Shown here: positions 1-64,000 of the stretch, one piece after another
Position numbering within the stretch: position 1 is the first letter of the stretch
Layout of the letters: the number at the start of each line of letters is the position of its first letter
Assembly: GCA_977030845.1 (NCBI GenBank)
Contig: OZ365113.1
Span: 22,320,001-22,384,000 of the forward strand
DNA: 64,000 bases
Direction of reading: 5' to 3'
From: Fimbriosthenelais zetlandica
Taxonomy: Eukaryota
Notes under the pieces: generated by a model
Seen by the model: the letters and a program-made list of their open reading frames with translations, nothing else
What the model was told of the DNA's origin: nothing
Database searches by the model: none
Program-made: the position numbers and the translations under genes

Positions 1-199
1 TGGCGTCTGAAATTTTCTCAATCTCCCTATCACTCCCTCGACTGTTGCCAGGGCAACTGGTTTTGTTTTGATGGGTGGTGAGAGTCGTTTGCATCCTGCC
101 AGACTTGGTGAGAGTTGTAAATTTGCACTTTTATTGCTCACCAATATCGTTTACAGACACATCATCGTCGGAGATACCTTTTTTGGGGGGTCGGGATTG

Positions 200-600
200 G
201 GCGGTCAACCTCCAAAGGCGGTCTGTGAAGCAGGTATTTGAGTGAGGAGATTTGCATGGAAATAAGATTTTGTATCAAAAAACGATCAGGTATCGAGAAT
301 TGGGACTAGAAATGGCAGATTGAGGTATTTTGGGAATGTTTACGAAGGGCTGAGTGTCGCTGCTTGAATAAGCAGATTGTTGGAGTTTTTAAAAAGGGGC
401 CTCGCCTGTGTTTGAGAGATGTAAACTCCAACTCATTTTAGCTCATTCTTCATATCATATTTTGGGATAATATCTAACAATAATGAGCAATTCCTCCAGG
501 AAAATATTCCTTACGATCTTGTAATCGAATTGTAGTAATGCAAATGCAAGAATATTGAGTATAGGATTTTATGCATTGTACATTGTTAATATCTATTTGC
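200..600 (-). mobile_element. Decayed L2/CR1-group LINE, 3' part of ORF2
   Basis: Minus-strand frames give YSIFLHLHYYNSI and ISQTQARPLFKNSNNLL, resembling the post-RT C-terminal motifs of L2/Crack-type LINEs (Y.SL...HL.YC..IW; H..PLFK.LNIL). Stops and frameshifts present. By-eye match. Confidence 0.4.
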
Positions 601-1378
601 TGATTGGGTTTGTACTGGGAAGGGGGCCTACGACGCAGTGTTATTTCATTATTTTTCTTTCATAGTTTGACATCAAACTAATTGGGCGTGTGTTGTAATT
701 GTGTTTTTTCTCTCTTGAAGCCTCTGTATCTGCTACAAGCAGGTGATGATTTAGAAATTGAGGAAGCCTTGGCAAGCTTCCAAACTCTCTAGGCATAAGC
801 TGGCTTGTCAGTTTAACTTAGGAATGGAATCAATCACTTGTGGGCATGAATAGAAAAACGTGAAGGCCGAGGCAGAGGCGTAGGCAGAGGTAGAGGAGGT
901 GGACAAGGTAGAGGGATGGGTATCTCGTCTACTTAGTGTCTCCATCCAGAATTTAAAATGAATTGAACATCAGGAATGTCAGATATCAATGAAAGGGATT
1001 CATGTTTAGATGAATTTATACCTTTTGTAGATTCTCCACCCAGAGTTTACAGATAAAGGCTTCCAAGATGACTAGGAAATCTAAAAATTGATATCTTATT
1101 TTAGGAACCCCATTGAGTTAAGTTGAATGGAGTTGTGGAACTCTTTATTCCTGATAATTTTTTGGCTTTAGAAATGTGAGGGTAATCATATGAAGGACTA
1201 ATGCTAACAGGGAGCTGATGATGTATTTATTACCCCGGGCTATGTGGTCACAAATGATAGAGTCAATGGCCAATGGCCACCAATGATCGAGTCTTATATA
1301 TGCAATTACTGCTGGTCCCAAGGCTACTATTATAATAGGACCCTGGCCATACTAACTCAATAAGGTGGAAGGTATTAA

Positions 1379-1583
1379 AGCGACACCCTCACTGATCACC
1401 ATTATACTTCTAACTATGTCGGTTTAAGATCGATGCATGCTGTTTGACCCCGATTCAAAGTCGGGCGTTGGCTGCCAAGAAAAAGAGCAGTCGGGCAGAG
1501 ATGAAGTCTGTAGTCTATAACGAAAGGATGGAGTGATGGAGCTAAGAGAGAGTGAAATACAAGGAGTTGGTGATAGACCCGCT
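1379..1583 (+). mobile_element. ~200-bp TTAA-flanked MITE (Kolobok-like), copy 1
   Basis: TTAA at 1375-78 and 1584-87. Ends AGCGACACCCTCACTGATC / GTTGGTGATAGACCCGCT are imperfect TIRs. Core ATGCTGTTTGACCCCGATTCAAAGTCGGGCGTTGGCTG is shared with the copies at 24.8, 46.1 and 63.7 kb. Confidence 0.7.
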
Positions 1584-2149
1584 TTAAGAGCGTCTGTTCT
1601 GGTAATCTTTGTATACCACCCAGTTGTAATAGCCTGGGTCAATGGAGCCTTTCCTTATACTGCTTGTAAGTAGTATATAAAAATATGCCTCTGAACAAGG
1701 CAGTATCCCTCACTGGGTTGCATAACTGTTAACATATAATTAATTAATTCAGTTTCCAAGGGTCTTTTTGGTTCCCTTGGGTATATGCTCCGTTGCTATG
1801 GCAATAATTGCTATGTGATGGGAGGAATTATAGAACAATATGTGTTGTGCTTGACATATTTAATCACTTTCATTTTCCAGTAAATTCCCCACTTTGCATT
1901 GGCTATTATTTCGTTTATGTCCCCATTCACCTCCCTGTAAAAGTACGACCCAAGTAGAACAGGAAGATAAATGTTGTTAACAAGACAAACAAGGTCTTGC
2001 CTCGGTAATTAAGATGCTAATGATTCGAACAAGACTGAACCTAATTATTGCTTTTAACGCTCCTCCTGGAGCGATGGCTGCGCTATAGAATAGTGGCACG
2101 GCAAGACAAATTCTACTTTCAATTTAACTTGGTTTTTGCTGTGCAACTA

Positions 2150-2229
2150 CAGTCTGTTCACTCTAAGTTGATCCGAAACCACAGTACATATGTATGGTAG
2201 TTTCGGATCAACTTAGAGTGAACAGACTG
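2150..2229. mobile_element. Ultra-short Tc1/mariner(pogo)-type MITE, perfect hairpin
   Basis: TA|CAGTCTGTTCACTCTAAGTTGATCCGAAAC (30-bp TIR), 20-bp spacer, perfect reverse complement, then TA. A TA TSD with CAGT termini is typical of Tc1/mariner/pogo elements. Confidence 0.85.
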
Positions 2230-2409
2230 TATAGCTGCTGCTTCAGTTTAGCTTGGTTTTTGCTGTGGCCTTGGAGATGAACTTGACTTGGTTTTGCTGT
2301 ACAATAGCTAGACCTTCAATTTGGCTTTTCTTCTTTTCCATTATTCTAGGATTATTAAACTGAACAATCCAAAACTTGCAAACAAAAGTTCACTTCTATC
2401 CATGAGTGT

Positions 2410-2643
2410 CTAACTATGATGGTAGATTTGGGAAGTTATAGGCGGAATACAGGAGTGAATTAATAGACCCTGGAAGAAGCAAATGCATGAGACATGAAAT
2501 AGTGCATCTACAGGCCTAGTATAACATACGAGACGTAAATTATTAACACCCAGAATGATCCCAGAGTGATGCATCGTCCCCATCCACACCACCCTGTCCG
2601 TGCTTAATAAATACTGCACCCACGACTTGTGATGTCCTCTCAC
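2410..2643 (-). mobile_element. Possible LINE AP-endonuclease remnant
   Basis: ORF segment ILGVNNLRLVCYTRP resembles the APE 'I.IG..YRPP' motif; no other support. Confidence 0.2.
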
Positions 2644-3500
2644 TCCCTACTGCCAGTGTTAGGGTGGATGACATTAAGAATATTTCATCACTAACATATG
2701 GCAAGTTACACGCCCCAAGCTGGCAATGACAGAGATAGGTGTCTTCTATACATAATACATGCTTACATAGCCCCCATGTAGCTACTGGCTCCCCTAGTGG
2801 TGTGTAGGGGAGTGATAGATGCTACATCTACTGGTAGCTTCTCTTTAACGGAGTGTGTGTGGGGGGTGGGGGTGGGGGCGAAACCAGCAGGGATGGGGGA
2901 CACTCGGTAAAAAGAAAAACCAATGCATTATAAATCACAATGAAAAGTCAAGCCAAGTAAAAAATGATCGGTATCAGAACCCCTTTAACGCATTCTATTC
3001 CATTATACAATTTCATCACATTCTCTCTGTCTTTCCACAAGCAATGGTAGGCGAACTGAAAGCATTAATGAAATCCAGAACAAGATTGATGCTTTCATTG
3101 CCATGTTTTACATGTGAATTACATGGTAGATGTTCTTTTTCATGGTGGAAACTGGTTTTGGGCCGAGTTTTCTTTCTAGGGACGATCAGTCCAGAAATGC
3201 CGAGTCATGACTGAGGGGACTAACAAGCGGAAGTGGCTTGACGACCTGCGCATGCGATCTGATCGTCATCCGCCATGCCAGCAGCCCCTTCCATGGACAT
3301 GAAAACATTAGTTAAGGCTTGGATTATGCTTAAGCATTTCCATGATTGAGTGCAGGCCATATTTTAGCAAGCCATTCTTGATGACCCTTCCACGATCTCC
3401 CATATCATTGAAGCTGTTCTATAGAAGAGCAAACCATTAAGTGCCGACAAAGTGTTTCCTAATTGTTCAGTTGGAATAGCAAAGTTATAGAGGTATTATG

Positions 3501-3548
3501 GCTGAAATACTGCTGACTGGACGTTAAGCAATTGTTACTACTCACTCA
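3501..3548 (+). mobile_element. SINE-like 3' tail fragment
   Basis: GCTGAAATACTGCTGACTGGACGTTAAGCAATTGTTACTACTCACTCA resembles the 'GCTGAAATATTGCT...GCGTTAAA+(CACT)n' 3' ends of lophotrochozoan SINEs (recalled, not searched). Confidence 0.35.
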
Positions 3549-3839
3549 GGCATTTGCAGACAAAATCGGGTTAGCGTATTCCCGATCTAAAGCAGGCAAT
3601 TTGTGAGGGATGGGGATGATGTTAGTAGTCAATATGGAGAAGGAAATGATCACCTGTTGGGACTAAATCCTGTTACCTGGATGTCTGAATGACAGGAAAG
3701 GTCACAGGTATTATACTATAGAGCTCCCTCACTACTCTCATAGCCTTATACAAGGTAAACCAGCCTCACCCCAATTGTCGGTCATCTGCGAGCTTCTATA
3801 GTATTAATTGTATATGACTTGTATATGTATACTTTATGG

Positions 3840-4030
3840 AGGAAAGATATATGAGTGGGTTGGAGAGAGGGAAAGGGCAGGAGAGAGAGAGGGGGGGGGG
3901 GGGAGTGAGAAACGGAGAATGAAAGACGAAAAAGCTATGGCAGGGGTGTGCAGAGAGATAGATAGAGAGAGATAGAGGGTGAGAAAAAGTGAGAGGGGGG
4001 AGGGTGATGGGGAGAGAGGGAAAGGGGTCA
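3840..4030. repeat. GA-rich low-complexity tract with G14 run
   Basis: Direct inspection; G run at 3891-3904. Confidence 0.9.
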
Positions 4031-5754
4031 ATAGGTGACTTCCAAATATATACTTTTAATGGAACACTTTTGCAGTAAATAGTGGCACATTATGAGGAAA
4101 GCGCTTTAATATATCATAGTCTTAGAGGACATTGACCCCTTATAATATGCACCCTTCAACCTTCTAGAGTTAATCAAATTCACCAATGTCTAGAGTCCCA
4201 TCTCAAACCTCCCATTCGGCCCCGATCTATAAACCTGCATCACCCCAATATCACCACCACACATAAACACATCCCCCCATACAACAGTTGGCACTTTTCC
4301 ACTCCTTTGACAGAATTCCAGCGTCCATAACCAAAAAAGAGAGTACCAAGGGCTTTTCCACTATATCCATGAAGCCAAGCGCCCAAACAAGTCTTGGTCG
4401 CAAATCAAGCAGCTAAGTCTCAGGGTGATTATTGGGTCATATCCCTGTGCCAAGCTTCAAGGTAATATCGCTATTAATTCCCCCTGCCTTGTAACTCAGC
4501 TCTGAAGGTCGTGTGGCCGAGGGTTTTTCCCCATGCTGGGAGAGAGGGTATATATATAATCTCTGAAGAGGCTATGGCAAGAGTGGGTCAAGAGAACTCC
4601 TGGGACAAGCAAATTGCCTAAGGATGTTGGCAGGAATGGCTGAAGCCCCGCATTAGAGTCAAAGATAAGAAAGCCTTCGTGATGGAAAGGGTGCTGGGAG
4701 GGCTGAAACCGTTAAAGCCCTTTCCTTCAGATTTATTGCTTCATCTTCTTCTGCCTTGAGGCATATAGTAATGCAACCTCCTTAACACTGTATTCAGCTG
4801 TGGGCAAAATAGAACCATTTCATCTTTTTTTGCGGGCGAGCTAAAAACTTGCTTTATCTTCATCATAAGCTACATTTTTTCTGAATACCAGAATCACACA
4901 GTTATGCATACAGTATTCATAAAATATATTCCTGAGAAGTTTGAACTTTTATGCCTCAAGAAACCTGTACACATGGGTTGCATTAGTTTAAATGATAGCC
5001 ATAATAACTTATTCAAATAGGAAAGACCATAGATCAAAATGACATGCCTATTATTGTAATGAAGATACATTAGCAGAATGTACACGTATGTGTATGAATT
5101 CTGTGGATACATAACCAAGTTATAGACAATTGATGCATGTCTTACAAAAGAATTATCATACATGAATAGTCTGCCTTTATGTGGAACTATCTAAGGTCGT
5201 ATTTATCATTTTTAATTGCAAATGACTACCGTGGATAAATCAGTAAACATCTGAGTAAAATAAAATGTTCATTAAACTTATTCCCCCAATGCTCAAGATT
5301 ACAAAATTGCAATCATGCGACTATACTGTCCCCAATCTTTTGCAGTTGATTTTGGCCATAGTATATATCGCAGATCATGATAATAGTAGTATATTGAAAT
5401 TGTACTTTGTTGGCAGTGTGACCACACTAGTGTTGAATCAGACATATTGTCCACGCTTCCCTTGACAGTACCATTACCAGTGGTCATAATGATATTATCG
5501 GCTATAACAGACATAAGGTGGTCAAACTAACGTCCCCCTAATGGGTGATTTAACCATGTTGTGGGGGCTCGCATTGACATCCCTCTCCCCTCCCCATGGG
5601 GGCTCTGACCCCCCATCCTGCCTTTCATGTACTGCATAACACAAAATCTTCAGGGTCCAATGTTAGTGCTAAAATGTCCATCAATTTCCATGCCATGCAA
5701 TACGAATTATCCCCATGCAATTTATGTGCGTGAGAGAGTGGGTGGGGGGAGAGG

Positions 5755-5832
5755 TGGAGAGTCAGAGGCAGAGAGAGAGAGACCGAGAGAGAGAGAGAGT
5801 GAGAGAGACCGAGAGAGAGAGAGATAGAGAGC
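5755..5832. repeat. Imperfect (GA)n microsatellite
   Basis: GAGAGAGAGACCGAGAGAGAGAG... seen directly. Confidence 0.9.
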
Positions 5833-6544
5833 GAAAGGGCTTAGGGGTGAGAGGGACAGATATATCACGGACTTTTTTCTATCCCATTTTCAAATAAAAA
5901 AATAAATTCTGAAAAAATAATGCCAGGAATTCATGATAGCGACACTGTTGCCATTCATGAACACTGACAAAGGGTTAAATTGCGAACGACACCTGAGAGA
6001 CAGGAACAAGGGTTAGAGGTTCAAGACCCCCCCCCCCCCCCCCAATGGGCAATCCGGGGCCGAGTGTAACAGTCATTATTACTCCGACATAAAACTGACC
6101 AGGAGGTCCCAGTGACCACAAGTGGACATCAGTGACGGCTGACATGGTTTTACAATGATTTGTGGCCTGTACTTTGGGTGGGTCGTCACTGTGGGGGACT
6201 AGCCCAGTGGTGGCCGACTCAGAGATGGGGGTGTATAGGGGTTGAAACACATGCACCGGACCTTGAATATTTGCTATCTTGATATAAGGCAAAACTAATG
6301 CAGACACCCCCTCCCCCCCCCCCCCCACACACACACCTGTAGCAAATGTTGGAAGCAAGAAGTGTCTATGGATGAAGCCATACACATTTGATTCGTATTT
6401 TCAATTGGGGCTCATACACAATTCTCCCTTTGTACTGGAGACTTAAGACTCTGGATCGTGAGGTGATCGCTCGAAATATTGCTTAGATGTCAATAAGCAT
6501 TGAGTCTCTCAGAAATAATGTGTCTGACAGCTAATTCCCTCATA

Positions 6545-6609
6545 ATTTGCATCATTTTCATATTCAGATTACCATCAGTGATCTCCTAATCATCAGGGGT
6601 CAAAGGTCA
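6545..6609 (+). promoter_or_regulatory. Octamer ATTTGCAT plus nuclear-receptor DR1 (GGGTCA-A-AGGTCA)
   Basis: ATTTGCAT at 6545-52; GGGTCAAAGGTCA at 6597-6609. Motif match only. Confidence 0.3.
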
Positions 6610-9220
6610 TTGAATTCATTAGTGCCCCAGTGACATTTGTCGATTAGAAGTTATGAGAAATGAGAATGAGAGGTTGGGAGAGGTCGGGACGAAGGAGTTG
6701 GAAGTTGGAGGTGGGAGTTGTGGATGTATAGACAAAAAGGGAAGATCCATGATTTTGGTGGGTGGTTGGGTTGGGTGTGGGGGCGTAGTGGTTGGGGGTG
6801 TGTGTACGATCTGTTTTCAGATGGACAGTCCCTTATTTGGTGATCTATGATTCACATAAAAACCCTTTGAACTGAGACCTTTATTAGCTTCAAATACTGA
6901 CGTTACATTAAAATACAAATCAATAACTAGAATTGATCGATATTAAAAGAAAGGTCTGTCTTGTTAGGAGGAAGGGGCTGCAGGATAAACATGCATGTCC
7001 TCAGAGAGGAGGGTGGGAACGAGAGGAGGGAGAGGTTCTAGATGAATTGGACAGAGGACTGACCATAAATAGGTACTCTATCATTCCCCATAATCCCCTG
7101 TCAATGTAACAAATAGACAATACACGGGGAGATACATACCATAGCATGTACAAGGTTAGATTAGGCCTACTCAAGGGAATTCTTTGTAAACTCTTTCTTT
7201 AATATATAAGAATTGTGCATTATAAGTTACAGCCCAAATGAAAAGGCCCGTCAATCTATAGTCAGCTTAAAACTTAATAGCAATCGAATGGTATCAATTT
7301 AAAGCTGAGGAATGAATTCATATAACGCAACAGTTTCGTTTAATAACGGGTCAGTTGTCTCGATGTGCCGTGACCTTTGCACCCAGTCATGGTAGTCTTT
7401 TGATGACCAACCCGCGACACATTTAGGGAGCGAATTAGCAGACATAGTCGTTATTGATCTATGTCATCTAGCCCGAGCCCATGTTTTATAAATGATCTTT
7501 TACGACATTGGAGATTGATTAATGACCGCCTTTTGCGACATGCCGTATTTATGGTGGCGTTCAGGCCTCTCCCATCAATCCCTGCGCGACTTCCGTCCCG
7601 CGACATTACAAGATGCCTGCTAAACACTAAGCATTGGGTTCAGTCAGGCTAGAGTGTTTTATCAGATAAACATCATTCTAAGGCGGTTTTAATGGCCCTG
7701 AACAAAAAGGGTTTGGTGGAATTAAATTGAAGTAATAGAAGTTAATTCCTGTCGTGATTTAACGTCTGATATTCATCAAGGGGCATTAAGAGCTCGGTGA
7801 TGTTAAGTGCCGATTAAGAGCACCTCCATTACTGTGGATGAAGGTTTAAAAAGAAATCTCAAAGAATGTAATGTCACCAAGAGTCCCATTCCAAGCTCAG
7901 TTAAAGTACTTCATCAGACGAATTGTGTACAAGCCTTAAACATCTATTAAAGGTTGTTTCTGGGCTGATGAAACATATAGTGTCACACCCTTTTCTTCTT
8001 TATCAATAAAACGGAAAATTGACACGAAATGAATTCCTAAAAGTACTGATATTTTGCTCAGACTTAAAGTTATTCTTTCTTAGCTTACTTTCAATTGCAC
8101 CTAATTTAAGGCGAGCAATAGTAGACGAGTCTGATACCCTTTAGGTTCCCTATACTTCTCCGCACCAATAGTTATGCCTTGTAAATAAATCAGTTTTGAG
8201 GATATATATAACATAAGCAGCAATTATTTACCCAACTTTTCATGAATTGCCTACCATAGGATCACATTACACACTAGTGTACACGCTTCTGTTCTTACAT
8301 GAAACGAGACAAATGGCTGATTAAAAAAACGGATTAAAAAAATTCCATGACTCTGCTCATCCTATATCTATATCTATAGGCCTATCTATATCCCCTCCCA
8401 ACTCCCAACCCCCGACCCCCCCCCCCCCCCCCTCCGAGCGCGGGAAAACCTAACGGTTACGACGTGTACCGTCGCCTCACGTCGCTCTGATCAGCCCATA
8501 GTTCATAACGAGGCTGGGAGTGGGATATTGAGGTGAGGGGTGGCCGCTAGGCAAAAAACAAAGTAAATAACATTAAATAAATCCACATTTTCACTCCTAC
8601 ATATATCCATACCTCAGCCCTTACAAATAACAACATTCTCAACTCAGGATAAGACAGGATTAACTTCTAAATGTGAGATATTCCGCTCCCGCCACACCCG
8701 ACCACCCCTCCCGTCCGCTTCCCATTCCCACCCAGCCTGTCCCCTGGGCTGGCGGCATGCTCTCCCCACCACGAGACTGGATGCTCCAACAGGCTTGTGA
8801 AGGACACTTCATAACAGAACAAAAGGTGAGTTTTTTCATTTTGAAATGTCATAAAAGTGATGATAAACTGTTGATGAATAGTCAGGGAGTGTGTAGGGGG
8901 CTGGGGGAGGTCAGGGGGCTGTGATTAGGACAGGAATCCGATGTGTTTGACATGACCTTAGAATGTAAACAAAATGGCGGCAGATAAGGTTGCCAGGTTG
9001 GGGGAGGAAGGATCATGAAGGCGTGGAGCGGGGAGGAGGAGGTAATTATAGACATTATCCTGGCTAAACCAACAATATTAGGTGACGGGAGAGTGGACTA
9101 TACATGTATGATGAGGAATTCACGTTTAGTTTATTAGTTTTATTACCGGTACCAAGTGAGTCGTCTAATGAACAGCCAAAGTGTGACTGGAGCTAGCATG
9201 GGGGCAGCACAGTAGCCCTA

Positions 9221-9597
9221 TAGGCCTACATAGTGTCACTATATAGGCCTAGGTAGACATAGGCCTATATAGCGTCACATATAGTCCTAGGTAGACATAG
9301 GCCTAAATAGTGTCACATATAGACCTAGGTAGACATAGGCCTATATAGTGTCACATATAGTCTTAGGTAGACACAGGCCTATATAATATAGTGTCACATA
9401 TAATCTTAGGTAGACATTGGCCTATATTGTGTCACATATAGGCCTAGGTAGACATAAGCCTATATAGTGTCACATATAGTCTTAGGTAGACACAGGCCTA
9501 TATAATATAGTGTCACATATAATCTTAGGTAGACATTGGCCTATATTGTGTCACATATAGGCCTAGGTAGACATAAGCCTATATAGTGTCACATATA
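9221..9597. repeat. 38-bp hairpin minisatellite (~10 units) with a 119-bp higher-order duplication
   Basis: Unit ATATAGGCCTAGGTAGACATAGGCCTATATAGTGTCAC. Blocks 9355-9473 and 9474-9592 are identical 43+38+38 trimers. Confidence 0.95.
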
Positions 9598-9806
9598 GGA
9601 CGTCAAGGACCCTGCATTCTCCTTAGTTGTTGCTCAGAATTAAAATAATGGAAATAAATTAATAATAGTATTATATTTTGTGCACTATTATGACTGCAGT
9701 GGTGAGTCTCTCACTCGCCACCGGGTGGAGCCTCAGTGCCCCTGGTGGCGACATCTCATACTGCAGGTTACAGGCCAAGGCTGGTTGGGTTGTAATTTTT
9801 ATAGTT

Positions 9807-9869
9807 GATAATTAACAATTATCATTAGATAATTAACAATTATCATTAGATAATTAACAATTATCATTA
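9807..9869. repeat. 21-bp tandem repeat x3
   Basis: GATAATTAACAATTATCATTA, three exact copies; each contains the GATAATT/AATTATC inverted repeat. Confidence 0.95.
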
Positions 9870-10048
9870 ACATAAATCTAAAACTTGTATTATATTGTAT
9901 TAATTAACAAGGTTATTTATGTAAATCTAATATTAAGAATCAACTTCGGCTACTCGCCACGTCAGAATGTTTAAATATATTTTTTTATTTAGAATATTTA
10001 TAAAGCCATACAGGAGTGTGCTAGGCTCATTTTAAATCTGTTTTTCAG

Positions 10049-10985
10049 TTCCTGTCCTCCTTTCTGTCCTCCTTGTCTCTACATTGATGGGAAACAGAAC
10101 ATAAAGCTACAAAATATGACAAGATAGGTGAGTGGCCCATGTATTTAATAATTTTATGTCTGATTCTATTCATTTGTTGATTATATTACCATATTCTGTT
10201 TATGGAATTAATATAACATTGTCAGGAGAATTTTGTAATAACAACTTCTTGCTTTTTTTGTTTGTAGGTGTGGCCACTGACAGGCCTGACATTGACAGGC
10301 TGACCTAGCAGTGCTACCTGTCATTCACCACACGAGTCTCTGCCGTCTGTTCATCAAGGTCTCACACATTGATCATGAATCATGACTGGTCATGAATGTA
10401 CAGCGCCAGGCCGTCACAGCTACAGCAGGATTGTGTCTACGCGTCTAGATCATGGTAAGCTTCACAGCACTCACTTTATTATTTTTAATTGGATATAGGA
10501 AGAAATTCCTTAAGTACACATCAGCTGTTTTATTGACGGACAATAATCTGATGACAGAAGCAGGGCTATCCCGCCATGCTTCGACCGATACTTCAGGAGA
10601 ATTTATCTATTTTTTTAAAAATTGTTTATCAGATTTTAAGTTGTCTAAAATAAAACTTCTACCTATTATAATTTTATGAAATATATTATAACTTTTTAAA
10701 ATAATATTCTAAAATACTAGAATGTAAGACTTAGTGACAGTTGTCTCTTGAAATTTGGGTAATTTTACCTATTTTCACAACATTTCTGTATCTACCTCGA
10801 ACTTATTCGTCCGGAATATGATTTTTTTTGATTTTGTTCTTTATATTTTTTATGTTAATTTCCTCACTCTTAAAGATTTGTTTTTATTTTATTTTTCAGG
10901 TAACGTTGTGTGTTTCGTAAGTAGTTAATTATGTTGAGGGCCTGCCACATTGTTTGATTAAATTATTGTATATTGTCATGTATCC
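10049..10985 (+). ncRNA. Candidate spliced non-coding (or smORF) transcript: exons 10049-10127, 10268-10454, 10900-~10985
   Basis: Acceptors TTTTTCAG|10049, TTTTTTGTTTGTAG|10268 and TTTTATTTTTCAG|10900. Donors AG|GTGAGT at 10128 and ATG|GTAAGC at 10455. AT-rich introns of 140 and 445 bp. ATTAAA at 10957. The first two exons have stops in all frames. Confidence 0.55.
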
Positions 10986-11410
10986 CACAAACCCTGTCCA
11001 ACTACCAACCAAACCCCCAAACAAACCCCCAAACAAACTCCCAATCCCCCTACCCCCTACCCCCTATACCAACCCCTCCCCCAAACTAAACTTGAAACCT
11101 AAACTTTCCAACCTATCACATTAAATACGCTACATATGTAGACCGGGTCACTGGGAGGCGTGAAGCTGTCGTTTATTTTGTTGATTCGTTTTGTTCATAT
11201 TAGTTTTAAATGTTGAGTTGTTAAGACCTTTCAGTACATCGCCGGAATAGTCTCGGGTTCCCACTTTTTACAATTATTCCGAATAGTCATGACTCCGAAT
11301 AGTCATGTAAAACTTATATCATGAAAAATGAATATTTTTCATGGCGCCTGACTGGGTGATCCCAGTACAGGCTGAGTGGGCATGCTGAGGCACCCCACTA
11401 TAGGGAAATG

Positions 11411-11933
11411 ACATGTAATGTACCATACCAAGGTACCAGATAACATGTAATGTACCATACCAAGGTACCAGATAACATGTAATGTACCATACCAAGGTAC
11501 CAGATAACATGTAATGTACCATACCAAGGTACCTGATAACATGTAATGTACCATACCAAGGTACCTGATAACATGTAATGTACCATACCAAGGTACCTGA
11601 TAACATGTAATGTACCATACCAAGGTACCTGATAACATGTAATGTACCATACCAAGGTACCTGATAACATGTAATGTACCATACCAAGGTACCTGATAAC
11701 ATGTAATTTACCATACCAAGGTACCAGATAACATGTAATATACCATACCAAGGTACCAGATAACATGTAATGTACCATACCAAGGTACCTGATAACATGT
11801 AATGTACCATACCAAGGTACCTGATAACATGTAATATACCATACCAAGGTACCAGATAACATGTAATGTACCATACCAAGGTACCTGATAACATGTAATG
11901 TACCATACCAAGGTACCTGATAACATGTAATGT
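11411..11933. repeat. 32-bp minisatellite, main block (~16.3 units); continues at 16746-16804 and 18656-18690
   Basis: Unit ACATGTAATGTACCATACCAAGGTACC(A/T)GATA. The period is confirmed by the 32-aa (3x32 nt) periodicity of the spurious ORFs. Confidence 0.97.
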
Positions 11934-12335
11934 CCCTAGTAACACAGACAGCTGGGTCCCAGCTGGGCCCTATATGGGCCGCTTTCTGGGGCCCAGTTGG
12001 GCTATCCTGGGGGTCCCAGCTGGGACCCAACTGTGTTTGTCCGGCGGGCCAACCTGGGCCCCAGCTGGGTCACCCACATGGGCCCAACCTGGGTCCCAAC
12101 TGGGGCCCAGCTTCTGGGGCCCAGTTGGGCTGCCCTGCTGGGTCCCACTTTCTGGGGCCCAGTAGGGCTGCCCTGCTGGGTCCCACTTTCTGGGGCCCTG
12201 TTGGGTAGCCCTACTGGGCCCCACTGTCTGGGACCCAGCTGGGCTGCACTGCTGGGCCCCACCTGTGTTTGTCCAGCGGTCCCACCTGGGTCATCAACAT
12301 GGGCCCAACCTGGGTCCCAGCTGGGCCCCAGTTTG
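11934..12335. repeat. Left subterminal region dense in CCCAG/CTGGG and GGGCCC palindromes
   Basis: Repeated CCCAGCTGGG, GGGCCCAG and CTGGGTCCCA; internal duplication GGGCTGCCCTGCTGGGTCCCACTTTCTGGGGCCC x2. Confidence 0.9.
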
Positions 12336-12384
12336 TAAAGTTCTGGGCTTTTAGAGGTATAAAGGGGGCTGCTACTGAGATATT

Positions 12385-12905
12385 CCCGGGTTTTTACTGG
12401 TAAACATGTGCGTTTTTACTGGGATATGTCTGGGTTTTTACTGGTACATTTACTGGGTGATATCTGGGTTTTTACTGGTATACATGTGGGCTTTTTCTGG
12501 TATACAAGTGGGCTTTTACTGGTATATATCTGGGTTTTTACTGGTATACATGTGGGCTTTTACTGGTATATATCTGGGTTTTTACTGGTATACATGTGGG
12601 CTTTTACTGGTATACATGTGGGCTTTTTCTGGTATATATCTGGGCTTTTATTGGTATATATCTGGGCTTTTACTGGTATATATCTGGGTTTTTACTGGTA
12701 TACATGTGGGCTTTTACTGGTATATATCTGGGCTTTTACTGGTATATATCTGGGCTTTTACTGGTATATATCTGGGCTTTTACTGGTATACATGTGGGCT
12801 TTTACTGGTATATATCTGGGCTTTTACTGGTATATATCTGGGCTTTTACTGGTATACATGTGGGCTTTTACTGGGCTATATCTGGGCTTTGACTGGGGTA
12901 CATCA
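12385..12905. repeat. 22-bp minisatellite (~23 units, two interspersed variants)
   Basis: TTTTACTGGTATATATCTGGGC and TTTTACTGGTATACATGTGGGC alternate irregularly. Confidence 0.95.
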
Positions 12906-15039
12906 TTTTACTGGTATACATATGCTACTAGAACATTCATTGGTTTATACTATATATAGTATACATGTGGGATGTAATGAAGTATTAAAACAGAAATTGC
13001 ATGTTTGAAATAATTTTATTTCGCATATTAATATATAAAAAAGAGAACTTAATAATTCTGAGCAAGGATGCTGATGACAAATGCATAATGCTGCTGCATA
13101 AAGAAATGCATAAGTTACAAATTCAAACATCAATGTAAACATTAACTGTAATTGTGTGACATATTTTACCCACATTTATTATATTTGTTAGAAACTAGCA
13201 CTCTTTAGTGGATGTAATATTTCAGGAGTTCAAACGGTTGAAATTCCTATCGGCCTATAAAATTAGACCTTTCATCTGCATAACCAACATTTGGACCTCA
13301 TTAAGTTCTGGGCGGGGGTATTAGCAGAAGTTCCTGATGTAACGCTGCATCTCATTAAGCTTTGGACAGTCTGGTCAGGGTATTGGGGTCACATGGATAC
13401 TTGTCAACCGACAAATACACAAGCTTTTAATTACAAATTGTACAATACTGATGTCAATCCCAATAGCTTAGAAGACATAATTGTCACAAATTTTAAGGTC
13501 ACTTAAAATTCAAGCGCACATTCATTGGACCAATATCCAAGCACTTTTCGAGGCTTGTGCGAACGCGTCGCTTAAATAGTCATATCATTTAGGGAACAGG
13601 CATCCTTTTCTACTTGCATGTTTAATATTTTCTTATGACACTTTTTTAACTTAGTTACTGTTGCTGTATATTTAGGCGCGCCTCTGTTGTCTTGCTGTCT
13701 TGCAGATACTGCCTCGCTGGTCCACGTGTTGTAGCCATATCAGTCCATGCGTTTTCCTTGGTAGACCCTATAAAATTAGAAAGTATATTCTTATTACAAA
13801 GACTGGGGTAGGACTATAGCAATAATAGCATTCTACCTCTAAATTGTCCCTGCAGTAAGCTAAACTATACACCCCCTGTCACACCTTTCCGCTCACCCAT
13901 ACCCACATGTAATACTAATTAACCTCACGTGGCTGCCATACTATTATCTTCTATGAAACAGGATGTTAAACGCATCTTTAACTTGACCTGGAAACACTCC
14001 ACAGTATTAATTTTTAATTTAAACCTTTGGGGATGTAAACACATTTCACAATCTTGTTGGCAAGATCAAATTGTGTTTGTAGAAACCGTATAAGTCGATT
14101 CGTCATATATATGGATTTAATATTATTTACCAAAAAAAGCCACAGAATATCAGTGGCATTTTGTTTCCCTATATATGATGTGATGGTATTTTGGCCAAGC
14201 ATAGACAATTAGAATATACCAAATGTATATATTTGCATGCCTCCACGTGTTTCAGCACACACCCCAAGTCTTTAATCTAACTTCTAAGGAGCCACTTCAG
14301 TATAAATCAGACCGCATGTTATCTGATGTATCATGTACATAGAAAAATGAAATCTATGGAAAACGTTTGACCAAATGTTAACTCACCTTGGAATTGTTGT
14401 GGTCACTTCAAATCACAATTGAAGTAGACAAGAACTTTCAACACTGAAGAAGAGCTGTGGTCAGCACCAGAGCCAAAGTTCAAAAGGCCGCTGGACGGGT
14501 AGATGGGGTCTATAAGTAACCTCGGAACCGGATATCAGAGGGTCATGTTCCGTAACCGATGGTTACGGCCTAGGTGTACATAGACTAGCCCTCGCCCCTT
14601 AATTTTCTTTTTCTACCAAACAATTATTTTGATAAATTTCTGATGACTGATGAAGGTAACACTATACATGTATTATGTTCAAATTTATGTGAACATACGG
14701 TGAGTGTATTAATTTAATTATCATAATATATATTTCCCCTCCTGCTCACATAAAAGAATAATAAACGATTTGTGCAAGTCTAAAACGTAATCGGGCCTGT
14801 ACGGAGTAAGGGCCGGTTATACTGGTGTGACCATGCCAGCTCATGCAGCACATATACTGCATGGATGGCCTCCCGTTTGTATCTATAGTTTATTCAGTGT
14901 CTTTAAATTTAGAGGGAAGCAGGTGGAATTCTTTTGATACATACACTTCAACATTTAAAATGAAAGACACTCACTAGATTATGCCATGTTGGATAAAATG
15001 TTGTTGGATTAAATGTTGGATGAAATGTTACTGCCAGGC

Positions 15040-16497
15040 CGTGCCCTGTGGGATCCAAGTTGTAGCCCAGCAAAATGCCCAGTGTCGACCAATAATCACT
15101 TAGTGGGCTCTGCCCTGTTCGATCAAAGTTATAGCCCTTGTAGCCAGGCAAAAGGCCCAGTCTCGGCCCATAATCTCTTACTGGGCTAAGCCCAGTGTCG
15201 GCCCATGACCACATACTGGGCTATGCATGTTGTATCTAAGTTAAAGCCCAGCTACAAGCCCAGTCTCGGCCCATAATCTCGCACTGGGCTAAGCACAGTC
15301 TCGGCCCATAATCCCATTCTGGGCTATGCATGTTGTATCTAAGTTATAGCCCAGCTACAGGCCCAGTCGCGGCCCATAATCTCGTACTGGGCTAAGCCCA
15401 GTGTCGGCCCATAATCACATGCTGGGCTATGCATGTTGTATCTAAGTTATAGCCCAGCTACAGACCCAGTCTCGGCCCATAATCTCTTACTGGGCTAAGC
15501 CCAGTCTCGGCCCATAATCACATACTGGGCTATGCATGTTGTATCTAAGTTATAGCCCAGCTACAGGCCCAGTTTCGGCACATAATCTAGTACTGGGCTA
15601 AGCACAGTCTCGGCCCATAATCCCATTCTGGCTATGCATGTTGTATCTAAGTTATAGCCCAGCTACAAGCCCAGTCTCGGCCCATAATCCCATTCTGGGC
15701 TATGCATGTTGGATCTAAGTTATAGCCCAGCTACAGGCCCAGTCGCGGCCCATAATCTCTTACTGGGCTAAGCCCAGTGTCGGCCCATAATCACATGCTG
15801 GGCTATGCATGTTGTATCTAAGTTATAGCCCAGCTACAAGCCCAGTCTCGGCCCATAATCACATGCTGGGCTATGCATGTTGTATCTAAGTTATAGCCCA
15901 GCTACAGGCCCAGTCGCGGCCCATAATCTCGTACTGGGCTAAGCCCAGTGTCGGCCCATAATCACATGCTGGGCTATGCATGTTGTATCTAAGTTATAGC
16001 CCAGCTACAGGCCCAGTCTCGGCCCATAATCTCGTACTGGGCTAAGCCCAGTCTCGGCCCATAACCACATACTGGGCTATGCATGTTGTATCTAAGTTAA
16101 AGCCCAGCTACAAGCCCAGTCGCGGCCCATAATCTCGTACTGGTAAGCCCAGTCTCGGCCCATAATCACATGCTGGGCTATGCATGTTGTATCTAAGTTA
16201 TAGCCCAGCTACAGGCCCAGTCTCGGCCCATAATCTCTTACTGGGCTAAGCCCAGTCTCGGCCCATAATCACATGCTGGGCTATGCATGTTGTATCTAAG
16301 TTATAGCCCAGCTACAGGCCCAGTCGCAGCCCATAATCTCGTACTGGGCTAAGCCCAGTCTCGGCCCATAATCCCATTCTGGGCTATGCATGTTGGATCT
16401 AAGTTATAGCCCAGCGACAAGCCCAGTCCTGGCCCATAAACACTTACTGGGCTAAGCCCTGTTGGAAACAAGTCTTAGCCCAGCAAATAGCCCAGTA
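15040..16497. repeat. Composite 103-bp (35+35+33) tandem array, ~13 units, with two 68-bp variants
   Basis: The GCATGTTG(T/G)ATCTAAG anchor occurs at 15225, 15328, 15431, 15534, 15636, 15704, 15807, 15875, 15978, 16081, 16182, 16285 and 16388. Confidence 0.95.
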
Positions 16498-16804
16498 ACA
16501 ATCCATAATCAAACTATATCACCAAATGTTATTATTTATATTTTCAGTTTTTATGGGAAAATTGCAATGTAGTCTGACACATGTGATCTTTTCTTTGGTC
16601 ATTTTTTCAATCATGTAATGTGGTTTTGGCCCAACTGGGGCCCAGTTGGATTCCCATACACAAACCCAGTCTGAGCCCAAGCCCAGTTAAGCCCAGGTCG
16701 GCCAGCTTTATCCCAGTTGGGGCCCAGGTGGGCGTGTTTGCTGGGGTACCATACCAAGGTACCAGATAAGATGTAATGTACCATACCAAGGTACCAGATA
16801 ACAT

Positions 16805-18655
16805 CGAGGGTGTTATGCAATACTGTCGTATGTCAATAATTTTCATTTTTGACTTTATTTCACCAAACACATTATTTAAATATATATTTTGATAATTTAA
16901 GTTAAAATGATTCAAATCCTATTGGAACCCCTAAATGTGGAGGGGTCGTATAACACTTTTTCTCTAAAACCGAGTTTTTTGTTATGCAATACTGTCGTAT
17001 CTCCAGTTTCCTATTTTTGAGGCCTGCATCGAGAATGACGTTTTCTAATGAATTATGCATAAAAGTATAACCCAAACTTCAGCCCTTTCATGGCCCATGT
17101 CGGGTAAAAGCTGTGGGTAATCAAGTCATCTCCACAAATATGCATTGGAATGGGTTTCTCGTGTGATTTTTTGCCATTTTTACTGGTGCTGCCATCTTCT
17201 GGATGGCAACAACGTCTTGAGCAGACGACAGTAAGGTAGACGGGTGCACTTATGGAAAAAAAACCACCTTACCCCCAAAAAATTGATACAAAAGGTTTTT
17301 CAACAGTTTTTGGTAGTATCAGGTGTGCTGAGTAACATACTAAAAGTCTACCAAAATCTGACCACTGGTAACCATGGTAACGGCCATATTTCAAAATGGC
17401 TGCCATTCCGCACACAAAATGTCATCTTACTCTATAAATAATGGGTTTAGAGTTAATTTAATCACACCTACCCCACTTAAAGTTGACCCAAGGAATTTAA
17501 TGGTATGCACTATTTCTTAATTAAATGATTCTGTTGCCTGGCAACCAACGAGAGATTATTTATTTGCCTAGCAACCGGCATAAATAATGGTCCCATGTAG
17601 AATCTAATCGAACCTACCCCCCTAAAAGCAACCCAAGGAATTTAATGACATGCACTATTTCTTAATTTAATGATTCTATTGCCTAGCAACCAACGAGAGC
17701 TTATTTTTTTGCATAGCAACCGGCATAAATAGTGTTGTATCATGACATATGACAGTTTTGCACACTTAGAGCCAGGTTTGAAAAAAAATATTGGTCATGT
17801 AAAACTGTCGTATCATGACATACGACAGTTTTGCACACTTAGTGCCAGGTTTGAACAAAAATATGTGGAAAAATGGTTGCCATGGCAACCATATTTCAGC
17901 GTGTGCACCCTTTTAAAACTGGACATATATGTCTTTGCCATGACAATATTCAATATTATAGTGAATGGTCGACATACCTTATTCTAAGACTTCAAAATTA
18001 AATGTCATTGATCTACTATATTAACTACCCTTACTGATGCCTTGATAAGGCTTGTAGAAATGGTAAAAATCCAAAAGTATCATCTTCCGTTTCCATGGCC
18101 GTAAGGATGGTAATAATGGGTCGACATGGACAAATATGGTATCTACAGAAAGCTCTTGACATAGAAAACATGATTCGATGGGTAAATTTAATTTTTGAAT
18201 AGATTATCATGACCATCAAAAAGTGCTAATATACCCCAAAATCACACTTAAAACGGTTGCCATGGCAACAGTTTTCGTATTTTAGGATGTGCACCCTTCT
18301 AAAATGAAAAGTAACACTCCCAGCTATGCTCATACAAAATTTGGTGATTTTGTACCAACTAACTCCACTATTATCATGACATACGACAGTTTTGCACACT
18401 CACAGCCAGGGTCCAAGAACATTTTGGTTATGCAAAACTGTCGTATGTTCGTTTCCATGGAGAAGGAAGTGGAAAATAAATAATGTCGGATGCGGGTCAG
18501 AAAGTGCAAACAATTTTATGTTCTTTCTCAGAAAATGTTTTCTTTATCGACATTATTACGGATACAGGAGGTCTTTAACTTTTACATTAATCTTTAATGT
18601 GTTCCACTCTAAAATGCCTAAAATGAAGATACAACAGTATTGCATAACACCCTCG
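16805..18655. mobile_element. 1851-bp non-autonomous TIR element, 27-bp TIRs, 4-bp TSD ACAT
   Basis: Left end CGAGGGTGTTATGCAATACTGTCGTAT; right end (rc) CGAGGGTGTTATGCAATACTGTTGTAT (26/27). ACAT at 16801-04 and 18656-59; excision restores the 32-bp satellite unit. No transposase ORF. Superfamily unresolved (a 4-bp TSD is Sola-like; an alternative parse gives a CA TSD). Confidence 0.9.
17466..17735. repeat. ~146-bp internal tandem duplication inside the TIR element
   Basis: ACCTACCCC...ACCCAAGGAATTTAATG...TGCACTATTTCTTAATT...GCAACCAACGAGAG...GCAACCGGCATAAATA starts at 17466 and 17612. Confidence 0.85.
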
Positions 18656-18689
18656 ACATGTAATGTACCATACCAAGGTTCCAAGATAC

Positions 18690-18955
18690 CTGACCAGAAT
18701 GGTCATTGAACTGAAAAGACCAGAATGGTCATGGAAATGAAATGACTAGAATGGTTATGGGTCTGATATGACTAGAATGGTCATGGGTCTGATATGACTA
18801 GAATGGTCATGGGTCTGAAAAGAACAATATGGTCATAGAATGGTTTACCGTCATGGAATAAACCAGAATAGTTATACACCTGAAAAGACCAGAATGGTCA
18901 TGGAAATATAACTAGAATGGTTTACCGTGATGGAATAAACCAGAATAGTTTAATA
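18690..18955. repeat. Degenerate 26-bp minisatellite
   Basis: GACTAGAATGGTCATGGGTCTGATAT at 18744, 18770 and 18796, with diverged flanking units. Confidence 0.85.
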
Positions 18956-20399
18956 AAACTGCGGCCATTTAGAAGAGAAGACGACCCAGACATGGGAACG
19001 TCTGATACGGTGATAGACACCTGCACCAAGACGTCGTGGGAACCCGGACTCCAGCAGCTCATGACGTCATTGGTCGCGCATTTTTCCTACAAACAGGTCA
19101 GACGGGGGGAGTTTATACATGTTTGACTGTTGTTTGGCAGGCCCTCCTTAACACCTCATGTATAGTGTAGGATAGAGCACCAGTAGCTTAGATCAATCTC
19201 TATCTCTCTACAGTCATCTCATCTTCAAGCCTTGTCTCTAACATGTACAGGCGCGCAAAGTAGCGTGATTGAATGCGAAAATGCGCGCCTTACAAGACGA
19301 GGCTTGATATTGTCATGTTGGGGGGTGTATGTGGAGGGGGTGGTGGGGGCGGGGTGATAACATTGGTGGGTCTCACACTTCTATCATTATTATTGTTATA
19401 AATAGTCATGCTAGGCCCTGCTGCTGGTGACCAATGCAAGAACTTTTATAATGTTCACCTTATGTTTACCTTCCTTTTATAATCACTTTAATTTATTAAC
19501 AGATCTTATGATAAATCTTTACGATTCTCACTTAGAACAAGGCCAATGAATGTTATTCAACAATTCTTCAGAATATTTATATTTTTTAATACCTATATAG
19601 ATTCCCTATAGAAGACGCGTCTGATACCCTGTATAGATTCACTGTAGAATCCTATGGGGTGGCGGCTGGGCGGGGGCGGATTTAAATGTTAAGAATTAAC
19701 CTTTATAACCCTGGCCCCATAGACCGGGAGTTTCTGCCCCAACACCCAAATGTGCTGGGGCAGAATTAGTGAAAAGGCATCGGTCTGATTTGGGGTCTGG
19801 ATCCGGGACGGGGCAGATCCATGTAGGTGGAGGTCTAGGTGGCAAGGATCCACTATTTTTTTAGAGAGATTTTAGTTGGTGGGAGGTGGGGGAGATGTTG
19901 AGGGGTGGGGGGCACAAGGCTGGACTACACTATTATCGTCTACCCCTGTAGAACATGATACCTTTAGTGTTATTATTATTAGAACAAAGGGGGGCACCGC
20001 AGCATGGACAGGAAGCCTATAGTAATGTACAGGCTGATTTAGCTTTTCGGCTTTGCCTTTCTTACGACTAATGAGTTGCACCTCATTAGTGATCAGCAGC
20101 CCTTGGAGGCTGAGCTATGGTGCTGAGCCCTGGCGGGGTAATATTCAACCCCCAATTAATGCAAAATAATGTGAGAAGCTGAGGAGGGGGGCACTACTCA
20201 GATACATACTACTCATGCTCCTGCTCTTTACATTTCCACGAGAAAGGGTATACGCATGTCCAAGGCTAAAAATCTTAACCAACGGGGAAAAGGGTACAAA
20301 TCACTGATCAAACCAAATGACACTAATGCGACCCCTCTGTGAACATATGATATCACTAATCAATCTCCAAAGAAACGAAAGGGTATATTTGCGGTTATT

Positions 20400-21005
20400 C
20401 AAAAGGAACTTTTCTCTGGGGATAGCAACCCCAATTTATCTGGAAATTCAGTTGCCATAACTCAAATCACGGTGATCGTACATGCTCATTCATATTAGTA
20501 GGCGGTCCACTTGTCAATTTTTATCAAGAAAAGTCTGAATCTTTCCACAAAAAAAAACTCGATTTTTTCAAGATGGAGGTTACATTTTCAATGAAAGTGC
20601 CTGATTCGGAGGGCTGGGAACAATCATAGGAACCCATTTCTATCCGGAGTGCCCCCTCCCCCCCCCCTCCCCCCCCCCCCCCCCATTCATCCAGCCAGTG
20701 GGTGTGAGCATCCATATCAGATGCATCATGCCATAGTCACGGCTGGCACAACACCAACTAAGGACAATAAATCAGAGATCAGATTCCTCCACACATCCAT
20801 CCCCGCCATTACCATTGATAAGCAGACAAAACCAATGACTCTCTTATCAACCCCTCCGATAAGTGAAAAGCTCGGAGACTCCGCGCCGAGCACCCAGAGG
20901 GAGATTGCAAATTCACGGAGCCTAAAATCTGAAGACTTCTCAAGGCATCGGCTCAAAAGGAAGTCCTTGATTGAAAAGCTGAAAAGGTTGGAGGGAGAGA
21001 TCTAA
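20400..21005. mobile_element. Probable decayed retroelement coding fragment, type and strand ambiguous
   Basis: The plus frame (HHAIV...SEKLGDSAPSTQREI) resembles a LINE post-endonuclease linker; the minus frame (LREFAISLWVLG...GVDK) resembles DIRS RNase H. I cannot decide between them by eye. Confidence 0.25.
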
Positions 21006-22570
21006 GGGGAAATAAATGCGGGCTTGAAAAAGGATGATCGGTTTGCAATGTGTGGCAGGATAGGTCTCCTTTCATTGAAAGGCGGCGGGAGCCTGGGAAG
21101 TAAATTGGAATTGATGAAAGATTATAGGGATTTAAAATGCAATGAAGTAAGCTAAATAAATCTTAGATTGAAGGCCGTAATTCCTTCTTTTCAATCTCTT
21201 GGGGAACTCTTGGGAATTCATCAAGATTTCAAATTAATTTTCATGAGAATTTTTTGACCACCATTATTAATCTCGCAAAAATCATGGTAGGCCTATAATC
21301 GTTAGAGAGCATCCGGAGCCTGTTTCAAAACGGATTATTAGCCATAGACTTAGTATTGTATATTGTTGAAGATTTCCAATACAAATGGGAAGGAACTGGA
21401 AAGTGATCCCACCGGCCCAAGATACCCCAGAGAAATCAAATTTGATTACACAATTGTCTGGATTTGGTGGGCGTCATACTCATACTATCATACACCAAAA
21501 TTTGGGATATTTCAGGCAGAAATGACCAAAATGTTCTGGATTCAGCATATCGCGAGAGGCAAATGTAGGCTACTCAGGCCGTTAGAGAGAGGTAAAGTGT
21601 GTTCTTAGAGAGGCAAACTTACCATTGTGATAAAATCCGTTCCTTAGACTACCATGTAATCCATAACTTTTTGTGAAACGTATATTATAGGAGCTAGGTC
21701 TGTTTGGGGGAGGGTCGAGTTTCACTCCCTCCTTTACTCCCGCCGACTTCTTTCAGGTCCAGTGCTCATTGAACCACGGGCTGTGCTGGCTTTTTGAAAC
21801 TAAAGGCTATTCAGAACCCCCTCCCAACCGCTAAACACACCCCCCACCCCCACCCCATACGTCACTTCCACCATTGTTGACCCTTACACCTTTCCAGCTA
21901 CACGACTGTTGACATTGCTTCCCAAAGGTCTGATAATCGTGCCTTGAAACCCAATTAAGTCGTGGATATTTAATATATTTTGTGAATACAAATCATTCTG
22001 ATCGGAGTCGTATGGATTTACATGGGATTTATACTTTCCAGGAATAAGACATTTAGAAATAAGGTATGTGTGTGTGTAGCCATAACATTTTAACACTTGT
22101 TCCGTGGGTGGTATCGAGGGCGAGCCGTATGTTCCACTTTGAAGCGGTCAAATCGATCAGAACAAATAGAAACAGCTTTAGCCTGCAAAATTAGGGCACA
22201 ATTAGCCACGGTACACTATCCAGTGAAAGGATTCCGATGTTTGGTGGATTTACTATTGGAATTACACGGGATCCGTATTAGGGGGATTGGCTAGAGCACC
22301 TTGAGCACTTGAAAAGACATTGTATTGTATGCTGGAATGGGAAGGAAAGGGCAGTTTGTTATTGTTATTAAATAGGTTCATTTGAATGGAGAAATTACCT
22401 ACTTGTGGATTGTTTAGCTTGAACTCTGGGCTAATTCTAGAGACACATTTCTTTTAGCAAAAGGTGCTAAAGACACCAAATTTCTTTTAGCAATTTGAAG
22501 TCAGGTTTAGCAGATGTCAATTTGAAGGAAACATTATTGTTTTTTTTACCTGGAGCGTATATTAACAGCT

Positions 22571-22690
22571 AACTATTTTTATGTCAACTAATTTTTATGT
22601 CTACTGACTTTGAAGTCAACTAATTTTTATGTCTACTGATTTTGAAGTCAACTGATTTTGAAGTCAACTAATTTGGAAGTCAACTAATTG
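22571..22690. repeat. 16-bp minisatellite (~7 units)
   Basis: GTCAACTAATTTTTAT / GTCTACTGATTTTGAA units at 16-bp spacing from 22583. Confidence 0.9.
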
Positions 22691-23698
22691 TTAGTTGATT
22701 TAGTTGAAAACCCCCAGATTCTGTTAAGTAGAAACATCCTGTATAACCTTGGAAATGAAGTCTCTTGTGGTTTAGATTTCGGTGCCCTCTTCAGGGCAAA
22801 AATAGATGAAAGGTTCAAAAGACATTACTTCACCCAAGAGAGTGGAGTAAAGGGCATAAATCCTTATAACTACCACAAACCTGAGTTAGGATCATCGACA
22901 GACATAAACCCCCTGAAAGCATCTGTACCTCGAGGGAGGTTTAGGTGGGAGGGTTCCATGTCTCACCGGCTCAGAGCTCTAGTGACGATTTATCCAAAGC
23001 ACACCCTCAATTATATATAGGCCAAGGACATACTTGTTTCTTACAGTTTTGGTCGTAAAGTATACTGTCTCCACATGTATAGTCAACGGATTAGAATCCA
23101 GTGAAAAAACAGGGGGAGGAATGCTTCTAGGAAATCTATAGGTTGTGTCATAGTGGCGTTTAAACATTTAGTTTGGACCATTTAGTTGTCACATACTGAG
23201 ATGGTCGCATGTTTAAATGGCTTAGTGGTGTTTAGGTGGTTCGTAATAGGTCAACTAACGGAGTAGTATAGGAAAATGGGGAGAAAGAGGAGGATTATTT
23301 TGTAAGATTCTCACTCCGGCCCTTTCTCCTCACCCCCACTCTCTCCCTCTCTCTCTCCATGCCTCTTCCCCCTTCTCCCTCTCCCTCCATCTCACCTTTC
23401 TCTCCCTCCTCTCCTTCCCCCACCAATCTCCTGAGAGAAGCACCATTCATATCCATCTTATTTGGTGACTCACTGACATGGATTCTGATAGGCAATTAAT
23501 ACTGAGGACGTGATCTGTCATTCATGTACCTCATCATGCTTAGAACTATGTAATTGCTTCATAACCTGTGAGTTTCGTACCCATCATTCGCCACTTCAAT
23601 GAATTTTAATTTATCAAAAGCTCTGCTCATTCAGCACATTTCAAGACAGAAGTTCGCACTTTTGATATCTATAGGTCTAAATCGTACTAATTAACTAG

Positions 23699-23830
23699 TA
23701 TAGGATAATTTAGATTAATTATTATAGGATAACTTAGATTAATTATTATAGGATAACTTAGATTAACTATTATAGGAAACCTTAGATTAACTATTATAGG
23801 ATAACTTAGATTAATTATTATAGGATAAAT
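23699..23830. repeat. 24-bp minisatellite (~5.5 units)
   Basis: TAGGATAACTTAGATTAATTATTA at 23701, 23725 and onward. Confidence 0.92.
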
Positions 23831-24830
23831 TAAATTGCATCCTTATAAGTCCCTGGTATATGAATTAGTTCAGTCATATGGTGGTCGCATTAATGATACT
23901 ATACTGTATATATATAAATCCCTGGTTCAGTCACGGAGTGGTCGCATTAGCGAAATTCAACTGTAACATCCTACCCATCCTCATTGTTATCCATCATAAC
24001 AAGGTAGAAATAACTGAGTCTTTTAACAACATCTCCTCTTACTGACTAATCATCCATTGACAGCCCCTCACACCACACCCCATTTATTCCTCCCATGAAA
24101 AATAACCCGTCCATGTCCCACTCGAGTAGCTCCCAGTCACCACTGGTTAATCGCTGCCCACCAAATGAGCAGAATACGAAAAGCCCCGCAGCATACATCA
24201 TCGTACTGTAGCTAGCTCACCTTCCCAACACCCGGCGGGGCCAAAACCGGACCGACTAACCACAGCAATTTCCTAGTTTGCCGCTTCGACCCGTGCCGTG
24301 AATAACAAATCACTGGGTCGGATCAGAATCAAAGTGTAAAAAAATGTCTGACATTTGCTGACTAGGTTAGCCCGGAGGGGATATGAGTTGTATGGGGGTG
24401 GGGGGGGGGGGGGGGGGGTTAGGGCTGGGGAGGGGCTCTACTCCCCGGTATTACATGAAGGGTCAGTCTGGTATGGTTACCCACGACATTTTATACTGTA
24501 AGATAGTCTGATCTATTGGTGGTGTAAAACCTAATGTTCTGTTGCCTGATTCGGGATCTATGCACCACCCAGCAGCTAGAGCTGCTTGCAGCAGTGAGGA
24601 GGCGATACCAGCACATTCTGAATAAGGCCATAAAAATGCTATCCTCACATGGACTAAAGAAAGGGAAGATAGAGATGGGTGGATATTGGATGTAACTGTG
24701 CGATTTGCTCTCCTCTCATAAATGGAGATTGGAAATGTGAATAAATAGGAAACAGAATGACTGTTTTATCAGTGGACCATGTGAATGGGAAAGGCAGTAG
24801 CCTACTCATGACAAGGCTTTCTGATATTAA

Positions 24831-25033
24831 AGCAACACTATCACTGACCAGTCACTAAATTCCCACTATATCAGTTTGTCCTAGATTAATGCTGTTTAAC
24901 CCAGATTCTAAGTTGGGCATTGGCTGGGAAACTAGGTTATTAGGTAACACTGTATATAGGTCTGCCCAGTAGTGAACCAGAGATTGACTATAGGTTTGAT
25001 TCAGGACAAGGAACTATCAGTGATAGAGCCATT
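24831..25033 (+). mobile_element. ~200-bp TTAA-flanked MITE (Kolobok-like), copy 2
   Basis: TTAA 24827-30 | AGCAACACTATCACTGACC ... ATCAGTGATAGAGCCATT | TTAA 25034-37; contains the family core TGCTGTTTAACCCAGATTCTAAGTTGGGCATTGGCTG. Confidence 0.75.
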
Positions 25034-26619
25034 TTAACCACTTCTTCAAGTTCTATTAATAATCTAATCCATATCAAATCCCTAGAAACGCAAAGTCATC
25101 CAGCAGTTGTGAAAGAAAAATAAGTTATATAGTTGTACACAGATTCATCACTTTGGGGAGATAAAAAAAGTTTCTGACCATCCCATAATATGGTGGCTTT
25201 TTTCCTGATTGGATTTCCAATATGTTAATGTGATAAGTCTCCAGAGGGAATCTGGAAGCTGAGGCTCCAGTCAAATAACGATTTTATTGGAGCCACCAGA
25301 GCATTAGTGGTGGTACGCATCGCGCAATTCAAAGTAGCGAAGAGCCACAAAACAGTCGCTGGGGGAAATGTCATTCCTATTCCGGAATATCCCTCAGTCA
25401 GTCTGTGTAGTAGTACACAATTCAGTCTAGCAGTCCAAAATAACAACTCTCTCTAGCCTGGACTTAATGAGTTGTCCATTCCTCTATTTTCCCGGGTGCT
25501 GCCGACCACCGACCACAAAAAAAAGCAATGTATGTGAAGGTCTATTTTTATTGTTTTTAAAAACAGAATCGGTTGTAGAGGGGCAGTGAGAGTGTGTAAT
25601 AATGGTGAAATATGGGGAATAGATGTGACGTGATGGTCCGGGGGTACACACCATCAACATGGATCCCATGCTCGTTCCATATATTCCTCACTTTTCAATG
25701 ATTTTTTTCTTGTAAAAAGTACATTTCATGTGAAGAATGGAGAGATTATGTGAGGTTGAAATATTATTCCTTCACAAACAAGAATATGATGACCTCCAAC
25801 AGATATGATTGAGTCTGAAAAGATTTCAGTCTGAATTACCAGATTCATTTTTTGAATAGTTCTTTGCCTGTTTCCTTCGTATTTTATGCTAAAAGATCCC
25901 CTTTTTCATTCTCAAAGAATGTGATCATAAAATCATAATATGATGTTATCAGCTTTACTAGTATTTACCTGCCATTAAGAATGTACCACTTCTTTTCTTA
26001 AAATGTGAATAAGATTGGTACCCACTTTACTTCTGAGTGCCCCAGGAGCAGAGGAAAAATCAATGGCAAAACTGGACAAATGGTTGGAATGTTGCAAAAC
26101 CACTTGTTATCCCAGATGGATGGACACAGTGGTGGAGGCGGCGAGTGGGTAAAGAAAGACAGGATTACAATGGGGGGTGGGGGGGGGGGGGGGGGTGGGG
26201 GGGGGGGTACAGGGGGAGGGGGTGATGGAACCACTCTTGAATAATTTTTAATTTGGATTCTTTGTGGGTTTTCATACAAGTTTCCATGCCAGTCTTTAAA
26301 AATGAAATTCAAGGGGGGTAGATCGGATCAGGGATGGGTCTGTGAGCAAGGGTGGGGGTTGAGGGGGTGGGCGGGGGGGGGGGGGGGGGTCAACCCTACC
26401 CATCCAGCTTGGGATCGGACCCTGGTTTAGATCCTTGTTGGTGGATCCACCCGTCATTAATTTCCAGGCAAGTACGCCCGCCTCTTGATAACTCAGTTCT
26501 GGTTCAGAACTCTGCCTGTGAAGACATTCAATTGCAAATAATTATCATGTAAATGGTTCATGCTGAAAAATACCTAGCAATCCCATGTCGTGGGTCTTTT
26601 CCTGCCTTGGCATGTAAAT

Positions 26620-27020
26620 ATTGAAAAAAAATACTTGGATTTGATTGCCTTGACCGAATGATGAATTCCGTTGCATTTAAGCGATTTCAACAATGTTTTA
26701 AATTCCGTTGATGAGGATTGAACATCTTTTAAGACATTTCCAGAGACGTAGCTAAACTCGTTTATGAATTGAAGACCTTTAGTAAACCATTTTGTATTAT
26801 AGATAATACAATAACAGATTATAAATGGTGCTGTGGACCTGTGCCGTAGTCTCATTTCTAATAATAGTGATCGCAAGCGCCATAGTTTCAAAAATTTACT
26901 GAACAGTGGCGTTAGCAGCATTGCCATTAGAGGGATCAGAGGACTGCTGGACGGGATTGGGACGGGAATGAGGTTTTGATAAGGAAGGCAAGCAACCAGT
27001 GTCATGTTCCTATTTAGAAA
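26620..27020 (-). mobile_element. Decayed Ty3/Gypsy LTR-retrotransposon integrase fragment
   Basis: The ORF at 26574-27029 contains, in the correct order, LVACLPYQ..P..SSPLIPL (zinc-binding CxxC then PLxP), RLRHRSTAPF..CIIYNTKWF (cf. RIHIDFAGPF..LIVVDAYSKW) and SSTEFKTLLK..NGIHH (cf. SxEFKxFL..NGIxH). Catalytic Asp residues are lost. Confidence 0.6.
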
Positions 27021-27299
27021 ACAAGACATTGCTAACCTCTTCGTGTATTATTCCACACCCAAGGCAGGTTCTGAGGTCACAGTCTGATCACGAGTAGCGG
27101 CAGAGTAAGAGTGTTGGGGTTGGGGTGGAGGAGGATATGTTGACACCATTCTAAATGAAGGCCACACGTGTCAGCTCGCCTGTAATGTATGTCAGGCGTC
27201 CAATCCCTCCATTATACATACTTCTTCTATACTACTTACATACATTGTGACCGCTTCCTCTAATACATTTACAGGGAGTGCAATGAATGAAATGCGATA

Positions 27300-27640
27300 A
27301 AATGCTCTTTGTTATTAACCCTCGCCGACCCTCGCCATTGACGATTTACTTGTACAACATAGGGTATATTTGCATAAAATTCTTCAATTCTTCATCAAAC
27401 ATGACAATAGTTCTTGTCTAAACTTCAGATATCATGAAATCCCCCTTTAGGATACTTCCACTTCCTGCTGTCTGCCTTTGGTTCGATTGCATGCCAAAGC
27501 AATGAGAAAAAACACTTTTGCCCAATTGACAGCAATCGACCGTGATAAAGTTCGTTGTGAGACCTTAATCCTGAGGGGTTAGGATTTGGAGAAAAAATGG
27601 AAGCCAGAATCTTGGCAGCAATGCCAGCTGTAGCCGTTAG
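27300..27640 (-). mobile_element. Possible LINE RT N-terminal remnant
   Basis: AGIAAKILASI...W..YPKGG..DKNYCHV loosely follows DGIPAKILK...WK.A.V.PI.KKG...NYRPV. Confidence 0.3.
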
Positions 27641-28569
27641 AACTATAAAAACACCCCCAAATCCCATCCCCACCCTCCGAATCCCCACCTCCCAATCCCC
27701 TGCCTACCCCTAACCTCACTTAATCAGTCCTTTTCAGCTGCCACCTTCTGAGAAGTCAAAAATCCACTCCTTTAATTATTCAAAAACTTCATCTGGCACT
27801 CGAGTACGCATGTGCATGATTGGGTGTAACTATAGCTAGACCAGTGATAGATATTCAGGGCTGATCTGCCTGTAGCTCTAGTATAATTATAAGAAATACC
27901 CCTGTCAGTTTTGTGATACATACAAATGTATTACCTGTGGGGTGGGTGGTGTCAGTTTATTATATTTATCATATCATAGGCTGGAGAGGCATGACAATGT
28001 CCTGTCCGTCAGTTTCTGATATACTATAGCGCAGTGTTCATCTGTGATTTGAAAATGGGGAACTACTCAATGAATAATCTTTTACGTTTTGATTAACAGT
28101 TTTTTTAAATATCAATTTTTCAGATTAGATCCAAATACAGACATGTGTATAATCTGTAAGATTTCTCTATAGTTCAGAGGGGAATAGACTTGACGTTGGC
28201 ATTACAGTATAAATCAATCGGGTCCAGATGGGTCATTCATTGCTCGATTGGGCCAACAATTTCAAACCTCAATCTGTCGGTCGGTCGGTCGGTCGGTGGG
28301 CAGCACATTGACTGGTGCAATTATCTTCTAGTAGTGGGAGAAGCTATGAAGGCGGGGAAAGATATGATTCATATATAATAGAGGGAGATGGAGGGAGTAA
28401 GGTGGTACAAGGCGGTGTGTAATACGGTCACTTAGTAACCACCCCCCGCTTAATGAATCACACGCCCAGGTGAATTATTAATGGTTAGCAATGGGCAAAT
28501 ACCGTGAGGTACCTTAATACCGAGCCGGCAATCCTGGAGGGGCAGGAAAACACCTGAGGCGTGAATAGG

Positions 28570-28697
28570 ATGAGAGGAGGTGAGAGAGGGGGAGATAGAG
28601 AGAGAAGACAGAGGAAGAGAGAGCCAAGTGAGAGATGGGGAGATAGAGAAAGAAGACAGGGGGAGATAGAGTGAGAGGGGGGGGGGGGGGGGGGGGG
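28570..28697. repeat. GA-rich tract ending in G21
   Basis: Direct inspection. Confidence 0.9.
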
Positions 28698-28989
28698 AGT
28701 TTCATACTTAAATCAAGATGAGCTTGCTCATTTGATAATTGTATCCGACAGAAAATGGCTGAGATGATGATCATGTACATGTTCTGCACATTCTGTGCCT
28801 AAAGAATTTTTGCCTCAAGTATAATGTTCTCTTTGAATTACCATAATTATGGCAGTTAAATACAACATTTGGAACCTTAGCTGATGGAGAACAGAGGTTT
28901 CGAAATGACAGATATTTGTCTTAAAATGTTATGTAATTATAGAGTCACTGTGGTCTCTAGGATGTAGGCCTACATGACATTTGTACTAC

Positions 28990-29650
28990 TTGGCAATAAG
29001 TGAGAGACGAGGCATATAAAGTCCACACTCACCAATACTACCACTGTACTGACTACAAACCCAAAACAAACCTCTTATATAGGGGGGCAACGGGAGCTTC
29101 CCCTGTTTCCAAGTGAGGTTTGTCTGTCCTCTGATTGGACATTGCATGGTGCTGTATAATGTATGCCAACTTGATGACCCCCTATAAAGCCTTCCAAAAC
29201 TTGGCAATAATATAATATTGAAACACCAAATGTTACAATATTGCAGGGATGAAGGAACCGATTTAACCAATTGCATTAACAATCGAGATCTCAACACCAG
29301 AATTGCTTGTTGGAGGTCCCAGGTTCAATTCCCCCAATATTGTCCAAATTTACCATGCATGAATAATAATAAGTTTATTCAAGCAACAAATGTATACATG
29401 TGACATTTTTGTTGGGCTATGGCTTGATGTTGGACTCCATATAGCATGAGATGAATGGAGTAGTTTGTGGTGAAGGGCTGGTTGTAGGCAGTAAAACAGC
29501 CGTGTAGTGTGGGAATGTGACAGCCCACCAAGTTGAGCATAATAAAGCATGGCAGATAGCCAGAATGATAAAAGTAGGTCAATTTGATTATCCCCGCTAA
29601 GTATGAAGACATCTCTGAGGACAAAGAACAAATAAGACCTGTTCACATTA
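28990..29650 (-). mobile_element. Decayed non-LTR retrotransposon, CRE/RLE-clade-like
   Basis: RLFYCLQPALHHKL (cf. QGDPLGPLLFCLALQP.L.KL) followed downstream by NLTWKQGKLPL..Y.RGL (cf. D..W.QA.LP...GGLG). By-eye match. Confidence 0.4.
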
Positions 29651-30815
29651 TATGATGGACTAGCAATGGGATCCTAATATAATCCATTGTTCATAAAGGG
29701 ACACATTTGTTTTCTGACTAGAAATTGTACTTCTGTCAAAATTAATGAGTTTACATCTTGTATTTATATAATTTATTCCATTACCACCTAATGAGTTAGG
29801 TAGGACTAAATGAAATCTTTTCTAAGTATGTTCAGGCATGAACTAATTTAGCCTATATTCATTGCAACATACATGTAGGCTAATATAACAAGATTTTGAT
29901 AACTTATTTGTCTGCCTCGTCCTGTATTGTTATTTTTTTAGTGGAGACCACAAGTGATGGAAGGAAATGTAAACGTTTACTCTAAACACCCTAAAAAGAA
30001 TCCCCATCTGATTGATAAATCATTTTTTGGGACAATCGATAAACATTTAGATTAAAGGGAGACCCACTGAGGAACAAAGGCAATGACAAACGGGGCTCGT
30101 AATGAAAGCTAGCGTCAAGTCCATGAGACGGACAACTTTTATAGTCCCCAGGCAGCCAGTGGGTGTATCTGCCGCCTCAATTGAAGGCTTCAGTTCATAA
30201 TTACACCGACAAAGTCCTTGCTCATTGTCATGTAATTAGAAATGACAATAACGCGATTAAAAGATACAGGCTACCATGTGGATCACTTCACCAATCACTC
30301 CGCCACAGAAAGTAGTCCCTACATCCCTACATATGTCTAGGCGGACTACTTTATCAAATTATGGGATGGGATTCGATTCGCTGCTTGTAAGGAATGTCTT
30401 ATCGAATCAACCGTGACATCTCAAGCAGGCGAAAAAAGATGCTTCATTTGCACAGTGAAGTTGGCTTTCTTAGCTTTTGTGGCTAAAAGTATGTCTTTCT
30501 ATCACAGTATGGACATATCAGATTTGATTATTTTCAAGATGGCGATTATTTAGGGCCGGAATACTTCCTTTGGTGTACGTATTTGGGTCAGGGAACAATT
30601 TTGTTGCTAGCCTTGTCAGAATAGCTTTCTTCATTCTGAAATTGGGTGAAAAATTCACCCCCATCAATTAGCTTCTCCTCTTCAAGTAAAAATTGGAAAC
30701 CAATACATCAAAAAGGAAAATAATTAAAGGGTGGATAATTGTATGTTATAAACGTGTGAAATTTGCCGTGAAAATTGAGTCGAAGAAGGCAATTTGGAAG
30801 CAAGTTGGTGAAATT

Positions 30816-30950
30816 ACTCACCCGCTTCTTACTTCGTTTAGCGACAAACTAGGACGAGTATCAGCTGACTGAGATAAATTATATTTGACTTGCCATATCA
30901 TTTATTGGCCCTATGATCACGTGGCCTTGCCTGTCATCGCTCATTGGCTG
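30816..30950 (-). promoter_or_regulatory. Candidate minus-strand promoter and short first exon
   Basis: Two minus-oriented CCAAT boxes (30904-08, 30943-47), E-box CACGTG (30918-23), then donor GAAGCGG|GTGAGT at 30822/30821. Confidence 0.3.
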
Positions 30951-32440
30951 AGCGGACGAGGAAACATGTCTGCTTGGTCAAGCTTTGATCATGACGTTCT
31001 GTCCCGGCCCTCACTGACAGGTTGCCAATAATCATGGGAAACTTGGGATGAACTGATGGGGTGGGGGAGGAGTTGGGGCGGCACGAGTTGGGGGGGGGGG
31101 GGCGTTGGTATGTACTGAATTCAATAAATAGCGTTCAGGAGAAAGGAAATGATACAGCATTGAAGAGGAAGAAGGAAAGGACAACATGTGTTGTGGGGAA
31201 GAAAAAATAAGTGAACCGGTAAAAAATGGGCACAGATCCTTTGAGAATTTCATGCCCGACATGATTTCTAATTGAAACCCTTAATAGAGTAGGGAATAGG
31301 GACCAGGGAGGACAACAGATGGGACAGAAATGGGAGGTAGGGTTTAGAGTGAGAGGTCTATATGGTAGTGGATTGGGAGGGGCCGGGGGATAGGCCTAAT
31401 GGTTTATAGAGGTAGCTGGGCTATAAGGGATGGGTTGAGAGATAGTTTGACATAAAGGGATCAATAAACGTCATATCTCTCACTGCTTGGTTTGATGGAT
31501 TGTCAGGGATGAGGACAAATAGGGTATAAACCACTTCTACCTGACCTTGAGACTGCCCTGCCCTGGATACTGACACGGCCATCTTGGTTTGTCATAGCAA
31601 CAATCCAAACAATATCACAATTGAATTTAATGGGTATTTTATGGATTTGACTAAGCAGAAATTTGAACAGATAGCAGGAGAATACATTCTTTATAGGTCA
31701 TCTTTAGGATGATTTTTTTCTTTGTTTGAGATGGCACATTACATAGTTACATTTTCACATGTCGCTTTGAAGTTTTTAAAAAGTCTTTCGTGAGAAGAAA
31801 TTATCAAAAGTTCCATGTTCTCAAAGTATTCTTATTCACTTGAGGTAATTTAAATAAAGGGGGTTGCTTCTGAAACGAAGACCTGCAGGCATGTGTATGC
31901 TGCCCCTTAAACCAAAGATAATCAAATACACTATTCCTTAGAACAAGGTATGGGAAGCAGGATGGCAACCCGCTTCAACGATTATGCCAATTGTAACACT
32001 GCAAGTGACTGACAAATGTCCGATGGCATACATTTTGCTTTTCATTTTAACACTTTGTTTTTTTCTGTACCGGTACCATAAACATCGATCTACACATTAG
32101 TCAATGTGTAATGGGAATGCCGTGGTACGGCCGATGTACCTCTTGCTCTATTATACTCCAAATGGCAGCTCTTTTCCCACAATTTGTCTCGTGCTGCTCC
32201 TCAATTTCTTGCGTGACTTCGTGTCTAGAGGTAAAATCAATTCTGTTTTTGTGAGTGGAATGAATAGACGGTAGGTTTTATTAAAAAGAAACAGAAGGCT
32301 GCGATTTGAGGCAATTGCCATCTTGCATGGATGGAAAATGTGGATTGAGGAGTCTAGTAATGTAAGGGGATGAAGAAGAGTTTCTATTTTGTTGTTATCC
32401 AACCTTGAGATCTACTTATGGTTTACATTTGTGGGACCTG

Positions 32441-32507
32441 GGGCCTATTTGAAAAGACAAATGATCAATGCTTAGTCTATAGCTAAATTTTGCTATGAAA
32501 TGGGCTC
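32441..32507. mobile_element. Degenerate miniature PIF/Harbinger-type hairpin
   Basis: CTG|GGGCCTATTTGAAAA ... CTATGAAATGGGCTC|CTG; 3-bp CTG duplication; TIRs match at 10/15. Confidence 0.45.
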
Positions 32508-35500
32508 CTGGTTCATGGATATCTTAATATTCAATTATATAAGTCTTCAATACCTCCTCTAAATTCATACCAAGCTTCATACCGACTTTAATACGGTCAT
32601 AATTTTTAACTATACACAACATTAGCCATAGAGCGATCTATGCATCATACATTCCTTCGAGGTCTTCTCCTTCCGTACAATAGCAGAATTTTAAATGCTC
32701 AAACGAGAAAACAAACACTTGAAAGTATAGGAGAAGGGTATTTTGTTCTTTGTTTGGAGGTTTTCAGAAAGCAGGTCAATAGCTAAGCTCTTCACTTGTT
32801 CCCTACTGAGTGTCTTACTGACCCTTAGGACGTGAAGATGGGCCATCGATCATGATTACCTACCCTCAAACCACTGACCATTCCCCTACACAATAGATAG
32901 GCTATTCATTCTCAACAGATTCAGATGCTCAACATCCTGGGAAATTTAATGTCTTATTATAATGTCTTCATTTCCACTTTTCATTTCATTTTCATTTTCT
33001 TGCTAATATTGTAATTTTTCTAGCTATAGGTCCTTCTAATCAGGATACTGGTATAAAATGAAATAATAATTAGGTTAATTACACTAATTAGCATTAGCCT
33101 AATGGCTTGGCTAATGAACTGCACCGAATAACATTAAAAACCAAGTAGGCAGACTCCATGAAACTAGTTTAGGGAGGGTTTCATTGTGTTATCTATAAAT
33201 AGTATAACACCCATAGTGGATTTGGATCAGTTATTCTAATTAGCACTGTTTCCCTTTTCCTTGGCAATTGCAGCAGCCGTAGAAACGTAGCAAAGTCTTG
33301 AAGGGCTAATTTGTTTAGCTGATCGCAAGCTGCGAGTAGGGCCTTGTGCTTTTCCAACCCTTCAGGCCATGCAAATTTCCACTATTGCGACCCATTGCTT
33401 CATATCTGTAGCAAGAAACAGATTCACAACAGTCGCAACTGAAAAAAAACTCAGCGGGGCAACCCGAGGGGGCTAAATGTCAAGGGGAAGTCACCATAAG
33501 TGACAAGTACCAAGCTTTAGGTATTTTTCCCCAGTGTTTTCCCTCGCCAGAAGAAGTCATTAGTGTCTAATCTCTACCTATTATAGCTGGCCTTACTTGT
33601 AAACCTCCTTTATCTCATCACCTCTGGTTAGCACTGCTCCTAAATCGGGCTGAGAAGTGGAAAATTGCGCTAGTTGCCTCTCTGGAGGACATCAGCTATC
33701 ACATGTAGTGGATCAGATAAGACCAGCAGCTCGGCCTCCCCAGCCACTCCCAGCCACCGTCCACAACCCATGGCTTCCCGCTGAGTCTCGACCAGTCTCA
33801 CTAGACCTGTCAGATCGTGCCCGGTGCTTCTGTACCCTCCGGTTTTTTACCCGACCATCAGTTGGCTCGGCCCAGACTCCCAAAGGACACCCCGCCTTCC
33901 CGTCTTAGATAAAAAGCTCCGTGCCCCGTAAAAAAACTGAACGGCAGCACAGAGTATCTGACTTCTCATTGACCTTGGGTCAGCGCCAAGGTCACATGGT
34001 CACCAGGGTTCTCTCTTTGTCTATTGTCACTGGATGTCGGCTGGAAGCATTGGAAGATGATGACAAATTATTATGGGTTAGCTTGGTTGGAGGAATGCAA
34101 TGTCTGACAGGGGTCGATTCTAGTCTGGCCAGGAGGAGGTAGGGAGGTGGTTACCATCCTATCCCCAACTCCCACCACAGAGGTCACCAAACACCAGCCC
34201 TAATTTTGTCTAATGAAAAATACAATTTTCTCAGAAAAATCAAGTAGCCGTACAAAAGTAGCAAATTGCAGGACCCGCTGCACCTACTGATCTGTATCAA
34301 CCTGTGTCTGATGTATGGGGGGCAGTGTGTAGGGGAGGCAAGCAGCTGTAGGTCTATACCCTGTGGTGGCTGGGGCTTAACACTGAGTGCCAGACAGGCT
34401 CAGTATATATATGTACAACCCAAGCTTTGTTACATCCATGTGATTGAAAAGTATAATACAATACAGGGTCATTGTAAACCATCCAGCTGGATTAAACCGT
34501 AGATGACGTCCCACACAGTCTGTCAAAATTCAATATTCCACCCTGTAAAGCTTCCAGGGCCATCTAAGTTATGATTTACTCTAACGATTCTGACATTACA
34601 GAAATGACAACTAGGTATTTAATTGCATAAAATCTAATATAAATTATTCCCAAACTTTATATCCCTCTTATATACCACTTGGTGCGCTTGAAATTATCGT
34701 GCTTCACAAAGTTTTTCTTTCAATGCATTACGTGCTCATGCCATTAGATTATTATGTAGGCTGTGGAAGGGAGAACTAAAAGGATTGAATAAATGGATTG
34801 ATAAAACGCTTTTATGAGTCTCTCCTTAAACGTAATGAATATATTAAAGAGTGGAGAGGTTGGTGAGTGAGAGGGCCTGTAAAAAACAAGCCTTCACCAA
34901 GCCAGCAGAAGATCTGTAATGAGCTGGAAGCATGATCTCCCACCCTAATGGAATGAACCATAGAAACGCCGTACCATCCCTCAAGTGATTCTTAGCTTTG
35001 CATGAGAGTCCTTACCCCATCCATATTGATTCATAATTTACACATGGCTGAGGTTTCTCACTAGATTGCCAACTGCCTTCAGGACCCTGCACTGCTTTAC
35101 TTTCCCTTAAGCTCGTGCTCCACTAAACCTGTTGTCTGCTGGCAGCCAAGGTGATTCATTTCCTGTAATTTGATTTACAGGGTTGGGCTTTAGTCCGGGC
35201 ATTGAAAATTGAAAAAAAGGATTGTTCGATCCTTATAATTTTATGTTCAAATGAAAGCCTCTAGAGTGTTAGTAACTGGGTCATCAAAGGTCAGCCATGT
35301 CTTCCATTGGCATTGTATGTTGTGAGAGGTATGTAAAAGCACAGCAAAATTTCCTACTGCATTTAACCTACTGAGGGTCATATAAAAACCTTTTGTGCCT
35401 GTTAATAAGGGCAGACCTTATTAGATTCAACAGTGAGTTTCCTCTTCGCAATATGTCCCAGCATGTTGCTGATATTTTAAACCAATGAAAAACCTTTCAG

Positions 35501-36189
35501 CCTTGTGGATTCAAGGCATTAAAAGATCAAACCCGGATTTATAGACCAACGACAACCTCCTCCCAATCACACTGGCTTTACATGCCTGGGAATTAAGGTG
35601 TAAGCTATCACTGAGTCTGACCTCTCACAATGATTTACAGCATGATATCCACACTCCCTCCGCTTCCATTTTAACTGATAATCAACCCGCCACATCAGCT
35701 ATGACCAGAATCAGAGGCCGATTTATTGGCCGGGGTAAAGTCATGCCGTGACCCAAATATCAGTTTCCTGTGCGGCCACACAACACGGTGTCCGATAGTC
35801 GGCTCTTAAACAAGATATTGTCAAACCAATGGTCCATAGTTGTCAACTAGATAATTCTATTTTCTTGCCGTGTATTGATTCTGCGGGGATTCCCCTTTAT
35901 GTTGCGCCTTCTCTAATCACCAAAGCTTTAATCATTTTAAGTCTGAAGTGGTTTGCAATGTTAACAGAAAAAGTATATTAATCATAGAAGTGACATTTGA
36001 TTAATCAAATCACGTTTGTCCAGAATTTTACTGTGAATTCACTCTCAACTTATCACTTTGCTAAAATAAGAAATTTAGAGTTGAAATTGACTGTAACTGA
36101 CAGGTTTTGACCGCTGACTGGAGTGGTCCAGAGTGCCTGGGCCTACATAATCCCACTGTTTTACTCTAATGCATTATGGTTTTAGGACT

Positions 36190-36400
36190 GCACCTTTCTG
36201 ACAACCATGCAAAGCTCGCTGTTCTTGGACTCTTAATTGAACTTTTCCATCAGCTTTGCAACTGTTTTACCGCGAGAAGTAAGTGTTGGATATTACAAAT
36301 GGCAAGGCAAAATATTCTTGCCAGTGGCGAAAGCATTTTGACTCTGTATTCTCCCTTGTGTTGCGTCGTCCCATTTGATAGTATTATAGGATTTCTAAAG
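36190..36400 (-). mobile_element. Crypton-like (tyrosine recombinase) remnant, N-terminal region
   Basis: The minus frame gives RRNTRENTESKCFRHWQEYF...SNTYFSR*NSCKADG...RALHG, following the Crypton/DUF3504-type pattern NT...T..A..W..Y ... L...LSRFY..VRK.DG..Y...SL...H. One in-frame stop. Confidence 0.4.
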
Positions 36401-36728
36401 CCTGATTCCTGCGTAGGGAAAGTGGACTACTGCACTCTACTGCGCTGAGGTGTCCATTGACCATTTTAATTGGCTTGAATTCCCCCTTGCATTGAACTCA
36501 AACTGTCCTTTTATGTTCTTAGTCAAGACTTGTAGGTCACTGACATTGTGAACACCTATAGACGCAGTAGAAGATTTGATAATTGTATAGTTTTTTTTAT
36601 TATATATATATTTTAACAGGAGGCATAACTGAAAAAACGCTATGGCAAGCAGGATCGCACCAGGGTGCGGTATTCTTCCTGCTTCCTGCCTGTTTAGATA
36701 AAAAAAGATCCACCATATTGTTGCGTTG

Positions 36729-37294
36729 GATTTTTGAATGGAACCTATTGGTGTTATTCAGTTTATATGATATATGATTTTTGAATGGAACCTATTGGTG
36801 TTATTCAGTTTATATGATATATGATTTTTGAATGGAACCTATTGGTGTTATTCAGTCTATGTGATATATGATTTTTAAATGGAACCTATTGGTCTTATTC
36901 AGTCTATGTGATATATGATTTTTGAATGGAACCTATTGGTGTTATTCAGTCTATGTGATATATGATTTTTAAATGGAACCTATTGGTCTTATTCAGTCTA
37001 TGTGATATATGATTTTTGAATGGAACCTATTGGTGTTATTCAGTCTATGTGATATATGATTTTTGAATGGAACCTATTGGTGTTATTCAGTCTATGTGAT
37101 ATATGATTTTTAAATGGAACCTATTGGTCTTATTCAGTCTATGTGATATATGATTTTTGAATGGAACCTATTGGTGTTATTCAGTCTATGTGATATATGA
37201 TTTTTAAATGGAACCTATTGGTGTTATTCAGTCTATGTGATATATGATTTTTGAATAGAACCTATTGATGTTATTCAGTCTATGTGATATATGA
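36729..37294. repeat. 47-bp minisatellite, 12 units
   Basis: GATTTTTGAATGGAACCTATTGGTGTTATTCAGTCTATGTGATATAT at 36729, 36776 and onward. Confidence 0.97.
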
Positions 37295-40200
37295 TAGAGA
37301 TGGAGGCTATAATACATTAGACTAACAAGGTATCGTATGGCCTTGTAATGCTCTGTGAATATGGCAGGGGGGTATTGTATACACATGACAGCAGGTGAAC
37401 AAATCCTCTACAAATGGCTGAAATCCCTTCTTTACATGGCCTTCCTATCTCAGCACCATGTCGCTAAATCCCCGGGTATTGTGGCATCATCCCTCGTGGA
37501 TCAGAGCCTCGTAGCTTGAGTAGCTCTCTTCTCATTTACACCACACAAATCCAGGCTTCTGAGCTGCTCCTACCCCACAATGAGCCACTCAGCTACCCGC
37601 ACCCATCCACAGAATATACATCTTCTCCGAAAATATTTTTGTTAGTTTAAAACTATGTTTAATCAAATGGTTTAATCATATGGTTTAATCAAATTAGAAT
37701 GAAGAAACAATTCTCATCCTACTATAGGATAATATACGCAGCAAGATGTTTTAAACGGATCAACTTATAAAGTATTAATGTAAATATCACTACCCAAAAA
37801 ATAATCATGATTCTCAACATTTTGATGATCAATACTGTAGCTGCAAGAAAAAGGTATGGAGTAGGAATAAAAACAATGGCTCTACATTGTCGTTGCCCAC
37901 ACATGCAATCACGAATGACCTTTTTATCAATATTTCAGAAGGGTCCTGGGCCTGGGACAGTTGGGTCACCAGCCGTGAACAATAAAGCCGACTCTTCTCT
38001 GAATTGAAGACGGCAGAGAGTGACCTTTTAGTGGGCAATTGTTTTGTGTGGCGCAGTGTGCGTCAGATGGATTATGACATATCATAGTGAATGAGTGATG
38101 GAGATAAATGGGTATTGAGGAGGGGACTAAGGGCTGAAACACAGAGGCCGTCTCTCTCACCCTCTCCTCTCCTCTCCACTCTCATGTTCTTATTGTCCAT
38201 GCTAGGCCATACGGAGTGATGGAGTGTAGTCTATAGAGGCGGGTGGCACTCACAACCAACGTGGGTGTCGGTGCATGTTCCCATTCCCCCATATACTTGC
38301 GAGTGTACCAAAAGTATCAAAATCAGTCTGCCGGCGTCACTTTTATTGAAAAAAATCGCCATGAAGATAGTCTAGATATCTGATATTGCAATCAAGATCA
38401 CACATCCAACTATCTTGATTTTGTCTGGGAATGAATAGCATTTACTTGAAGAAAATCGTGAACCCTAATCTAAAATGAAGTATCATCAAGATTTAAATTT
38501 GGGTAACTGAATTGCTAAAGAAATTGTAATCATTCCTATAGCACATTCCTGTATGGCTGTATAAATATTCTAAATTAAAAAAAAATATGCATAACTGCCT
38601 GCAAAGCTCCATTGAATATGGGAAGAAGATTGGGATAAACCCACTGTAGGTCGAGTGCCCTACTCGTGGAGGCTTGAAATGCTTAACTCGTCAACCAGTC
38701 ATCTCCAAATACCAAGCTCTGTGGAAGGATTGTAAACTGAATGAAACTGATTGATTACTCCACTCTTAGTACTGCTTCCCTTGTTGAACACCATGTCCAA
38801 ATATAGACTTTTAAAATAATTCATACTCTGAAGTGTACAGTAAATAGTTAAAGGTGCCATGATGAATACGGTTTCACCCTGTCAATCATTAATATTTATT
38901 AGACTAAATGCTAGTTGGTCTAGCAATAATAATACCGGCACCTCCAGGGAGTTGTGCTCGCTGCTAGGCCGAAGGCAGAAGAACGTCCCATTCTGTCAAA
39001 GTTCTTACAGTTTTCTCTTTTTCTTGACACCCTTCTTTTACCACATTATGCCACTTTTGAAAAATGCGGCAGCTGTCCCTTCAGTGTCCCCTGAATGCCC
39101 CTCTTAGACTCAGTTTCAGTTTCCATACCTGACTCAATCGGAACATTCCAACATAGATACAGGTACATGTGTAGCTTTTACAATTTTCGGTTTCTCGGTT
39201 TACTGGAAACCAGGCTTTATATAAACTGAATTCATGAAGCATTGTTCTTATGAGACGTTTAGTGTAAGGTTTTCCTTGGAATAAATTTGAAAAATAGCCT
39301 TTTTAAACATTTTTAATATCGCTCCTGTCTCAAGCGATATTTTGGTGTGTCACTTATCAGGGCGGCTGAGACGGGGTGTTGTGATAAGGCATCGAAGGGT
39401 TGGGTAGAATTAATACCCCTTTCTCTCATGAAGAAAGAAAACCTCCAGCCTCACATCAAAGCTTCATTTCCCCGCCTTCCCCCATCAGCTTACAAAGCTT
39501 GCTATATTTGATTTACACGTCAGATATGGGAACAATTCATGCCAGTTTTTATCAATTAAAACACCCCATTATTATGATCTAAGTGAAACAAGAGAACCCT
39601 CACTCCCCTTGCTGGATACATCACCGCAGTATTCGACATGTTAATGTTATCACCATTCGGCATGAAGCGCTGGCCCTTTACACGAGCGTCAGAAAAATAA
39701 AGCTATTTTTATGACATTAAATAATGTTGGGGTATGGATGGTGTTATCTGTGTACAGACAGTGGTGGGGGATGGAGGGAGGCTGACAGACTAAGTCAGGC
39801 TACCACCCATCAAGATGCTGGTAAAGCCGGGAGAAATAACACACCCTGCCTGCAGAGCTCTCTATACCCCACTTAATGACTGCTACAGGGATTCAGCCAG
39901 GTTACAAACACAGCTCTCCCGGCAATTCTTAATCCATAAGTGGGTTTAGGGCGGACCAGTATGTTCGGTTGTTCAGGGAATTGCCGTTCTAGTGCAGAGG
40001 TCCTTGAATTTAATCCTTACTATTGAGGACGTTGCCTATAATCCTGCCACCCTTTGTTTTTCGAAAACAACGTGGAGAATCTGGAGAGCATGATGCATCT
40101 TAAATACTCTGTACACTCTCGCCAGATAGTTGCATAAGCTGTTTACTTGACACGATACTAATGGGGATCCTTAAGTGCTAGGATTTGAACTGATGACCTT

Positions 40201-40419
40201 CGATTGACACAGCTGGGCCTCTTACCCACTAAGCTAATTGCCTTCCTCTAATCTACATTTCATCAGATTGATATCGTTGTGCAGTGATTTGCTTTCAGTC
40301 TCGGGTTCAATTCCCCCAGCAGCATTCTCCTAATTTCCCATTTGTCCTCCCCCCAGTGCTACCGATTAGGTTTATCAAAAGCTAGACATTTGAGATAAGG
40401 CATATCTCGTACTAAAACA

Positions 40420-40625
40420 AGGAACCTGTAAAAGGTCAGCCATTTCCCTGGGTGTTTATGGTGAGAGGCATATTTACAAAAGATACTTCCCCCACTGTCT
40501 TCGGTGAGAGGCATGAAAAAGGCCAACTATTTCTCCCACTGTCTGTGATAAGAAACCTGTAAAAGGCCAGCCATTCCTCCGACTATGGTGAGAGGCATAA
40601 AAAGGTCATATCTCCTACTGTCTAT
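40420..40625. repeat. Degenerate ~43-bp repeats
   Basis: GGTGAGAGGCAT x3, AAACCTGTAAAAGG x2 and CCCACTGTCT-like motifs recur. Confidence 0.6.
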
Positions 40626-41714
40626 GGTCTATGCAACAGAACCACAGAGCTGACAGCGTACTTCAATATGACCCCGGCTCTTGCTGCAACGTTGAACTCC
40701 AATCGAATCAAACACAGTTTCTCCTGTCCCAAGGGATGTAGATAATCAGTTTTAGCAGAGATATGGAGTGATTTGATCAGGACCTGGGAGTTATAATATA
40801 TGGTGGGCAGTGACTGGCCACTTCTGGCTCTCTAGAGATAAAGGAACAAAAGGTGTACGTGTCCTGCCAATCACCCCGGCATCCATCATGTTATCTGATA
40901 GTCATGGGTGTCTCTGTCCCCCCACAAAAAGGTCAACACCATCTCTCTTTGCCATCCTATCTCTCACTCCTCTCTCCCCTGTGGTCAAAACCGACTGAAA
41001 AAGTCCAACAAACAGGCAAAAACTGGCCAGCCCTGACTGTGCTTTGTGTTTCAGTCTTGTATTGCCTGTGAACGTGTCACAGTCAGTCGGTGATGGCGGT
41101 TGACTGTCGTTTTTCAATTTAATACCTTTCCCGTGTTGGCCATGACTTTCAGTTTTTAATTAACAGATATTGCTTGGACCTTTAAAGCAAACTGGATTTG
41201 TACTGTAACATTTATAAATAAAGGTTATGATGGATTTTGAAAAGTGATGGGGGAATAATTGTGAGATAAATTGATGCAATTAAGGCAGGTTGACAAGATG
41301 GGAAGGCATCTTTTACTGAAAGGCCCTATTTTGATGGCGTCAATGGCAACATCTCTTGCCTTGATTTGAATGCTAGATTCCTTCTATTAGAGTCTCATGA
41401 TGGGCAAAGCTATCATGTTTGACATGATTACAGTTCATGTGCAAAGTCATCTGTCACCGACTTTAGATACATGTTCAGGGCCCATAACATGATAAGCCTG
41501 AAGAAGTTCCAACAGTAATATACAGCACTTCCTGTTTATCTCAATTTTCCGTCACAACCTAAGCCCAACATGAAATATAGCTGTAACTTTAAGCATTGCC
41601 AATCGTTGCCTTCGTCAGGGCATTAGTCGGAAGGTTAGGGACCCCACAACGTGTTCAAAGCTTATCTGGTCGGAAAATAGGCCATGTTGTCAAGTAAGCT
41701 AACAGCAGCTAGTT

Positions 41715-41950
41715 ACCACCCCGCCCCTGAACATGCATGTGATTTGACCAATGGGGTGTTAACATGCGTAGCCTGGTGGTCACCTCCAGATTAAGCCCCC
41801 AGCCTACCGGGAATGAACCAATCACCCTGTGGCACGCTCCCCCAAAATCCGCAACCTGTCACCAAGGTGATAAAGGGGTGTTTCCATGGCTACTCTTAAT
41901 CTGTAAGTGACACCTGCCGATCCGGACTAGTACTGGATTGACCGCCAATA
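41715..41950 (+). promoter_or_regulatory. Promoter-like motif cluster
   Basis: GC box CCCCGCCCC 41719-27; CCAAT at 41748, 41818 and 41945; RFX-like GTTTCCATGGCTAC 41880-93. Confidence 0.3.
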
Positions 41951-42479
41951 GTTGTACACCCTTGAAGTCGATGTCAGTGGATTCCGCTAGAAATGATTTT
42001 TCTCAAGCACTTTTGGTATCAATGGTAAAGGCTTAGGGATCAGGAAATGGGCTGAGCCACTGGTGTGGCATGAATGACCCCATCAGGAAGCGAAGGTTGC
42101 AGATTGCTGCCAGGTTTCTATTTCAGTATCTCTCAAGATGATCAAAATGAATGGAGAGAGGTCAGAGCGAGAGAGAGAGAGAGGTGGGGTGTGTGTGTGG
42201 GGGGGGGGGGGGGGGGGGGGGGGGGAGAGACCGAGGATCCCAAGGAGATTGAGGATGAGCTAGGCAGCAGACTAAGAGGTAGCTTTTCTACATGCTTCTC
42301 CATCATGAGAAGTGGATTCCATTGAGTTTGCTTTGACTATACTGAATATTTACCGGGTATAGGCCTAGTGAATTTTACAAAAACCCATCCATTTTAAAAA
42401 AGTGACTTTTTGAGCTTAGAAGAGAAGATGCATCTCTTGCCAGACATCCAGACTGAGCCATTGCCAGCTGACAGGTCAG

Positions 42480-43300
42480 AAGATTAGTCTGTTGTTTTTC
42501 TCCCAGTTCTTTAAGCCAAGCTTTTCTCAGATCTCCTTCTATTCTACTCACAGAGGAATTCCTCCATCATTTTGCCCACCGTGGCTTGAATCTAGTCCAG
42601 TCTTTCACCAAGTACATCCTGGCCATTAATCCTGTCCTCTATTCTTCTACCCCAGGCCCTAAACAGAACATTTTTCCTCACGACACTAAAACCCTTTTAT
42701 GAAGCCAAAGAGAGCGCTTCCATGCACCAATCGCCTTCTATTGGGGCTTGTCAAAATTTAACTTAGATGCTTGGCCATAACTTATGAAGCAATTTTAGAA
42801 GGCTTATTTGTGGACCTCCCAGAGGCTGTTGGGCCGCCCTCTGGAAGGATGGGCCTGCTTTGGGCTGCAGGTAATGCGTCTAACCTAATATGCCCTGGCT
42901 GAAGTCGAGTCATGAGACGGCCTACACCGTGAGTTACATCCAATCCTGGTTCAACCGACAGGCAGGATCGCAAACCGCATACCAACTAGTACCATTTACC
43001 CGAGCAGGCGTTAACTGATTAAAGCTGCTGATCCACTGGGTACCACTTGTAATTGATGGATTCGCACAGTCAATATTCTTCACTGGTCATTAGGCTATTT
43101 TCCTCTCCAAGATCCATCCTCAGGGGGCTTCAATATTTGATAGAGTTAAGACTCAAATGTTCCCTGAGGAGATGGACTTTTTCCTATCAGTACTACGCAG
43201 TTGGTGCTTTATATTTTTGTTAGAAGCCTTGCTATGGTAGGTTAACTGCTTCGCAAATCGCCTTCAAATATATTTGAGGTCTATATGGTCCAACTTCTAA
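42480..43300 (-). mobile_element. Decayed L1/Tx1-clade LINE reverse transcriptase
   Basis: Colinear motifs on the minus strand: GTQWISSFNQLTPARVNG (cf. FI.WI..LY....S.V.VNG), CGLRSCLS (cf. GVRQGCPLS), SYGQASKLNFDKPQ*KAIGAWK (cf. Y..ASG.K.N..KS..LW.G.W) and SSVSRIEGDLRKAW (cf. W...I.KI...L..W). Confidence 0.6.
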
Positions 43301-45490
43301 GGAACTAGGGCATACATTTTCAGCCAATTGCCGGATTCAGGGAAATTGCCTGCTATTCGAAATTCTTGCTCTGGGTTATTCCCCATTTAATCGGAAATGT
43401 GGCACATATAATGTGCCTTCAAACACTAAATATAAACTACCCTTATATACAAATATGTATTTATTCAGCTGAACATATACCCGTCCCATCTAGAGAACGA
43501 ACACTACCTTAATGTATATATCAGTAGATGAACCAGAAAATACCAACTTATACATTAAAATTAATGGTTCTAATTTGTTTAAGGAAACTCTTTTAGCAAC
43601 TACAAACCCATCCTAGTAGCCATCAATCAGGCTGCAATTATGCTACTAAAGTTTGACCTTGATGTTCAAGGATACTTAGGTTACACTAAAGTGGCCCCTT
43701 CCAGGGACTGAAAATCTATTTTGACTTTAACAAATTGCATAGTGGATCGTGGATGTTCTTGCACACAAAGTGAATGGGATTGTTGCGTGAGTCTCTCTTA
43801 CCAGTTCCCTTACAAGCCCATCTTTATCTACCCAGAATGGCCTCTCGCCAAAGATAGGCGAGACTCGTTTGGGAGAGAAGAAAAAAAATGACATTTCTGA
43901 TGACTCTTTCCACTTTAATTCTGTGGCAGGAATATCAGATGGTGGCTCCTTGACTAATGTCCCTAGAGCCGTGAGACCTGAATGCCCGGGAGGTTGGACC
44001 TATTTAGCCCTGCCATCTCACCATCTCACACTGCTATGAAACAAGATCCATCCACAATACATGGGAATCGTCCCATCATTACTTTGCATGTTCATTCACG
44101 AGCCTTCTCATTGTTAGAGGAGCGAGCCACATTTAGCTGATCGATCTCAATTTTGAACTGTAAAAGTACAGCTTCCGGACAATTGAAGGTAAATGTACGT
44201 TGAAAGGCATGGTGGAGGCTGTAATTCAACACAAAATGTGAGGTCTCCCACGGCGACTCCTCCACGGGCCAGGCTTTAGTGTGTGGAGGAGGAAGAGGAT
44301 GTATTGAAGGCTGAGCATAATGAATGAAATAAACCTCTCTCACGGTATGAGTGTAGGTAGCCGGGATGGGAAGATTAGGTTTCCCCACACGAGGCTTGTC
44401 TCTTATTGACATTCCATGTACTTCCAGAGGATGGCATTGTGGTTTTGGCGGAAGAAAAGGAATGGAATTACCCCACAAATATGTAAAATTGATTTGTGAT
44501 ATCTCTCATTTTATGGACCATTTGTGCCTGTATTATATCTGTGTCTGTATATTGAGCCAATGGTAAAGTTGACCTGTGGTATAAGTTGAATGCCCTTTAT
44601 CAAAAGCACAGACAATTCCCAACCTGGAATCTCAGTAAAAGCAGTTATTCCAGGCCAAACTGACCCCAAGTTCATGGGCATGTTCACCCTCATTTCGGTT
44701 CAGTGATAGAACAGTGATAATTTGCCAGTTTAATTGCATAGTTTAATTCTTAAAGGGATGCAAAAAACTGTAAACTTTAGATTTATAAGTATTTCATATA
44801 GCCCATCTCTTTGAAAACCTCTCCAAACATCCAGGCAATGTCTGGCCAAGCACATTGTAACCAGTGTTGAATTCTCAAAGTGCTTTGAGTCAACAGGTAC
44901 AAATATTTTTGATAAATGAGCCATAGACGTCTGCGCCGTCAGAACAAACACGGCTGATTCATTGAAGATTGGCGACTCACAGCGGTCTGTGAGACTGAAA
45001 AAAGGCTCATGTTCTCTCATCAATTTACTCCAGTCCAAGACAAGCTGCTGTGTTAGCTCTATCAACCCACCCACTGATCATCCCACCAAATAGCCCTGAG
45101 ATACAAATCACAGAGCCAGCTGGCTATAACTGGCGCAAAAAAATAATAAAAATAATGCACTGAATTTGATATAAAGCTTATCATTAAATGAATGAGTGGG
45201 GTATTTTTATCCTAAATTTTGGTAATTCCACATGCCTGCAATTTTTATCTGTAGGCCGATTATATTTATGACCTGACTGAAGTTCTGAAGTGGAAGAAAT
45301 TCCTCCTTGCAAATAATACTATATGATTTGAGAACCAGCGAAATCAGACATTTTTGTTTGATTCTCATTGATTAAATTTGTTTTTCAACACGACTTTCGT
45401 ATTAAGACCTTTGAAAGGATACTCCAGTATTTGATATTTAACGTAAATTATTTTATGAAGTGCACGGGACGCTAAGAGCATTATGTGATA

Positions 45491-45585
45491 GAAAGCCTCC
45501 GAGGTTGGGGAGGTTCTGCAGGTAAACCTCCGAGCCGAAGGCGAGGTGGTTTACCTGCAGAACCTCCCCAACCTCGGAGGCTTTC
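45491..45585. mobile_element. Perfect palindrome, 38-bp arms and 19-nt loop (probable end of a non-autonomous DNA element)
   Basis: GAAAGCCTCCGAGGTTGGGGAGGTTCTGCAGGTAAACC (45491-528) is the exact reverse complement of 45548-585; loop TCCGAGCCGAAGGCGAGGT. Confidence 0.85.
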
Positions 45586-45623
45586 GAGCTTATTCTACTG
45601 CCCAGACACATCTCAATCATAGC

Positions 45624-45705
45624 AAATTCAATGGCCGAATGGATAAGGTGTTGGACTCCCATTTAGAGGGTCACACCAATATGGGTTCGAAACCCACCCA
45701 AGTCA
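45624..45705 (+). pseudogene. tRNA-derived segment (SINE-head-like), not a functional tRNA
   Basis: A-box TGGCCGAATGGATAAGG and B-box/T-arm TGGGTTCGAAACCCA with long-variable-arm spacing (Ser/Leu-like); the acceptor and anticodon stems do not pair. Confidence 0.6.
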
Positions 45706-45754
45706 AGATTTTTCCATTTCAAATTCAATATATCTCCTCCGGAGGATTATGAAA

Positions 45755-45835
45755 ATAAACCTCCGAGACTTGACAATAAACCTCCGAGACTTGGAAATAA
45801 ACCTCCGCGAGGAGAATATGGAGGTAAACCTCCGG
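45755..45835. repeat. 21-bp repeat of AATAAACCTCCGAG
   Basis: AATAAACCTCCGAGACTTGAC / ...GGA / AATAAACCTCCGCG; the same AAACCTCCG core lies at the arm/loop junction of the palindrome. Confidence 0.85.
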
Positions 45836-46054
45836 AAAGAACAAAGGAAAAAATGTCGGGCGTAGGATAATAACACAGACTGGATGTATTGAATGACACT
45901 TACCATTCAGACCCAGCGCCCTGGGGCCGTTTCCTACTGGGCCTATTTGGCTTTGGTTCTGAAGCCATATTTACATCTGAAAATAGAAAGGAAAACCACA
46001 TAAGTGAAACTGCAAGAAAGCATTAAAAAAAGTTAATACATCAGAACTATTTAA

Positions 46055-46230
46055 AGCGACCCTATCACTGTTCTCAATTTTCAAGTACAGAGAACCAGAC
46101 TTTGGAAAACCTCAACCGATTTATCACATTTTCCAACACATAATGCCCGATATAGAATCTGGGTCAAACAGTATGATTCCAGGTAATTTATTGCTGCGAA
46201 AATAGTAGTAATGGATAAGTTGAGTTACAT
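46055..46230 (-). mobile_element. ~180-bp TTAA-flanked MITE (Kolobok-like), copy 3, inverted
   Basis: TTAA 46051-54 | AGCGACCCTATCACTG; internal AATGCCCGATATAGAATCTGGGTCAAACAG is the reverse complement of the family core; TTAA at 46231-34. Confidence 0.65.
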
Positions 46231-47899
46231 TTAATCTTGGGATAAATCAAGTATGGGCCACAAGCAATATATTTTTTATTGCATTACTATTCGTCTACTT
46301 CATTGACACATTTGGCTTAGCTCACTTAAAATTCCCCACCCAAATACAACAGCACGCCTTCCTACCTTTTCAATATAACATTTAGTGGCCTATTTTTTCT
46401 TTGGCCTACTATTTCTAACACAATGTTCCTGTGTGGGTATGGAGCAGGTTGGGTATTGAATTGCCTTCATGTAACCACCTGTTACAGCCAGCCCCTACTT
46501 CCTGTGCCTACTTGAGCAGTTCTGAGCATCTCACTGATGCTGAGACCGACTCAACAGCTGGGACTGACACCAAGGCTTGTCACCAATGTTGGTATAGATT
46601 CTATACACAACTCATCCCCGCTGAGAGGTCTTGGGAAGACAGTTCCCTGTTAGACGGGAGTGTCAGAAATGGAAGATCATTTTAATGAAACATTGATGTC
46701 ACTAGAGAGAAAGAGAGAGTGGAGAGAAGGGAGGGAGAGGGTGAGGGCTGGAAGAGAGAAAAAGCAATACATTGTGAATAGCAACACATCCATCCAGTCA
46801 ACCGACTGTTTGAATCGATTTAAAATTCGCCCAAGTGATAGAAGACCTTCGGCGTGAAACTGAAGGATATAAACCGTCATGAAATAATTTTATTATGTGA
46901 AAACGACATGTATTTAGTGATCGACATAAATGACACCCTCTATCCATGACTGTAGAATAGCTGTTACAAGCATAGGCGCACCTTCTCCAGAACCGCAGTT
47001 GTAAGCTTACAGGTCAGCTTACAGCTTACAGTTGAAAGCTTACAGGTCAGTTGTAGGTTTGTCAGGATGAGGACATTGCACCTTATATCGACCTTCATAC
47101 CAGTCACTTTTAACAGGGAGCAGACTTTATTGCATTAGGTACAGAGTCTGAGACATCCAGACCCGCTCTCCCTGTACACACACTGGTACTTACCCATCTA
47201 TAAAGCCAGTAGGCTTATTGCCATGGCCTACCTCTGTCTACAGTGGGAGGGGGGGAGGGGGGTAGGACATATAGACAGGCCCCAAGCTCCTTCACTCCAT
47301 GTAAATAAATCCCCCATATATTACTCTACCCTTCTCACTATGTATTCCCTCCCCCCATGATAGACAGATAGCATACATATTGCATAGCATGATAAATGAC
47401 ATCGGGACTGTAACGATTTGTGTCGGTTGCCATCTTGTTGAGACAGTTGTTGCGATGTTGCATGCCATGCTGAAAGACATTGCAATTGTGTGCGATGAAT
47501 CCAATAAATTTAGGCCAAAAAAGTTCTAGGTCATTTAGGGTGAACTGTAGGCCATTTAGGCTGAAATTGGCTCCGTCTTGATTCCAGAAATTCCCTTTTT
47601 TGTTATTCCCCGATAGAAATATATATGATATTCATATATTATATGCATGGTATTTTAGAAGTTAGTATTACCCAGAAAGGATAGATCTGTTGGTTTGTTC
47701 AGTGTGGCTATATAAGATTTAAACCTAATGCCTCACGGCTTCCAGTCTGATGCTTTTTGCTGTAGGATCTTTCTTTCGAGGCGGCAGATAAGTCATTCAA
47801 GTACCAGAAAGCCTTGACAACCCTTCGAATAAAAACATAGAAAAGAAAACCCAACAGATGAATCTCAGGGGACTTGGGACTAGAGGAAGTGTCTCTTAT

Positions 47900-48200
47900 G
47901 TGATATCTGGCTTATATATCAGAAGAACCCAACAAGATCCAACTTATTGATGTTTAAAAATATAAATTCTCTGATTTAGATTCACAGGATTTACAGTGAG
48001 ATGAACCAAGGGACCTATCAATCAGAGGATTTACGGGAGTCACAAAGGCCACCTAATCAGTACATGACCAAGAGGTCTCCTCTCATAAAAAACATTTTAG
48101 AGATTAGAGCAGGACAAAATAGATGTCAAACTTGTAAGCTTTGATCCATCATTCGGTTTCTATGGGTCCATTTCATCAGAGTGAGACCTCATTTAGATCT
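47900..48200 (-). mobile_element. Possible L1/Tx1 endonuclease remnant
   Basis: MKWTHRNRMMDQSLQV*HLF (cf. YTW....SRIDYF) and RSLGSSHCKS (cf. RGPG.W..N.S) in the expected order. Confidence 0.3.
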
Positions 48201-49439
48201 CTTTACATTGAGGGATTACGAATTGGAGGTCCCCGCACTTAGCTTTGAGTTGCTGTTATATAAGGTGACAAATTTGGACTGGACTTCAGATCTATAATAG
48301 ATCAGATAGGTTTAGTCACACCCCATCTTAAATTAACCTGCCAACTCAACTGCCATCTTTGAAAGTTTCTACTTTTGGATCATCAATAATTCTGTTTTAG
48401 AATTTGTATTTCCATTCAAGTATCATATACAATTTCATGCAATGTGTGTATAGGAATATTGCAGATATGTGATTCAAGTCTCACATTATAAGATCTGCTC
48501 ATGATTATTTGTCGATCATTTATTAAGTCCATACAATAATGTAATTTGTGTGACTCCATTCGTTATGAAACCCCTTATTTAGGTACTTATTATAAAGGGC
48601 TTCTATATAAACTATAATAGTCGATAATCCACAGGGATTTCGTACTATTTCGAGCAGTAGAATGATCTATCCTCTTAGGCATAACAGATTTAGCAAGCAA
48701 CCATTGAATGAATCCATCCTTCCAGGCTGTCTGAGCTCTTCTGAATTGCCCATAGTCTCCCTGTATAAAATAAAACAAACCTGCAAGCCTTCAAATCCCG
48801 CTGACGGCGGCGTCTGCTCGCGAACAGCTTGAGAGCAGCTCAGCTTGTCATGGAGCTGCTCAATCAGGTTTGAGGTCATCATTTGAATTGCTCTTACATA
48901 AGGAGGTTTCATTCAACACGAGCATCCTTGGGGGACAATGCATCGCATGCGAAACAGTGTGCATGTCAATTCAAAGCTGATTGATGACAATCTAGATTCG
49001 TTTTACTCTGAATTTGAAGAGGTTATAAGCAGATATCTGATATCATAGAGGAAAAACGTATCGGTGTATTACCTTAATTAAAGTTTGACATAAGGTACCA
49101 ATAACTCCTGCCATCAAGATACTACTCGAGGCTTTAATTCTCCCACAAGCTCCTCCATTTACCTTTAATTACCGTGTTTATTATTTGAGTATTTCTATAA
49201 TTCACGAGGTTCTGTTTGATTTATATAACACGATGGAAGCACGGAGCGTTATAAAGACATCTCAAGTCACTGCCTCATCGATATTTCAACACCTAAACAA
49301 ACCAGACTCTCTTAAAATGACTTTAATTATGGGAGGCTGAGAGCGGGCCCTAGTGAAATATTTAAGTACCTGCTCAATCTGTCGACAGTTGAGGCCAGTT
49401 AGGAGCACAAGATATGCACACAGTTGGCGAGGCAGAGAA

Positions 49440-49590
49440 AAGGAATGAGCTCGGGGATATCACTGGGGAAGCAGGGGAGGGTGAGAGATAGTGGAAGGAG
49501 GTGGGTATGCGAAAGAGATGGGGAAGAGAGAAAGCAGGACCAGAAGAAGAAATGGGAGAAAATGGGAGGCAGATAATGGAATTAGTAGAA

Positions 49591-49655
<65 letters not shown>

Positions 49656-49830
49656 TGAGAGGAGAGACTGAGCAGAGAGGAAAAGACAAGGAGAGAAGGA
49701 GACAGTGAGGATAGCGACAGATAAAGGGATGTATAGAGACAGAGGGAAGTAGGAGCCATATTCAGAAAAGGAGAGACAGACAGAGGCAGACAGGCAGAGA
49801 ACTAGAGAGAACCTAGACTGAGATTGAGGG
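49440..49830. repeat. GA-rich tract with perfect (AG)30 at 49593-49652
   Basis: Direct count. Confidence 0.95.
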
Positions 49831-51244
49831 CATCAATAAGCAGGATTAGGGGTCTGATGTTTTATACCATGCTGTCTGGGACCCACTTCTCCACCAACAG
49901 AGCTCACATCTCCAGCTTCTCCTGCTGTTTCAACACAGCAGCCTTGGTTTAAATTGAACCATCATTCCCCTCCACCGATATTGCTAATTCTGCACACAAA
50001 AAGTAGGTCTAATCCCCCCTCCATGAGAGGATTGTATAGACTGTAACGATCCCCATACCATAGAACAAACTGAGAGGCATGACTTGCCTTTTACATGCCT
50101 CTCACCGCTGTCAATGCGGGACATGGCTGGTCTTCTACATGCCTCTAGATAACCAGGGACCAAGGGAGCTGTTCTGTTACAGTTAGCAGCACTGGGGAGA
50201 AGGGCAATGCCCAATTGCCAATGGGGAATCTTTGGGAATTAAACCTAATACCTTCCACCTGCTAGTGGAACACAGAACTGGTAGATCCATTGCCCAACCC
50301 CGCTCGGTAATCAATTCAAACAAACTTGATTTTGAGGCTTATTTCAAACAGAGACGTTTCTCCAATGTAGTAAGAAATGCAGGGATATGTCAGTGTTTAA
50401 AAAAGAATAGTATGGAAATACCTCACATTGCCATTCTGCTGGCGTTTCTATTATAGTTTTACTAATGTATCTAGATGTTTGTATAAATCACAAATGCCTA
50501 GGCAAGCATTGCTTGTCATCCTTTCAATTCACTATATTGTAAGATTCCTTTTAAAATGTCATTCCTTCTCGTCTGCTCCTAAGTGTAGATGGCAGAATAG
50601 CATTTCACAAGTTTTCCAAAGTTCTTCAGACTATCAGAAATATGTAAGATATATTATTTCTCAATGACAGTCACTTTACATATATATGGAACCTCACAGA
50701 ATAAGATTTGTCAGAGCTATCTCTGTTGAAATCAAAATTGTGAAAGGAAGATAAAATGAAAAGCTTTTAATTTAACTGCCATCCACTTCCAAATATTATT
50801 TTGACAATTCGCCGTAGGAGTTCAGATATTGATGGAAATATTTAGATATTTAATGATCACTGACTATGTTTATTACTTAGAAATGTATTTTATTTCCAAC
50901 AGAGACAATGCTACGTAATTTAAATTTTGTCGTGTAACTTTGCTGAATCATAACATTTTAAAAATATGGCGTAAAACATTGTTTTAGACATAGTCTGATA
51001 TATTAAAAGTAAAGCAGAATTATATTTTAGATTATAAGTATGTTAGTGCTTATCCCTCCAATGTTTATAAAGATAAAGTTAGGATTGAATTAATGCTCGT
51101 CGGGATTGGCTGGCCTAGTTTCTCATCCTCACTCTGTCTATTGTTTCATGCCACTCATGTAAACACACGAGGCCTCCAGGTGCTGCGGCCAAGCAAAACA
51201 AACCTTTGTTTCCCCTCACACTTAGGACAAATATTGGCTGGAGG

Positions 51245-51360
51245 TGGGAGAGAGAGGGGAGGCAGAGAGAGAGAGAGGAAGAGAGTATGAGAGAGAGAAC
51301 GAGGGAGAGCGAGAGTGAAGAGAGGGAGGGAGAGAGAGAGGAGGAGTGAGAGAAGGAGAG
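51245..51360. repeat. GA-rich low-complexity tract
   Basis: Direct inspection. Confidence 0.9.
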
Positions 51361-54300
51361 AATTGCGTAAAATGCGTGAAATAAAAAATATATGTCCCTT
51401 TAAGCTGAGCGTTTTCGTATCCATCCATAAACAATTGACATTGGGCCCTGGGGCTGTCAATATTGCCCATAAGTATTTAACATTGAATTGTCCATTGACC
51501 ATAAGCAATTGCCGTCAGGATGTCAATTGACGTTGGGCTGTCAATTGCCCATTTATAACCAATTGACAGCCATGAGCGACGTTGGGATGTCAATAATATT
51601 ATTGTCGGCCGAAATGACGTATTATATGTAAAGCAAACAGTGAACTTGGGGCTTAAATTTAATGCTCATTCAAGAAAAAAGTGCTACTCTTTATGTTCAA
51701 CTTCGGCCTCGTGCAGTTCTCCTGTTTCTGCACAGGAAAAGAATGCCAGTGAAATATGCCGGGTCAAATGCTTTACTTATGACCTTCTATGGTTAAAAAT
51801 TAGATGAGTCATATTGTCTGAGCATCTCTAGTCAAAACAAGCTCATTGGAGAAAAGGAAAGAGCAGGAAGACGAAGAAGTCTGCATAAATAAGAAGATCA
51901 TAAATCTGTGGTAAAGAGAGACTAGGGATTTGCTTGTATATACTTGACACTAGCAACATTGGCCATACAGCCCCAGACCGCAGACCCCAGGGCTCGCTCG
52001 CCCATACTCTCTACCAATCACTCTACTGTCTAGATCACTGTAGTCCTTGTATTGTTAGCTTCAGACATGTTAAATTGAACACAAGCTGGCGTAGAGTATA
52101 ATGGAGGAATAAATCAGTTTTTACATGTAAGGGAGATGTAAATTGGCTATGAAGTATAGTATTTTAAGGTATTTTTTATACAGCTCTCTCCTTAACGTGT
52201 GCTCAGGGACAATAAGTCCTAGAAATTAGAGTGGGAATCCAATTCCGAATGTTTCGCATATATATGACCCATTCCTACTGTACATAACACCATCAGCAAC
52301 CTGTACACAGAAACATATTTGTTCAGAACATTTTAGTTAATTCTCCTTAATAGCCAAGGTATAGGTACTCAGTGTAGTCCATAACTCACATTGCATAATC
52401 TTGATTTTCAAGTGACCAGCATGCATAATCTGACAAGATTGGGTTAAGCTTCCCATATTCTTCAGGCCGTTAGCTTGAAAACTAATCTACAGTGCTCAGT
52501 GGGGTCCTAGCTTAATGACTGCTTTTCACAAAAATGCTTTAGCCTATGGTTGTACAATGAACTAAATATATGCTGGCTGCATATATGCAAAAGACATTAT
52601 GTTTGTTTTCAATCCTCTCCCCCCTGCGATCTTTGCCATGTACTATTTTGCAACATGTATTGCATCACAGATCACCGTGGAGATCCTGCCTTAAAGATGG
52701 CAAATAATGACACAACACTTTTTAGGAATTAAATTTGAATATTATGTCTCTTATCTTATCCCTCTGTAATGACCCATTTGTATATGAATTAGGCATATAT
52801 ATGGCACATCAATACATTTGTAATGTGTTATCGGATTTGTTTTCTGGTGGATCATCAGCTCTGTCCACTATCTACGCCTGTCTGATTAGACTAATCGATA
52901 ATCAATTATTGGTTACATAAGCCTGGTCACGCATGCGTGTTGACGATGTGAGAGAGGGGGTACATTTGCTGATCGACGTCTGGGGGCGCTTGGTAGAAGT
53001 GGAAGGACGGATTGATCAGGTCTCGCTGGGGGCGAATGTCTATGGCAGTATGGGTAAGGCCAAGTATATGGAGTGTTCTTGATGGAATCATAGAATGAAG
53101 CATTTGAGGATTTTACAAAACGCCCAAGATCTTGAAAATTATAGGAAGGGATGTATGGAGTTTGTATACAATATCATGTATGGATGTGAGTTCTATAATA
53201 TCAGATTTATGCCTTATATCCTGATAAAATCCTTGATAAAATATTATTATTATTTGTATTTGGAAATGAACGTGTCTGACTGTAACAAAGGAAACCTGTG
53301 GAATAAGTAGGGGACATAGAATAGTCTTTGAAAGTGTATAAGGGGGTGTGGTGGGCAAACTGGATTTTTTTCCTGAATAGAAAATGTGTGTCGGGTTGGA
53401 GGGGCGAAGGGGAAACAGATGGACCCTTTGATTTAATGGACCATGGAATCTTGTGCAGCCCCTTTCCTACGCTACTGTTGAAGTGAAAACTGTCTTATTC
53501 CAAAAGACTTAGAAACAGAGGTAGAAATCTGTTGGCCTCAACAGAGGTAGTATATGGATTGAGGGGAGAGATGGGACTTGTTTAAGTAAAATGGTGTTTT
53601 AAGCGGTCTATATCCGTGCTGGGCTCAGCCCCGGGCATTATCGAGCTCAGATCCATCTATATGACCTGCTTCCATGAAAAGAGAAATGTACTATAAGGGG
53701 TGTTTCTACATTTTCTACATTGCTACACTTGTAGAGTGTTCAATGCTTTGGTTTTAAATAGTAGTTCAACTGTTGGACTGTATGTTTCCTAAAATTTAAT
53801 ATCTGAGGTTGGTCAGAGTGCCTAATTCCTGCCTCAGGCTTCAAAGCTGAATAGTCATGAAACTATTTTGAAAGGCATTCGAGGTTTGCTTTATATATAA
53901 CCAACCGTGGCTTATATAATGTGAAGCTATAATATAGTACATGTATAGACCAGAGATGCCCTGCCATTTCTATCCGCAGATTGAAGACCAATTTCCATAA
54001 CCTTACAGTGTTGGACACTTTTTTCCCACAGTTAATTATTTCTAGAATCTGTACTGGTATTAAATAAACATCAGTAGTATTTACTCCCATAATAGCCTGA
54101 TAATAAACACATTTATTCGTTCTCTCAGAGTCCTTAGGAGATTCCAGGAAACCTCGTGGTGGCAAATTAGAAAGCTCTGCCTTGTCTACTATTGTAAAAT
54201 AAATGACATGGCCCACCATATGCAATGATGGGAGGAGGAAGGGTCCCGCTGGGGCGGACTGGGGGCTGGTGAGTTGGTAATTTTAGGATTATCACATACA

Positions 54301-54642
54301 AGAAGGCCTGTCAGAACCTGTTTTCCCAGCCCCCAGTGCTTGTTATACGAGGGTATAATCTATTTGTTGCAAAACATGAAACATTCATATGGGTGCTTGT
54401 TGTTCTTTCTTTTTGGATAAACAAGCCTGGGGACAGCCGAGCGGTAACGTTGGATGGGGAGAGGGTTGAAATGATTGAGTTCATTTTAGATGGCAGGAGG
54501 AAATAGAGGGTGGGAGAAGGGGTGCGGAGTAGGAAAGAGAGGTAGGAGGGTGGAGGAAGGAAAGGAGTATATTTATAGGAAGAGGAAAGGCAGATAGCTG
54601 TCAAACATAAAAAAATAGAGGGAGAGAAAGGGGGAGCAGAGA

Positions 54643-54805
54643 NNNNNNNNNNNNNNNNNNNNNNNNNNNNNNNNNNNNNNNNNNNNNNNNNNNNNNNNNN
54701 NNNNNNNNNNNNNNNNNNNNNNNNNNNNNNNNNNNNNNNNNNNNNNNNNNNNNNNNNNNNNNNNNNNNNNNNNNNNNNNNNNNNNNNNNNNNNNNNNNNN
54801 NNNNN
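54643..54805. other. Assembly gap (163 N) flanked by GA-rich sequence
   Basis: N run; both flanks are GAGA-rich, suggesting an unresolved microsatellite. Confidence 0.99.
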
Positions 54806-55374
54806 GAGAGGAGGGAAAGAGAGGGAAATATAGGTAGAATAGAATGAGGGATTTGAGGGGGAAATTTTGATCTGCAGGTGAACACAGAAAGTGTCTGAGA
54901 GAGAAGGAAGGAATAACACATAATAAAAGAGAAAACCATGGAACAAATCCTGTTTCTTTGTACAAAACTTCACCCAACAAACTGAAACCACAATTTCCCC
55001 CAAATTGAAAAGTCACCCATCACATTCATTAGCCGAAATATTTCACTCTGATTTTCTGTTTCTGGACACAAAACATGGTTCCACCTCTCCACGGTGTTCC
55101 GGCATTATGTTTAATCACTTTAGGATCTTTGTTGACGGAGAATGGGGGTAATTTGAGGTAATGGCGGACACAATGAGGTGATCGCATGTAACTGGACCAT
55201 TCTCCGCCCAGGAAGCAGCTACCAGCTTGCGTGCGCGGGGGTGTTTAAAGGCATTACCCCAGACAATCAAGCATGAAATGAATAAACATGGAAGTCATCC
55301 AGGAATTTAATACATACATAATTTCCCTAATTTTCAATTTAATTATATCATCTAGACCTATATCTATACATCAT

Positions 55375-55578
55375 CTATTTTTTTGTTTTCAATTCGCCAT
55401 TGGAATCCCTCGTGGGACTGATGCGTTTCCGTGCAAAATCAGTGCTAGTTTTAAAACTTACATGTGTAAAAGCCATTAAATTTGTGGAATGGGCAGCAAA
55501 ATCTTTTCTGACGTTATGGTATAAAATAGTGGTTGGTTTCTTGGCTGCAATAGGAATATGTCGTGCATCAAGAGTCAA
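55375..55578 (-). mobile_element. Possible LINE RT remnant
   Basis: HIPIAAKKP...KDFAAHSTNLMAFTHV loosely follows IIPVPKKP...NDFRPVALTS..MK.FE. Confidence 0.25.
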
Positions 55579-56014
55579 ATCTGTAGGTCAGTTGTCCCAT
55601 TAAATGTAGGAATTCATAACTAATCACTTCATTTAGTGACTTGGACTTTTCATGAGAAAAACATGTCTAAAAATGTTAAACAAAGAAGGTAAATGTCCTT
55701 CTCAAACCACTGAAGTCTCTTGGCCCTTTTCGGAGACCATTATGAAAGGTTCCTGCGCCAAAACAGCTATGTATTTCATATGCGTCATTCTTTATAATAG
55801 TATACAGTTTAAAGCTCATGGGATAGTTAGGAAAAGGTCTTGTGAATCTCCACAACCAAAATGTCTCTGTGTGTCTCGAAAGGACCCCATGTTGCAAATC
55901 ACTACAAAGGAATATGGACACCTGCATTGCTAAATTCCACAATCGAAAAAGCCCGTCGATCCCTCTTTTGGCTCTGCAGACCCTTTCATCAAATATAACT
56001 ATTGAAAATGAAGT

Positions 56015-56062
56015 CAGGGGCCTGTTTCATAAATATAGGCTAAATCATGAAATAAGCCCCTG
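56015..56062. mobile_element. 48-bp Harbinger-type mini hairpin
   Basis: CAGGGGCCTGTTTCAT ... ATGAAATAAGCCCCTG, inverted repeat matching at 14/16. Confidence 0.5.
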
Positions 56063-57432
56063 CAGTAGTACTAGAGGCGATGTGTTTAGCTTGTAAGGCC
56101 ATTTTATAGGTTGGTTTTATTTTAAGCCTCATATAAGGCTATACACCCATCTGGCCAGTGTCCAATCCACCCATCTTATACCAGGTCCTCCACTGCCCAC
56201 ACCCCGTCTCCTCCCCTCAGCCAGAGTAACTTATGGCCGCTGTAATGGGGTTCTTTACAACACAAAAGGCCATGTTCCATCTAATGGGATAAATAAGTGC
56301 TCCTTGCTCACAGCTGAGACCGCGGCATGGCCAGGGATCACACAGAACCGTGGCTGTTTGTCGGGCGGGAGAACCAGCGTTTTCTGGCCAAGCCAACCTA
56401 TATAAAACCTGACAAATTGGAGGGATCATCACCATCATTTGGCATGTCAAACCCAAACCTTCCTTCCCTATACAAAGGTGCTTTACGGCCTAGTTTGTCA
56501 TTGGTCCGCCTTTTTCTTATCCTGCTTGAATTATAGGTGGGTATACTCGATGCCAGCTATTGAGAAAATGCCATAAAAGGATTTCTCTACTGAATTGGAG
56601 GTGTTCTGGTATGGAATTAAAGGGACGTAGAGTATAGGGGATGGGTAGGTGGTGGATGGAAGGATTGGTGAAAAAGGGTATGGAAAAAGTGCATAGATGC
56701 ACATTGAGGGGGTATGTGAGTAGTATATAAAAATAGTGCACTACTGCATGTGGAATGAGCATGTGAGTAGTATATGGAAACAGGCCATTATTGAACGTGG
56801 AAAAAACTTATTACACTGCACATAAATGTGCATTTGGTGGGCCTATACCTCTATGCGATTATGGAGACATAGTATATGTTTCTTTGCTTGTATGCATATT
56901 AAGCCTTTCATAGGCTAATTTTGTGAGTGAATCGTTTTGATTCTACTACAGAATACAAGGCACCCTGAATGTGCTACTTTGTTGTGAGAAGTATATGAAA
57001 ATGTTGATACGCCTCGGGTTTGGATTGCTTTTAAAGCTTGAAATTGGTTATTGAAAGTTTGAAATTATACTATTTATATCATGTTGAAGTTATGCATCCC
57101 TATAGATTAGATAAAGTAATGGTCAGAATGAAAAGCAATGATGAATAGTATTCAGAAGTAGCTATGGGAGATCGAATAAAATTAAGAAATTGTTGAAAAG
57201 CGACAGGAAAGAATTAGCAGATTCATTGGAGCTAATGACTTGTCGCCATTAAATGCCTGTAAAGGCCATTTGCTGGTTTTTCTCGTCACCATGTTATCTC
57301 CCCTTTCTTTATCGACCCCGTCTAGATTTGACTTCATTAGCACGACTTTAATCATTACAAGCTGCTAACGAGCCATATTACCTCACTAGTCAAAACTCTC
57401 ATTTACCTCTGTGAAATAGGCTCCTTAATTAA

Positions 57433-57640
57433 AGCGACACTAGCACTTATCAGCGATTTCTGTAAGTTTGACCCAGACACCTACTGCTAGGCCGGATATT
57501 AAATTAGACATTGAATTCAAAAATTTGTATTTGCCATCTTGGCTTTCACCCTTGTAGCATCTCAAAGATTAGAACAGTTGAGCAGAATTGACCTAAATGT
57601 CCGGCATTCTGTACAAGGAAGTAGTCGTTGATGGACTAAA
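57433..57640 (+). mobile_element. TTAA-MITE family copy 4, degenerate
   Basis: TTAA|AGCGACACTAGCACTTATC; TTTGACCCAGA and CTGTACAAGG motifs are shared with copies 2 and 5; the right end is eroded. Confidence 0.45.
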
Positions 57641-59865
57641 AGTACCTCCCAATGGCAATGACAATGTTGGTTTTAGCCTAATATATTATAAAGCATAACA
57701 CATATTAAGCTTTGCAATGCAGGGATTGCGAGTGTCATAAAAGGTATTGTTGAAAGGCAAGGCGCATATCACATTTCATTGTGCACACTGCGTCTATTTC
57801 CATCCACAGATTAAACCAACTGAGATTACAATACTTGTACAATTATACTCTTTTAATACTCTACATGATGATTTCTATTGAAATATTTTTCACTCATAAT
57901 TGTCGCATCTTTGCTAGCCTTGTCATTCTTGTCATTCAGCTTGTGAACATATAGCACGTTGTATTTCAGAACAATTATGATTGTCTAATATAAAGAAAAT
58001 AATGTTGAACATTTTAACAGGATGTTCAAATGAATGAAGAATTATATTTCCACTGAAAAGATTGGCAAAGTTATGCCATTGGAATTGTACATTACATACA
58101 AAATGGAAATTTCCACTGAGCGATAATAGGGGCTGGGAACATTAATGATAGACCTGTGATAATGATTTCCAGCTATCACTGTCATATAATGGTGTAATTA
58201 TCCATGTATGAGACTACAATTACTCACATACAATATCCCAATACAAGATCAATTGCTCTGCAGGTGAGGCATTATTAGATATACTTTTTTAGGCGAAATT
58301 AGGCGCATACAGGTAGAGTAATAGTGGGTAATGACAATCTTAAAAATATATTCCTACAATTATTTAGATACATATTGTATTATTTGTAAAGTTATTTCTT
58401 TTATTACATAGGTTAATTATGTATTTAGAATTATTATAATTATTTGCATAGAAGTCAAGCATAAAGGAAAGCATAATATCTTGACATAAATTCATGAAGG
58501 TATAAAACTGAAGCCGAAAACCTCTTTGGATGGTATGGAATGAATTAGGCCAGTAGCTTGGCATAAAATAAGCCAAAAAAATGAAAAAAAGTGGAGAAAA
58601 AAAGTCTGATGGGAGACGGGGAGTTTGTCCACGTCAGTAAGGGGAGGGATCGATCATTTATCCACTCCAACTCTCATCCTCTCCTCTCTCTCCTCACTTG
58701 AAAGCTTGGATAACAAAGCCTGCCAAACCCACGACTGACGCCCGGGGCAGGTTTCAGGAGAAATAGTAAACCTTATACATAACATTGCTTAATTTAGCGC
58801 ATAATTTGGCTGAGATTGAAGCCCAGGGATTAGTTTCAGAAGCGATATGTGTACATAAAAAAATCCCTGCATAAAGTGACGACTTTCAAGGACAATATGC
58901 TGAGCATTAGTCCCTATTGGCTAGCGTTAGTCTTATTTATGCTGGAACAGACGCTTACGTGAATCTCCAGGTGCTGTTTAAGAATAAATATGTAGAGTAT
59001 TGGAACATAGGTAACTTCCGTTGGTTAAAGTATTTGTTTTGAAACCGACCCCTGATGCCAGATGAACAACTGATGCTCCTATCTCAAATCTTATCATTGA
59101 AACCTTTATCATTTCCTCATACCCCTAAGAAATGTCCTCTCTTCATTTCTTATTAAGTGTTGCATAAAATTCAGGCTTTGTATAACCATAAATTAAAGCA
59201 TTGTTAAACAATGCTCAGAATAACCCGGCTTCAAAACATTAATTCCCACCCCCGAAACACTTAAAACATTCACAAATTATGTAGGCCTATTTTTCTCACT
59301 TAAATCAAGTCAAAAGTAGAAATAAACACAGTTTTTGTAGGCCCTACTTAAACCTGGGGAAAGGAATGGATGATGAAAGGCTGAATCATGGCCATGGCCT
59401 CCTTCAGTTCCATTCTGTCATTCATTCTCGTAAAAGTGTGATTGACATGCACTTATTAACCGAGCACGTCAAGATGGCGGCACTCACCCATCTCCACGTA
59501 CCTGTACCCTTAAACACTGACTCTTTATTACCCTATTACTGGGTTATAGGCTCCTCACGTCATAAAGTGGGTACATCCTTCCCAATACAATATTACTGAG
59601 TAGGCTTTATGGGTGCTTATACCCTGATGAGGTTATATGTTAATTATACTGCAGTTACATATAGAATACATGACATTGTTTCCGTATTATATATGGACCC
59701 CTTTTAATTGTTTGATTCTAGGTTCAAACTATAATATTTTATCTAAATAAGTGCTTCCCCATTTTCTGCTGGTGCTGATGATTTATAATGTTGTCTTCTA
59801 TGCAACAGATATTTCTCAGGTAGGCCTACACTATAGTGAATTCACTAGTGCTCCCTACCTTCCCA

Positions 59866-59916
59866 CCCTCATCCAGCCATCTCCCCTCATCCCGCCATCT
59901 CCCCTCATCCAGGCAT
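59866..59916. repeat. 18-bp repeat x3
   Basis: CCCTCATCCAGCCATCTC-type units at 59866, 59884 and 59902. Confidence 0.8.
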
Positions 59917-61382
59917 GCCTCCTTCCACCATCCCTGCTCTCATGCCTGTTAAAACACCACTCTACCTGATGCTCCAACCTTTTACTTCCCAACAAAACCC
60001 CACCTGCCGCCGACCGTCACTAATTCTACCAGCTACACTATACCTTTAATATGGTAATAGGGCCACATCCGGCGGAAAAACCTACAGCATTGTGCTCTTT
60101 AAAATACAAACTTGTTCCCCTTTGTTCCTTCGGTAACGTTGCAACTTCCAAGTTGTTTTGTGACAACTTTCGGGGAAATCGGACATGTACATGTTCCCTT
60201 CAAGGGACATTATTCTATTGTATAGCTTTGCATTAATTGTTTAAGTGAGAAGTGATTTGCCTGACCATTGGGTGGTTTTAGCTCCCTTCTGGGCTGGAGT
60301 TTGCCTGATGCAATCGAAAAAGTGATGAAACTTGCATTCTAATGGTTTTTCCTAAGCACATAAAGTTGGGTATAGGGCTGAGTTATCGGTGGAATCTTGC
60401 TTGGAATCACAAGAGGATCCTAGATATATACTTGAACGAATATTTAGGACAATTAGTACATAATTGTACCTTAATGTATGAATTCTTTTATTGTAAAGAA
60501 GGTTATTTCATTAAAGTAGAAACAGAAGAAAAAGAGAACAAAATGAAAGCTGACATTGAAAATACATTGTAAAATGTAATTGGTATAAATAAAAAGCTTT
60601 CAAACTTAAAAAAAAGAAAAAAAAGCATAGTATGGCCAGACAAGTGATTTATCATGTTTGAATGGACCCCCCCCCCCCCACCCCACATCTTCCCCTTAAT
60701 GAATCCCCTCTTTTAATGTCTTAACACAAGATGAAAACATCCCCAATCCTTCACGGCCACCTTTCTTATGCACCCCAGCCTTTTTCCCCAAACAAAAATC
60801 AAGCAAAAATCTGTTGAGCTTTTTAAGCTTTTTTTCATCGCATTAAGCCGACTAAGTTTAGCTGTTGGCAGCGCTCTCTCCTAGGCTAGTGTCCCTGGGA
60901 GAGATGAAGAAACCATCAATAATTTCCTCAAGGCTTTGTCCCATGGTTCCAGATATATGGCCAGCTTGCTATGGACTTAGCTAAGGCTTTTCCTCGGGCC
61001 TTTTAAGTGTTGGCAAAGGGCAAGGGGAGTCTGGCGGAGGGTTCTCAGTGTGCCATAGTGGCCTACACCCAGTGGGGAATGCTCCAATATCATCTATCTT
61101 TTAACAGGGAAGGGCAAGTGGTAGGAAATGGGCCGGAGGGGGAGGTGTCTGGCCGGATCATAACACTGGTTTATAAGGAGAGGGGAGGGGTGGAGATGGT
61201 GTGAGGGACTGCAGTATTTCCACCCATAACGGACATGGGAACCCTTTACTGTAGTCCATATGACTAAGGCAAACTGGTGCTCCACAGCTTCTTATGACCT
61301 GTTGGATCTGGGTTCGACATAACTGCATGAGCTTTCCTTATACAGTGGAGTCTCATTTAAAGCCACCACTAAAACGACCATC

Positions 61383-61473
61383 TATAGTCTGTTCAAATTG
61401 ATCTGAAACCACCATACATTCCACCATACATTTGTACTGTGGTTTCGGGTCAGCTTAGTCTGGACAGACTGTA
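61383..61473 (-). mobile_element. Second, diverged and inverted copy of the TA-flanked hairpin MITE at 2150
   Basis: TATAGTCTGTTC..TTGATCTGAAAC-CACCATACATT(dup)TGTACTGTG-GTTTCGGGTCAGCTTAG..GACAGACTGTA; the spacer matches the reverse complement of the 2180-2199 spacer. Confidence 0.8.
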
Positions 61474-62029
61474 ATTGGTCTGTACCAAATGTACTAAACT
61501 AACCACCATCTTCCCATGCGACGACCGGAATTGTCAGTACCCAATGTATTAAAGTCACCATATCACAGAAGGCAATGTAGTAATGCACATAGAAAGAGCC
61601 CCCAGCTGAAAATCATACGAAAACTTGAGTAATCAAGAGTCTGAGCTGGTATTCACCCATAAGAGGCTCTATAAAAATTCTAACTAAAAAACAAGTTAGA
61701 ACCTAATAATAATGTATTGCCCCTTGCTAAAATGACCATCTTGCTCCAACCACAAGCATTCAGTTTAGTGCTCAGTTTGGTCGCATTATTGAGTTCCCAC
61801 TGTATTATCGACCACTCACTGTTATTGTTTAACATATCGACCACATTGTTTAATCACCATACAGAGTTTAGCATATTAATGATGGCCTACCTCCTGCCTA
61901 GACCAACTAAAGCTGATAGTATGTGAGAGAAATGTAGGAGAAACAAAGGCGAACCATTGCTGCCTGGGACTGGGGGACCACCGTGTGCTTTGTGGAAATC
62001 CCTGTAGTTTGTATGCCCACTACACACAA

Positions 62030-62300
62030 CTCCCACTACAATCCATTGTTGTCCCCTACAAAGAATTCGGCCAACGAGTCCATGAAAATAAATAGCCCAA
62101 ACCCAAAGCAATTAGCCAAAAAAACACAAAGAATCTTGTGGTATTTCTGCTCATGACGACTATGAATGATTGCATTTTCACATTTTTCTCGATATAATGG
62201 AATACCTAATTTCCTGGCCATTTCCACTGGTGCTAAATGACCTGCAGAATCCCCTTCTACCCACTTTACCTCCTGGGGTTTTCGCTTCCCTTCCCTTTAT
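62030..62300 (-). mobile_element. Possible DIRS-type RT remnant
   Basis: NAIIHSRHEQKYHKILCVF..CFGFG loosely resembles DAYFHIPIH.EH.KYLRF...LPFGL. Confidence 0.2.
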
Positions 62301-63709
62301 CGAGCTTTCGTTGTACAAATTGGAATTTCTTTTAATTTCCTCACCGTCACCAGTAGTACATGTAATGATGATTTTCAGGATGGCTGCTTATTAACGTTAA
62401 ACTAAGGGGGTGTATAGACTCCTCATGATGAAGTGATAATTACCCGCTAGATGGAGATACTGTATGCACAACCAGTATGATTAATCCTGTATGCTAATTT
62501 TTGTCCGGCCATAACGGGGCTGGCTTAGATGGGATATCATCTCCTAAGGCTCGAGGGCCACGAATGCGATATACCCATAAAGTAAGAATGCTCCAAATCA
62601 ATACTATTCAAAGTGTTGAATATTGTCACTATTGGAGCTAAACGAGAGGCAGTCTGGCGAACTAACCTGTTTCAAAACAAATAATAGCTATATAGTTGGC
62701 ATTGCTAATATTCCTCTTGAAACGGGCCCTTGCTGATAATGATTTCCCCAAGATAAGACAGTCTAATACGCGTGTATATCATTATAAGCAAACAGCTTTT
62801 CCCCCGAACATTTTGGTCTCAGTGTGATTCTGACTTAATTAGAGCTTAATATCAACTGTTGCCTATAATCCTAAGGGTCTCCCGAACAAAAATACAAAGA
62901 GACGAGATGCTTGATTGCAGCATTAACTTCACCAAAATGCTGTGTTAAATTCCCATATGAACTGAGGACCTAATCTCTCACAGCCATTGTTTCTAGTCCG
63001 ATTAGGAATTATGCCGCCAAAAAAGCCTGAAAGTTACCTTTTTTCTTTAATCATTCAACCTAATTACTCTTTGGGATTATTAAGCTGAAAAAATGGTAAT
63101 TATGATCAAATGCATGGATTCCATCCTTTTGTGGTGTTAGACTAAAATGGTGCCATGGACTGAGCGAGAAAGAGCGAGAAAGGCTAGGTAAATTTAAACT
63201 GGGAATTTGAAATAGCTTTGACATTATTCTGACACCAGGCCGACCAGCCCTAGTACTGCCCTCTTATTACTAACTTGCAAATACATCGTGGGTTCCTACA
63301 GTTCCTTTCGCAACTGGTCTTGGGACTTGAGTTTGAAGTGAAGCCATATCAGCCTGTGAAGTGTCACTCACAGATCGCCCTTAAGCCTTCACAGTTAGAA
63401 ACCATATATAGAGAGAGAACCCTTACAACTGACGCTTTATCTTACACCAGTCACACATAGCCCATACTGACAGCTAGTCACTAGTGACACTACTCATCCA
63501 CCCAGATACATGACAAACTTAACGTCACAAGTTGACAGTCACCACTCACCAGCTTGTTGCACTAGTCATAGATCATTGCTAATGCCTGTCACGAGTGTTA
63601 AGACACTGTCAATGGACTGTCACAGCTGTCACTCACAGATTGTCACTGCATGTAGTGTATCAGATATAGCGTCAAATGCAGACTACTTGTCACATTTGAG
63701 ATGCCTTAA

Positions 63710-63893
63710 GTTTACACTATCACCAATCAATGTATCAATAGGATAAATTTATGCCATTTTGACCTAGATTTATGTGATGTGACCCCGATTCTATGCTGGG
63801 CATTGGCTGAAAGATGCTGCTAAGATATGAGTGAAGCAGATACGAAGTAAAATTCTGACTCTGTACAAGGGAAAGATTGGTGATAGAGGTGCT
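63710..63893 (+). mobile_element. ~185-bp TTAA-flanked MITE (Kolobok-like), copy 5
   Basis: TTAA 63706-09 | GTTTACACTATCACCAAT ... ATTGGTGATAGAGGTGCT | TTAA 63894-97; core TTTTGACCTAGATTTATG..GACCCCGATTCTATGCTGGGCATTGGCTG. Confidence 0.75.
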
Positions 63894-64000
63894 TTAATCT
63901 CTGGGGTGCCACGAGAACATTTTCGATTTCTCATATTTCGAACAATGGTACCTTTGGTGTATTACGCAGTGTCAAAGTGTCAAGTATTTAGTGGCAGGAG

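What the first reader, a model, noticed from the sequence alone, without database searches (positions are those of the whole stretch)
11411..18690. One 32-bp minisatellite hit twice by unrelated DNA transposons within two repeat units
Seen: the ACATGTAATGTACCATACCAAGGTACC(A/T)GATA array is split into 16.3 + 1.8 + 1 units. Insertion 1 (11934-16745) duplicates GT; insertion 2 (16805-18655) duplicates ACAT. Removing both restores a continuous ~19-unit array. The insertions are only 59 bp of satellite apart, near the array's right end, and have different termini and TSD lengths. Inference: this array end, or its ACATGT/GGTACC palindromes, is an insertion hotspot or safe harbour, and 0.6 kb of satellite has grown into a 7.3-kb composite.
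Basis: partly seen in the sequence, partly recalled or inferred. Interest (0 to 1): 0.7.

Follow-up and report, generated by a model that had tools for sequence, protein, structure and literature searches.

The report
Two transposons nested in a repeat
Two unrelated cut-and-paste jumping genes really did land 59 bases apart in one short tandem repeat, but that repeat is an internal part of a third, older mobile element, and its 13 sister arrays are untouched, so this is ordinary nesting of mobile DNA and not an insertion hotspot.

Summary
A 32-bp array is split at 11933/11934 by a 4812-bp element flanked by GT. It is split again at 16804/16805 by a 1851-bp element flanked by ACAT. Removing both restores 19 in-register units.

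Both inserts belong to multi-copy families with fixed duplication lengths:
- Insert 1 has about 30 copies and a 2-bp duplication at 19 of 19 sites. Its CCC...GGG ends look CACTA/CMC-like. No transposase was found.
- Insert 2 has about 27 copies and a 4-bp duplication at 15 of 20 sites. It is a 99.8-99.9% identical deletion derivative of elements encoding an intact RNase-H-fold DDE/D transposase (Pfam DUF7869, probably Sola-like).

New here: the "minisatellite" is not free-standing. Both its flanks recur with it at about 20 loci, so it is an internal array of a third, older dispersed repeat (window about 8286-19429, cut short on the right).

- No other copy of either family lies in this satellite or its host repeat.
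- All 13 sister arrays are uninterrupted.
- Neither family prefers tandem repeats.
- Only insert 2 shows a mild (about 2.5-fold) liking for ACATGT-type sites.

No sequencing runs were listed, so empty-site alleles could not be checked. The same scan has also flagged insert 1 separately (s1-203982).

The parts
8286..11410 (+). Left arm of the older host repeat. It is non-coding and carries a 38-bp palindromic array at about 9191-9623.
   Evidence: This arm recurs next to the 32-bp array at about 20 loci at 72-98% identity. Homology among copies starts near 8240-8286. There is no ORF of 100 aa or more.
11411..11933 (+). 32-bp array, part 1 (16.3 units). It is an internal array of the host repeat.
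11932..11933 (.). Left copy of the GT target-site duplication of insert 1. The right copy is at 16746-16747.
   Evidence: The family shows a 2-bp TSD at 19 of 19 sites.
11934..16745 (+). Insert 1: a 4812-bp non-autonomous transposon with ends CCCTAGTAACAC...GTGTTTGCTGGG. It has subterminal CCCAG/CTGGG repeats and internal 22-bp and 103-bp arrays.
   Evidence: The genome holds 34 copies of the 5' end and 31 of the 3' end with conserved termini. Sister copies are 91-99% identical. No transposase ORF was found.
16746..16804 (+). 32-bp array, part 2 (1.8 units), lying between the two inserts.
16801..16804 (.). Left copy of the ACAT target-site duplication of insert 2. The right copy is at 18656-18659.
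   Evidence: The family shows a perfect 4-bp TSD at 15 of 20 sites.
16805..18655 (+). Insert 2: an 1851-bp non-autonomous deletion derivative with perfect 22-bp TIRs at 16805-16826 and 18634-18655.
   Evidence: The TIR occurs 27 times forward and 27 times reverse in the genome. The copy is 99.8-99.95% identical to L002, L006, L009 and L011. Its ends are shared with the autonomous copies L003 and L018, which encode a 622-codon DUF7869 transposase frame.
18656..18690 (+). 32-bp array, part 3 (the last, degenerate unit).
18691..19429 (+). Right arm of the host repeat, with a 26-bp array at 18691-18840. The window copy is truncated at 19429.
   Evidence: This arm recurs beside the array in about 20 copies. 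Other copies continue at least 1.1 kb further, and that continuation is absent from the whole window.

Best explanation
This is a three-layer nest of mobile DNA built by independent, successive events.

1. An old, non-coding dispersed repeat (at least 5.6 kb, about 20 copies) carries an internal 32-bp tandem array. The array has 0 to about 19 units, depending on the copy.
2. In this copy, a CACTA/CMC-like non-autonomous element (insert 1) inserted by cut-and-paste with a 2-bp staggered cut. Its family copies now differ by about 5%.
3. Much later, a very young deletion derivative of a DDE/D-transposase element (insert 2) inserted 59 bp away with a 4-bp staggered cut. It is 99.8-99.95% identical to four sister copies.

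The two inserts lie close together because insertions into non-coding, already repetitive DNA are harmless and persist in a genome full of young DNA transposons. A mild preference of insert 2 for A-N-A-T|G sites such as ACATGT may have helped. No dedicated hotspot is involved.

Shown: the structure, the TSDs, family membership, relative ages, the host repeat, and the lack of recurrence elsewhere. Inferred: the order of events, the role of neutrality, and the superfamily labels.
For: - Removing both inserts restores the array exactly in register.
- The TSD rules hold across each family.
- Both families are multi-copy with conserved ends.
- Insert 2 is 99.8-99.95% identical to four sister copies, against 91-99% (typically about 95%) for insert 1.
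- Two autonomous insert 2 relatives carry 622-codon frames identical at 619 of 622 positions.
- The transposase has a DUF7869 domain and invariant D336, D413 and E454/D456. Its AlphaFold model (pLDDT 81) matches TnsB, IstA, retroviral integrases, Mu, Hermes and P transposase.
- Both flanks of the array recur with it at about 20 loci.
- Sister arrays are uninterrupted (and the coordinates).
- No other family copy lies in the satellite or its host (searches compared with 10, 29-32).
- Neither family is enriched in tandem repeats.
- Other notes from this scan report many young DNA transposons in this genome, one of them inside a satellite (unchecked).
Against: For a satellite named in advance that totals only about 3.3 kb of a 447-Mb genome, one hit from each of two families of about 30 copies would be very unlikely. 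The rough expectation is about 4e-5 per family for this 608-bp array. The chance argument therefore rests on post-hoc selection among very many arrays, families and windows, and I could not quantify that genome-wide. Insert 2 does show a real, if mild, liking for the ACATGT site (97th percentile; a second copy, L009, used the same ACAT|GT). No reads were available to confirm the junctions or to look for empty alleles.
Confidence: 0.78

Rival explanations
1. Sequence-determined hotspot: the 32-bp unit, through its ACATGT/GGTACC palindromes or the array end, actively attracts cut-and-paste transposases.
For: There are two hits within 59 bp. Insert 2 used ACAT|GT, as did copy L009. The unit has 4 of 32 positions above the 95th percentile of the insert 2 target profile, against 1.6 expected.
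Against: The 13 sister arrays with the same units (about 85 units) have no insertions. No other copy of either family lies in the satellite. The insert 1 site is ordinary (72nd percentile) and lies in neither palindrome. A-N-A-T sites occur about once per 40 nt per strand in DNA of this composition (arithmetic from the base composition).
Confidence: 0.07
2. Locus-specific preference rather than sequence preference: this particular long array, or the DNA around insert 1 once it was present, offered accessible or fragile chromatin that favoured the second insertion.
For: This is one of the longest arrays of its family: 19 units, against 2-15 in the fetched sister copies. The host copies cluster at 20.7-26.4 Mb of contig C19, which may be a repeat-rich region.
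Against: There is no direct evidence. C1:5587422-5588025 holds an array of similar length with no insertion. Two events cannot establish a rate.
Confidence: 0.1
3. Assembly artefact: near-identical transposon copies were wrongly joined into a satellite.
For: Insert 2 is 99.9% identical to other copies. Satellites are prone to misassembly. No reads could be laid.
Against: Both inserts carry exact family-typical TSDs, and the array phase continues exactly across each insert. A chimeric join would not reproduce this twice. The assembly is chromosome-scale, with 79 contigs.
Confidence: 0.03

Closest known systems
Nested transposable-element insertions (TE-in-TE) in non-coding repeats
   Same: Younger elements with intact TSDs sit inside an older repeat, and removing them restores the host sequence. 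Age increases from the inserts to the host.
   Different: Nothing essential differs. The only particular is that both inserts fall within the host's short internal minisatellite, 59 bp apart.
CACTA / CMC superfamily, animal-fungal type with CCC termini and a 2-bp TSD (as summarised in PMC3227409, citing DeMarco 2006 and Feschotte 2008)
   Same: Insert 1 ends in CCCTA... and ...CTGGG, which both fit CMCWR/CCC. Its family makes a 2-bp TSD at 19 of 19 sites. It has dense subterminal repeats.
   Different: No transposase was found in any copy. A whole-genome search with Pfam Transposase_21 gave only one weak, unrelated hit. About half of the element is tandem arrays.
Sola superfamily (4-bp TSD, DDD transposase). 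This comparison rests on my recollection of Bao et al. 2009, Mol Biol Evol 26:983, which is not held in the library.
   Same: The insert 2 family makes 4-bp TSDs. Its transposase has an RNase-H fold with invariant D, D and E/D, and it is widespread in Metazoa, especially Lepidoptera and molluscs.
   Different: Membership could not be tested because no Sola profile is in the available libraries. Pfam only names the domain DUF7869.
piggyBac
   Same: Insert 1 starts with CCCTAG and ends with GGG, like piggyBac-type 5'-CC..GG-3' termini (PMC10045372).
   Different: piggyBac makes 4-bp TTAA duplications. The insert 1 family makes variable 2-bp duplications (TA at only 7 of 19 sites).

Membership tests
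Nested TE insertion | Each insert is flanked by a target-site duplication of the length typical of its family. | tested here: met
   The window has GT and ACAT. The families show 2 bp at 19 of 19 sites and 4 bp at 15 of 20 sites.
Nested TE insertion | Removing the inserts restores a continuous host sequence, and paralogous empty sites exist. | tested here: met
   Removal gives 19 in-register units. Sister arrays are uninterrupted in L042-L052.
Nested TE insertion | The host is itself a dispersed repeat. | tested here: met
   Both flanks co-occur with the array at about 20 loci on 5 contigs.
Insertion hotspot | Recurrent independent insertions occur at equivalent sequences elsewhere. | tested here: not met
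   There are no insertions in the 13 sister arrays, and no other copy of either family lies in the satellite or host repeat.
Insertion hotspot | The target motif is strongly enriched in the array relative to background. | tested here: inconclusive
   For insert 2 the enrichment is about 2.5-fold (4 of 32 positions against 1.6 expected). For insert 1 there is none. The training sets are small (14 and 18 sites).
CACTA/CMC (insert 1) | Termini are CCC / CMCWR. | tested here: met
   The ends read CCCTA... and, as reverse complement, CCCAG.... The criterion is taken from PMC3227409.
CACTA/CMC (insert 1) | The TSD is 2-3 bp. | tested here: met
   The TSD is 2 bp at 19 of 19 sites.
CACTA/CMC (insert 1) | An autonomous partner encodes a CMC-type transposase. 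| tested here: inconclusive
   The longer copies carry only nested reverse-transcriptase elements or repeat-derived ORFs. A genome search with PF02992 gave one sub-threshold, unrelated hit. That model is plant-biased.
ISL2EU (insert 1) | The TSD is 5'-AT-3' in an A|AT|T target, and the TIRs start with GG (PMC4482050). | tested here: not met
   AT occurs at 2 of 19 sites, and the termini start with CCC.
Tc1/mariner (insert 1) | The TSD is always TA. | tested here: not met
   TA occurs at 7 of 19 sites. Eight other dinucleotides are also used.
piggyBac (insert 1) | The TSD is TTAA. | tested here: not met
   The TSDs are variable and 2 bp long, with no TTAA flanks.
Sola (insert 2) | The TSD is 4 bp. 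| tested here: met
   15 of 20 sites are perfect and 2 more have one mismatch.
Sola (insert 2) | The transposase is a DDD/E type with an RNase-H fold. | tested here: met
   D336, D413 and E454/D456 are invariant. Foldseek hits are DDE transposases and integrases, though E-values are weak (3e-4 and above).
Sola (insert 2) | The sequence matches reference Sola1, Sola2 or Sola3 transposase profiles. | not testable with these tools
   Pfam has no Sola model (PMC5751038 says so). Only DUF7869 matches.
Ginger1 (insert 2) | The element has an rve-type integrase domain and TGT...ACA termini. | tested here: not met
   There is no rve hit even at E of 10 or below. The termini are CGAGGG...CCCTCG.

The most novel reading that the evidence does not exclude
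The longest arrays of this host repeat act as locus-specific landing pads, for example through length-dependent unusual DNA structure at ACATGT/GGTACC palindromes. Unrelated cut-and-paste transposases would then be drawn to this array, and the clean sister arrays would simply be too short or too young to have been hit.
Probability: 0.06. Interest if true: 0.5.

Novelty: new member of a known kind. Interest (0 to 1): 0.2.

Why it matters
It matters little beyond annotation. The locus is a clean worked example of nested insertion. It also gives exact boundaries, TSD rules and target preferences for two transposon families, one of which (insert 2) looks currently active: it has intact transposase frames and near-identical copies. 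The useful correction is that a "minisatellite" can be the internal array of a mobile element. This explains why it is dispersed over several chromosomes, and it removes the need for a hotspot. If the hotspot had been real, it would have been a natural landing site for two different transposases, but the sister arrays argue against that.

Tried and rejected
- Read support and empty-site alleles: the look-up of sequencing runs listed no run, so read laying could not be used.
The analysis therefore rests on 40 fetched copies plus loci returned by searches.
- Autonomous partner of insert 1:
  - The long copies L022 and L032 contain nested reverse-transcriptase elements.
  - The L033 ORFs have no family match, and the one piece put to the Atlas (7996-9078) found nothing; they lie in repeat-rich DNA.
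  - The PF02992 genome search gave one weak, unrelated hit.
- ISL2EU, Tc1/mariner and piggyBac for insert 1 were rejected on the TSD, and ISL2EU also on its termini.
- Ginger1 for insert 2 was rejected because there is no rve domain and the termini are wrong.
- A PDB sequence-profile search with the transposase alignment found nothing. Only the fold search was informative.
- Bao 2009 and Yuan & Wessler 2011 are not held in the library, so the Sola label rests on memory.
- The sharp right boundary of the host at 19429 first looked like the family's end. The other copies showed that it is a truncation of the window copy.
- A composite unit moving as one piece (insert 1 + 59 bp + insert 2) was rejected, because the two families' ends lie next to each other nowhere else in the genome.
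Full report
**1. The observation**

Tandem Repeats Finder reports a 32-bp array at 11411-11933, with 16.3 copies and 97% matches. Direct reading shows four features:
- The array stops after ...AACATGTAATGT.
- It is followed by CCCTAGTAACAC...GTGTTTGCTGGG (11934-16745), then resumes as GTACCATACC... for 59 bp.
- It stops again after ...GATAACAT and is followed by CGAGGGTGTTATGCAATACTGT...ACAGTATTGCATAACACCCTCG (16805-18655).
- It resumes as ACATGTAATGTACC... for one last, degenerate unit.

Deleting each insert together with one copy of its flanking duplication gives 19 consecutive units in perfect register. Every coordinate and number in the finding is therefore correct.

**2. Both inserts are members of transposon families**

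*Insert 2.* Its 22-bp end occurs 27 times forward and 27 times reverse in the 447-Mb assembly, mostly as pairs 1.7-14 kb apart.

*Insert 1.* Its 5' and 3' 23-mers occur 34 and 31 times, mostly paired at 0.3-11.6 kb.

I fetched 20 copies of each family with 150-bp flanks.
- Every complete insert 1 copy has a perfect 2-bp duplication of variable sequence, 19 of 19 including the window copy. TA occurs 7 times; AT, AA, TT and GT occur twice each; TG, CC, AG and CG occur once each.
- Insert 2 copies have a perfect 4-bp duplication at 15 of 20 sites, and a one-mismatch duplication at two more.

The GT and ACAT duplications in the window are thus the families' normal footprints. The two families differ in end sequence and in the stagger of the cut, so "unrelated" is justified.

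**3. What the two elements are**

*Insert 2.*
- It is an internal-deletion derivative. Its first 435 bp and roughly its last 800 bp match the ends of the 6.8-kb and 7.1-kb copies L003 and L018.
- Each of those copies carries an uninterrupted 622-codon frame. The two frames are identical at 619 of 622 positions.
- The protein matches only Pfam DUF7869. It has hundreds of homologues at 35-41% identity across molluscs, Lepidoptera, sea urchins and other animals.
- An alignment of 24 homologues shows invariant D336, D413 and E454/D456.
- The AlphaFold model has a mean pLDDT of 81. Its matches are to TnsB, IstA, retroviral integrases, Mu, Hermes and P-element transposases, at weak E-values of 3e-4 and above. 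I read it as an RNase-H-fold DDE/D transposase.
- A 4-bp duplication with a DDD/E enzyme fits my recollection of the Sola superfamily, but no Sola profile was available, so the label is an inference. Ginger1 is excluded: there is no rve domain and the ends are wrong.
- The window copy is 99.8-99.95% identical to four other 1851-bp copies, so it belongs to a very recent burst.

*Insert 1.*
- It has no coding capacity.
- The longer family members owe their length to nested reverse-transcriptase elements or to repeat-derived open frames.
- Three hallmarks point to the CACTA/CMC type: CCC...GGG ends (CCCTA and CCCAG, which both fit CMCWR), a 2-bp duplication, and dense subterminal CCCAG/CTGGG repeats. 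PMC3227409 gives CCC or CMCWR termini and a 2-bp duplication as the hallmarks of CACTA/CMC-type elements.
- ISL2EU requires AT duplications and GG ends (PMC4482050) and is not met. Tc1/mariner (TA only) and piggyBac (TTAA) are also not met.
- A genome search with Pfam Transposase_21 found only one sub-threshold, unrelated locus. The mobilising enzyme remains unknown.
- Family copies are typically about 95% identical in the unique region, and the nearest reaches 98.9%. Insert 1 is therefore much older than insert 2.

**4. The "minisatellite" belongs to a third mobile element**

- The 32-mer occurs only about 103 times in the genome, at about 14 loci on contigs C1, C10, C19 and C25.
- The 320 bp to the left of the array and the 740 bp to its right recur directly beside these arrays, and also at loci where the array is reduced to none or a couple of units.
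- Homology extends leftwards to about window 8286.
- To the right, all copies match up to window 19429. The other copies then continue together for at least 1.1 kb more, and that stretch is missing from the whole window. The window copy is therefore truncated there.
- The host is a non-coding dispersed repeat of at least 5.6 kb, with about 20 copies at 72-98% identity, and it carries several internal arrays (38-bp, 32-bp, 26-bp).
- Nine copies lie on C19, eight of them between 20.7 and 26.4 Mb.
- In the fetched sister copies the 32-bp array has 2.2 to 14.9 units and is never interrupted. Coordinates show the same for the copies that were not fetched.

**5. Testing the hotspot idea**

The nearest are 240 kb and 490 kb away (searches compared with 10, 29-32).
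- *Recurrence.* The 13 sister arrays, about 85 units or 2.7 kb of the same sequence, carry no insertion of any kind.
- *Target preference of insert 2.* A symmetrised profile from 14 other insert 2 sites gives a consensus of about C|A-N-A-T|G. The site used in the window (a|ACAT|gt) scores at the 97th percentile of window background. Copy L009 used the same ACAT|GT. The unit contains 4 of 32 positions above the 95th percentile, against 1.6 expected.
- *Target preference of insert 1.* Its site scores at the 72nd percentile and lies in neither palindrome.
- *Tandem repeats in general.* Two of 18 other insert 1 sites and 1 of 15 other insert 2 sites lie in tandem repeats. TRF coverage of the window outside the host is 5.8%.

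The sequence of the array is therefore not a hotspot. ACATGT is merely one acceptable site for insert 2.

**6. Interpretation**

The simplest account is sequential, independent insertion into tolerated, non-coding repeat DNA. First came the host repeat with its array, then insert 1, and much later insert 2. For a satellite named in advance the double hit would be very improbable: about 4e-5 per family for this 608-bp array. However, the locus was picked out after the fact from a genome that, by other notes of this scan, is rich in young DNA transposons, one of them lying in a satellite (unchecked). I could not compute the genome-wide expectation, so some probability stays with a locus-level preference. 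Misassembly is unlikely, because two exact family-typical duplications and exact phase continuity would not arise from chimeric joins. No reads were available to prove this.

**7. Verdict**

The structural reading is right, and the hotspot reading is not supported. The arrangement is an ordinary nested-transposon structure, with the added point that the satellite is itself transposon-borne. Interest is low.

Noticed in passing
L003:1674-3539 (-) and L018:3743-5608 (+) (G000:C1:29764693-29771448 and C25:23461995-23469134): Two full-length copies of the insert 2 family carry uninterrupted 622-codon DUF7869 transposase frames that are identical at 619 of 622 positions. Together with the 99.9% identical 1851-bp derivatives, this suggests the family is still active.
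   Followed up: partly
L015:2393-4087 (+) (inside the 13.8-kb TIR pair G000:C19:4317995-4331808): A 565-aa ORF with a DNA/RNA non-specific endonuclease domain (PF01223, E = 5e-19) lies between two insert 2-type ends that are 13.8 kb apart. It could be captured cargo, or two separate elements could be flanking a host gene.
   Followed up: no
G000:C27:12015966-12016264: The 5' and 3' ends of insert 1 lie only 299 bp apart here. This looks like a MITE-sized deletion derivative of the 4.8-kb family.
   Followed up: no
window 8118-8143 and 19608-19633: A 26-bp direct repeat (88% identical; ATAGTAGACGAGTCTGATACCCTTTA and ATAGAAGACGCGTCTGATACCCTGTA) lies just outside both ends of the host-repeat copy. 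It is unexplained, but could be fragments of yet another repeat into which the host inserted.
   Followed up: no
G000:C19:20.7-26.4 Mb: Eight of about 20 copies of the host repeat cluster within 6 Mb of contig C19 around the window. This suggests local spread or a repeat-rich chromosomal region.
   Followed up: no
window 9191-9623: There is a 38-bp array (about 10 units) built of palindromic GTGTCACTATATAGGCCTAGGTAGACATAGGCCTATAT-type units inside the host repeat's left arm.
   Followed up: no
window 36729-37295 and 54643-54805: A separate 47-bp array of 12 units lies at 36729-37295. A 163-base run of N lies at 54643-54805 (a gap or masked stretch, left untouched).
   Followed up: no
window 22426-22600: A 175-bp segment recurs at least 18 times at 90-95% identity, mostly on contig C13. 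It is probably a short interspersed or MITE-like repeat.
   Followed up: no
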